A stretch of 62,459 bases of DNA, filler included, from Vermamoeba vermiformis (taxonomy: Eukaryota), in assembly GCA_045837725.1 (NCBI GenBank). It is 7 parts of 7 records of this genome, joined end to end, with 100 filler letters (N's around TTAATTAATTAA, not from the genome) between each part and the next. Parts side by side here need not be neighbours in the genome. Positions count along the whole stretch, not along the records: positions 43,727 to 59,684 come from JBEWZL010000279.1; 6 more parts are not named here. One strand, 5' to 3'. The notes beneath the pieces were generated by a model that was not told the origin of the DNA, did no database searches, and saw only the letters and a program-made list of their open reading frames with translations. Every line of letters begins with the position of its first letter. Position 1 is the stretch's first letter. This document shows positions 1 through 62,459 of this stretch, one piece after another. The position numbers and the translations under genes were made by a program.

Positions 1-320
1 TCTTTTCTTAACAATAAATCGAGGAAGATTAATTACATACGTAGGTAACTAGGGCATCATGAGGTTCTTTTCCTTCGGCAAACACTGAATTTAAGTAAAT
101 TAATTTCGAATCTAATTTTTGATTCGGAACGAGAAATAGAATCAGCCATGTAACCATGAATTTATTTAAAAATAGATTATTTTATATTATATTTACTATA
201 CTATTCCAAACTCTTACCGGAAAATAATGCATGTTTCGCCAGATCATGCATTGAATTGTGAACCTTGGATGTGATTTCCTTGAGCCACTTCGCTTGCTTA
301 GCAAGAAACTCTTTGTCCAT
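1..320 (-). CDS. 5' part of an unknown intron-containing gene running off the window edge
   Basis: ATG at 320 (MDKEFLAKQAKWLKEITSKVHNSMHDLAKHALFS), GTAAGA donor near 217, second small exon VFAEGKEPHDALVT followed by a GTATGT donor near 40. No recognisable family. Confidence 0.45.
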
Positions 321-477
321 TGCAGTTGTTGTACAAAGAGAAAGAAATACTAAACGTTTCGGTTTTTCTTGAGTTTGCCTCGCGGCAAACTCCACAAAGT
401 TCCTCCGAAAAATTCTTTCGCAAAATAGTATTTTCTTGCATTGCAGAGAAATTTTGTCCAATTGCCCTCGCTTACCA

Positions 478-1284
478 ATGCAACCACCAGAACAAGTTGC
501 AGTTTTCCAAGACATTCCGTCCGTTTGGAATTATCAGTCGAACCAACCTTCGCATCCTGGTCTTTCTATTGCGCGGTGGCAAGGCCGAGAGTACCTTTGG
601 TTAGTGACATCTGCCGCAGGCAAGGAAAAATTAGCCAAAAAGCCCGGGGTATTTGCATTAAAACCAGCAAGCACAGAAAACAAAAAACTGACGGTGGATT
701 CGTTGCTCAAAGTTTATTGGACCTTCTCCTTACCCTCGGAAGATATGGCTGTTCAATCTAAAGACAAGTTTTACATCAGCAAAACTAAGTTTGACAAGTA
801 AGTGTATCACATAACGTTCACAACTTGAAATTAATTACTTTGCAGGGAAAAAGAAATTGCCAATTATAATTTTACATTATCCGATCTAAAAGATATGTGG
901 AAAAGTGGATTAACCGCGCAAAACGTTCCAGAAATGATGGACTACTCGCAAAAGAAAACGAACAAAAAAAACCGAAACCTGATCCCTGATCTACGAGGAC
1001 AACTTGTTGCCTGCGATGGCGTTGAAGGAACATATATCGTAGTTAGCACCAGTCACTTCGTCAAAGTGAACACTGATGCAACAATATGGGAAGTTGAAAC
1101 CGAAGGGCGCAAGGTCAAACGGCTACTCGATCAAGTCTTCACCGTTCCAATTTCTTGGCTGGTCTATAAGGAAGACAAAGAGGATGCAGGCGCGGTGAGC
1201 GCTTTAATTAGCAACAGGATTCATACCTTATTCAATCCAGAGCTAACTGTAGTTAAGCCTTGGTGCAAGAAGCTTAACAATTGA
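478..1284 (+). CDS. hypothetical protein, two exons
   Basis: ATG 478 in ORF 436..801, GTAAGT donor at 798, TTTGCAG acceptor ~845, continues through ORF 895..1284 to TGA. No family recognised. Confidence 0.6.
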
Positions 1285-1304
1285 AACTGCGATAAACTTG
1301 CCAT

Positions 1305-3749
1305 TTATTTTTTAGTTTCGTCTCTAGGGTTCTGACTATTTACAAAATTATTCTCATAAAATCGTTTGATCATTGCCGTGTCAATATCCAACAACGACAC
1401 AATCATCGGATCCTCGTTCAAATCATAATACATAATTTCCATGAGTCCTTCAAGACTATACAGCCATACTTCGAGTTTCTTAGCGATATCTTTAACTTCA
1501 TTAGGGCTATAAATCTTCAATCGTTCAAATTCCGTGTTTGATAAGCCCAATACAGTTTCGATGATCTGAAAAAAAGTTGTTTTAGTTAAAGGTATTGCAG
1601 CAATATTAAGGTAAAATATACTTACGTCGCTTTGTAATGAACATATCATAGTGCCTGTACCGTCGTCTATTTTCACTTTCAAGAAATATTTTTCTTTCGT
1701 TTGAAACGAATTTTTGACCAACTCCATGACCGCGACCTATCACACGATCATATTAATATAAACTGTTTCATATTATCGACCATATAGTTTTATTACCTTA
1801 ACTCGAATAAGCTTGTCTAATGTCTTGCCTTGTTCTTGTATTTCAGCGATGTAAGTGAAACACGGATCATGAACCATCGTCACATCAGATTGGTCTGGAA
1901 GTTGCAATTAGCACGTGACAGTAATACTATAATAGGCAAATATAGTACCTAGACCACCTAAAAGATCAAATCCGTCGTCAGCGTCGTAGTCGTCAAAATC
2001 ATGCATGTCCGCATCTTGCGCGATATGACCTGTTTGGACATATATAACTTAGTATCATCGTTAATATAAAGGGTCATGATATGATATACCTTTCATAGGC
2101 TGCGTTGGCATTTGATCAACGTCTTCTGGATCTTCAGTCTTAATGTCCACGAGAGTTCTGGTGCCTTCTTTAGCCATCTCTTCATCGTTCAAAGTATCAA
2201 AAGTTTCTTCTTTTATAACGACGCCTTTCACCGTGTTACTAGTAACTTGTGCCTGTGGTGACCGTAACATAGCTTGTTGTTCCATTTGATCAATGGCGTT
2301 AATCGTCTCTTCGTCCAAACTGTCCATCGGTTCGTCCATGTACGGCGCACTTCCCGCACCGTGATCAATTTCGCCGTACAAACTGCCGTGAGAACTTCCG
2401 CTCATTCTCCGCTGTAATTCCGCACTCGTTCGAGGACTCTGATTGACACTTCCTGGTGACATTTGTGGGCCACCTGCGCTCAACGGTGACACAGATAAAT
2501 TTGAGCCTATTGATTGTCGTCCTAACGGCGGTGAAAAAGACAAATTATTATTATTATTATTGAATCTATTACTATTATTATTATTGCTATTATTATCGTT
2601 GAACGAGTCTGTTGGAAATATCGGACTGCTGTTGGTACTAAATTGATTGGACTTTCTCATCGTGTTCACTGGTGACGTCATCGGACTCGTCATGGGACTG
2701 CTAATAACTCGTCCGGTGTTATTGCTGTTATTACCATTTATGGTAATATTATTCGTGTTGGTATTAATGTCCTGTGACGCGCCTTCTTCCAGTGCTTCTT
2801 CAGCCAATCGTTTTTCTTCCAATTCTTTTTCCAAGTCACGCACATCTTCTTCACCACCTTCGCCTATTCTCATCCACTCAGCGGGAATGAGACTAAAAAT
2901 AGAACGAAAAATTAATGAGGGTTTGGAGGGAGTAGGTTTCAGTCTAACCTTCGAATAGCATTTTGTCGAGCTTGTGCTGCTTCAGTGATTAATCGTTTCA
3001 CTGAACCGCCTAATAGCCGCACATTACTGTCCTATTATAATTAGTCGTTAGTAAAGCGATAAAAAATTAATCGGATCTGGCTTACTTGAAGTAATAACAT
3101 TCCGCGTCGTACTAATACGTCCCAGATAACGATCTAAATTAATACTATGTTAGTATAATAATAATATGATAATTTATTATTACCTTAACGCCAACGTGAT
3201 CAACTTTGAGCTGTTTGATTGGTTTGTATTCGAGACCGAATAATCGTTGCTTGCCGTCGGTCAATGAAAATTTTAGTACACGTGAAGCATTGTCTTTATA
3301 TCGAGTGTCCATTGGCTCACCGATGTTAACGATTTCGTCTGGCGAAGGTACCGTTAGATCCCGCCAAATTTTAAATTGAGGAATTTTTTTAATAAGCTTA
3401 AAATATTGCAAAAAATATTTAGTAATTATTAGAAGCAAAAATAATGCCAATTAATTGGCTGGAATTATTCTTCGAATTTTTGTATTTTTAACTCACCGAT
3501 CTGGACCACGTATTTTCCTTGTAACACTTTATCGTGCATTTTAACCACATTATCTGGTAGACATCCTTCGCCAACTATATTAAGGTCTGAATACAAAAAT
3601 TGCTGAAACGCATCCTCGATCAATTTCGTGGACTTGATGTTCCGCAGATGTGCTGCGCATTCTGATGCCCATTCTTGTTTCACCTTAATATTCTCTTTGG
3701 CGAGTGAGTTGATAATAGCACTAACATCGCTTGCTTGTGCTGATGACAT
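1305..3749 (-). CDS. RMI1: RecQ-mediated genome instability protein 1 (N-terminal helical + OB fold, low-complexity linker, C-terminal OB fold), multi-exon
   Basis: IKVKQEW, FQQFLYSDL..IGEGCLP, LQGKYVVQI/DEIVNIG, RVLKFSLTDGKQ..FGLEYKPI, VRRGMLLL are RMI1_N motifs; C-terminal LKVKIDDGTG and SLEGLMEI match RMI1_C; canonical introns link the ORFs. Confidence 0.88.
2540..2790 (-). repeat. AAT/AAC triplet low-complexity tract encoding Asn runs and SPMT repeats inside RMI1
   Basis: (TTA)n runs on + strand; translation NDNNSNNNNSNRFNNNNNN, SSPMTSPMTSPV in ORF 2061..2873. Confidence 0.85.
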
Positions 3750-3861
3750 TTCATACTGAAAATAAAATTGATTTTCTTTCACACTGTCATCGGGCAACCA
3801 CAACGCCCTTGGTTCGTCACGGTCGCTAATTTAAACATATATTACATAATAAATATTACTG

Positions 3862-6756
3862 ATGGAGAATGTAAGTTAAAGCCAGGACATGGAAACACGG
3901 ATTCAGAAAAAAAATAGAACGTGTCAAATAGCATTTATTCTATTATTATTATTTTTAATGTAGCAGTAGAGCCGTATTTATGCTTTTCAGTGCAGTTAAG
4001 TTCATTCCTAACCCGATATTTTTTAGGTTTTTTTGGATGTCGCGGTCAATCTCGACTTGGAGCCCGTGAAGCTTGATTCTATAGATATCAAGGATCAAAT
4101 TAGTCAAAATATTGCAGATTTATTCCCCGAAGCTCCAGGAGTTACAGAAGCAATTGAAAATACGATCCGGCTTGAGCCAGGAAGAACTCTGTTGCACAAG
4201 AACATGATGCATTATTTGACTCTCGCGTGGTACAATCACTTTTCAGTGGTGATATCGCCTGACATGATCTTTTACACGGTCTTGTGCGTGTTGGCAGAAA
4301 CGATCAAAACAGAACCAGAGGCGTATCGACATTTATTCACTGATAGCACTGAAAAGAAACGCATATTAACCACACCTATAAATGGGCGGATAGATCTGGA
4401 TCAAGTGGTGGCTGGTAAGCTGAATCCAAAACTCCATCCGGAAATTCTCCTTTTTTTCTGACATAAGTCTGCCTCAGCTTTATCGAAAAATATAGCCGTC
4501 GATGCATCGCTATTTACTGCAGAGTTTTCAACGACCAATAGCGAGTCTCGTCTTGCGATCCAAGCTGCTTTTTGTGACGCCATGTCGCCTTACTATTATA
4601 ACGCTCTCACTAAGTGTGGAATTCCCCGTATTAAAGTATTGGGAACAAAACAAGACTGGAATACATTGGAAAAGAAGCTTTACAGAATGGCCACCGAAGT
4701 TTTCAATTCAGAAATGAAAACAAGCGAAGATTACGAAGGACACAACCGAGTTGTTAAATATTTGAACAACGTTATTGAAATCGTGCAAAAGATTCAAACA
4801 GATAATACAAAGGAGTTCTGGAAAGAGATGTATCAAATCGATAAATGCAGATCCGGTCACACAAACTTCGTCAAAGGCTGGATCAACAAGTTGTACAACA
4901 GTGGCCAGGGCAATGATTTCTACAACTATGAACCACATATTTCAATCGTATCATACAAGGATATTGATAGTCAAAAAGAATACGAACTGCGTTGTGGTTT
5001 GTTGTTCAGTTCGATCGAACAAGACGCATCTGAACTTGACCTCAAATATCCTTGGTAAGTAAATTGACTGTATCACTTATTATAGTTTAATAATATCATC
5101 GTTATTAGGTTGGTCCCTCACTTCGCTCACATTGTTCTTGACAAAAGTGTGAAAATGACAGTTGAACAGTACAAGAATTACATCGACAAAGCAGTAACAG
5201 GAGAATATCACACTCTAATTACAGGCTTTTTTGACGTTCTCAAAGACGATCAAATATTGTTAGGTTCAAAAGCTGAACGACCAAAACAGCGTCTTGAAAT
5301 CGTTGGCAGACAACTCGACTATTGGACTGCGCAGCCGGATCTGATCACCGAGATTGACTTTTCATCTCCGAAATTCGAAGTAGCTTTAGGCTATCATTGT
5401 TCTAAGACATTAAGGCCAGAAATGGAAAGTCTGCTGTCAAAGTTGAAGACATTTTTTGACACGTGTCAAATCAGATCCGTAAATATTGACGTCAATTCAT
5501 TCCACGAATTTGAAGACAGAATCATCCAGCTTCTAGTCGGAAATGCTCATTTAGAGGACTTGACACTGAACGGCTATGAATTATATGAGTGGATAAACGA
5601 AGACACGGACGACGAAGAAAGAATTTTCCCAGCAATTAACGCTTTATGCTCATTACTTTCACACCCTCAATGCCGATTGAAATCTCTCAAAATAACAGGA
5701 AATCCGCGTCAAGGCTCTAGTGTTGCCCTCGCAAAGGCACTGCTTAGTATGGAACGTCCGTTGGAGCAGATTGAACTCCAAACAGTGGAAGACATCGACC
5801 TCGCGGACGCAATTTTTGAACTTGCAGCAAAAGGTCACCTAAAACGATTACGTTGCGAGGAAAGTAGAAATAACGTTGAAGCCAATAAGAAGATTTTATT
5901 GGCCATTGCAGCTTCTCGAACACTAGAAGATACTCAAATATTCAGCATTGGACGGGAGTGTCCGTTAGATATTTTCGAAGAATTGGCAAAGAATTTGCCG
6001 CAAAATACGAACTTGAAGTCGTTGAAATTGAAAGTTATTGGATTCCGCAACGATTATTACAACAACGAGTTACTGAATCGATTATTGAGCATTCCGTCGT
6101 TACAAAAACTCGATCTGGAGCCATCAACTGACTTCGGATTCTTATCAAACACACCTTTGTTGCAGTATTTGAAGGCGGGAGGTAGCGGCCTTCAACTGGC
6201 AAAATTTTTGCAAAGTGACACCTGTCAACTTCAACACTTGAATTTGTATCCCAGTCGGGCCTCGTTCCTGGACGAATTAGGCGAAGCATTGGTTACGAAC
6301 AAATCTTTGCAAAAATTGGAGCTTAACGCGTCTGGTGATAAGTCTCGAGAAAAAGTTTCAACAAAATTTGGTCAATATTTGGCGACAGCATTGACGAATC
6401 GAATTCCATTGAGAGACTTACGTATCGAATATTACTTACATATCGAATATGAAGCAACGGAAAGAATCATCCAGGCCATCATTCATCATCCGTATATAGA
6501 ACGATTGGTTATTAGCCACTCGGAAGTAAACTCCGAACAAGGCATGGAATACGTAATCGACCTCGTTAAAACGAACAAAACCATCAAAGAGTTGTTTATT
6601 TCCGAGTCTTATTCTGCCAAGGCTCCGAACTGGACGGAAGAACAACAAAAAAGACTTATCGAGGCTTTGGCACAAAGCGAGACGTTGATCGGATTTCGTT
6701 TGCCACGTGTTCCTACCTCTCAATATAAGCAAAAATCTAACCCGCCCTTATGGTGA
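3862..6756 (+). CDS. DUF4419-like domain fused to ribonuclease-inhibitor-like LRR region, four exons
   Basis: Exon 1 ATG GAG AAT (3862-3870) + GTAAGT, acceptor at 4026 in phase; AWYNHFSVVISPDMI and CGIPRIKVLGTKQDW, GWINKL resemble DUF4419; intron 5055-5108 joins to ORF 5110..6756 with LxxLxL repeats (LVTNKSLQKLEL, KTNKTIKELFI). Confidence 0.7.
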
Positions 6757-6800
6757 TAAATAAATATTTTATTTCGCAGTAGTTTGCGTTGACAAAAATA

Positions 6801-7904
6801 TTATTCGACCATTGCTGGCTTTTGAGCTCTTCGTTTCAATACTACAACGTACGCGGTTAAGCCTGCCACTGTTGCCAAAGTCATCATGAACAGCACCATA
6901 AGAGCTAAAAAATACGAAGTTAATTTTTGTTCTAGGAAATTTCGACCGATTTTGATGGGTACTTACTGATTTGTCCAGCAGGCCATCCTTGTCCGTACAT
7001 TCTGCCGTACGAGTCTGTACTATTTCTAACCGCCGTCGAGTCTACACCTAACACAATAGATCCGACAATACCGCCGCTGTAACTTGACGTCGGGTCCAAA
7101 AACTGCAGATCCAACAACGAGTACTCGCCGTGAGATTGCTTATAGATTCCATCCGATTCCAAAGCTGTTCTAGCGACAGATGAGTGTTGATTGTACGGAG
7201 ATAATTGAGCAATAGCAGCGGTGAATGTTTCGTTAAAAAATAATTGGCCGGTATGAGAAACATGACCGCCAGTGATGGATCCGTTGGATTCGTCGATGGT
7301 AGAATTAATATGGACTTTAATATGGATATGCGTAACTCGTCCTTGGTACCTATAATACAAAAAGAGTTAATAAGCTGCCATTCAGGCAATTTAATACTAA
7401 ATTTTCGAAAACTTGTTCAGGTCTTAATATTACGTACCAGCCAGGGTAAATGGTCTTAAATGAAGCAATACCATTGCCATCAGTAAATTGAATACCGCGC
7501 AAGAAAGTTTCGTCTTCGGTGCCCTCGGATTCGTAGGCCGAATAAACGCCTTGAGAATTGCAATGCCAGATGTCGACTGCTGCTCCTACGATAGGCTGGC
7601 AGGTGTTTGTATCAATTACAGTAACATTTAATATCATAGTGATGCCGGTATTGCCTTCCCTATTATGAGAAATGGTCAGATCCAAGTCGTCAATTAATTT
7701 GACATTGACGTTTTGTCTGACAATATCACATAGCGTAATAATTTACACTTACGTAATGTCTTGTCGCACGAGCATATCATCAGCATAATAAGGGCCTTCC
7801 ACGGCTTCAGGAATCAGTGTGCAAGTGGATGTCAGGCAAGCAGATCGAACGTTATTTGTCCACAAGAGAGCTATCAGCACGATTAAATGTATTATACGTT
7901 GCAT
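6801..7904 (-). CDS. intradiol ring-cleavage dioxygenase-like protein with signal peptide and C-terminal transmembrane segment
   Basis: EGPYY, DTNTCQPIVGAAVDIWHCNSQGVYS, FLRGIQFTD..G.ASFKTIYPGW-YQGRVTHIHIKVH; hydrophobic N-terminus MQRIIHLIVLIALLW; last exon LFMVLFMMTLATVAGLTAYVVVLKRR then TAA at 6801-6803. Confidence 0.85.
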
Positions 7905-8288
7905 TATTGTCAATTTGTGTTGTTATATATTAAACTATTTAATTGAATGGATAATAGGCTCGATGAAGGATTAAATCACTCCGTGTGTAATTTTCCGATT
8001 ACAGTATGAGGATCTACTATTTCGAATTTGCACGCATTCTGTTCTCATACTCTCTATTCATTAAAGTTATATAATTTAATGCTAATTTGCCGAAATAACA
8101 GCCGTTAATTAGCCGGGAAAAAACGAAGCCACGTAGCGTTCCCTAGATCCAATGTTAGCTTTCGTTAATTATTATCCAAAGTGCCTTATGTACTAACCAA
8201 ATTTTTCTGATTTGTTTGGCTTCCTTGTAGCCTCAGACACGGGCGTCCTACATGCATCTCTTTCTTTCAACCCAAACTGCGACCCCTC

Positions 8289-8388
8289 NNNNNNNNNNNN
8301 NNNNNNNNNNNNNNNNNNNNNNNNNNNNNNNNTTAATTAATTAANNNNNNNNNNNNNNNNNNNNNNNNNNNNNNNNNNNNNNNNNNNN
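8289..8388. other. artificial contig spacer (44 N + TTAATTAATTAA + 44 N)
   Basis: Identical 100-bp structure repeated six times; the 12-mer gives stops in all six frames. Confidence 0.97.
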
Positions 8389-9003
8389 TGCAGAATCGTG
8401 GCTACCAGAGCATAAGAGTGCACTTTGAATTGCATAAGGAGTTTAAATTGAATGAAGTTTCCCCAATTCGGAGTTTAGTCGCTTGATTTTCATTAAAACG
8501 AGTAATTGAGAACAGCTGGACGAACCACAATAAGGTCATGTCTTCTATAATCGCTGGCAAAAATGATTGCGCTGCTTAGGAGCTCGGGTTTGGCGAATTC
8601 GCTTGGCATTCCCAAAATTTCTGGGATATGGCGAAGAACTACCTAAATATCAAATACAACGCTGTAATGATGCAAATATTAAATTCCCCGACTTTTAAGT
8701 TTTTCTGGTCTGCTTCTCCTGATCTGAAACGCACAAAGCAAGGAAAATCTTTTAATTAATCTTGGTCAAACAATTTTATGGGGCTTGCGATTTGTCGAGC
8801 ACCATTTATCTGATGTAAGGGTTAAGGCCGTAGACCATTTGCTGTCAGCAATGGATCCGGGTAATTGCACGGCTACAACTACAAACGACCGAAGAAGAAA
8901 TCAGATTGCAATTCAGTGTAAACGAAAGGCTAGAAATTGATTTTTTTACGACGTTGGGCCGTATTATTTATTTATGCGTAGCTAATACAGATCAATAGCT
9001 TTC

Positions 9004-9903
9004 TTAATCATCTTGCAAAGGGTAGTCCAACGATTCGACGACGTTGATAGTTGCAGTAGCAAGGTTAGAAGTCAAAGTAGAGAAGGGGATGACAGGGTCG
9101 CTGGGGTAAGCGTAAGAGTTAGAAACGATCTTGAAGGCCAAGAAGGGGATCTCCAAAACTTGAGAGAGGTAAGCCTCAGCGGCGGCTTCCATTTCAATAA
9201 TATCGACGCCGGTGTCGACCAAGAAGGGAGTATCGGCGGGAGAAGGATTGTAAGAAGAGGAAGTAGCAATCTTTTTAATAAAATGACGATCAGAATCAAT
9301 AATTAATTTTCAAAGAGTTGCTGAAATTCGACTTACTCTAGCGAGCTTAACGTTGTTGGCGTCAAGAATGCTTTGGTCAACTTGAGCGCATTGGTATTCA
9401 CCGATGCCAAAAGCACCGTAGCCCGGCAAACCAAAGTCAGTTCGGCGATCGAAGTAAGGAGTAGTTTCGTTGTTGGCGCAGACACCAATCTCACCAGTGT
9501 GGAATGCAGTGCTGTAACCACCGGCAATACCGGCAGAAACGATCAGATCAGCCTTGAATCCGTTGAGCAAGACCAAAGTTGAGAGCATGGCGTTTTCAGG
9601 ACCAATGTTTTGAACGCGAGCGGGAGCAGAAAATCTGTCCAAACCAGCGTAGACGGCCTTGTAGTGGATGTTGTTATGAACACCTTCGTAGACACGAGTA
9701 GGCAAGAGAGGGTTGCCAAGGATGCCGCGGGTGTTGTTAACAGCGGTCAAGTTGAGCTGGGCAATGAAGGGAGCGGCTTCGAAGTTGAGAGCGAAGAGCA
9801 AACCAACACGAGGAGGTCTTCGGTATGTTGAGGCATCAGCATTTGAGCCAATGAACACGGCGCAGAGCAGTGCAACGAAGAGAATAGTCTTCAAGAGCTT
9901 CAT
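9004..9903 (-). CDS. secreted purine nucleosidase/phosphorylase superfamily protein (MTA/SAH nucleosidase-like), two exons
   Basis: Signal peptide MKLLKTILFVALLCAVFIG; ALNFE, IGPENA, ADLIVSAGIAGG, IIEMEAAA, IPFLAFKIVSN motifs; phase-0 intron 9271-9336. Confidence 0.82.
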
Positions 9904-10866
9904 GGTAATAATACAAAGGGGTAAGTCTAACTATCTAAACTAGGGTAATTTGTGGTAATATACAGGGGATTTTGGGATTGAAAGAAAATAATTGCAACGA
10001 ACCGTTTTTATACCCGCACTTTTTTCTTCGTACGTTCTCCGACCACGGAGCTCATCATTCCGAGAGCATAAAATTTATTCGCGATAAAAATTAATGTTGC
10101 TTAATTAAACATTGCATGGCGTCGGAATATCCCCGAAGAAAAAATGGTTCACAAAATCTATTAAAAGAATTTATCGCGATTTTGAAATTGAGCTTAGCCT
10201 TGCTTAATATATTGTCATATTTGATGATAATCTTGATAGTTGCAAAATATAGTGCTTCATAAATCAGAAAATCAAAACTGCCAGCGGAAAATTATGTCGC
10301 AATTTTAATCGAAAGGAACCTGAAGTCCCATTGATTTAAATGCAGACTAGCATTATCACGCATATTTGATATGTAGCATTGAGGTATGACCTACTAATGC
10401 TCCAAGACGAATCAGTTTTGCCGTTCACGCAAATTGCGCTGATTCGCTAAATTGCTTTATGTCTTTAACCGTCGGTCGTAGTCCGGTTGAGCAATTCGGA
10501 ATTCTCTTAACGATCGTACGCACTCATTCAACTCGAGTTGATATATGACAGTGCCCACGACATCAGTAAGAAGAAATTATGAGGCAAATTTGACGGATGT
10601 AACTCCGACACAATGGTGAGCGCATCTGCGAATTGTGTAAACGGTAAATTGTGAAATTTATAAGATCCATTTTGCACCTCACGATAGCTCGTGGTTTGAT
10701 TAGATTAACTTATAGGAAGATTCAAAGTGTAGAAAGTCAAGGAGGTACCTTTTTGACTGGATCGCGCACGGAAGTGCATCCGACACTCGACCGCTGTTCT
10801 CTTCATTTCTAGTTCATGATTATGGTCTTAGTGCTGTAATTACTGTTAGTCACGAATATGGCCCCT

Positions 10867-11310
10867 TTACAACCCCGTACATACTTGCTCCGAGGCTAGA
10901 TCTTGCTCGTGTGGTCGCGTAATCACCAGCCAATCAGTGCTCATGTCCTCAATGCCATTATATGGGTGAACGAGGTTATTGCTGTCGCGCGTGCACGTTA
11001 ACAGTGCATCTTGCGGTTTCACTCTCGTTAGGAGACATCCGGCCTCATCATTAGACCAGCTGCGCTTATCGATCCAAGCGGAATATTTGAAGAAGTAGCA
11101 TGGTGAAGGAACGGTGAAGAGCTGAAGGCCCACTAGCCATCGCTAATTGATAGCATGCACTACTTGCTCGCGGTTGCGAGCAGCTGTACCATACTTCAAC
11201 GGGACAACCCACTGGCACCAAGATTTTGCCGGTGTGACGGTGATCCATTTCTTGTGACAACAAACGTGCAGTAAACCACTGTTTTTGTGGTGGCTGACTT
11301 TGTTACGCAT
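10867..11310 (-). pseudogene. possible degraded coding region (one long frame with a single in-frame TAG)
   Basis: ATG 11310 reads MRNKVSHH...VVHAIN, TAG at 11143-11145, then continues in the same frame as ORF 10867..11133; region is more GC-rich than its flanks. No family recognised. Confidence 0.3.
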
Positions 11311-11897
11311 TATCACTTGGCAAGTTGTCTATTATTTAGAGGTAGGAGACTGTAGACGTCTGTCTTGGCCGATGCGCGCCATTTTTGGTTGGTAGTCGCG
11401 AATCTAATAACATTTTATTAATATAAACAGTTTTTTCGTTAGGATCAATATTGAAAAACGGTGAGTAATGCCGAGAAAATCCAGATTTGTTTTTTAATTG
11501 CAATAAGGAAAAATTTAAAATTAAGTGAAAATTAATGACGCAATTTATAACACGAGGTAATATATATTTTGTTAAATTGGAGTTATAATTGAATACGCAT
11601 CATTAACATAAAAATAATAATACTTGTATTAATTCAACAACGGCTACTTGTGTCCCACCTGCTTTTGGTGGCCAAAAATAATTTATTAAGCCCTTACAAT
11701 TATTCTATGTGCCATGATGTGCGCGGTGTCGCTTGATTGTTTAGAAAAGAGACTGGGTTGTTGACCAGTATTTTTGTCGTTTCTAAAAATAGTGCGAGAT
11801 TCTCATTCAACCACCGTTGAAATTACAGCACCGCCCTATGCAATTAAATAGGACCACAGCGTAGATAGTACGATGTTGAAGTTATAAAGTGCAACAA

Positions 11898-14800
11898 ATG
11901 ATGAAAATAGCATTGTTGGTAACGACTTTATCCATAATTACTACAGCTTTGGCCGGTAAGTGTCGTACTTTTAATATATATAATAAACGTATTTATTGAA
12001 GTGGGAATACTGTACATAAAATTACGAACTATCATCGTAATTCCAACCAAATTTAATTTTTTTTTTCCTTTATTTGTATAAATTAACACTAAATTCCAAT
12101 TTAGCGGCTAATACTATATGGACTTACACATCGGGTACAAAATTGCTTGACGCGGACTCAACGTATTTCCAAAAGGTTGAAACACGCGTGATCCTCGATC
12201 AACTTGCAACACCTACTACGTACCTTTTGTGCATTGCAACCCTATCTAAAGAGAATATAGTGCATATTGAACAAAGAAGATTTGTTGTCGGTCAAACAGG
12301 AGCAGAAGGACCAGAACTCGTTCCGTTGGATCCGCCGTTCAATATCTCAGCTAGTTATAAAGATGTAGATATTGTAGATGGAGCTGATGAATGTCTATTT
12401 GCGGTACTATCGCAAGATCAGGTACTTTCACTAAATACATTTCGTAACTGATCTAGGTCTTTCGTTACACGGAGCCCTTATTAATCGTATTGTTTAATAG
12501 ACGCTTATTATTGGCTCTCAAGCCCCACTAGTCAACGTCTTTGATCGAATCGAAGTTGTATCGAGGAACGGCACTTTTTACGTTATCTCGGCATTGGAAG
12601 TAAGTCTCCACTGTACTCCTTACTAGACTTTTTCCGTTAACATCATTTGATTATAGAATCTATTGGATATTCCGCGAGAATTTTTTGGCGATATTGTGCT
12701 GCCTAATTCATTTTCCTTCGAGACTACGGCGAAAAGTAAGTCGACCGATCTGAACTAATTCCCTGAATTTATGTTGCTACAATCTTATCATAAATGTATA
12801 TTAATAGCTGATTTCTTAGAGAGTGGTAATTTTTTCATCGCTTCGTCTTGGAGTCCAACAGATCAAGCGCCAATCACGTTGCTCGGCACCGATCAAACAG
12901 ACGCTGATTATCTTCTCTCATTTGCTAACACCACTTATCCGACCATGGCAGTATATAATGAATCATTTTTACTCTTGTGTGCTGAACACCCGACTGACGG
13001 CGTACGTGCCTGACCTTGCGTTGCAATAATTCTACGCGATCATGTTCGAGGTTTCTGACTTGCCTTTTTTTGATCAGATTCCCTGTGCGCTGCACCCTGG
13101 CGATAATACTGGTCAATTAATTATTGCTAATAACGCTACTAGCACTTACTTCCAGCCAAGAGTATCGAAAGTAAATGACGTGTCAGATCTGATGTTTTTG
13201 ACTGCGATGGTCAATGACACAACACAAGTCAGCCCCGGCATTGAAATAGACATTTTAGATCCGGACAGACAAGTCATATTCCAAACGCGAGTCACACGCG
13301 ACTCTCCGTACCTCATGGATGCAGTGTCCATCGACAACTACTTGTTCTTGACTTACACAGATTCAACTGGACTAAAGATGGATGTCATGTATTGGGGTGT
13401 AAGTACAGAGCGCTTAGTACGTCCTGTCCAGCATGTCGCTAATGCAAGTTGTTTCTAGGAATCAGTACCACCGTTTCCACCCCCACTAGCACCGCCAGTG
13501 GCGGCACCCGTTACAGTTATTACGCCCGAACAAGCACCAAAAAGCGAAAATATCGATAGTACGCCACAAGTAGGACTGTCAGGTTCATCTATCGGTGCAA
13601 TTGTCGGATCAATCGTTGGAGCGGCACTTGCAGTAGGAGCAATCGTGCTTGCAGTGTTGTTGACTCGTAGCAATCGCCAGAGAAAAGCAGCGAAACAGAA
13701 TGAAGAAGCCATGTCACCAAAAGAGCAAGACTCGAGTATCTATGACAGCGAATCTTCGTCATCAAGTGTCACGCAATACGAGACTGTTAATGTGCCAGAT
13801 ACTCAGTCGACGCAATTGGTCAAGCAAGATACTTCAGGTTACCACGAGTTCTCGAATACTACCACAGGCCATTACTCTGAGACGCCTGCAACACAACACC
13901 AAGCAAATGTCACTGAAGAAGCAATGTTGCCACCGGCAGAGATTGAAAAGCGAATGAGAATTCCGTACAAGAGTCTTGTGTTCAATTTTGAACTCGGTTC
14001 AGGAAACTTCGGCAAAGTATTCAAAGGGTACGTCGTTAAGCTATTAGACCAATAGCAATTGACGCTAAGTTGACTCTGCGTACAGTGAATGGAACGGAGC
14101 TGAAGTTGCTATTAAAGTCAGTAACGAGCTGGCAGACACCGACGAGTTCCTTGCTGAGGCGAAGCTTACGCTGTAAGTAGAACAATGTACGCCAAGAAAC
14201 TCGTCTAACAATTATCGTTTGAAGTGGTATCAACCATCCAAACGTTGTACAAACGTTCGGTGTCAGCCTTGATGGACCCAATCCGTGCATTGTCCTTGGA
14301 TTCTGTGGTGGTGGCAGTCTCGATCGATTGCTCAAAGACAAAAGCACTCCACTTGACAACAATCAAAAGCGAGACTACGCACTGAAGATTGCATATGGAC
14401 TGTTGCATCTTCATCAAAACAACATTGTGCATCGTGACTTGGCAGCACGCAACATCTTGTTGGCAAATGATGGCACACCCAAGATCTCTGACTTTGGCAT
14501 GTCACGTGTCATCACCAGTGCATCGTCGGTCGGAAAAACAAAACAGACTATTGGTCCTTTGCGATGGATGGTACGTTCTGCTGGCAGTTCTCACGTACCC
14601 CAATAATCATGTGTAAAGTTCGCTCGTACCTTTTCTCATCGTATTGCTAATAGGCGCCTGAGAACATCGAAAGCCAAACGTACAGTCCCAAGTCAGATGT
14701 GTGGAGTTACGGAATATTAGGTACGATGGCGATGCTCACGCGCTAAACGAAATACTAACAATAGTGGTCAGTGTGGGAGATTGTTGCTCGTCGAGAACCA

Positions 14801-15036
14801 CATCTCGATGCAGATCAATTGCTCGTTGGTGCACGTATTCGCGATGAAGGATATCATCCATCAATTCCCAATGAGTGCGAGCCAGTGCTGAAACGAGTGA
14901 TGGAGCTCTGTTGGCAGAAAGATCCCAAGGATAGACCTGTAAGTACTATCATAATTGTATGATTACAATGCCTAATTCGATTGCCTAGACTATGGAGGAT
15001 ATTGTTGGCGTGCTTCGATCTAATCCGAAGGTGTAA
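11898..15036 (+). CDS. receptor tyrosine-kinase-like protein, tandem copy 1
   Basis: Signal-peptide exon MMKIALLVTTLSIITTALA, multi-exon ectodomain, Pro/Thr stalk, TM IGAIVGSIVGAALAVGAIVLAVLL + basic stop, kinase LGSGNFGKVFKG, HRDLAARN, DFG, PLRWMAPE, KSDVWSYG. Confidence 0.88.
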
Positions 15037-15352
15037 ACTTTTTCTTGTGGCTTGGCGTTGCTTTTATTTGAAGCTGCCAAATAGAGAAAGTACAGCACCC
15101 ATATGAGGAAGATCGGTCTTCTTTAACGAATACGTCAAGGAGTTGGACTCGATCCGATCGAAAAGGTAGTTTTATCGAATTTTCTTTTAAACGCCAACAA
15201 TTGAAATAAATTTAACGAAGCCTTGACAAGGCCACACAACGTTTATCCGAATTTAATTGTTGCTGTTTCAACGGTTACAAAAATAGACAAATTTAAATTT
15301 TTAATCTTTAACAATTATAATTTCGTGTCCCACAATGGCGTGATAAATTATC

Positions 15353-18300
15353 ATGCAAAAATTAATATTGTTTGTTATCTCCATAATAATACTTCAAGTC
15401 ACGATTGTTAACGGTACGGTTGCAGAAGTCAAGACTATTATATTCAATTTACTAAAAAAAAAAACCCTAATTTATTGTATTCATTTAATTAAGTAAATGC
15501 GAAAACGTACACATTTCCACGCGATAAATTTAATCAGTACTAAAATTAGCATTTTATTTTCCATAACATTTTTCTAATCCTCTCTTTCAGCCGCCAATAA
15601 CATATGGACATACACATCAGGAACAAGATTAATTGATGCCGATCCAAACTATTTTCGAAAACTTGAAACACGAGTGCTCCTCGATCCACTCGCAACACCA
15701 ACGACTTACGTTATCTGCATTGCAACAATCTCATCTCAACAAAATCTCATTCACGTAGAACAAAGAAAATTCGTTATTGGTCAAACAGGAGCAGAAGGAC
15801 CAGAACTCGTTGCTTTCGATCCGCCGTTCAACATCTCAAGTAGCTATCGAGATGTCGACATTGTGGATGGCGCAGATGAGTGCGTATTTGCCGCGCTATC
15901 TCAGGATCAGGTAAGCGATACTATCTTAATAAACTCGTTAACTTGTCGTACTGGTACTGATAAAATATGAACAACAGTATCTTACAATTGGTACACAACC
16001 TCCACGAACGCACTATTATGATAGAATTGAAGTCGTAATGAGCAACGGAACGTTTTACACGGTCAGTGCCAACCAGGTAACAATGAGTGTTTTACGATAC
16101 TACACTATTGTAGTCCTAATGACCCCACCCCAATAGAACTCTTTGCTACCTCCAGCGCCGTTTTGGGTTGGCTTTTTGTATCCCAGCCAGTACTCGTTTG
16201 AAACGATGGTTGAAAGTAAGTAGGACTTAAAACACGGCACCGAATTTACCACTTGGTTCCCATTGATGATCGGCCTAGCAGTGGTTAATTAATTGTCTTT
16301 TTAGAATCTAATGGCCAATTCTGGATCGCATCTTCGAGCTCGCCAACAGAAAACGCAGGAATGTCAATACTCGGCACCGATAAAACAGACACCGAGACCT
16401 TGTCTTCGTTCAATAATTGCACCTTTCCGACAATAGCCGCGTTCAATGATTCGTTGTTGCTACTGTGTGCCGAACATCCTCTTGGTGTAAGTTTTTTTAA
16501 TCAACAGATACTTTCAGCGACTTGTCAATTGATTCATTACTTCAAACTTCAAGTACTAATTTATAATACGTTAGGTTCCTTGTGCTGTTTTTCCGTCAAC
16601 GGATATCAAAGGTCAATTAATCATCCCGAACTCCGCGACATTGACATACACCAAGCCGAGAATATCAAACGTCAACGATACGTCCAATCTAATGTTTTTG
16701 AGTGCACTTCTGAACGACACAACTCAACCTGCACAAAACGGCCTGCAAATAGAAATTGATATTGTGAATTCAAACAGACAAAGGCTGCTCCAAAGACGAT
16801 TCACACGCGACTCTCCGTACCTCATGGATGCAGTATCCATCGACAACTACTTGTTCTTGACTTACACGGATGCAACTGGACTGAAGATGGATGTCATGTA
16901 TTGGGGTGTAAGTTGCTTGCAATCGCTGTTCAAAGATACAAAGGTTAAATATTGCGATAGGAATCCGCGCCTCCTTTTCCAACGCCGATCTCACCACCTA
17001 TACCGGAGCCTATCTCTACACCAGAATCGGCGCCGTTAGCAACTCCCGTCTATATACCCGTCAATGACGCCTCACCCACGAACACACCAAAAAGTGATCA
17101 GAGCATTGATGGAGCGCCACAAGGAGGACTATCAGGTTCATATATTGGTGCAATTGTCGGATCAATCGTCGGAGCAGCACTCGCAGCAGGAGCAATCGTT
17201 CTTGCAGTGCTGTTGACTCGTCGCAATCGTCAGAGGAAAGCAGCGAAACAAAATGAAGAAGAAATGTCATCAAAAGAGCAAGACTCGACAAGTAGTCATG
17301 ATAGCGAATCTTCGTCCTCATTATCCAGTGAACGCAATTACGGAAATGAATCAAACAATGAGCCAACTCTTATCAATACTGCAGGATACACGGACGAGAA
17401 TTGGCCTTATCAACCTATATCGAACGTTGCCAGAACAGCGAATGTACCAGCAACGGAGATCGAAAAGCGAATGAGAATTCCGTTCAGAAGTCTCAAGTTT
17501 GCTTTTGAGCTCGGCTCAGGAAACTTCGGCAAAGTATTCAAAGGGTACGTCGTAGTCAAGCGATCAATGAATTACCATCTAACATCGGTTTTTCAGTGAA
17601 TGGTACGGCGCTGAAGTTGCAATCAAAGTCAGCAACCAAGTCACGAACACTGAAGAGTTCCTTGCTGAAGCAAAGCTCACGCTGTACGTTGCATGAGTTT
17701 TCTGCCATCATTGTCTAACGCTTGTTTCACAGAGGTATTATTCCACACCCTAATCTCGTACAAACGCTTGGAGTGAGCCTTGACGGACCCAATCCGTGCA
17801 TTGTCCTTGGATTCTGTGGTGGTGGCAGTCTCGATCGATTGCTCAAAGACAAAAACACTCCACTTGACAACACTCAGAAGCGAGACTATGCACTGAAGAT
17901 TGCATATGGACTGTTGCATCTTCATCAAAACAACATTGTTCATCGTGACTTGGCAGCACGCAACATCTTGTTGGCGAATGATGGCACTCCCAAGATCTCT
18001 GACTTTGGCATGTCACGTGTCATCACGAGCGCTTCATCGGTCGGAAAAACAAAACAGACTATTGGTCCTTTGCGATGGATGGTACGTACTGCTGGCAGTT
18101 CTCATTCGTGCTCGTTGTCACTCGACTAATGTTTCTCAGGCGCCCGAGAACATAAAAAACCAAACGTACAGTCCCAAGTCAGATGTGTGGAGCTACGGAA
18201 TATTGGGTACGCTGTTCATTTTTCTCGTGCTTATCGAAAGGACGAAATACTAACGATGATGGTCAGTGTGGGAGATTGTTGCTCGTCGAGAGCCACATCT

Positions 18301-18541
18301 CGATGCAGATCAATTGCTCGTTGGTGCACGTATTCGTGATGAAGGATATCATCCATCAATTCCCAATGAGTGCGAGCCAGTGCTGAAACGAGTGATGGAA
18401 ATGTGTTGGCAGAAAGACCCAAAGGATAGACCTGTAAGTGCTATCATAAGTATATTTAAGCAAACTGACGCGAGAGATTAACTATTATTGCAGACTATGG
18501 AAGAAATCGTTGATGTACTGAGACCAAATCCGACCTCGTAA
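15353..18541 (+). CDS. receptor tyrosine-kinase-like protein, tandem copy 2
   Basis: Same exon layout as copy 1; signal MQKLILFVISIIILQVTIVN; stalk/TM exon from 16961 is in frame with ORF 17207..17599; same kinase motifs. Confidence 0.88.
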
Positions 18542-18772
18542 TGCTTGCTGCTATGATCCGCTATAAGTACGATTTTTGTGCATTCGGCAGGCTTTCGCAA
18601 CGGAATTTGGCTAGTAGTATACCTGATATATTGATAATATCTTCAATAGACACATACATTCCTCCTGTTTCCAAATATAGTAAATCTTGTTTTTGGCGCG
18701 TTAAACTTTCTATTTGATTTGACAAACTAAATCAACGCATTAACTGACTACCAATAATGGCATGGTAACATA

Positions 18773-21700
18773 ATGGTAAAATTTATCACGTTGGCAGCCT
18801 CGGCAGTGATATTGCTATTTGCCCTCGTAAACGGTAAGTTCCATCCGTGACAGGATCTCCTAAATTCCTATTTTTATTATGACTGCCTTAGCAATATTAA
18901 TCATGACGTTTCATTATCAATAAGTGCAACGCATGCAACAGTTAATAATTTTTACCTAATTTAATTAAAAAATAAAATAAATAAAATCTCACTTTTCTTA
19001 TTTAGCGGCCAATAACATATGGACATACACATCAGGAACAAAATTAATTGATGCCGATCCGAACTACTTTCGAAAACTTGACACACGAGTGCTCCTCGAT
19101 CCAGTCGCAACACCAACGACTTATATTATCTGCATTGCAACAATCTCATCTCAACAAAATCTCATTCACGTAGAGCAAAGAAAATTCGTTGTTGGTCAAA
19201 CAGGAGCAGAAGGACCAGAACTTGTTCCGTTCGATCCGCCGTTCAATATTTCTAAAGACTACCGAGACCTGGATATAATTGATGGAGCTGATCAATGCCT
19301 TTTAGCAGTATTGTCGCAAGATCAGGTACGTCTATTACTATTTTTAACCCGATCTGAGACCCTCCGTCGTTTATACGAATTTAAATTCATCTAATTTTTA
19401 ATTTAGTATCTTACCATTGCGTCTCAACCGCCTGAACGTAATTATTGGGAGCGAATCAAAGTTGTATCACAAAACGGAACGTTTTACTTGGCTCTTGCCG
19501 ATTCTTCCATCGTAAGCAAAATTCTATCGCTATATTCTGCTCTAAGATATCAAATTTTCTTATTATTTATCCAATAGCAATCTATGTTCGCTGTTTTTTT
19601 GGGATATACGGTGCCCAGCTATTACTCGTTTGAGACAACGGTAGAAAGTAAGCCAACCGTTCACTGAACGCGCGAAAGAATTTATCAATATTATTATCGT
19701 AATGCATACTTAATTCGTTGTAGAGAGTGGACGATTCTGGATCGCATCTTCGAATTCGCCGACAGAAAACCAAGGAATGTCCTTACTTGGCAGTGACCAC
19801 ACGGACATTTTGACACTCACCGACTTTCGTAATTGCACCTTTCCGACATTAGCTGCGTTCAATGAATCGTGGTTGATATTGTGTGCCGAACATCCTCTTG
19901 GTGTAAGTTTTTTCTTCGTTAGGCTTCAGCGACTGGCCAATTGAATCAGGATTTGACTATCAAATAATAACAAAGAAAATGTTAGGTTCCTTGTGCTTTT
20001 CATCCGTCATTTGACGTCAAAGGAAAACTCGTCATTACAAACTCGGCGACGCTGACATACACCAAGCCGAGAATATCAAAAGTCAACGATACGTCCGATC
20101 TAATGTTTTTGAGTGCACTTCTGAACGACACAACTCAACCTGCGCAAAATGGTCTTCAGATTGAAGTTGACATCGTGGACGCACAAGGCCAGAGAATTCT
20201 CCAAAGACGATTCACACGTGACTCTCCGTACCTCATGGACTCCGTGTCCATCGACAACTACTTGTTCTTGACTTACACAGATGCAACTGGACTGAAGATG
20301 GATGTCATGTATTGGGGTGTAAGTTGCTTGTCTTGCTGATCTCCATGACACAAATGTTAAATTTTGCTGATAGGACGCCGTGCCTCCTTTCCCGACACCA
20401 ATATCACCTCCAATAGCAGAACCGATCGCCACACCTGAATCCGTGCCAATGTCTAGTCCCACGTCAGCACCTGTCACCCAAACTGACGTCACGCCTTTTC
20501 AACAGCCAATGACTGATCAAAACATTGACGGAGCACCACAAGGAGGACTGTCAGGTTCATCTATTGGTGCAATTGTCGGATCAGTAGTCGGAGCAGCACT
20601 TGCAGCAGGAGCGATCGTGCTTGCAGTGTTGTTGACTCGTCGCAATCGTCAGAGAAAAGCAGCGAAACAAAGCGAAGAGATGTCATCTAAACAGCAGGAC
20701 TCGACGAGTAGTTCCGACAGTCCGAGCTCGTCATCAAGTGTCACGCCGTATGACGTGGTTAAAGTGCCAACCGGTCAGTTGACGCAAGAAGTTACTCAAA
20801 ATCCAGTTAGATCAAGGTACACGACCAACCCTACGAGTCACAATTCCGAGAATCTATTAATGCCTCAACCAACTTCGACTGTTCACAAAGAAAGTGCGCT
20901 ACCAGCAGCGGAGATTGAAAAACGAATGAAAATTCCGTTCAAAAGTCTCGTATTCAATTTTGAGCTCGGTTCAGGAAACTTCGGCAAAGTATTCAAAGGG
21001 TACGTCGTGGTTGATCAAGCAATGAGTTATGAAATCTAATATTGTTTCTCAGTGAATGGTATGGCGCTGAAGTTGCAATCAAAGTCAGCAACCAAGTCAC
21101 GAACACTGAAGAGTTCCTTGCTGAAGCGAAACTCACGCTGTAAGCTATCTCACGTACTTAAAAACCTATCTAATATTTCAATCGGCAGTGGTATTATTCC
21201 GCACCCTAATCTCGTGCAAACACTTGGCGTAAGTCTTGATGGACCCAATCCGTGCATTGTCCTTGGATTCTGCGGTGGTGGCAGTCTCGATCGATTGCTC
21301 AAAGACAAAAGCACTCCACTCGACAACACTCAGAAGCGAGACTATGCACTGAAGATTGCATATGGACTGCTGCATCTTCATCAAAACAACATTGTGCATC
21401 GTGACTTGGCAGCACGCAACATCTTGTTGGCGAATGATGGCACACCCAAGATCTCTGACTTTGGCATGTCGCGTGTCATCACGAGCGCTTCATCGGTCGG
21501 AAGAACTAAACAGACGATTGGCCCATTGCGATGGATGGTACGTACCTTTAATAGTTCCCAGTAGTCTTACCATATAAATTACCCATAAATTTACTAGTAA
21601 ATTAATCAGGCACCCGAGAACATAAAAAACCAGACGTACAGTGTGAAGTCAGATGTGTGGAGCTACGGAATATTAGGTACGATAATGATGTTCTCTAAAC

Positions 21701-21997
21701 GAAATACTAACAATAGTGGTCAGTGTGGGAGATTGTCGCTCGTCGAGAACCACATCTCGATGGAGATCAACTGCTCGTTGGTGCACGTATTCGCGATGAA
21801 GGATATCATCCATCAATTCCCAATGAGTGCGAGCCAGTGCTGAAGCGAGTGATGGAAATGTGTTGGCAGAAAGATCCAAACGATAGACCTGTAAGTAGTC
21901 GTACAATCATGATACTATGGATATTAAGTGGCATTATTAATGCTTATTGTAGACAATCGAAGAAATTGTTGACGTACTGAGATCAAACCAAAAGTAG
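18773..21997 (+). CDS. receptor tyrosine-kinase-like protein, tandem copy 3
   Basis: Signal MVKFITLAASAVILLFALVN; ectodomain exons paralogous to copies 1-2; TM and kinase motifs in ORFs 20380..21039 and 21052..21564. Confidence 0.88.
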
Positions 21998-22156
21998 CAC
22001 AAACCGTCCAAGTGTCGTTGTGATTCAATTACTATTTTTGGAACCGGCGAAAAAACTTGCAACAACTAAAGCGGCATTTTATTGTATTATTAGTAACAAG
22101 GTACGCCACAACCATAACCTGCGTCAGTGACAGTTTGACATGTTTTGAGTTGTGCA

Positions 22157-25100
22157 ATGAAGCCTGCGGTTAACTTAGTATTAATCGTAATTTTGTATTT
22201 TAGTCTGGATTATATCAATGGTATGTAATTTATTATAACTTATTTCATAGATGGCTAAATTTACGCCCTTATAAAATACAGAAAGATCCGATCTGCTATT
22301 GAATATTTTTAATTATTTATTTAATAGCAGCGCTAATTTTAATCTTTATTTTAGGTGCGAAATTATTTATTTATTCTTCTGACACCGTGATCCAAAATGT
22401 ATCAACGAACTACGTTGAGAAAATTGAAACTTACGTCTACCTCGATCCAAACGCAAATTCAACAACTTACATCATATGCATTGCAACTCTATCTACCCCA
22501 GCTCAAGCAGGACGCGTTTACATTGAAAAAAGAAAGTTTGTTGTTGGCGAAACTGGATCGAGTGGACCAGAACGCATTGCAGTTGCCAATCAATTCGAAA
22601 GCACTAAACAATACAAGGATATTGATATTATCAATGGTCCAAACGATTGCATCTTTTCTGCCCTTTCAACTGACAATGTAAGTCTCCTCCGGATTCGATC
22701 TGACGGCCTCAAACTAATTGTATTGATGTGTTTCTTTTAAGGCACTATACATAGGTACGGGAGATACGCCTTTTAGCTATATAGTTTTGCCTCGAGATCG
22801 ATTTGAGCTGACTGGCGATGGTCAAGCCTACTTGCTTTGGGCACAAGACGTACGAATAGCTTAATTTATTCGCGGAATTTTATCTAATTTAATTCCTCGC
22901 AGAGCTATGGCACTTATCCGCCGCCAGAGTTGTTTTATTATCAATTCTCGTCGTCCCATTCATTGGATGCGATTGCGTTACGTAAGAACGCTGCGATTAT
23001 TTCATTGCCTTAATTCTTACCTTAATTTAACAGCGAATGGAAACTATATAGGCGTAGCTGCGCCAACTCCGACTGGATCTCCAGCCTCCCTTCAGTTATT
23101 CGGAAACGGCACTGACACTGGAATTCTTTATCAAGTCTCGGCAATTTATCCATCTATTGCTGCATTCGCTGATAGCACTATTTGGGTTTGTGGCGAGGAT
23201 CAAACAGTCGGGGTAAATAAGAACTTCTTTTTTTTTCTGGTTGGATTCGCATCCACTGATCCGTTTTATTCATAGATTGTGTGCGGATTTCATCCCCAGG
23301 GCTCTTCACTAGACGATTCTTTTACTATTAGGCCAAACACTGCCTCGCTCACATTCCACAAGCCAATCATATCACTGGTGAACTCGACGACTTCTACCTT
23401 ATGCATGGGCTCGATAATAACCAACGGCACCACTAGTCAATATGAAATTGCAGCCGTAGATATAACCAAAGTGCTGCAAACTTATGTGAGGCGCGATGAC
23501 GCCTATCAACTACATTCAGTGGCCATGAACGGTTATATTTTTGCCACCTACACCACTTTAAATGCCAGCCAGATAGACGTCTATTATTTTGGCGTAAGTG
23601 GCAGCCTTTAAGCGTATGCTAGGTCTATTACTAAATTTTTACTGTTTAGGACCAAGCGCCGATCTTGCCGATTATGACACCTGTCAATCCGGTGACACCT
23701 GTCACTCCACCTGTCGAGCCATCGGCCAATAAGACCACAAGTGCAGAGCCCGTGATAGAGCCGTTAAGTTCGATTCAAAGCCCACAAGACTATGCATCAG
23801 TTACCGGTCCCAATGAGCTGACACCAGGTCAACTTGGCGCTGCAATTGGAGTGCCCTTAGGCGTCACTGTTCTCGGCGCTGGATTGCTCGTGCTGCTGCT
23901 GACGCTGCGAAGAAGAAGAAAGGCTAAAAAAGGCAATGACGAGCACGGGAACGATACTTCCATGGACATTGACAACAACTCGACACTAATGACATCTCTG
24001 TCTGACGCTGACAAGTACTCGCCTATGCCGGACGTTAACATCACGAACAAAGACGCTACTACGCGGTACATTGCACTAGAGTCGCTGGACATTGAACGCA
24101 GAATGCAAGTGCCGTACAAAAGTCTCGTGTTCTTGCGTGAAATTGGCGCTGGAAGTTACGGCAAAGTGTTTCAAGGGTAAAATAATTCTATTTTTACAAT
24201 AAGACTTAATGCTAAGCTGCTATGTTTAGTGAATGGCATGGTGCGCAAGTCGCTATTAAAGTCAGCAACTTTATGACAACAATGGATGAATTTTTAACTG
24301 AGGCCAGATTAGCGCTGTAAGTCTTGCGTAAACTTGATTGTTCGTGAAATTTAATGGTAATTACAGAGCGATTGCACCACACCCTAATCTCGTGCAAACA
24401 TTCGGCGTGAGTCTTGACGGACCCAATCCGTGCATTGTGCTCGAGTTCTGTGGCGGTGGCAGTCTCGACAAACTGCTCGAGAACAGTCCTAACAAGCTAG
24501 ACAATGCAGCTAAGCGACAAATCGCGATGAAGATTGCATATGGACTGCTGCATCTTCATCAAAACAATATTGTGCATCGTGACTTGGCAGCACGCAACAT
24601 TTTGTTGGCGAATGATGGCACTCCCAAGATCTCTGACTTTGGCATGTCACGTGTCATCAAAGACAACTCAGCGTCAGGCAAAACGAAGGCTACAGTTATT
24701 CCGCTTCGGTGGATGGTGCGTGCTGACTTGCCATTTTTTTTCTCGATTAACACGTTTGTTTCATGCTAGGCACCTGAAAACTTGCGTGATCGTTCGTACA
24801 GTATCAAGTCAGACGTTTGGAGCTACGGCATATTAGGTACGATAATAAGACCTGTTACTAAAGCTATTTTTAGCATCCCGTACTCCGGGCTGGCTGATTT
24901 CATTTTAATATCGCAATACCAATACAAATAGACCCGATAATATTCCCTTCAAACTTAACGCATCATATTTATGTTTATCGAGCATCCAAAGATGATACTA
25001 GACTAAATTAGTCTTTATAGTATGGGAAATCGTTACAGGACGAGAGCCGCATGACGACGAGGACCAACTCATGATAGGAGCACGTATTCGTGATGAAGGA

Positions 25101-25369
25101 TATCATCCATCCATTCCCAACGAGTGCGATCCGGCCCTGCAGCGAGCGATGGAAATGTGTTGGCAGAAAGATCCGAAAAATAGACCTGTAAGTATTGTTT
25201 GGCTTGATTCTAGAATCGAAATTATTGCAATACATTAGTACAATCGTTATTCAGTCGTCGCATTTCTGATCGCATCCTGAACTTTTTCAAGACAGACCTG
25301 TACTAACACTTAAATTTACAGACGATGGAAGAAATAACTCGCTTTCTTCGATCATTTAAACAAGACTAA
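22157..25369 (+). CDS. receptor tyrosine-kinase-like protein, tandem copy 4 (divergent ectodomain)
   Basis: Signal MKPAVNLVLIVILYFSLDYIN; TM AAIGVPLGVTVLGAGLLVLLLTL-RRRRK; IGAGSYGKVFQG, HRDLAARN, IPLRWMAPE. Confidence 0.87.
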
Positions 25370-25791
25370 GCTAAGAGCGTTGCTCCGAGCTCGAAGATGG
25401 ATACCAGCTTGGTATTGGTTTTAATTTCTAAATTGAGGCCTCAATGCTTCTGATGTATTGTGCTCATTATTGTAAGTATTCGGACTCATACTCGTGCTAG
25501 TCAACTCTGAAAAGACTAAATATCTGGTTAGAACACATGACGCGTAAACGGAATCACTCAAAGACCACGAAAACTTATCTCAATACACTCTATAACGGTC
25601 GCTAAAAACAGTATTGTAAGTAATGACATGCATTAAATACATATGTTAATATGTAGCCTTCAGCACGGCTGACGAATGGAGTGGTGAGGATCCTCACGCA
25701 ACCATAAATTTCCATAAAAGGCAAACGTTAAATCGTTGGGTTTTTTTGTTTAGTCATCCTGACCATACTTCACAATAGCAACAACACCACA

Positions 25792-28700
25792 ATGAGGATC
25801 ACGTTCTTGGTGTTGTTTATAGCCTCGGTTTGGATCGGGTCGATAACCGGTAAACTATTAATAGTTTGGTCTTTGATTAATGGATTATTCAATCACACAT
25901 TATGATTATTATTATTTAATTTATAACATTCTCTGATCCTTTTGAAAAATTGAATCGGCCGTTAAATTTTTTCGTACCAGTAACGGATGGAATTAAAATT
26001 TATTTTTATATGGAATAATATTAATATTTACGCGACTCTGACGAATGAAATGTACGAAAAGACTAATTGTTGTATAAACTATCAGCGGCTAGCTTGTGGA
26101 CTTTTCTTCCCGACATCTCTATCTACAGCACATCTGTTACCGATTACTACGCCAAGATAGAAACGTATTCATATAACGATACTCAAGCTACAACACCGAC
26201 CTTTTATGTTTGCATATTGACTCTAACGACTCAAGCGCAAGGAGGCTCAGTCTTCACCCAAAAACGCAGATACGTTGTTGGCGAAACAGGAAGCAATGGT
26301 CCTGATATTATACCACTCCCTTATCAATTCGACAGTAGTAAAATATACAAAGACATCGATTTAGTTTCAGGCCCGGCCGATTGTCTTTTTGCCGCGCTTT
26401 CAACGGACAACGTACGTATTGCAAACTGAATCAAAATTAGACTAAATATTTTTAAATATATATGGCATAATATTAATGCAATATTTGTAGGTGGTTTATG
26501 TTGGTAATGGCGAATCCGCGTACTCTCCCGTGACTCTGAGCAACAATCGCGACCAAATTGAGCTCGTAAATGATGGAGCAGTCGATTCTTATTTTTTCAC
26601 TATGAACGTAAGTATTATAGTTATATTAATCCAAGCTCGTATTAATGCCAGTCTTAACAGAGTTTTTGGTACCTTCCACCGCAGAAATTTGGATCCCCGA
26701 ACCTTTTCAGTTTCGGAGACTCACAAGACGCTATTCTTTTAGGTAGGTACTATTTATAAATATTTAGACTTGCTTTAAATTTTAACAAGCTATAAAAACT
26801 AAAACAAATTTAATTAATCCTGATTGAATCCAGCGAACGGCGACATCGCGGCTGTTGGCGCGGCCAGTGGCTCCTCTACGCTATCGGTACGCACTGCTAG
26901 CGGTGCTGATACGGCTATGCTCAATCAAGCAGGCTACGGCGGCAACAAACCTTCGTTAGTTGGATGGAGCGACAGTACGTTCATGGCTTGTGCTCAAAAC
27001 GTTAATAAAGGCGTAAGTAACGCATACTATATTACATATATATATAGGAGATTACTGGCCGTCTAATAACTTATGTTAAAATAATTCAGATCGTCTGCGG
27101 ATCGTACCCCTCCGGTCCCGACAGCGTGGTAGCACGTGCTGCAACTGCCACCCAATCAGTGACCTACCCTATTCTCTCCTTAATGGACAAGAATAGCGAC
27201 TTGGCGAGCATGGCCTGTCTCATGTACGACAATAGCTTCGCGCAGTCTTACTACGAAGTGAGCGTGGTGAGCAAGAACAGTGTGATTCAGCTCAGTGTGA
27301 GCAAGGGCGGTGTGTATCTCGTCAGTCAAACGGCGCAAGCGAATTACATCTTTGCCGTGTACTATAAATCCTCGGGACTGTACATGGATGTGATCTACTA
27401 CGGAGTAAGTTTCTCATTCAAGAACGCATTCATATCATTTCTTAAATAATACATATTGATAATATCGATCTTCGTTCAATTTTAAGCGAGCAGTAGATTT
27501 GTAGTCTTTAATTTTGGATCCGCTCTTTTTCGAAATTTCGTACTCATTTTTTTATTTGTTGCACATAGGACTCTCAGCCACCACTTCCACCTCCAGTAGC
27601 TGTACCAGTAACTCCACCAGTCACTGCACCCGTCGCTGCCCCGATCACACCTCCAACCACATCCCCGATCAGCGACGCACCTCTAACAGCTCCTCAAGCT
27701 GATGTGCCAGCTGCCACCACCCCGACTCAAAACACTCCATCTACGGTCGATGTGCCCGTTGTAGGACCTATTTCTAGCAATGGAACTCTGGGTCCAGCCA
27801 GTGCTGTTGGTGCGGATGTGCTTGGTCCAGCGATAGCTATTCCTGGTGCCGCGGTTGTAGGTACGGGCCTGTTCTTATTGTTGTTCTTCTTGAAGAAGAA
27901 AAAGAAGGAGGAGAAGGACGAGAAAGACGAAGAACAATCGAGCGATGATGGTGCAGCCACGCCTAGGACTGCTATTAATGGCAGCAATCAAAGATTTTCC
28001 GTGGATCCGTCAAATTACGGAAATATTCCTGGAAGAGCGAGCGTTACCGGCTACGGAGCTATACCCGATGGTGGTGCACCTACCGTTAGTCCTGACACGT
28101 TCCAAGGCATCAATCCTACCGCTATCAAGCCCTCAGAAGTTGACAAGCGGATGCAGATCCCGTACAAAAGTTTGTTTTTTGCCCGCGAGATTGGCGCTGG
28201 AAGTTACGGCAAAGTGTTCCAAGGGTAAGTTTGAAGACATTTCTTTTTATTCCTATAAAAGGAAAGAAGTTACTAACATCGTGGTTCAGTGAATGGCGTG
28301 GCGCACAAGTCGCTATTAAAGTCAACAATCAAATCTCTGACACTGACGGATTTTTGGCCGAAGCGAAATTGACACTGTAAGTACCCAGAAAATATGATTT
28401 CAGCTCAAATTCGGTTATATGTCCTATTTATGGATCATATCGCTAAAGAAAATAAGTCATTCAACATTCGCAAACGACTTTTTGTTTCACTGAATGGTTC
28501 GTTCATGAAAACTAATGACATTTACAGTGGCATTGCACCACACCCTAATCTCGTGCAAACGTTCGGCGTGAGTCTTGATGGACCCAATCCGTGCATTGTG
28601 CTCGAGTTCTGTGGCGGTGGCAGTCTCGACGGTGTCATGTACGACAAGGATCTGATCGTGACCAACGAAAAGAAGCGAGACTACGCACTGAAGATTGCAT

Positions 28701-29345
28701 ACGGATTGATTCACTTGCACAACAACAACATTGTGCATCGTGACTTGGCAGCACGCAACATCTTGTTGGCGAATGATGGCACTCCCAAGATCTCTGACTT
28801 TGGCATGTCGCGCATCATTCAAGACGAGGGCTCGAAAGGAAAAACTAAAGCTACAATTGGTCCGTTGCGATGGATGGTACGTACTGCTGGCAGACACGAA
28901 CATTGCCAAAAAAGGAAATATTAACGAGAAATTTCATCAGGCTCCTGAATCTTTGCAAGACCGAGATTACAGCGTAAAATCGGACGTGTGGAGTTACGGC
29001 ATTTTAGGTACGAAATCTTTGCAACTATTTTTTTCACTGAACCTCATGTTGTTGACACGTGTTATTTTTCACGAACAGTTTGGGAAATTGTTGCGCGAAG
29101 GGAGCCGCACGAAGATGAAGATCAGTTGATGATTGGCGCCAAAATTAGAGACTTGGCGTATGCTCCACAAATACCCGCGGACTGCGATCCGACGCTGAAA
29201 CAAGTGATGGAAATGTGCTGGAAGAAGGACCCTAATGAACGACCCGTAAGTATAATAAGGGCATAATAATGCATTGGGCATTAAGACTAATTATGGTAAT
29301 ATTCAGACTTTGGACCAAATTATCGAGCTGCTCAGATCCGCATAA
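25792..29345 (+). CDS. receptor tyrosine-kinase-like protein, tandem copy 5 (divergent ectodomain)
   Basis: Signal MRITFLVLFIASVWIGSIT; TM AIAIPGAAVVGTGLFLLLFFL-KKKKK; HRDLAARN, GPLRWMAPE, KSDVWSYG; TAA 29343-29345. Confidence 0.87.
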
Positions 29346-29618
29346 ATGAATGCAAGGTGCTTTATTAATATCTCTTATTCTTATTTATTATTATTGTGGC
29401 GAAAATAATGCAATGTGTAAGCAAAACCATCGCCTCTGTAAATAAAAAAATTGTACTTTAAAAACGATACTGCTCCGACTCACAACCCTATTTGCGCTGG
29501 TATTTTCGTTTATGGAACACGCGTTGTTTTTTTTTTTGAGACGAAGAACACTAAAAACTTTCATGATTAACACGAGGTTTATCACAACACTTGGACAAAA
29601 AACGAATGGTTTGTCTCT

Positions 29619-30065
29619 TCAATCGTTTACGTTGTACAAATTAAAGACCCTCCAATTGGGGAAACGAAGTGAATCCCTGCCGCGAAATGAATCACTTGTG
29701 TAATAGTGGTCTGATAGCTCTCCGTTTACTTTGACTACTCCTTCGGCTAAGATGTTGAACCAGTGTTTGCAGACGAGATTGAGTGATGCAGTGAGCATTA
29801 GTGGTTGGGTGTAAGGTGGGCTGTATACGAAGCTGAGAATAATTTTGACCAATTCTGGCAATAGCTTTGCTGACAACTGATCGATCTCGACTCCGATCTC
29901 GAATTTTTTGAATTTTGGGAACAGAGTAATGACGCATTTCTTATCTTTGGGATCTTTTCGTTCCAAGATGAAATTTCCTTTGACATTGATAAAATAACAA
30001 TGGGGGACAATCATATCAACACGATTCCTATCGATCCAGTACCAAAACTGCCCATCTCTGCACAA
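29619..30065 (-). CDS. 3' fragment of an F-box-like protein, truncated by the spacer
   Basis: LLPELVKIILSFV...SLNLVCKHWFNIL fits the F-box consensus; 5' end lost at gap. Confidence 0.55.
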   Translation of the reverse strand: MCRDGQFWYWIDRNRVDMIVPHCYFINVKGNFILERKDPKDKKCVITLFPKFKKFEIGVEIDQLSAKLLPELVKIILSFVYSPPYTQPLMLTASLNLVCKHWFNILAEGVVKVNGELSDHYYTSDSFRGRDSLRFPNWRVFNLYNVND

Positions 30066-30067
30066 AT

Positions 30068-30167
30068 NNNNNNNNNNNNNNNNNNNNNNNNNNNNNNNNN
30101 NNNNNNNNNNNTTAATTAATTAANNNNNNNNNNNNNNNNNNNNNNNNNNNNNNNNNNNNNNNNNNNN
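30068..30167. other. artificial contig spacer
   Basis: 44 N + TTAATTAATTAA + 44 N. Confidence 0.97.
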
Positions 30168-30187
30168 CTTAACAAAAAAAAAAGGCA

Positions 30188-30464
30188 ACTTGTCTGGGCT
30201 GGATAACTTAGGACATCTCACATTGGCTGGCTCATCTACACAGGGTATGAGGTGTTATTTTTTGTGGACAAGTAAAAACCTCCAGATTAGTATGGGGTTT
30301 GCAAAGAACTTGTATTTGCTTTGGGCAACCATAATGCACTGAGTTACCACTGTTTATGGAATGATGAACCATCTAGATGCTGGGGAGGATGGCCAATCCA
30401 GCGGATGACATAGCCAGCCAGGGTGAGATGTCCAGCCCGGCTAAGTTATCTGGCCCGGACAAGT
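30188..30464. repeat. degenerate inverted repeat pair (~45-55 bp arms), possible TIR element remnant
   Basis: AACTTGTCTGGGCTGGATAACTTAGGACATCTCACATTGGCTGGCT (~30188-30232) matches the reverse complement of ~30411-30464 (AACTTGTCCGGGCCAGATAACTTAG..GGACATCTCACCCTGGCTGGCT). Confidence 0.7.
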
Positions 30465-30600
30465 TTCATGTCCTGGACAAGTAAAAACTTCCGGATAGTG
30501 TATGGAGGGTTTGGAAAGAACTTCTTTTTGTGTTGGGTAACCATAATGCGCTGAGTAACCATTGTTCATGCTATTATGAACCTACTAGCTGAAAAAGCAA
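30266..30600. repeat. diverged ~115-bp direct repeat pair
   Basis: GGACAAGTAAAAAC..AAAGAACTT..AACCATAATGC.CTGAGT.ACCA..TGAACC starts at ~30266 and ~30475. Confidence 0.75.
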
Positions 30601-30630
30601 CAAAGATCATTCAACCATGTGGATAAAGAA

Positions 30631-30950
30631 AATGCTACCCACGGGATTTGAACCCATGACCTCAGTGTGGTTGACAGTTTCAGTCCACCTTGAGCAGGTT
30701 CTGAGCCATACAAATAAATAAAAACCAGGTATGCCGGCTGGGATTTGAACCTGGGACTTCTGCATGTTGCCAACCCAAGTTTCCACTACCTGCCTCCGGC
30801 TAGCCGAAACGTTCAGGATAGCCAAGCCAAACTGGACTGGCCATCTTCCTGGGTAGGATTGACCTGGGACTTGGTTGCCAACCCATCTTTCCACTACCTG
30901 CTCCATAGCCAAAACGTTCGATAGTTGCTGCACTGGACTGGCCATCCTCT
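30631..30950 (-). mobile_element. cluster of three degenerate tRNA-like (SINE-type) heads
   Basis: Minus-strand B-box GGTTCAAATCCC near 30642-30654 and 30740-30752, a third decayed copy near 30850-30910 sharing GGTAGTGGAAA..GGGTTGGCAAC; stems are broken so not functional tRNAs. Confidence 0.6.
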
Positions 30951-31168
30951 CCTGAGATCTCACCTCAACAAAACACAGGATTGTGGCCCTACAACGCCTA
31001 TCCAATGTCTAAAATAAACTAATTGGATGCAGAAGCTTCCAGTAAACGGCAATGTCTTCTCAGAGCATTGCTTTCTCACCTCAGCCATTGGTGGACGTCC
31101 TTTCCGCAAAAATTGGATGTCCGACAGACTGGGCATCTGCTGTGGTGTTGAACAAACAGTTGCTGATG

Positions 31169-31690
31169 GATGGGTTCATAATTAATGCCAAAAATTTACA
31201 AATTGCTGTCACTACAATATCTTTGACGATAAACAATATTTTCTTGTTATATGGTGATAGTTCTAGGTATTTCCAAAGTTTAAAAGGTATTGAGGCAAAT
31301 AGAACAAAGTTCAGTGTTGCATAAATTACGTGGAGTTGGTTTTGCCAAGCATGTGCAAATGGATGGGTTCATACTTAAGCATATCCCTTCATTATAACAT
31401 TTGCCACCAGCTGGACAAAGTTACAACATAAATAAGTATGGATGATTCAAAAAAATTTGCAATGCTAGGTGACAATGCATTGTAGCCAAAGTTCAGGGTT
31501 GCATAAAATACGTATAGTTGTGTTGTACCAAACATGTGCTGGTGGGTGGGTTCATACTTAATGCCGAAAATGTACAAATTGCTGTCACTACAATATCTTT
31601 GATGATTGCTTATATTTTCTTGTTAGAAAGTGATAGGTCTAGGCATTTCCAAAGTTTAAATGGTATTGCAGCATATACAACAAAGTTCTA
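31169..31690. repeat. degenerate tandem repeat, ~185-190-bp period
   Basis: GGGTTCATA(C/A)TTAA anchors near 31172, 31365 and 31548; first and third units share ACAAATTGCTGTCACTACAATATCTTTGA..ATTTCCAAAGTTTAAA..ACAAAGTTC. Confidence 0.75.
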
Positions 31691-32355
31691 GTATAGCGGA
31701 AGGTCTTTGCAGAACAATGACATTTTCAGCCTCCAGCGCTTAGCCTAAACCAAAACCTCCTGATGCAACAGTAGTGCTTCTTGGGCCCGTTGGTACTAAT
31801 GGCAAAGTTTGGTGTAAGTTGGTCAATTACTAACATCAGTGGACCGTTAGCATGGGTGGAGCCAGACATTCCATCATTAGTATCAGAAAACTTTGTTGTA
31901 TTTGGACAGACACTGGACACTCCGTCTAATTTGGGCAGGACGACCTCCAAAATCTTTGTGATTACTTTATTTGCATGTTGTACCGTGACAGGTATTGCAA
32001 CAGGGACATGGTGTCCAGACGGGGCATCTGCTGAAGTTAGTAATTAACAAAATTCAATTCTGTGTCTGCAGTAGGTCTGGGTCCAGACGCCCTGTCCAAA
32101 TTGGACGCCGTGCTCAACTTGTGTAGGACAACCTCCAAAGTTATGAAAGCAAATTGTGTTCTGCCTAGAGCTGTACCAAAAATGGAATATTGTTGTGAAG
32201 TAAGGATCCATAACAAAGTGCTGTTGTTGATTCTTTCTATTGTGACATGTCCACTATGTTGCAATGATTTCATTTGTTGGCATGCATATGGAATCTCCTT
32301 TCCCCCTTTTATTGTTCTCTGATAAAATGATTTGCCTTAACCTTGAAGGTAATGG

Positions 32356-32455
32356 NNNNNNNNNNNNNNNNNNNNNNNNNNNNNNNNNNNNNNNNNNNNT
32401 TAATTAATTAANNNNNNNNNNNNNNNNNNNNNNNNNNNNNNNNNNNNNNNNNNNN
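32356..32455. other. artificial contig spacer
   Basis: 44 N + TTAATTAATTAA + 44 N. Confidence 0.97.
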
Positions 32456-32944
32456 CTCGATCGAGAAAATAACTTACCATCGCACCCAAACCGTTTAGTT
32501 GTTGAGTAGACGCAGGTAATCGTAGAGTTTGCCAGATTATTATATTTATGCTCGAGAGGTGTTTTGTTGGATTGGCCCGGCTAATTTTAATACAATTGGG
32601 TTTTTGGCGCGCAGACCGTTTTGTTGAAACGTGCTTGCAGAAAGCAATGGAAGGTTTCAATTGAACGGCCGATATTTTCTTTAGTGGTACCACTACTTAT
32701 TATGCGCGGCAAATAGAAAGCACAAGACAAAACCAGACGCCAAGCTAGCCATCTAAAACAAAAAATAGTAAGTCGCCGTAAAATAAAATAATAGTTATTA
32801 TTAGTAACAAAAAGTTAGTTTAGAAGCCCCAGGCAGAAAAACAGCCTATTTTGTTTGATACGAAAGATCAGAATAATTTATTCATTTAAAATTCTAACAG
32901 AATAGTCGTCGTTCGAATCTACATCTACGGATACTTTCGATTTA

Positions 32945-34953
32945 ATGAATTTTAATGTCGCTTTTTCCCCGGATCTTGAGCAGCTGAATCCTGCAGTTGT
33001 CGATCTGATCCGGCCGTTAGATGCAGCTGCATCTCGCTTAAGTACTGAAGCGTCATTCCAACTAAGTCGCCTGAGGAATAGCATTAGGTTCCATAGCGAA
33101 AAGCGCTTAGTCAATTCATTGACGTGGATCGAGCATCCATTGTACTTGGACGAAGAAGTAATGGAAAACGTTAAAAGAAAGTTATTAAGGACATTCGATG
33201 AAGAGAGTATTGATAACTTATTGGAGGACATTCAGCACGCGTTGTCCATAGAAGGTGCCGACGAGAACGATTATAGCGAAGATTTTGCGTATTGGTTCTT
33301 CGTTCACTTGCACAAGATTTCCAAATATGGTAATGCAACAGAGGATAGCGAATGGACGAAGTTGATTAATTGTATCGCCCTCACCACCAACTTTTACATC
33401 GATTTTTTTTGCCCAAAGCTGTTCGAGATTTGCTTTGACTCTGATTATGGCTTATTTTGCGCTCCAAACTTTGTCGTTCAAAAACAACCAGATTTTGCAA
33501 TGGTTGTTCCTGTTGGTACTGTCAATAATATATCGGAGAAGCTACAAAAGAAGGGTTTGAGGGCGGAATCCGAGAGAAGTTAATCAAGTGTATGCGCGTG
33601 TGCATTGACGACCAACTCAATCACGTGCCATTAAAAAAGTGTCGTGTCATTGGCATCCTTCACGGTATGACTTTCATTCAAATGAAATGAGTTGCTAACC
33701 ACCGTACTGTAGCCGAGACACAGGTCAAGATCTACGAAATGAAACCAGTGTTGACAACGAAGTCAAAGATACTCATTTACGATGGTTATCCTCTACACGA
33801 TGGCTTGTTAGACTTGGGCACTGTGCAAGGCCTATCAATGTTCTATGGGACCTTGCAACGAGTTGAAACTCTTGTCAAACAGTTGAAAGTCAATTTTCAG
33901 GACCACCGAAGCAACAACAAGTTTGTCAAGCCACCGCAGGATCCGTACATTGATCGGTCTTTTTCAGAGCTGCATAGAACGGAGTCTCAAGACAACAGAA
34001 GTGGCGGCAAAAAAGACAGCAATACTAACAAAATGAACAATTATAACAAAACGGACAATAATAGCACAAATGACGATAAGGCCGAAGTCTCCGAGCCCCC
34101 GCAAGACCTTGAAGAAAAGCTTCAAGTAGCGCTGAACGGCGCATTGACTGACATCACTTCTGGAGCTATCAGCGAGGTGCGAGTAGGCAAATTAATGGTC
34201 GATGGTCAAGTGCATGAAGTTGCGTTGTTGCAGAAGATGAACTGTTCCCTCGAATTGGAATTTCTTCGAAAATTTGACCACCCGAACATCGTTAAAATGT
34301 TCAGCTGCTATTCCGAACCATACGAAGGTAATTACTTAAGAGTGTTTATATGAAGAGCTAATCGCTTTATAGGTTATACTGCTTACATAATTGCTCTCGA
34401 AAAGCTAGAATTCATGAAACGCACTCCGCGTACTCTTCGTGCACTTCATATTGCTAGAGATGTTTGTGCTGGTTTGGCTTACTTACATTCACTGAATATT
34501 ATTCATCGCGACATCAATCCGCGGAATATTATGCGAGATGACACAGGCAGAGTCAAAATTATCGACTTTAACTTGGCCGTGGAACTGAAGCCAGGAACAC
34601 GCTGCTTTGAAGCAGAGATTGGAACAGGTGGTTTCATAGCACCGGAAGTTGATCGTATGACTTCGTATGGATACGATTGCAAGGCTGATGTTTACAGCTT
34701 GGGACAGACAATACGCCTGTTGTACATGAGACAGGTACGTACTCGTCATTGATACACCTTCATAATAATATATGATAATTAATTTAATTAGGAAAAGGAT
34801 TATACATCTTCAATACGCAAGTTAATTGACAAGTGCTCGTTGCATATGTTCCATCGTCCTTCCGCGAAACAACTTCTCGAGTACATCAATAGCGCGATTG
34901 AAAAATACAACAATCGTAAACATGAGAGGCAACAGAATAAGACCGACGAGTGA
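32945..34953 (+). CDS. Ser/Thr protein kinase with an N-terminal region containing a possible PD-(D/E)xK-like motif; apparent frameshift near 33530; true start uncertain
   Basis: Kinase motifs FDHPNIVKM, IIHRDINPRNIM, VKIIDFNLA, GTGGFIAPE, KADVYSLG; upstream QPDFAMVV then, in a shifted frame, IGEATKE..EKLIKCMR..VIGILH. Confidence 0.7.
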
Positions 34954-35198
34954 AACAGCCTCCCCACGATCATCATGACACGAGGAAAGAAGAACCCAAG
35001 AAGGAGAAGAAAAGAAAGAGTACGCGGCATACCGGCTTTTCATTCACCGTTCATAGGATTTGAATGAGTGATTGTTGTAACTACTGCCTCAATCCCCAGT
35101 TCGAGATCTGCTACATGAACGATCGTTTCTTGCCGAAATTAAACTTTAAAACCGCGAGAAGTAGACGTAATAATTCTCTTGTATGTGTTGAGTAAAAT

Positions 35199-35298
35199 NN
35201 NNNNNNNNNNNNNNNNNNNNNNNNNNNNNNNNNNNNNNNNNNTTAATTAATTAANNNNNNNNNNNNNNNNNNNNNNNNNNNNNNNNNNNNNNNNNNNN
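35199..35298. other. artificial contig spacer
   Basis: 44 N + TTAATTAATTAA + 44 N. Confidence 0.97.
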
Positions 35299-35357
35299 AA
35301 ATGTAAGTTTAAAAGTTCAATTTAAATGCCTACAGTCGCTTGAACTTCAATTTTAGG

Positions 35358-35916
35358 GTGCAGATGTGTGCAAAGTGCTCGTCATTCTACAGCTAGCACG
35401 AGGGCTGTACGGCATAATAATAATATCTACTTGTCGGTTTGGTGATAGCGAGAGGATCTACAATGTACAATAAGCGTTGGTAAGTACGAGGGATACTGCG
35501 GAATGTCACGATCCGAAATACAAAAATAATAAACTAGTAACTTGAATGGTTGTCATAAATGATTTTTTAAACAACAATGCAGGGTACTAACAACGTTTTA
35601 TCAGCACCAAATATGAAGACAAAGCAAAATATTAATAGGCGGCACTTCAATCTGTCGTGCTTTCACGTGCACAAAACGAATAAGGTGAGTTCGTGATGAA
35701 AATATGCAGCCCCGATGGCTCAACTCAAACAAGGATTGACAATTGAGTACGTGTTTAGGTGCAGATCTGCGGCAAGTGCTCGTCATTCCACGGCCAACGC
35801 AAGCTTTAAATGACATGTCGTGGACAACTACTTGCCGCGCTGATGATAGTGAGGGATCGATGGTGTTAAATGAGCATTGGTAAGAGCGAGCATTGCTCGA
35901 AATATCGTGCTCTGAA
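35358..35916. repeat. diverged ~160-bp direct repeat pair, 400 bp apart
   Basis: GGTGCAGAT..AAGTGCTCGTCATTC..CTACTTG..TGATAG..GGATC..TTGGTAAG..CGAG at ~35358-35518 and ~35758-35916. Confidence 0.7.
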
Positions 35917-36789
35917 ACGAGTAATAATTTTCTAATTTTACACTCGTTTTACCTTATTTGACGTAGTATTTTAAGTTAATTTATGTTACTTATTATAATT
36001 TTAAGGTTCATGCTTATTTGCGTAATTTTAATGAAAGAGTTGAGCGAATGGATCGCGCTCACCACACCTAACGCTTGGAAGAGGTGAGTTCGTTCTATTT
36101 CTCAACATGAAATAACCAATGAATTGACGGTCGTATCATAGCACCAGTATTAAAGTTAAGATCGGCAAGTGGTGTCACCCCAACGGATCCTTTTTTGCAT
36201 GACGCCAACGAGGATCAAACTCGAACAACGCAATAGCAAACTCGAATAAGACTAACATCATATGTAAGCAATGAATGTGCAATAACAACTGACTCAGCGT
36301 TGCATTTAGCCACGACGATTCGTTCCGCACGCTGGTGCTCTGATGGAAGTTTTTGTTCTCATCGTGCCATGCCGCGCATGTGCATCAACATGGAGTGCAC
36401 GCGATGAAATAAGACTGTCAGCAATGTGGTGCAAATAGATTCGTGGCTCTATTCATACAAAGGTACGTGATCAAAATTTCGGCTCAGATATTTAGCTGTC
36501 CATTGTGATATTGAAACAACGTGACGCCATTAATGAGCAATTGAGAACTTAACTACTTGCGATGTGTTTTTCGGATCTATTATGACACTAAGCTCTTGTC
36601 CTTTCCGACGTTAGAACAATTCATGAGAATTGAGCAACTATCGTGTCGGCAAGGTATTTGAAGTGAGTTGTTTGTCATCAGGTGCACTGCTCCTGCCTCG
36701 TACGTTAGATGAACAATGTGAAGTTTATTCGTAATGCGCTTAAAAAACAAAAATAAATCCATGAAACTACTAAATCTGACCGAATGCTA

Positions 36790-39700
36790 TCATTCGTCAT
36801 CATCCACTGGCCACACAGAGACGTAATGATTGTTGTTCACATAAGCGAGGCGAATGGTCGGCAGGTAGTCCATGTTAACAGGCTCGAACACGAAGCGTTC
36901 AAACGAGTGATGTGCAGTCATCACAAAGATCTCCACTCGTACCCTGGTGAAATGTCAGTGTGATAATTCAACTCAGTTATGCTGTTGACGTACTTGAATA
37001 TGACAGCACAAATGCTCGCAAATTCAGTTTCGCACCATTCTTGTGGTCGTTGATACTTCGCTGCCCATTCACGTGCTTTCTCTTCAGAGTTGAATAGTGG
37101 TCCAATTGTGTCAGGATACGTCTGTGACAAGTGCTGCCAATTGTTGCGAACGTAGTTTGCAATTGTTTGTCGCAATGAGTTGCAATCACCGTTGATGTCT
37201 GTGATCACTTGTAGATAATCAATCAACGAGAAAGGCAAACAGTCACCATTGCCTGGATTGTCTCTAATCTCCAATTGAAGTGGTTGCAGTTGTACTTTCA
37301 GCTCATCTTTGTTTGCAAACGCATTTGTTGCTATTTGTTGCTTAACCGACTTCCAAAAGTCTATGGTCAGTTTATGAGTTGGCAAATCATTGACAGAGGA
37401 GGTTCGCTTTGTTCTGATGATCAAATCAGTTACTTAAAACTAAAATTTAGCCTTGGATACTTACTTTGACTGCTCTTTAGCCTGACCAATGTTTTCAAAG
37501 AGATGTGCATGATGTTGTTTCAACAATGTGGCTCGTTCCAGCATGTTGTTGAGTTGATCAACACACTGAAATACTGTTGGACGATTTGTTGGCTCTTTGT
37601 CAGTGCACTTGGTGATGAATGAGTGCACTTGTTCAATCAGTGGTGATAATTCATTGTGTTGTTGCATCAAGTGACTCAAGTCACCGCACATCTTCATCAG
37701 AACACGTCCAAAACTTGAAAAACAATTAGTCAACATATTGGCAATCAAATATTAAGTACCTGTAGACATCAACAGCTGAGTTGTATTGAGTTTGTACCAT
37801 CATTTCTGGTGCACAATAGCCTGGTGTTCCCTGACATTGTACTTCAATTAGATTGTGCTTCAGGTTCATCACTAATGGGCATTATTCTTACCTGTCTCTC
37901 ATACAAATAAGGAAGTGTTGACATTTTTGCTATTCCGAAGTCAATTATTCTCACTTTCATTTCTTTGTCAAGCTGATCAATTCAATTTAGTTACTTGAAC
38001 ATCTCTTATCTAACATACCATTATATTATCAGGTTTGATGTCACGGTGAATGATTGGTGGATTTTGACTGTGAAGATGCTTAATGCCTTCTGCAATACTG
38101 ACTGCAATGTCAAGAAGAAGAATGAGATTAGTAGAAAGAGAGTCCTTGAATTCATGGATGAGTTGAGAGAGTGACTTGTCAAGCAGCTCAGTGATGATGT
38201 ACATGTGTGCTGTGTTGTTTGACTCGCTGCAAGAGTAGCCAATGATCTTCAATGTGCAAGGATGATCAACCATTCTATGAGAAGTAAGTCCAAGTTAACA
38301 TAACATCATCATTACCTCAGTATTTTAATCTCTTTGAAAGCAGCTTGAATATCTTTGATCTCTTTCACTGCAACTTGTTGACCATTTTGAAGTGTTCCTG
38401 TCATCACTGTGCCAAATGCACCCTTGCCTTTGATGTTGTTCTTGTTCAATTTGATGTTCGCAAACTCAATCAATGGCACTTCAAACAAGGTATTGTCAGT
38501 CACAGATGATGATAAGCAACTTACAATTGAAAAGAGCCACTTCTGGCAGCAAATCGGTGATGGTAACACTTGCATCTGATTCTGCACATCCAGCAAACTG
38601 CATGTTCCTGTCAGTGACAGTTAGCAAGAGAAAAACGTTGGAAGGAAGAACAAACCTGATGAACAGTGTCAAAAGTGGAATACTGTTTGGAGTTATCTGA
38701 TCACTTGGCATCAATGGCAGGTATTGATCAATTGTTAGCTTGTTATCTCTGAATTTCTGTTGACAGCTGTTGCAGGAACAGATGGCCAATCTTTTCACAA
38801 ACTTTGTCACAGTTTGCTCATTCTGAAAATAGCTGAACAAGCTCTCTTCAATTGCTTCAAAGACTTGGGGCAGTAGTGTTAAGGAGCTAAACATAATGCA
38901 AAATATCATGTTATAATTGGTAATTTTCATGGATTTGCATTAGCTTACCCTTTGCTTGATTGAGACAAAAGTTGCACTGAATCAAATTGACTGCCAAGTT
39001 TGTTTTTTTGAATATAAACAGCTTCAGAGTTACCAAACAACTTGATGCCATGTGTAGATATAAAAATATTACACAAGGTGATTTTAGCAAAGAATTGCAT
39101 TTGAATGGTGAGGTGCTCAAAGAAGCCAATGGGCAGCATGCACTTGAAGTGATAAACTCTTCCAACTGAATAATGAAATGTTCCCTTTTGATACAATGGT
39201 ACTGAATTATGATCCAAGCCTATTTGAGGAATGAATATCTTCCAGTCTTTCACTTCCCCCTTCCTTTCAATGTAAATCAACTTGGCTTTCTCAACAACTT
39301 CAATAAACAACTTGAGTTTTATCTCATCAGAAATGACTGATTTTGCCAAGTTGTAGTCAATCCATCCGGTAATGCTTGTTGTTTTGATGTTCTTGGATTT
39401 GATTTTGATTTCATTGAATGCTTTGCTGATCAAATCACCATTCAAGATCACTGTTGCATCTTCATCTTGCTCATTTGATCCAAGATACACAATCATTCCA
39501 AGCTCTTCTAAGGAATGAAGAACTTCAATACAATGCTGAATTGATAAGTCTGTTTGCTCTGCCAAAGTTTTAACAGTCATGCACATCTCTTTGCTATCCT
39601 TGAGAAGCTTTAACATGTCAGCACTGCCTTTGAGAGAGCTTGCTGGTGATTCCTTTGATAAAACTACTGCAAGTTAGTCACTTCAAATATAGAAAAGGAA

Positions 39701-40900
39701 TGTTACCATTGAGTAAATCAACAATTGTTGAAATGTTTGTCTTATTGTCATTGCTAATGGCAAACAATTTTGATGATGGGTTGCTTGGACTCAATGAATC
39801 AATTGGATGCATGTGTAAATTTAATTGAAGTTCACTTTGCAAAGTTGTGATTGCATGATCAATATCCATTATTTTCTCTTTCAGTTCATTTTTATCTTTA
39901 ACTAAATCCAACATGGTTGCAACAACAACTACTTTGCTTTCAGGACACAATTGATGAACAATAAACATCCATTTGGCAAGTTGATCACTGATTTGTTGAT
40001 AACTGTCAATGAGCTGAACAACAATAACAAATACTGAATTTTTGGTGAAATACAGTTTGTGACTGGATAAGAAGTGCTCTTGACCTGCAAAGTCCCAAAC
40101 ACTCAGAAACTTGCCTTTTGATATCTCAATGTTGTGAATGTCAACTCCTTCCGTTCTTGATGAGCCTTGAAGACTGTAGAACCAGACATTCTTGAGTCGT
40201 TTGACAAGAGATGTCTTGCCAACAAGGCCTTCTCCAACAATCACAATCTTCTTTTGAGGAACTTGAATTTCTTCAAAGGCTTTATCATAAAAATCTTGTA
40301 TCGCTGAAATGCCCTTCTTTGCAACTGCTAATGGTGGTGATTTCAATGGGTTATCATCAATCTTCAGCTTTTTCAGCTTTACAAGGGCTATTAATGATGA
40401 TGGCAGAGCTCTCAGTTGATTTGATCTGAGATCCAAACATTGCAAGTTTGTGAGAGCTGATATTGATGATGGAAGAGTTGTCAGTTGATTTGACTTGAGA
40501 TACAACTCTTCCAAGTTGGTGAGAGCAGATATTGATGACGGAAGAGTTGTCAGTTGATGTATACCAAGATCCAACCATTTCAAGTTTGTGAGAGCAGATA
40601 TTGATGATGGCAGAGCTCTCAGTTGATTTGATCTGAGATTCAACCATTGCAAATTTGTGAGAGCTGATATTGATGATGGAAGAGTTGTCAGTTGATTTGA
40701 TCTGAGATTCAACCATTTCAAGTTTGTGAGAATTGATATTGACGATGGAAGAGTTGTCAGTTGAAATGAAGAGAGATTCAATACAGGATCCTGGCGATGT
40801 AGGGCTGTAATATCTTTGTTAATTATTTCCACACGTACAAACTATCTAAACAGTTACCCTCAGCAATCATTCTCTCTGCTTGCTCTTCAAATTGAGACAT
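36790..40900 (-). CDS. Roco protein: LRR - Roc GTPase - COR-like region - protein kinase - OTU-like deubiquitinase domain, multi-exon
   Basis: 23-aa LRRs ending NPLKSPP..KG; P-loop GEGLVGKTSL, RTEGVDI, WDFAGQE..H; kinase GKGAFG, VAVKE, HRDIKPDN, DFG, GTPGYCAPE; last two exons PGNGDCL..LRQ..W and AYVNNNHYVSV then TGA at 36790-36792. Confidence 0.85.
40400..40780 (-). repeat. 69-bp coding tandem repeat (LRR units), about six copies
   Basis: ATATTGA(T/C)GA(T/C)GG(A/C)AGAG..CAGTTGAT recurs every 69 bp; protein unit LTTLPSSISALTNLxxLxLxxNQ. Confidence 0.92.
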
Positions 40901-41036
40901 TTTTAAACGCAAATAATATGGCTTCTTTAATTCTGTAATTCTCATCAGTGCAATTCACTCTTATAATAAAATTAATTTGTAAAGATCGCAATTAATTTTG
41001 TTTTTCACGCTTGAAGCGTAAATAAAATATTGTTAA

Positions 41037-41409
41037 CCAGGCTCAAATCCCCCCGGAAACTGTTTTATAAAACTGTTGAAATTAAATTTAAGTTTAATTT
41101 GCGAAGCGATTTAGAAACCGCTGCTCGTACTGTATATTTATGTTGCAACGTTAAATAAATATTATATACTTCCCTAAATATGTGTGTGATATTACTATTG
41201 CTAACGGACGAGGGCAATGCATCGCACCGTCAGTATTGATTAATTAAAATGTTTAATTAATTATTAAAATTGTTAATTTATCGAATTCTTTCAACAAATA
41301 AATTAAAAAGTTCTAAATCGCTTTGTAAATTAAACAATTGCATAAAATCAAAACTTTAATTTAATTTCAACAGTTTTATAAAACGGTTTCCGGGGGGATT
41401 TGAGCCCGG
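41037..41409. mobile_element. non-autonomous MITE-like element with long TIRs, TTAA flanks and CC...GG termini (piggyBac-like)
   Basis: TTAA|CCAGGCTCAAATCCCCCCGGAAACTGTTTTATAAAACTGTTGAAATTAAATT at 41033 is the near-perfect reverse complement of AATTTAATTTCAACAGTTTTATAAAACGGTTTCCGGGGGGATTTGAGCCCGG|TTAA ending 41413; AT-rich non-coding interior. Confidence 0.8.
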
Positions 41410-41725
41410 TTAACAATAATTCTTTTGCAACAAATTAAATAAATTCTCCTGGTCAAAAAAATTAATAAAGATCTAAGCTTACCTTGCACTTAATAAGCTG
41501 TCAAAATAATTATTGCACAACTATTATTTTGATGTTTTGTATTATCGCTTCACGAAAAATCTCTTGTAACAAAGTTAAATTCTGACGCGTGCATTAACAG
41601 GCAATTATCAAGTTTATCATTCTAACATGTAAGTTTGAAACATTAAGTATTATAAACAAACGGCTGCTAGAGTCAAAGGTAATCTCCGTCCGTTGAAGAT
41701 TGCATCTAACGCTCCGTTTGTCTAT

Positions 41726-42567
41726 TTATACACAAATAAAGATTACAACGATACGAGGAGCCATTGGTTCTCGTACTCGTTCTTGCATCTGAAAGCCACA
41801 GCTCAGTATTTTCTTCTCTTCGCTGGTCAGTTGCCTGTCCGACAGCAGAGTTGGGTCTGAATGTTCGTGATGAAGTCGGCGAGCTATGAGAATGGTATCA
41901 GCAACGCACTCGTTCAAAACAAAAAACAATCACGAAGCGACGATAACGCCCTCCTTACCTGGTCCATGAGCTCTCTTGACAGTTTGACTGCGAGATCGTT
42001 TGGCGAGAACAGAATGAATCCCAAACTCACCTGTTGCACGGCACTCAGTATCGTTGACTCGACGTTTTGTGGCTCTGCAATGACTTCCCAATGGTGACCA
42101 ACGAGTTGTCGTACCAGTTCACTGTTTTGGTGCCGACTTGAAGACCTGCGTGGCTGCTTCCAAATGGAAAGTTACCCACTTTCAACGCATCTGTCAAAAA
42201 AGTGGGTCAATTCTTGAATAACGTCTATGAGAGCACTAATAAGTTATATTGCCTGCAATGCGAGACCACGTTTGATTCGGTTGCACGTTGCTCATGTAAA
42301 TTTTGACCGTGAGCTGCAAGAGAGAATCAATATTTGAAATAAAAGAATTGAATAAATTCTAAATATGAGTGCAAATACCTCTTGGTCATATCGTTCGTGA
42401 TATTCATCACCGAATAATTGTTCTTTGATTCGATTCTTGACCACATAGTGGTTTGGAGCGACTTGTTGCCAAGCACCACCCATTTCAGCCAGTTTTTGTT
42501 TGACGGCATCATAGCCAGGAGGGTTGTTGACCACCGGCGGCGTTGTCTTGTGACAGCTCTTGCTCAT
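41726..42567 (-). CDS. hypothetical multi-exon protein, possibly pseudogenised
   Basis: ATG 42567 ORF with GT-AG linked downstream exons (LTVKIYMSNVQ; FPFGSSHAGLQVGTKTVNWYDNSLV); the frame appears to shift near 42085; 3' end uncertain. Confidence 0.4.
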
Positions 42568-43626
42568 GGTAGGGCTACTTGATTGTGATAGGCCTATTTT
42601 CGTGTGCTATTGATAATCAACTTGTTGTATTAAATTGTGATGCACTACTGCGTCCACAATGAGGGTTTTGTTCGTATTCTTTCATTCTTCGGTCAGATGT
42701 CCCTTTCGAAAGACGCTTTTTCTTTTTTGCAACGTAGATTCGGTGGACGTACATCACTTCTCTTGATTTAATGACGGGTTGGAGTTTGCTATTTAAACCG
42801 CGTTGCTCTGCGTTTTTAAACTTGAGAAAATACTCCTAAAATTCATACAACGTTAATGTACATGTTAATATACATCAATATCAAATATATAAATATTTAC
42901 AGAATTGACTTCAATATGACTTTAAAATTATTGAGAAGTTCGAAGATGCAGAATGAATGTTGCTTACTCCCTGATAACATTACGAGTTTCCGTAGCAGTA
43001 TATACGTGAAATTGAATCTATTTATGTCACGATTTCATTGCCTTATCGTGGCGTTGTGGTTTCTTTGTCACGCGGAAGCGATCAGATGACGAAAGAGTGA
43101 AGTAAACTCTTTTCTTTCTCGTGAGATCTGCTTAGAAAAGCAAGAGTCACCATGACGTGGTATATTATGTACTCGGGCGTGCTATGAGTGAAGATACACG
43201 ATGAGGAACGAAATTACTGCGAAAGATCGGTTGTCATCGTGGATCACGCTTCTCTCTCGTGTAAAATCTGAAAAAATAGCATAACGAGACTAAACATACT
43301 CCTGTGGTCATTCTTTTGTCTTACGGTTCGAGGTGTTGCAGTCTGCCGAAACACTTTCGCTTGTTCGAAACACCGTCGACCACAACACGAGAGAACACCT
43401 ACGGCGGGTTCCTCCAGTAATAAAAGTGTCGTACTTTCAAATGATGGTGCGAGTGGGTTCCATCTCAAAGGCGAACTTAGGTAAGCGACCTCGATCTGCA
43501 GTGTTTTACTTTAAATTGGACTTACGTGCATTCAATAATTATATAATAATTTAATATGCTGCAATTTGACTGTTCATTACCAAAATGCATTGACAATAAA
43601 TTGCATGTTTTAGGTTCAGATGTGCA

Positions 43627-43726
43627 NNNNNNNNNNNNNNNNNNNNNNNNNNNNNNNNNNNNNNNNNNNNTTAATTAATTAANNNNNNNNNNNNNNNNNN
43701 NNNNNNNNNNNNNNNNNNNNNNNNNN
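43627..43726. other. artificial contig spacer
   Basis: 44 N + TTAATTAATTAA + 44 N. Confidence 0.97.
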
Positions 43727-46488
43727 TCTAACGTCGTATCAATAATCTCTACAGTAGTAACGCCACTTCGTTTTGTTACGGCGTCAAAGAGCAGATCTAG
43801 CTCGTCTTTTGTGAATGCTGATCGGTACTGCAGCTTCACGCCCCACATTTTCTTTGTCGAGGTAATAATTTGCATTAATAATTTAAATAATTCTGGAGGT
43901 AGTTTTGTCGAATTAACGGTGAGACTTTTGACTTGGTGCTCCAAATCCAATAATAAAGTAAAATGTATTTTACTTTCCCAATCACGCTTGTGATAATCGG
44001 ACGCGTATGTACTAGATAGTCCTCTTTTATACTAAAATAATTATTATTAAATTATGCTGCAGACCGGAAATAAATTGTTGGATTTACCTCTTCGATCTTC
44101 TGAGTTACCTCCTCTTGTGGGATCCCTTGCGCTACTATCTCTGAAATAATATGTTCCATTATGCCGAAGTTATGAAGCGCTGCGATGCTGTCGTCGTCAC
44201 TAAGAAATTTAAATTTGGTCTTAGTTTTTGAAACGAAGAGATCTTTTGTCGGTTTGAACTTTTGGTTGATTTTTGGGTTGAACCAATCAAACTTATTGCT
44301 TCCCCATCTAATACATCAGCTTTATTTCAATAGACTGTGGCACAATTACAACGGTCTTATTTTACTGAAGTATAAGGTTGACCAAGTCTTGTCTTTCTTA
44401 TTCACTGAGAGTTCTTTCGAAATATTTCTGCGAATTATTGTCGGTGCACCGTTCGAAGCTCCATCTGGCCGCTTTTTAGCGGCATTACAAAGCTGCTGCA
44501 GGTACTAACGATGCGGTAAGTTGAGTTGTTTCCGTGCCCTGTTATAGAAATCCAGTACCATTAATCTCCGTTGTGATGATGATTGGGCAATGGAATGAGT
44601 TTCTTGTTGATGATAATGTGCTCAATGTACTCGTTCACCCAACAAATGTACGGCTCTAACGAGCGATGTTCTTTGAAAAACGACAAACACCGCTCCAATT
44701 TTGACAACTTCGAGTCCTCCTATAATATCATAATTGATTAGTACTATAATCATATGGATTATATAATGCTGTGAAATGAACGTACATCAATTTCTTGGTG
44801 CGCTTCTTCGAAGTATATTTTTCCGAGCTCGTGAAATCTGCCTGTGCGTCGCAACAATCGTTTCAACTTCATCAATTCTTTTCTGCGCTTGTAATACGTC
44901 GCCAAGTTATCGACAACGTCGGGATTTTTCAAGCAATGCTCTTCGAACAGCGCTCGAGAAAATTTTCCCTAAAAAGGCAAGTTAGTCAAAGTTCAACCGA
45001 ATTACGCTATCCTAATATTAAAATACCTTAATAAACAACACTACTGTTATTATAACATCGTGAACGTTTGTTTCAAGAGCTGCACGCAACAGATCTAAAC
45101 AAATAAAAATTGAGTAATTTTTTCACAGCGGATCTACTCGCGGTCATCAAGCGTTAAATACTATTATATGAACAGTATAACCTATATTGTGACTCACCCA
45201 ATCGCTGTTCAAATGTCTTAACGAATCTGAGTCCGTCAGAGCTGCCGCGCACTAACATTTCATTCACGACTTGTTCCACCGTCAACACTTTTTCATACTC
45301 TGTGAGCTTGGCCTTAATGTCGTCTAAATATTTATATTAGTATTGTCGCTATTATCATTACCAGTCGTAAAACACGTCTATTCGAAAATAAAATGGATCC
45401 ACTGTTCAACATCTATAGCTCATATTTAAATAGTTCCATCATTCACGCAAAATTGTAATATTAATAATAATCAATTAAAAAATTAATTTTTCTTAAATAA
45501 ACGTCCTCGCGGCATTTTTTTGCAAATTAAAAGTCCGATTTTCCATATATGGCAATAACATCAAACGCTATAGCATCGTATTTAATCTTACCGTATCCAA
45601 TGCGCAACATCATGTGATTTTGCAGCACGCCAGACAACTCCATTAAAATATCTTGTTTTTCTTCCTGCATCATCGTCATTTTATCAATCGTCCGTTCACA
45701 GAATTGCTTCCAATGTGCCGATTCTTCGACGATTTCCGCGTTAATTTTTTTGAGCTGTTCATTTTCAGTGAAAATATGCTCCACTTGCGACATTTTTTCT
45801 TCTGCGATCGCCGCCATAGATCGCCTAAAAAGTCGAATTAAACATAAAAAATCATATAAATATGCGCGCTTATTTCTAGGATCATTTTTGCACGATTATA
45901 ATAAAAATTACTTGTGGGTGGATTTGTTACCGTTACAAATCTGATTTTGTAAATTTCCAAATTTTACTTACAAGTGCGTTTGCTCGTCGAGCATTTTGCC
46001 GTGATCTTGTAGCACCTTATTAAATTGTTGTAAAAATATGTCTTTTTCTTCTTTCAGACTTTTGATCTGTTCCAACAATAGATCTCGCTCTAACTTTAAT
46101 TCTGCGACCTATAATAGCGATTAATATTGTACATAATTCGAATTTTTCGTGTCTATAATTTTTAACATTGTAATTACCTTTTCTAAGGCCCTTTCTTCAG
46201 AATTAGTTCGTCGATCCAATTCCTCTACGAAATAAATTCAAATTATTATGATAAAATTGGAAATAATCTTACGATTATAACAAAATTACTTTTAATAGTA
46301 AAAGAAAAAATCTGCACTGATTTGCAAAACGCCTCGTCATCCGGGTATTTCGCAAATTAATTCTTAAATTATTTTTTTACATTACTAATGCGCGTTAATT
46401 AATGACTATAACGCCGGTACTTACGCAGCACCTTATTTAATTCTTCCAGTATATAACCGCGCTCATGATCGTCTTCGCTTTGCTCCAT
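43727..46488 (-). CDS. one or two hypothetical multi-exon genes (coiled-coil-rich N-terminal part; possible stop at 44561; downstream part cut by spacer)
   Basis: ATG 46488 (MEQSEDDHERGYILEELNKVL), E/K/Q-rich exons such as ORF 45527..45817 bounded by splice sites; further exons to the gap. Confidence 0.45.
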
Positions 46489-46737
46489 CTGGCCGAGAAT
46501 CGCTTATTTAACACTCTAATATAGAAAAACTACACTAACGTAGTTGTATTTTGAATCATTATGCAATATTGTGGTTGTGGTAGTTGTTTGTTCGAGAATG
46601 CGAAAATACTTTTATTTTTAAGTTGACTGGGCATGCACTAACAAAGAGCACGCGTATGTATTTGTTTATATATAAGGATGTTGTCGTTACTTGGTCTTAT
46701 GATTGTTTATTTACATGAATAAATTAGTACTATAAGT

Positions 46738-48013
46738 TTAGATAAACTCCAGAGACTCTTTTTGGCAGCCCATTTGCTTAGCGTGCTTTTGATATAACTC
46801 TTGAAGCTTATCCATATAAATTTGATGGTATTTCTCAACGACTTCATGGGACGGATTGGCTATTTTAGGGATCTCGATTGGCTCGCCGACAACGGTGCAC
46901 ATGTCGCGTCTCAAGGGCAAGAACAGCTTGTTTTTGCGAATATCAACCGCAGGGAACGTAAAGCGGAAGAGCTAAAGAAAGATCCAGTCAGAATCCGAAA
47001 TGTGGAGCCGTTACACGGAGAATGTTGAGCTTGTAGCTTATCCTTACCCTCTTAGCAGTGTCTTGTATCCATCTGAGTACTGTTCCAGGCTGGTTATCGA
47101 GCTGTTCGTAAGCGTCATTCTCACCAAATGCGTAGACTGGAACTAATGAAGCACCCGTGTGCATGGCAATCTTAATGAATCCATTTCTAAATGAGAAAAT
47201 AAGCTAAAGCTTCTAAATTATAAAATATAAACGCATTTTTAGCTTAAATCAATGCCTACGGCAAAAGATCATAATTAGTTTTGACTTACCTTCGCTTTAA
47301 AATGACTTTGTTCGATTGAGGACGAGCGTGCAAAGACTCTTCAGCACCACCAACCACGAGGAGCACCGAAGTCTTATCTTCTAAGACATCGCAAATGGAC
47401 TTCTTAGCGGATCCGATGAAACCAAGCATGAGCAGCCACTCGCGGAAGAACGGAACAATAAAATTGTTTTCCAAAGTGACCGTGCGATATTTAATGTCGG
47501 GAAATACGCTGCTGAATGAGCCTTCGTGGTCGTTGAGGAAATTAGCCCAAACTGATACGCCAAAGATTCCTACAAAATCAAAGTATTAAATAACGTTAAG
47601 ACAAAAATCTTAAACGTTTGAATTCGAGCTTTTATGACTGATTTTAAGGGCATTTAAATAATTTGAACTTGACACGTGTCACCAAACTACTTACCGTGCG
47701 GATGTAGCACGAAGACATGTGGCTTTGCAGGATCGATATCGGCGGTCTTAATTAGCTTAGCATTGAAGTATCTTCTAGTAGCTAAAAATACTGATGACCG
47801 ACGCAGCCAAGATGAGATTCGGTTAGCCTTTTTGTGAAATGGGATCTTGTTGTCCACCAAAAAAATCCAACCCAGGTAAATAAGGTAGAACGGCCATATT
47901 GAGGGTATAAACATTATCGTAATGTTTAAAAGAATGATGGCTATCTGAAAATAGAACAGAAAACCGATGGAAATGAAATCCGTGTCGACTTGGAGACCTT
48001 CTAACTTCATCAT
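46738..48013 (-). CDS. DGAT2: diacylglycerol/monoacylglycerol O-acyltransferase 2 family
   Basis: N-terminal TM region, RRYF, HPHG, VPFFREW, VVGGAEE, LKRR/NGFIKIA..GASLVPVYAFGEND, VVGEPI..P, H..Y...L..L. Confidence 0.9.
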
Positions 48014-48476
48014 CTAAGATATCAAAGCATCAATTAGGTGCAATTAAGAGTTAATATAGCGTAATAGTGTATTGTTCGAAAATCGTCTGAAGGTTTGAAT
48101 TAATTTCAATTATTTATGAATTTGCAAAGTGGGATCCGCAATCAAATGCCACTAAAAGTGAAATAATTGGCTTAAATGGCATTGAATAATCAACAAAAAT
48201 CTTTCAGTAACACTTTCTGACTGGTATATTGTCGTGCTCCTTACACTTACCGTTGACTAGATAGGATCTCCGTTCTGGTATTAGCAAACCTTCAATAACT
48301 CCTACAGTGCTTCTCTGGACCACTAATAGTGTTGGTCTATAGATTTTGGTCGCAAAAATAGACTGATGACAGTTCAAAATTTAACCCTTATTTTGGTTCA
48401 ATGAATTTTGTCGCGAGGAAAAAAAAAGAGGTCGTTGCCGTTCTCAGTTGAATATAATAACACATATAGAGCAATC

Positions 48477-51088
48477 ATGTTCGACGACGTGCGAGAAATG
48501 TACGTAGTATTGTCGTTGATCTGTATAATCCTTGGGACAGTAGCATCTAATCTCAAATCTACAGTAAACAGCCGTGGTGGACTAAGACACGAAAGAGAGC
48601 TGCTGCTCTTACCTCCACATTCATATTAATTATGATTATGGTTATCATTGTAGTATTTGTATCAAAGCAGCCGCACGCAGGTAGGATTCAACCGCGCTAT
48701 TTTATTTTATTTAGAATAATCATAAAATCGGATATTTTACGGCTATTTAAATATATTATCATTTGTTATGATAGTAAATATTGCTTTAGTATTTAATTTA
48801 CTCTTGCTATCAATTCGGATATTTAATCTAACTTTTTAGCCGATCTTATTCAAATACTTTTGCTTTCTCGTGCAAATAATTTATAAATGATAATATCACT
48901 AAAATATAATAATTTATTAGCAAACTACGCCGATACAGCAGATTCAGTAAAAATAACCGTTTTTCAATTAACTCATAGGCCCGGCTAATGTGCCTCGTAA
49001 CCTTATTATTATGATTGCTAACGGTATGGGCCCTGCTCACCTTGCTTATGCTCGTGCTTTGGTTGAAGCCGAGAATGTTAACAACACTTTGGTAATGGAT
49101 TCGATCTTGTCGGGAACTATTCGCACCCGATCTGCCAACTCGTAAGTGAATTTCAGCTATTTTCATAATATACAGATGGAATATTACATTTTGGAGGCAA
49201 AAAGAATATTTTCCACGGTGGAGTAACCTTTATTTTGAAATCTAAAACACGCGATCTGAATCTCTTCACCACAATTTCTCTTTAATATCTTTTAGCTTCC
49301 AATACATTTGCACTATCATATATACATGATATATGCGCATTATATAATTATAGGATATTGTGGTTGTTCAGTACTGTCGCGCTTTTTCGCGCCACATCTG
49401 GCCGTTTAGCTTTACCAGCTTTATTAATAAATTCTATTATAGACTAATCAGTGATGCTGCTGCTTCAGCCACAGCCTATTCTTGCGGTGTTAAGACCAAG
49501 AACAGACGTGTTGGTATTGACGCCGATGGCAAGTTCTGCGGTACTTTGTTGGAGGCTGCAAAGAAGAAAGGCATGCGCACTGCTATTGTGAGCAGCGACG
49601 TAACTTTTGCTTCGAGCGCTGCTTTTGTTTCTCACGTGGGTGATCGTGGTGACGTTGAAGACATTGGTACGAACCGTTAACTTTTGCAAATATTTACGAC
49701 AAGCCTAATTATCCAAATCTTATATTATGGCTGTATATATGTTATACTTGGCGAATACTAATGATATCTATAATAGCTGAGCAAATGCTTGATTGGAAGC
49801 GTGTCGGCGAGAAGGACATTTACAACCGTGACATCACTTTTGGAGTCGATTTGATTTTGGGTGGTGGTCGCAAGGTGTTCACTGGCAACAACGCCCGCGT
49901 GTTGAGCAAGGCTATTGATATGGGCTACACTTACACCACTAACATGACCGAGTTCTTGAGCGAAAAAGGTTCGTGGATCTGGCCATTAATAACGACTGCC
50001 TGTGTAACTTGTACCAAGTGACAATAATAACTAACACTATGCATATTACAGACGAGCACGGTAACACCAAGGAAGTCAAGTTGCCTTTGCTCGGTTTGTT
50101 CGACGACGAGCACATTGACTACGAGGTAGATCGCAACAAGGACGAGACTCCCAACTTGGCTGAATTGACTCGCCGTGGTTTGGAAATCATGGAGAGCGGT
50201 AAGTACTACGAGAAACGTGTTAATTAAGACCTATTATATCATTATCAAATGGGTCCTATTGTCCACTGTATCGCGTGTCGAAGTACTAATGCAACCGTGC
50301 AACAGCTTCCAACGGTTTCATTATGGTTGTCAGCGGTCACGGCATTCAATCTGCGTGCTTGCAAGGCGACCCTGGTGCTCTCTTCGGCGAGTTGACCTCT
50401 TGGGACGCTGCTGTCGGTGAGGCAGTTAACTTCATCAAGGAGAAGAGTATTGAAACTTTGTTGCTCGTCCTGTCTGACTTGGACACTGCCGGCTTGACCC
50501 TCTCACGCCCTGGATACACCACTTGGAACCCTCGTGCCGTCTTGGATCAACGCGGCTCGATGGAATCGATCGTGCAAAAGATCGCCGAGAGACACTACAA
50601 CGAGTCTGAGCTCGAGCAACTCGTTGAACAACGCTTGGGCATCACTTTGGTCAACCAAGAACGTGACCTCGTTGAAGCCAATCAGGTACGCTTACCGAAC
50701 CCAACCAGATATTTTGAACCTGTGCGGATCTGCCACTTTACAACATGCTGACCTTTTTGTACAATAGGACAATGCTACCACTTTGTACCCAGTTTTGAGT
50801 AACATGGTCTCCAAGCGCGCTGGTATTACTTGGTCCACTACTAGCAACACTGTAAGTAACAACTAAATAAGGAAACTTGATGTGGCACGTTGTTTGGATC
50901 TGTTTTTTAACGCGGTCGTATCATAGGGCCAAGACGTCAACATGTTTGTTTATGGTCGTGGTGCCGAAGAGTTCAAGGGCAACCTCGACAATGCTAAGAT
51001 CTCACGCATGCTCGACGAGCTGATGACCATGAAGGTTGAAGATCTCACTGCGCACTTGAACGGTGAAGACTCAACTGAAGCTCATTAA
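48477..51088 (+). CDS. type II membrane alkaline-phosphatase-fold protein with degenerate active site (pseudoenzyme)
   Basis: Short N-tail + TM (TFILIMIMVIIVVFV); NLIIMIANGMGP, SDAAASATAYSCGVKT, TLLEAAKKKGM, DLILGGGR, LLGLF, PNLAELT, LVLSDLDTAGL, GQDVNMFVYG, GNLDN follow the alkaline phosphatase motif order. Confidence 0.85.
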
Positions 51089-51185
51089 TAATTATTATTT
51101 ATTTTCGATCGACAGAAACTGAAAGATTTTTGTGTTTAATAAACTATCTTACATTTTGTAATATTAAGGAGGAATTTAAGAGGAT

Positions 51186-52501
51186 CTAATGTTTAGGAAC
51201 AGACAGCACAACTTTGCCGAGAGTATGACCAGTTTCAAGATCACTGTGGGCCTTGGGCATGTCTTCAAACGCATTGCTATAGGTCTTGGTCACGCGGTCA
51301 GTAATCACGCCTTGATCAACAAGATCGGCTACTTTTCTCAAGATCTCTCCTTGTTTCTCCTACAAAACATGACATCAATACTACTGCTATAATGTTGCCT
51401 TAAACCATCATTTCTTACCTGTTCTTCGTCAAATTGAGATCTGCCAAACATCCATTCGAAACTGATGATAATTCGCTTAGTGAACAAAGGCACGAGGTTT
51501 TGAGGCTTGCCAATGGGCAGAATAAATGTCGCGTGACCACCGTAGCTCAACAGACTCGGCAATTGTTCGAATAAATCGCCTGAACTGTTGCAATCGAGAA
51601 TGAAATCGACGCTCTTCACGTGCAATTTGTCGAGTTGTTGGCGCAAGTCCTTGTGATCGATCACGTGATCAGCGCCCATTTTCTTGCAGTACTCGACACT
51701 CTCTGCACGCGAGGCTGTCGCAATCGTGCGGAACTTCCACACTTTCTTGGCCAGTTGGATGGCAATGGAGCCCACTCCACCTGCGCCACCAATAATGAGC
51801 ATTGTCTTGGGATTTTTCTCGTCCTGGAAATAGCGTCGTTAATATGATTATCAAGTGATTAATTTTGAATACGAAGGTCTGAAAGCCTCAGAAATTGTTA
51901 AATCCGATCTGCCGCAATACTTACTTGAATTTCAGCACGCATTAACTCCTCAAATGCCTCCCAAGCAGTAAGTGCAGTCAATGGAATAGCAGCAGCTTGT
52001 TCGTGAGTGAAAGACTTTGGTTTCTTTGCCGCCATCCGCTCATCCACCAAAGTATACTCAGCATTGGCGCCTGGACGAATAACACTGCCCCCAAAATATA
52101 CTTCATCACCGACACGGAATTTCTTGGCCTCGGGTCCTGTAGCGACCACCTGCAACAAAGTGTCAGTCCAAAAAGTCTCGCGATCGCAAAGACAAAGATT
52201 GCAAAATAGTTAATTGCGTCTCAATTTCATTATATATGAGAGTGCTAATTAAATTATTACTAGTTTAACTTACGACTCCACTAGCGTCATAACCCAGGAT
52301 TGATCCATCCACATCTTGTATTCCAACAAAGGAAAACAAGTTCTTAACAGCTCTTTTCTTGACGTCGACCGGATTAACGCTCAATGCACGTACTTCGACC
52401 AATAAGTCGCGTGCTTGAGGTACTGGCTTGGGCACTGTGACGACCTTGAGTACATCCGGACCACCAAATTCAGTTTGAGCAATAGCCTTCATAGTAGACA
52501 T
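51186..52501 (-). CDS. medium-chain reductase / quinone oxidoreductase-like (zinc-binding alcohol dehydrogenase family), multi-exon
   Basis: SVNPVDVK, ILGYDASGV, GDEVYFGGSVIRPGANAEY, AAAIPLTALTAWE, LIIGGAGGVGSIAIQLAK, TASR, GHTLGKVVL. Confidence 0.88.
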
Positions 52502-52849
52502 GATTAATTAATATTATTTGATATGTAGCTTTTGTGTTCGTTGTGTTGTTTAGAATTGAAATTGAATGATGAATACAAAAAAATTATCGAATTTATGTGC
52601 CACCGGCAGCGCCGCCTCGCGACCGAATTTCAGGCAGCAGAGAACGATCTAGAAATTAATCTCAGTACTGAATAAGGAATAACCTCGGTAAAACTTTGCA
52701 AAGATTTCAAAAAGGAATCTTGGAGAAGTTTCCTTTTTAGGAAATGGATCTAGAAAAAGTAAGTTCTAGGTGATCCGAAGAAATTTCAGATGTTACGTGA
52801 TACTTCAATATTATAATATTATAGTAACGTACCTAATAATGAGCTCAAT

Positions 52850-55096
52850 TTAACTTGGCTTAAAGCTCAGTTTCTCTCTATTAGCCTTGGCTGGTTCGAA
52901 CGTCGGATCTGCTTGTTGTGCTCGGTCGAAGTACCGACAGGCCTGTTGTACGTCTCCTAGTGCTTGATATAATAGCCCAAAGTTGTTTAGCACGAGCGCG
53001 TTGTTCGGATCCAGCGACTCGCAGTGTTTCAAGAGCTCAGCTGCTTTATCGTACTTTTCTGAAAGTTCGAGGTCAGATCTGGGGCTGAGACTTTTCGTAC
53101 ACTATTTGGCTATTGTACTTACTATGTTGTCGATACAACGTAGCGAAGTTCAGCATTGCGTCGACAGATCGAGGATCAATCTCCAACGCCTTTTTGTACA
53201 ACTGCTCGACCTTCTCCAGTTCAGTAGTCCCCTCTAAATGTGTTGCTAATGCTATTATACTATTGTTAGCATAATGTTCAAAGCTAAAGATATTCGGAAA
53301 TTTTGATTTTCGGACCTCGATCCGAAGAACGCACCTAAATTTGACCAAGCATTCAAATTATGAGGATTGAGCTGGATAGCCGTCTCAAACGCTTCTTTAG
53401 CGCTATTGTAATGTCCTTGTCGCAAATAGAACACGCCAGTCTGATTCCATATTAACGGATCGTTTGGTGAATTCTGAATTGCTTGTTCAAATGTAGCAAT
53501 AGCCTTATTATTAAAATCCTGCATGACCTCTTCATCGTTGAAATTAATGTCTCGTTGAGCTTCGAATCCCTAATCAATCTACGTTAGCACATCCAGAACC
53601 AAAAATTCAATTAAATAGTTGGAATTATTATTGTAGGTATCGTACCTCAGCCAATGCCGCCCACAACATTCCGTCATCGGGCTGCAAATCAATAGCTTTC
53701 GTAATGGTGCTTTGATACGAAGTCGGATTTCCAGTACGCAAGAACAGCTTGCTGACGTTGTAGTCCACGAGCGGATGATTTTGATAGAAACTAGAGTTGA
53801 GCAATGCAGCTACCTAAATATAATAATATTATTAATCTCCACAAATATTATTTGATATTGGATTCGGATCGGGTACTTACGTCTTCAGTGATTTTTGTGA
53901 CGGCGTTGTTGTCGCCAATTTGCAAGTTAAAGCAACACAGATTATTAGCAATGAACAATACGGTACTCGATAACGAACTGTCTTCGTTGTCTTCCAGATC
54001 ATGACACATATTTTCCAGCTCGTTCTTTTTTTGCGTCGTAGCGAGGTCGTAGGCTCTATTCGCCATAAATATAGCGTCTTCAAAACTACACGAAGAGTAT
54101 TAGCCAAATAAGGAAACAATCGTCATTGCGTACTTGTTCCACCGCGATAAAATTATAGACAAGTTGTTTAGGGCTTCAATATGGTCGTTATTGCTGTTCA
54201 ATACGGTATTAAAACATAGCGCTGCTTCTTCGAGCTAAAAATAGAGCGGATTAATCTTTGCGTAGCAGATCAATAAAAAAATATTGCGTACCTTGTCCTT
54301 GTGCATCAAACAGACACCGTAGTTATTGAGTGCATCCAAGTAATTAGGTACTTTGTTAATTAAACTCTCGAACACTCCCAAGGCTTGCTGAAAATCATTC
54401 GCTTTGAGAATTAGTGACAACGCTGCCGTGTTCCAAAGACCGATCTGTCTCGCATCCGCCTTTCAAAAAAGGAATTAAAATTTGCAATTATAAATCAGCA
54501 TATTATTTCCAATAATTAGTAAAAAATATGTACCTGAGAAGCACGTTCGATGGATTGCATAATCGATTGAATTAACGCATCCAAATTTTCATCTTTGTCT
54601 TTCTCGTTAGTTTTGTCTTTCATCATTTTGCAATAAGCAATCATATGATGTGCTTGACCTAATGCAAAGTGTTTGAAATCAGCGCCTATTTTTTCCTCGC
54701 TGCTGTTGAGTCGATCCAACACGGCTTGAAAATCATTTATGGCCTATAAATCATTGGCAAATTAAGACTCTGATTATAAAAACTATAGGTCTATATTTAC
54801 TTCGTTGTAGTATCCTTGTGTTAGATTCCAGAGGCCTAAGCTCATTAATAACGTGAAATCTTCTTTGTTCTTCTTAGCAACGTCCAAAAAAATCTGTAAT
54901 ATTTTATTATATCGTGTAAATAATTTATGTATAATTATTCCATATTCGAGGCCTAAATTACCTGTTTAAATTGACTTAAATTTGGCGGCAAAGTAGGATC
55001 TGCTTTCTTGTCACCGCTGTAATGTTATTAATGTTATTTAATGATGGCTAATTTATTTACGAGTTCATACCTTGGTTTGTCCAGCGACTCTGCCAT
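52850..55096 (-). CDS. tetratricopeptide-repeat protein, multi-exon
   Basis: ATG 55096 (MAESLDKP); repeated TPR helices: ALNNYGVCLM, IWNQTGVFYL..AFETAIQLNP..AWSNLG, YKKALEIDPRSVDAMLNFA, LDPNNALVLNNFG. Confidence 0.8.
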
Positions 55097-55341
55097 TTCA
55101 GCAGGCGATCAGATCTTGGTTACGTGTTTCTGCTGCCGCAACTTGGCAAGTTGAAGACGATGTACAAAGAAATATCGTTAATTGTGCTGCTACAATGTTC
55201 GCGATTAGCGTATTACCGTCACCGCACAAATTTTGGCTGCCGGCACTCTTTTTGGCTGTTTCAGTGAAACAGGCTAGAACCGAGTTTTGCTTGTTTAACA
55301 TTATTGTACATTATTATTCGAACTAAAAAACACGCAGAAAT

Positions 55342-56680
55342 ATGGCTACTCGCGAGATTGTGATATTTTATGGACCAATTCCTTTAGATCCTACAAAGAA
55401 GTACGATTCAGCTATTATGGAAGCCGCCTTCCCTCAAAACGGTCTTTTAGCCGCTTGGGAAGAGCTCAAGGCTAGTGGCTTAATAGGTATTTAAATCAGG
55501 AATTAATTATTAAAGATTACGAAAAGATTTTCTTCAGATTTAATTCAATTTCTTTTTTCAGCTTCAATTATAGCTCTGTTTGCCCATATTAATTTTATTC
55601 TGCAGTATTTATGCATATTATTAGTTTAACCAGTTATTTAAGGCAAGTTCCGCAAGTATGACTTAAATGTTAAGCCCATGCCCGATAAAAAGATGATGAA
55701 AGGCAAAATGGAAATTATGGACCACGCAGGCAAGATTTTATTGCCTAAATCCGATTTGCCTGTTCACGAAAGTAAGTCATTTCGGATGTGTCTCACAGAT
55801 CTAATATTCTATGTCACTCAGAGGTCGGAGAATATTTGACTGTCGTGTGCCGTCATTTTGGAGTCGAACCTAGTGAGCCTAATCTGAACAAAAAGGTACC
55901 ATAGCGAGTTCCAAAAAGATATTTTCTAATGCGAATCTTTTTTCAGATTAACGAGCCACTTGTTAAATTCGCACACGATATTCGTACTTCTAAAATTAAG
56001 AAAGATGCTGGCAAGCAAAAAATGGAGCCTTTGTTGGCCGAAGGTAAGCGATGCTGATCCGTCTGTCAACGGGCTTCGTGAGAGATATCTAATGACATTT
56101 CAAACTATCATAGGCGGATTAGTTAATCCTATTGACGAGCGCGATGACTTGGTGAAGATTTTGATGGACTCGAACTACGCTGAGAACTGGCACGATGTCA
56201 TCGAGTTGTGCTTGCAACACGTCACTGATTTGAGGTACAAAAGCCTTCGTTAGTCTAATAATAATATTCTATATATAATACAATGACTAAAATTTATTTA
56301 TTAGCGATACTCGTTATCTGCACTTCGCTGTGGCTAAGAAAGGATCCATCCGCTTGATCAACTCGCTGATCTCGAAAGGTAACAATTTAATTAACTAAGA
56401 GATAATATAATATTAACACGTATTCTGAATAGGATGCGATATCAATCAACCTGACTACGAAGGCTGGACTCCCTTGCATTGGGCGGCGTACGTCAAAGTG
56501 AAGCGCTTAGCCGAAGTGTTGTTGGCTGCCGGTGCGAATATTAATGCGCAAAGCAAAGACGGAAATACTCCCGCACACTTGGCGAAGAATTCTCCGCTCA
56601 AGGGCGACGATGTTTATTCGTTCTTGAAGAAGAGCGGTGCTGACACTACCATCAAGAATAATCAAGGACAATCTGCCTAA
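55342..56680 (+). CDS. ankyrin-repeat protein, multi-exon
   Basis: ATG 55342; C-terminal GWTPLHWAA..LLAAGANINAQSKDGNTPAHLA..GADTTIKNNQGQSA. Confidence 0.78.
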
Positions 56681-56961
56681 ATTTATAGCTAATTTACTAT
56701 TTCATTGTATTCTTATTACTAAATATGCGAAGTTCCACAAACGGTCTGATCGCTGAACACGAAAAATTAAACTATGCTAAACGGCTTAGGACTCAATTAG
56801 TAGCCTCCCAAGCGTGGTGTACGAGCAATGAATTTTTCTGGTTCGTCGTGGAAGAGCAGCCAGACCGAAATTGGAAACACACATATTATAGGTATCGTAT
56901 TATTTGTTTCCAAAAAACGATCTATTTTTCCATTTCGGACTGACAGCCAAACACAACAGCC

Positions 56962-59340
56962 ATGTTGCGACTTATTAAAGCAACCTCTTCGGCCTTGTGT
57001 TCTAATACTTCAAGATCGCTCAGAGCGCGAGCGGTTAGAGTATTCAATAGCCGGATTTCAAATACGGCATGTCGATCCCGAAGCTTATGCAGCGACAAGC
57101 GCGCAGAACATGTCCATGATCATAAATGCAATCATGCCAGTCATATTCACGAAACTGGCACTTCAACGCAGCATCCAGTTCTGAGCCAGGCGCTTGATCA
57201 AGATCTGAGGAAGCACCGTTACGTTCATTTTTACACTTATAAGGGTCTGAAGAATATGAACCTCGTTAGAAAAACAAAAAAGCAATTTGTAGAGGAATGG
57301 GGAAAGCTGGGAGTCCTTGGAAGGTGAGATCCGAATATAATAATTAATTATTAAATATTCAGAATTTATTTTCGTCGGTTCCCCATTCGTCTAAATATGT
57401 ACTCATTTATATGAATGTAATTTTAATACTAATTATTTTTTCAGAGTCTATGTAGCCCTTGAAGGAATTAACGCCCAGATCAGCGTTCCGATCGTGAATT
57501 TAGAAGCGTTCAAAACACTCGTGCATAATACTGAAGTGCTCAAGTAGGTCCCGAATATTATAATTACCGTTGGATCGTTCATGAACTCAGTGTTTCAGAA
57601 ATGTTCGTGTGTACGAAGGTGACGAAGTTGACAGCCACAGCGAGGGCTTTCCATTCGACGAATTAGCCGTCAGAATTAAAAAATTAATTGTAGCTGATCA
57701 TTTTCCAGAACAACCGTAAGCTTGCATATTGATCCATTACCTGTGAAAATTAATCGTGAATTTTCAGCGAGGATCTGTCACAAACAGGAACTGCACTTGA
57801 ACCCGAGCAATGGGACAAAGAGCTTGAAAATAATAAGGTATTATTACTACCATTATAAATACTGTTAAATTTATTTACTAACGTTATTTTTTTAGGACGC
57901 ACTTATCGTCGACTGCAGAAATTATTATGAAAGTGAAATTGGTGCGTAATAGTATAATTTAATAATGGAATATTATTAGTATTAATGTTAATATTTCCTT
58001 TTTAGGCTTGTTTGAAGGCGCTAAAAGACTCAAAATTGACCGCCACAAAGAGAGCATTGCGGCTATTGAAGAGCTGTTAGAAATGAATCAAATCAACGCC
58101 GAGTCGAACAAAAAATTGATGATTTATTGCACGGGGGGCATAAGATGTGAAAAAATAGGAGCGCATTTAGTGCAAAACAAAGGACTCAAAAATGTTTTGA
58201 GACTCGAAGGCGGCATCAACAATTATTTCAAACAATTGCAAGAAAAACAGACGCAGGGCCAAGAAATCAATTCAAAATTCGTCGGCAAGAACTTCGTGTT
58301 TGACAATCGCATGAGGACTGGCAACAAAGGTCTGACAGTGACACCTCACGTGGTCATTGGCAAGTGTCACACGTGTGGTGCTCCGTGTGACGAGCACTCT
58401 AATTGCATCAATCCGATTTGCAACTTGATTCTGTTGCAGTGCCCTCAGTGTCACTCGAAACTACAAGGCGCGTGTAGCCCTGGTAAGAAGCTCTTCTGGC
58501 TTAAGAAATACAATTGCTAACAATAGCTCTCTAGAGTGCGCAGAGACTGCCAAGTTGCCTGCGGAAAAACTTCATGAGATGAAAGTGAAGGCGAGCAAAG
58601 AAGGAAAAATGTTCAGCAGATCATTTGAGATTGTCCAAGAACGAAAGAACTCGCAAAAGAAATCATCCGCAGAAATTCCCAGCGAGATCGTGTTTCCAAA
58701 AATAGAACAGTACTGCGACCAACACACGACAGCAGCGTCACCAGCACTAGATTTTATCAAACAACAAACGCTCGAGCGCTATTCCTTTGCCGCGCACATG
58801 ATGGTCGGACCAGTTGTTGGGCAGTTCTTGAAGACTCTGGCACGCACCACTAATGCCACTAAAGTTCTGGAGATTGGCACGTTCACTGGCTACTCAACTG
58901 TGTGCTTGGCTGAGGGACTGAAGGATGGCGGAAAAATCATCACGTGTGACATGGACAAAGAGGCAGTCGACATTGCGCGAGAGGCGTTCAAGTTATTTCA
59001 GAGTGGTGGTAAAATCGAGACACGAGTAAACACAGCGATGAAATCTCTCGAAGAAATTTCACAGCAGAACGAAGGCCCATTCGATTTAATCTTCGTGGAT
59101 GCGGACAGAAAGAACAACAAAGCGTACTACAATTTCATTCTCGAGCATGGTTTGTTAGCCCCTAACGGCGTGATGCTCGTTGACAACATGCTGTGGCGTG
59201 GTAAAGTCGTTTCAGATGGATCCAACGAGCACGCACAGGTCGTCAAAGAATTCACAGAATTTGTTCACCAAGATCCGAGAACTGAAAACGTGTTGCTGTC
59301 AATCCGGGACGGAATGCTTATGATCACGTTAAAGAAATAA
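56962..59340 (+). CDS. TrhO/YceA-type rhodanese-domain protein fused to a class I SAM-dependent O-methyltransferase, with a putative mitochondrial presequence
   Basis: FYTY, LGRVYVALEGINAQIS, DCRNYYESEIGLFEGA, YCTGGIRCEK, LEGGINNY, FVGKNFVFDNR, Cys cluster ending GACSPEC; phase-1 intron 58483-58534 joins in frame to LEIGTFTGYS, FDLIFVDADR, VDNMLWRG, IRDG. Confidence 0.87.
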
Positions 59341-59411
59341 ATGCCACCGCTCTTAGGCAAAAGTCTTTTATGAACATGAGTAACGTAAAAAAAAGTTTGT
59401 CAGTATTCTCC

Positions 59412-59684
59412 TTAGGCAAGACCAAATCCTTGATAATTGTTGATCGAAGTCATCAAAAACTGGTGCAGCTTCTCCTTCGACGAGTACTCAGGCAGCAGCA
59501 AGATGTTGTAACAGGTTGAAGCCGTAGGCAAGCGATTTGAATCGGGTCCGTTGCGTTGCACGGTGAAAGGCAAAGAGCTCAGTCCTTTGCTGTTAATTTT
59601 CATAATTAGTTAGCGAATGTAAATTACCGATTAATCCAACAACTTACATCGGTACGCGGTCACTTCCAGTGCAAAATCGGAAGA
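59412..59684 (-). CDS. 3' end of a HECT E3 ubiquitin ligase, truncated by the spacer
   Basis: FCTGSDRVP, RLPTASTCYNILLLPEYSSKEKL, terminal GFGLA*. Confidence 0.88.
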
Positions 59685-59784
59685 NNNNNNNNNNNNNNNN
59701 NNNNNNNNNNNNNNNNNNNNNNNNNNNNTTAATTAATTAANNNNNNNNNNNNNNNNNNNNNNNNNNNNNNNNNNNNNNNNNNNN
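59685..59784. other. artificial contig spacer
   Basis: 44 N + TTAATTAATTAA + 44 N. Confidence 0.97.
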
Positions 59785-60630
59785 ACAGTTTGTTTTCGGG
59801 TCGCATATTGTAGAACAATCCTAATGAAAGAATGTCCTTAAAAACTGATTTGGATGCGGATCTGAATCTACCTTTCCAGTGAACCCCTGATAACAAGAGC
59901 AAGATCCCCATCCATTGCATTCGCCATTGCCACCACAAGTGACGTTAGAATTGCAATAGTACCCACAGTTAAAGCCATGGTAGTTCGGCAAGCAGTTGCA
60001 GCGGTGAGTCGTTTGATTGCAAAAAGCAGTCTCGGAACACACCGAAGGGTTATACGTACAATCATCTATAATACGAACGTTAATTAATAAGCGTTAATAG
60101 TCCCGAATTAAGTGGACTCACGCGAATCTGCCCGTAGACGGATCGGCAAATCAGCTACTTCTTTTGCATAGAGATTAATTGCACTGATATTGCATTTGAA
60201 ATATCCTATATGATCGAATCTTCCAATATCAAGCGTGATGGTGAAATTGTACGAGCTTAAAGGATCTTCGCTAACTGAATCCGCTCTACTGACTGAAATT
60301 CCTAACTTGGAACCTAAAAATTACATTTTAACGACGCATTGGCATTTAATCAATAATAAATTAGTTAATTACAATGAAATTACATTGAAAAATAAAAAAA
60401 AGTTGGGTGTCCCTAGCAAAAACGGATTTTTCCTTACAATTTGTCAGCGACTCTGGTCTAAATTCGTAGAAAAACGGACTATCGTTTACTAGTTGATAGA
60501 CAATAGTATAGTTCTCTTTGTAAGGAATGACAAAAAACAAATCCACCGTTGCAGGTTGCCACTCAAAAGCCGAAGCTGCGGCAAGCGTTAGAGCTAGTAT
60601 AATAATACTATAGTATTTGACTCCTTGCAT
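59785..60630 (-). CDS. EGF-like-repeat secreted/membrane protein, paralog B, 3' end lost at spacer
   Basis: Signal MQGVKYYSIIILALTLAAASA; CNCLPNYHGFNC..CGGNGECNGWGSCSCYQGFTG; exon layout parallels the upstream paralog. Confidence 0.75.
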
Positions 60631-60896
60631 AGTTGGAAGTTAAAACCAACGCCTCTGCTGATCAAATTTAACATTTTTGCGATACTCTCAAAATTCGAGC
60701 GGAAGATTTGACAGGTGCCAGGTTTGGTCCCAACTATCTGTCGATTCCAATCTGATCATTACAACCCTTACCGTTGCAACTTGGGACGTTCGTCTGAAAT
60801 TAAGTTGTGCCTGTGGATCCTCTTTTGAGATCCAGATCTAAAAAATCGCTCTATTTTATCGATACAATTGTAATTAGACTAGTATAATAGTTTATT

Positions 60897-62196
60897 TTAG
60901 TTAACAACGACTGGTTGATAGCCTTGTTCTTCAGGACTATTTTTAGCGTACTTCCATTTAGTCAAGCAAAAAGTGACCAAAATCAATAACAATCCACCAC
61001 CAATAGACGTAGATACGACTAATATAGTTCGATCATTTTCACAAAGGTCACCGTACTTCAATCCAGGACACAAACATTGCGTCGTGTTGGTGCATCCACC
61101 CCCGTGGGTTAAACAATCGGAGCAAGTGTATTGACAAGCAGATCCGTAATATTCAGGATAACACTTGTCGCATTTTCCAGTAACAGAATTACAATGGCCA
61201 TGCTCGCACGGGTCACATTTTTTGTCGCAATGATCGCCGTAATAGCCTTTATCGCAATCGCAGCCATAACCGGTGCAAGATCCGTGACCAGAACAGTCTT
61301 TACTATCATCGCAGAGTTTGGAGCAATCCTTATTAAAGCTACTTTAGTTTAATTGACTCGATATATTAATTCGTAGTGTTATTGTAATAAATAAAAATTG
61401 TTTTTTCGGACTGATCAGATTTGGGTCCATAAAGATGGCTTACCGATCCAGCATGGCCATTATAACACTTGCAATAACCATGTGAGTTGCAACTACCATT
61501 TCCAGTGCAGGTAGCGTTGGGCTGGCAAAAAGTTGAACAGTCGAATCCGTACCAGTTTGGCAAGCACTCGCAATAGTGCGTCTCTTGATTGCAACGCTGA
61601 TTTTTCTTACACAAATTGGGATTAATTGTGCACCAATCTATATTTCAATAGGTAAGTAATGATTCTTAGCGTTTGGTTAATTGAAACTTACACGAATCTA
61701 CATAAAGTGTAACCACAAACTCTGAAGATTCGTTTGTATATAAATTATATACACGAATATCGCAATGAAAATAGCCTAATTGCTTGATAAAGCTTGTATC
61801 CACCGCAATGGTGAAGTTGTACGAACTTTCTGGCTTTTGTACCGGATCGCCTACAAAATTAATCGATACTCCGTTAAGAGTACCTATTGAATTAGTTAAT
61901 TATTTAATAATGTTAATTAAATCAAAATTTAAATAGGGTGCATTGCATTCGCAATCGTGATTTTTTATGAGCCGAAATTAATTAAAAAAAAAAAACAGAT
62001 TTGACTTACAATTAGCAGACAGAGGAGCTATTTCGTAATACAATGGCTTATCATCGACAAGTTGAAATGCCTTATGTGCAGTTGTATTCGTAGGAAGGGA
62101 GATCCACCAATCAATTTTATTTGTTGGCTCCCAATGCATCGCCCAAGCTCCGGCGAGCATTAAAATAAATATTACGAGGCTAAATATACCTCGCAT
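60897..62196 (-). CDS. EGF-like-repeat type I membrane protein, paralog A
   Basis: Signal MRGIFSLVIFILMLAGAWA; CECLPNWYGFDC..CTGNGSCNSHGYCKCYNGHAG; TM ILVVSTSIGGGLLLILVTFCL; tail EQGYQPVVN*. Confidence 0.8.
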
Positions 62197-62459
62197 AGTT
62201 ACTATGTGTATATTCAAGTGATTTCAAACGAACAAAAGAACTTAAACGTTTTCAGACCGTTTTTTCGAATTTTCGGTTCGGCCTTCTTGGGCGTGTGTAA
62301 AATAATCAAAATTCCGGAATTATTCTGGCCAAATTTTTTTTTGGGTTTTTTCTGGTTCGCGTGCAACATTGGACATGATATTCGATATCGAAAATGATCG
62401 GATCTTAGGATTTGGTATTTTTTTGAAATTTATTAAACAAAATTACGGTTATTATTGGC

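What the first reader, a model, noticed from the sequence alone, without database searches (positions are those of the whole stretch)
56962..59340. TrhO + O-methyltransferase fusion: candidate single-polypeptide mitochondrial 5-methoxyuridine (mo5U34) synthase
Seen: Arg/Ser-rich, acid-free N-terminus; complete TrhO/YceA motif set; a 52-nt phase-1 intron (58483-58534) whose removal completes the CSPEC motif and reads straight into a full O-methyltransferase. Established: bacterial TrhO hydroxylates tRNA U34 to ho5U using O2, and Bacillus TrmR, an O-methyltransferase of this fold class, methylates ho5U to mo5U. Inference: the fusion links two consecutive steps and predicts xo5U-type wobble modification in organellar tRNAs of a eukaryote, which I do not know to be described. 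Caveat: the OMT also resembles generic catechol/caffeoyl-CoA OMTs, so the substrate may not be tRNA.
Basis: partly seen in the sequence, partly recalled or inferred. Interest (0 to 1): 0.85.

Follow-up and report, generated by a model that had tools for sequence, protein, structure and literature searches.

The report
Fused tRNA uridine hydroxylase and O-methyltransferase gene
One spliced gene of an unidentified eukaryote joins a bacterial-type tRNA wobble-uridine hydroxylase to a methyltransferase that could finish the job, but this kind of fusion has already been noted in print and what it does is still untested.

Summary
Window 56962-59340 (+) is a seven-exon gene for a 658-aa protein. It has an acid-free Arg/Ser-rich N-terminus, a complete TrhO and a Methyltransf_3 O-methyltransferase (OMT). 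Contigs of a relative skip five of the six introns exactly, including 58483-58534. A 90.7% identical database protein is collinear without gaps across all six junctions. Intron 6 lies inside TrhO homology, so the fusion is real.

The fusion is not new. Sakai et al. 2019 (PMC6599085) used yceA-trmR fusions in Phytophthora and Phaeodactylum to find TrhO, and suggested xo5U in eukaryotes. Twelve more fused proteins and an Atlas cluster of 79 exist. The fused proteins form one group in both domain trees.

The OMT is not a TrmR orthologue. It keeps the Mg ligands but lacks TrmR's tRNA-contact arginines. It resembles catechol-type OMTs and human COMTD1 far more than TrmR. Relatives co-occur strongly with TrhO in Bacteroidota but not in Actinomycetota.

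Most likely (about 0.5) it is an organellar U34 to ho5U to mo5U enzyme. Mitochondrial targeting is inferred from composition only.

The parts
56962..57323 (+). Exon 1: start codon, presequence-like N-terminus, His-rich stretch, start of the TrhO N-domain
   Evidence: Gene model. X1 contigs cover 56948-57321 and then skip to 57443. The first ATG follows an in-frame stop at 56941-56943.
56962..57093 (+). Residues 1-44: Arg/Ser-rich, free of acidic residues; candidate organellar targeting peptide
   Evidence: 9 R+K, 13 S+T and 1 D+E in the first 45 residues. The maximum 15-aa hydropathy is 0.59, so there is no signal-peptide-like segment. The fused relative P0008 has a similar N-terminus. No predictor was run.
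57109..57150 (+). His-rich stretch (residues 50-63, six His in 14 residues) between the presequence and the TrhO core
   Evidence: Read from the translation printed. Its function is unknown.
57324..57444 (+). Intron 1 (121 nt, GT..AG)
   Evidence: Skipped in an X1 contig.
57445..57543 (+). Exon 2 (TrhO N-domain)
   Evidence: Weak TrhO equivalog hit at E 0.0066 on this exon alone.
57544..57598 (+). Intron 2 (55 nt)
   Evidence: Skipped in one X1 contig and one X10 contig.
57599..57715 (+). Exon 3. It holds R179 (57672-57674) and K181 (57678-57680), at the positions of E. coli TrhO K112 and R114.
   Evidence: Alignment with E. coli TrhO. Sakai 2019 mutants K112A and R114A lose activity.
57716..57767 (+). 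Intron 3 (52 nt)
   Evidence: Not listed among the joints. Supported by the gapless collinearity of P0001.
57768..57837 (+). Exon 4
57838..57895 (+). Intron 4 (58 nt)
   Evidence: Skipped in 2 X1 contigs.
57896..57941 (+). Exon 5 (start of the rhodanese domain)
57942..58005 (+). Intron 5 (64 nt)
   Evidence: Skipped in 2 X1 contigs.
58006..58482 (+). Exon 6: rhodanese domain and most of the Cys-rich Rhodanese_C domain
   Evidence: Pfam PF00581 and PF12368. NCBIfam TrhO NF001133 at 2.4e-24 on this exon alone.
58128..58148 (+). CTGGIRC active-site loop (residues 273-279)
   Evidence: Identical to E. coli TrhO C200-C206. C200, T201, G203 and R205 are essential in E. coli (Sakai 2019).
58483..58534 (+). 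Intron 6 (52 nt, phase 1). It lies inside the TrhO C-terminal homology.
   Evidence: Skipped in 2 X1 contigs with side 52. The junction ...CSP|EC AETAKLPAEKL aligns with E. coli ...CSEIC CEESALPPEEQ. Read-through stops at 58520.
58535..59340 (+). Exon 7: end of the TrhO homology, Lys-rich linker, the whole O-methyltransferase, and the stop codon
58732..59325 (+). Methyltransf_3 (PF01596) domain
   Evidence: Pfam 9.2e-49, residues 66-263 of the exon-7 translation.
59098..59109 (+). DADR: D579 is a metal ligand. R582 stands where nearly all relatives, and TrmR (K136), have Lys.
   Evidence: At this position 116 of 120 near hits have K and 1 gave no motif match. R occurs only in the window's close relatives P0026-P0028.
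59182..59187 (+). D607 and N608, metal ligands (TrmR D159 and N160)
   Evidence: Conserved in 30 of 30 aligned rows. Ligands as given by Ryu 2018.

Best explanation
This is a nuclear, intron-bearing gene of an unidentified eukaryote. It encodes one 658-aa polypeptide made of four parts: a presequence-like N-terminus, a complete TrhO (O2-dependent tRNA uridine-34 C5-hydroxylase), a Lys-rich linker, and a Mg2+/SAM-dependent class-I O-methyltransferase.

Shown here: the gene structure, the splicing, the fusion, the intact catalytic motifs of both halves, and membership of an old, conserved eukaryotic fusion family.

Inferred: the TrhO half makes 5-hydroxyuridine at the wobble position of tRNAs that read four-codon boxes. 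The tethered methyltransferase then converts it to 5-methoxyuridine. This methyltransferase lacks TrmR's own tRNA-binding arginines, so it presumably relies on the TrhO half and the basic linker to hold the tRNA.

Also inferred, and weaker: this happens in an organelle, most likely the mitochondrion.
For: Gene and fusion:
- The ORF-preserving splice model.
- Five introns are skipped exactly in a relative's contigs, including the junction intron.
- P0001 is gapless across all six junctions.
- Intron 6 interrupts TrhO homology itself.

TrhO half:
- CTGGIRC is identical to E. coli C200-C206.
- K112/R114 are replaced by R/K.
- These residues are needed in E. coli (PMC6599085).
- P0001 scores 180.8 bits on the NCBIfam TrhO equivalog, whose cut-off is 170.

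OMT half:
- PF01596 at 9e-49.
- The SAM-ribose acid and the three Mg ligands are conserved in 30 of 30 rows.

Linkage under selection:
- Twelve other fused proteins were found, including Vitrella, Rhodosorus (from a transcriptome set) and unnamed ones.
- An Atlas cluster holds 79 fused eukaryotic proteins, mostly diatom.
- The 13 fused rows form one group in the OMT tree (SH-aLRT 83) and in the TrhO tree (99, starred). Both trees have the same internal split.

Bacterial phyletic link, in 151 sampled Bacteroidota genomes:
- 69 of 72 TrhO+ genomes have an OMT match, against 26 of 79 TrhO- genomes. The odds ratio is 47 and Fisher p is 4e-17.
- A catalase control gives an odds ratio of 2.7.
- No TrhO+ genome has a full CmoB; CmoB is present in 3 of 151.

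Pathway precedent: TrhO then TrmR in B. subtilis (PMC6599085, PMC6158493).

N-terminus: acid-free for 44 residues.
Against: - The OMT lacks the residues that Ryu 2018 gives as specific to TrmR orthologues and as tRNA-backbone contacts. R86 is M, R90 is A, R178 is a gap and R181 is E. K136 is R.
- By sequence it is much closer to OMTs deposited as catechol or generic O-methyltransferases and to human COMTD1 (5e-33 to 7e-31) than to YrrM/TrmR (1e-13) or to 8k1f, 'tRNA 5-hydroxyuridine methyltransferase' (1e-17).
- None of 80 bacterial loci with a close OMT relative has trhO within 6 kb.
- In 121 sampled Actinomycetota, 7 of the 8 genomes with a close OMT match have no TrhO match.
- In Bacteroidota, 26 of 95 OMT+ genomes lack TrhO. 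Only 1 of the 14 close-OMT+/TrhO- genomes has a TrhP-type C-domain.
- A 2022 review states that xo5U derivatives were not found in Chlamydomonas by mass spectrometry, and that mitochondria read quartet boxes with unmodified U34 (PMC8877259, passages).
- Against a close relative, the OMT half shows 11 nonsynonymous to 10 synonymous differences. The TrhO core shows 1 to 6. These counts cover 40 of 60 listed differences.
- No targeting predictor, no organism identity and no biochemical data were available.
Confidence: 0.5

Rival explanations
1. The fusion is real, but the methyltransferase half does not methylate ho5U in tRNA. Either it O-methylates a small catechol-like metabolite, or the pair acts on another RNA such as organellar rRNA. 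On this reading the TrhO-like half supplies a different hydroxylation or a rhodanese-type function.
For: - Nearest solved relatives are generic or catechol-type OMTs and COMTD1, not TrmR.
- TrmR's tRNA-contact arginines are missing.
- Close OMT relatives occur without TrhO in 7 of 8 Actinomycetota genomes and in 26 of 95 Bacteroidota genomes.
- No xo5U has been reported for organelles in the review passages read.
- The function of human TSTD2 is still unknown (PMC10135228).
Against: - A fusion of unrelated activities would not be expected to persist as one clade across distant eukaryotes.
- The TrhO half keeps every residue shown to be needed for ho5U34 formation.
- Strong TrhO/OMT co-occurrence in Bacteroidota, with no CmoB alternative.
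Confidence: 0.3
2. The enzyme makes ho5U/mo5U but is not mitochondrial. It acts in the cytosol, in a plastid, or in both organelles.
For: - Targeting rests on composition only.
- Ser/Thr-rich, acid-free N-termini also fit primary-plastid transit peptides (general knowledge, recalled).
- Many fused relatives come from plastid-bearing lineages: Vitrella, Rhodosorus and diatoms.
- The organism is unidentified.
Against: - There is no signal-peptide-like hydrophobic segment, which secondary plastids would need.
- Phytophthora, which has the fusion, has no plastid (general knowledge, recalled).
- The nearest fused relative with a complete N-terminus, P0008, is also Arg-rich and acid-free for 38 residues.
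Confidence: 0.25
3. The region holds two separate genes or products: a TrhO that ends in the retained intron, and an OMT that starts at Met-406. The joined reading would then be an artefact.
For: - Intron retention would end the frame at 58520 after 12 extra residues.
- The database holds OMT-only calls that begin at the equivalent of Met-406: P0026-P0029.
Against: - Two contigs of a relative join 58482 to 58535 exactly.
- P0001 reads through the junction.
- The start of exon 7 still aligns with the TrhO C-terminus of E. coli and Bacteroidota.
- The OMT-only proteins begin at the first Met of exon 7, as expected if a gene caller that does not model introns was run on unspliced DNA (my inference). 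P0026 lies on a 608-kb contig.
Confidence: 0.03

Closest known systems
yceA(trhO)-trmR gene fusions of Phytophthora sojae, P. ramorum and Phaeodactylum tricornutum (Sakai, Kimura & Suzuki 2019, PMC6599085)
   Same: Same two-domain order and same inferred logic: hydroxylase joined to a PF01596 methyltransferase. The window's protein falls in one group with 12 other fused eukaryotic proteins in both domain trees.
   Different: The published fusions served only as a comparative-genomics clue. The paper calls the species 'bacterial' and does not discuss localisation or activity. I did not retrieve those three sequences, so their exact relation to the window's protein is untested. The window's lineage differs from most fused relatives: it has Arg at the conserved Lys of DADK and no basic insertion before the ...EFN helix.
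E. coli TrhO (YceA, b1055), O2-dependent tRNA U34 hydroxylase
   Same: UPF0176_N, Rhodanese and Rhodanese_C architecture. CTGGIRC loop identical. Basic pair at K112/R114 kept as R/K. Cys-rich C-terminus collinear.
   Different: About 80 extra N-terminal residues, six introns, and a C-terminal fusion. The nearest stand-alone relatives listed are Bacteroidota TrhO at 42-49% identity over exon 6.
B. subtilis TrmR (YrrM; PDB 5ZW3/5ZW4), ho5U34 O-methyltransferase
   Same: PF01596 fold, SAM motif and Mg ligands D133/D159/N160. It catalyses the step that would follow TrhO.
   Different: Not an orthologue. The PDB match is only 1e-13. The tRNA-contact residues R86, R90, R178 and R181 are absent. Ryu 2018 found TrmR sequence neighbours only in Firmicutes.
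Cation-dependent catechol-type O-methyltransferases and human COMTD1 (PDB 3r3h, 3tr6, 3dul, 3cbg, 2avd)
   Same: Best sequence matches among solved structures, at 5e-33 to 7e-31 over the whole domain. The nearest stand-alone proteins are bacterial OMTs of about 213 aa from Nitrospirota, Myxococcota, Bacteroidota and Actinomycetota, at 39-46% identity.
   Different: Those are stand-alone proteins. I recall, from no call, that several were assayed on catechols in vitro. None is fused to TrhO. No paper in the library mentions both COMTD1 and TSTD2.
Human TSTD2, the eukaryotic TrhO homologue
   Same: Eukaryotic member of the same family, with the CX4R loop (review PMC10135228).
   Different: It is not fused to an OMT and its function is unknown. 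I did not compare its sequence with the window's here.

Membership tests
TrhO (YceA/UPF0176) tRNA U34 hydroxylase | Domain architecture UPF0176_N + Rhodanese + Rhodanese_C | tested here: met
   Exon 6 matches PF00581 and PF12368. P0001, which is 90.7% identical and gapless to residues 99-658, matches PF17773 at 9e-14, PF00581 and PF12368. P0001 scores 180.8 bits on NCBIfam NF001133, cut-off 170. No exon of the window reaches that cut-off on its own.
TrhO (YceA/UPF0176) tRNA U34 hydroxylase | CXGGXR active-site loop with C200, T201, G203 and R205 (E. coli numbering) | tested here: met
   Window C273-T-G-G-I-R-C279 is identical to E. coli 200-206. The residues are essential per PMC6599085.
TrhO (YceA/UPF0176) tRNA U34 hydroxylase | Basic beta-sheet residues K112 and R114 | tested here: met
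   R179 and K181 stand at these columns, so the charge is kept and the identities are swapped. The 12 other aligned homologues have K/R and R.
TrhO (YceA/UPF0176) tRNA U34 hydroxylase | O2-dependent formation of ho5U34 on tRNA | not testable with these tools
   This needs mass spectrometry of tRNA or an enzyme assay.
TrmR (YrrM) ho5U34 O-methyltransferase | PF01596 fold with SAM site and Mg ligands D133, D159, N160 | tested here: met
   PF01596 at 9.2e-49. D579, D607 and N608 align with the ligands; they are conserved in 30 of 30 rows.
TrmR (YrrM) ho5U34 O-methyltransferase | TrmR-specific tRNA-backbone contacts R86, R90 and R178 (also R181 and K136) | tested here: not met
   Mapped through a Listeria TrmR orthologue. 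That orthologue matches 5zw3 at 3.5e-63 and sits in the order ruvX-mltG-OMT-udk. In the window R86 is M, R90 is A, R178 is a gap, R181 is E and K136 is R. Contacts as listed by Ryu 2018.
TrmR (YrrM) ho5U34 O-methyltransferase | Close sequence neighbour of B. subtilis TrmR (Ryu 2018: E about 1e-41, above about 40% identity) | tested here: not met
   5zw3 is matched at 1e-13 and lies about 44th in the list, behind catechol-type OMTs. NCBIfam holds no TrmR model: the true Listeria orthologue hits none either.
Eukaryotic TrhO-OMT fusion proteins | Single polypeptide with TrhO N-terminal to PF01596, grouping with other fused proteins | tested here: met
   Searches show the architecture. The fused rows form one group in both quick trees: SH-aLRT 83 for the OMT and 99 for TrhO, with a long-branch warning on the latter.
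Mitochondrial matrix proteins with a cleavable presequence | N-terminal amphipathic, basic, acid-free targeting peptide recognised by a predictor or shown by localisation | tested here: inconclusive
   The composition fits: 44 acid-free residues, 9 R+K, and a maximum helical moment of 0.50. No TargetP or MitoFates was available and there are no localisation data.

The most novel reading that the evidence does not exclude
The fusion may be a Rosetta stone for a second, non-TrmR ho5U methylase. On this reading the COMTD1/SynOMT-like clade of cation-dependent 'catechol' O-methyltransferases is the natural partner of TrhO in Bacteroidota and in organelles of many protists. mo5U34 would then exist in eukaryotic organellar tRNAs. 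By extension, animal TSTD2 and mitochondrial COMTD1 would be the split form of the same RNA hydroxylation-methylation pathway.
Probability: 0.2. Interest if true: 0.8.

Novelty: new member of a known kind. Interest (0 to 1): 0.4.

Why it matters
xo5U-type wobble modifications are treated as bacterial. The reviews I read state that organelles read four-codon boxes with unmodified U34. They also state that the eukaryotic TrhO homologue TSTD2 has no known function.

A conserved eukaryotic protein that hard-wires TrhO to a methyltransferase is the strongest genomic hint that some eukaryotes make mo5U, probably in an organelle. It also names the enzyme to test.

The hint itself has been in print since 2019. 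This work adds five things:
- A fully supported gene model.
- The finding that the methyltransferase is not TrmR-like.
- A single origin of the fused family in both domain trees.
- A strong TrhO/OMT co-occurrence in Bacteroidota, with no CmoB alternative.
- The counter-example of Actinomycetota.

Tried and rejected
- **Whole-genome search.** No genome is held for the window. I could not look for other TrhO or OMT copies, organelle tRNAs or the organism's identity. Rfam and ARAGORN found nothing in the window.
- **Raw RNA-seq runs X12 and X14.** They laid 0 reads, so they are no test.
- **Gene neighbourhood in bacteria.** None of 80 loci with a close OMT relative has a TrhO match within 6 kb (tblastn, E 1e-5).
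- **Getting B. subtilis TrmR itself.** The control genomes of the genome search are only tallied. I used a Listeria orthologue found on a chromosome filed among the plasmids.
- **NCBIfam as a TrmR test.** It is uninformative, because it has no TrmR model.
- **Docking of the two halves.** The complex-prediction job was not folded. Whether the domains pack together is left open, and I did not fold the protein.
- **Tree placement of COMTD1, TSTD2, TrmR and the Phytophthora/Phaeodactylum fusions.** I had no way to fetch the eukaryotic sequences. The trees hold only fused proteins, bacterial relatives and E. coli TrhO. For the OMT tree I used 40 of the 80 bacterial loci (every second one) and 8 other multidomain OMTs. 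For the TrhO tree I used 14 named hits and every fifth unnamed hit.
- **Literature.**
  - TSTD2 with 5-hydroxyuridine gave 0 papers.
  - COMTD1 with TSTD2 gave 0 papers.
  - The mo5U/plastid search was badly posed. It required 2 of 5 terms, and none of the 15 listed papers holds mo5U.
  - Of 41 papers with TrhO and eukaryot* since 2019, 30 were listed. By title or abstract start, none reports xo5U in a eukaryote.
  - Supplementary data of Sakai 2019 and Ryu 2018 (phylogenetic distribution, similarity network) could not be seen and may bear on the OMT clade.
- **Bacterial contamination.** Rejected, because the gene has six spliceosomal-type introns that are removed in transcripts.
Full report
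**1. What is there**

Only two nearly identical combinations of GT..AG introns keep a frame open from the ATG at 56962 to the stop at 59338-59340. I used the one with these exons: 56962-57323, 57445-57543, 57599-57715, 57768-57837, 57896-57941, 58006-58482 and 58535-59340. It gives 658 aa. The six introns are 52-121 nt long. Their GC is 0.17-0.40, against 0.45 for the exons. The opposite strand holds only short ORFs of at most 75 aa over the gene.

Pfam on single exons finds Rhodanese and Rhodanese_C in exon 6 (8.6e-06 and 1.7e-20). It finds Methyltransf_3 in exon 7 (9.2e-49). NCBIfam's TrhO equivalog matches exon 6 at 2.4e-24.

An ankyrin-repeat exon ends 282 bp upstream. Scaffold gaps begin about 345 bp downstream.

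**2. Is the fusion real?**

Contigs of public run X1 come from a relative: 12 were laid, 90-99% alike. The label 'RNA' for this run is the tool's guess. These contigs skip exactly five of the six introns. Intron 58483-58534 is skipped in two contigs. A soil metatranscriptome contig (X10) skips intron 2. Two raw RNA-seq runs laid no reads and so test nothing.

The database protein P0001 (560 aa) aligns to model residues 99-658 at 90.7% identity with no gap. It therefore crosses all six junctions.

The alignment with E. coli TrhO settles the question. The residues after the junction (AETAKLPAEKL) still align with the TrhO C-terminus of E. coli and of Bacteroidota. Intron 6 thus sits inside the TrhO homology, not between two genes.

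The OMT-only database entries P0026-P0029 start at the first Met of exon 7. I take them to be gene calls on unspliced DNA.

**3. The TrhO half**

- CTGGIRC (residues 273-279) is identical to E. coli C200-C206.
- E. coli K112 and R114 are R179 and K181 here.
- Sakai et al. 2019 showed that C200, T201, G203, R205, K112 and R114 are needed for ho5U34 formation (PMC6599085, passages).
- P0001 passes the curated TrhO equivalog cut-off, at 180.8 against 170 bits.
- The nearest stand-alone relatives of exon 6 that were listed are Bacteroidota TrhO at 42-49% identity.

**4. The methyltransferase half**

The domain keeps the SAM-ribose acid and the three Mg ligands. These are conserved in 30 of 30 aligned rows.

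It is not a TrmR orthologue. I obtained a true TrmR orthologue from a Listeria chromosome that is filed among the plasmids. That gene sits in the order ruvX-mltG-OMT-udk. It matches B. subtilis YrrM (5zw3) at 3.5e-63, and the match gave me residue numbering.

Ryu et al. 2018 list the tRNA-backbone contacts of TrmR. They call R86, R90 and R178 specific to TrmR orthologues (PMC6158493, passages). In the window these positions read as follows:

| TrmR residue | Window |
|---|---|
| R86 | M |
| R90 | A |
| R178 | gap |
| R181 | E |
| K136 | R |

Against the PDB the domain matches generic and catechol-type OMTs and human COMTD1 at 5e-33 to 7e-31. It matches YrrM at only 1e-13. Its nearest stand-alone relatives are bacterial proteins of about 213 aa, from Nitrospirota, Myxococcota, Bacteroidota and Actinomycetota, at 39-46% identity.

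Two features set the window's lineage apart from other fused proteins:
- Arg stands at the conserved Lys of DADK. Among 120 near hits, 116 have K and 3 have R. All three with R are the window's close relatives.
- The basic insertion that most algal fused proteins carry before the ...EFN helix is absent.

Against the X1 relative, the OMT half shows 11 nonsynonymous to 10 synonymous differences. The TrhO core shows 1 to 6. These counts come from the 40 of 60 differences that the tool listed. The OMT half is constrained, but less so than the TrhO half.

**5. Does this OMT family go with TrhO?**

*For.* The fusion is old and conserved. Twelve other fused proteins were retrieved, including Vitrella, Rhodosorus and unnamed ones. 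An Atlas cluster holds 79 fused eukaryotic proteins, mostly diatom. The 13 fused rows form one group in the OMT tree (SH-aLRT 83) and in the TrhO tree (99, with a long-branch warning). Both trees show the same internal split: the window with P0001, P0146 and P0008 on one side, and the remaining nine fused rows (an algal clade plus Vitrella P0002 and P0017) on the other.

In 151 sampled Bacteroidota genomes the counts are:

| | OMT match | no OMT match |
|---|---|---|
| TrhO+ (72) | 69 | 3 |
| TrhO- (79) | 26 | 53 |

The odds ratio is 47, with Fisher p 4e-17, not corrected for phylogeny. A catalase control gives an odds ratio of 2.7. A full-length CmoB occurs in 3 of the 151 genomes, and none of those is TrhO+.

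*Against.*
- No trhO lies within 6 kb of any of 80 bacterial OMT loci.
- In 121 sampled Actinomycetota, TrhO was found in 2 genomes and a close OMT in 8, with only 1 genome in common.
- Thirteen of the 14 Bacteroidota genomes with a close OMT but no TrhO also lack a TrhP-type C-domain.

Earlier notes of this scan report trhO next to non-TrmR OMT genes in SAR11 and in a gammaproteobacterium. I did not test these.

**6. Location**

The first 44 residues hold no acidic residue and are rich in Arg and Ser. They contain no signal-peptide-like hydrophobic stretch. P0008 has a similar N-terminus. This fits a mitochondrial presequence, but it would also fit a primary-plastid transit peptide. No predictor was available and the organism is unidentified.

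**7. What is known**

Sakai et al. 2019 already reported yceA fused to trmR in Phytophthora sojae, P. ramorum and Phaeodactylum tricornutum, and used this to pick yceA as a candidate. They wrote that eukaryotic trhO homologues suggest an xo5U-type modification in eukaryotes.

Later reviews still give TSTD2 no function (PMC10135228). They also state that xo5U was not found in Chlamydomonas and that mitochondria use unmodified U34 (PMC8877259).

I found no paper that reports xo5U in a eukaryote. This claim is limited to the held library, and I could not see supplements.

**8. Verdict**

The gene is a further member of a documented eukaryotic TrhO-OMT fusion family, so it is not new in kind.

The best reading is a bifunctional U34 to ho5U to mo5U enzyme of an organelle, at about 0.5. 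In this reading the TrhO half and the basic linker supply the tRNA binding that the OMT half lacks.

The main rival, at about 0.3, is that the OMT half has another substrate.

Interest is moderate. The prediction is important and testable, but it has been implicit in print since 2019.

Noticed in passing
window 59107-59109 (residue R582): The Lys of the DADK motif is Arg in the window and in its close relatives only. This Lys corresponds to TrmR K136, a tRNA phosphate contact. Among 120 near hits, 116 have K and 3 have R (P0026-P0028), and a Lys follows immediately in the window. Whether this changes catalysis or substrate is unknown.
   Followed up: partly
window 57109-57150 (residues 50-63): A His-rich stretch, with six His in 14 residues, lies between the presequence-like N-terminus and the TrhO core. 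It may bind metal. It is not part of P0001, which starts at residue 99.
   Followed up: no
P0004, P0005, P0007, P0012, P0014, P0017 (fused relatives): The algal-type fused proteins carry an N-terminal extension of about 160-300 aa before the TrhO core, with conserved positions in the alignment consensus. They also carry a basic insertion in the OMT that resembles TrmR's R178-R181 helix. The window's protein has neither.
   Followed up: partly
window 58483-58520: If intron 6 were retained, translation would stop after 12 extra residues. That would give a TrhO-only protein truncated within the Cys-rich C-terminal domain. No contig that covers the intron was among the pieces shown.
   Followed up: no
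L089 (NZ_CP030101.1): A 2.9-Mb Listeria monocytogenes chromosome is filed as 'plasmid unnamed' in the plasmid collection. Several other records of megabase size appear in the same hit list.
   Followed up: no
PMC6599085, results text and Fig. 3 legend: The paper calls Phytophthora sojae, P. ramorum and Phaeodactylum tricornutum 'three bacterial species'. They are eukaryotes, which may be why the eukaryotic fusion has drawn little attention.
   Followed up: no
Bacteroidota genomes G020, G036, G047: The only three sampled Bacteroidota genomes with a full-length CmoB have neither a TrhO nor an OMT match. Two mutually exclusive xo5U routes in this phylum would look like this.
   Followed up: partly
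window 39678-40841 (-) and 56429-56680 (+): The window also holds an LRR-Roc (ROCO-type GTPase) ORF and an ankyrin-repeat exon. Many other long ORFs in the window have no Pfam match. The window has about 40% GC and runs of N at about 59685-59785.
   Followed up: no
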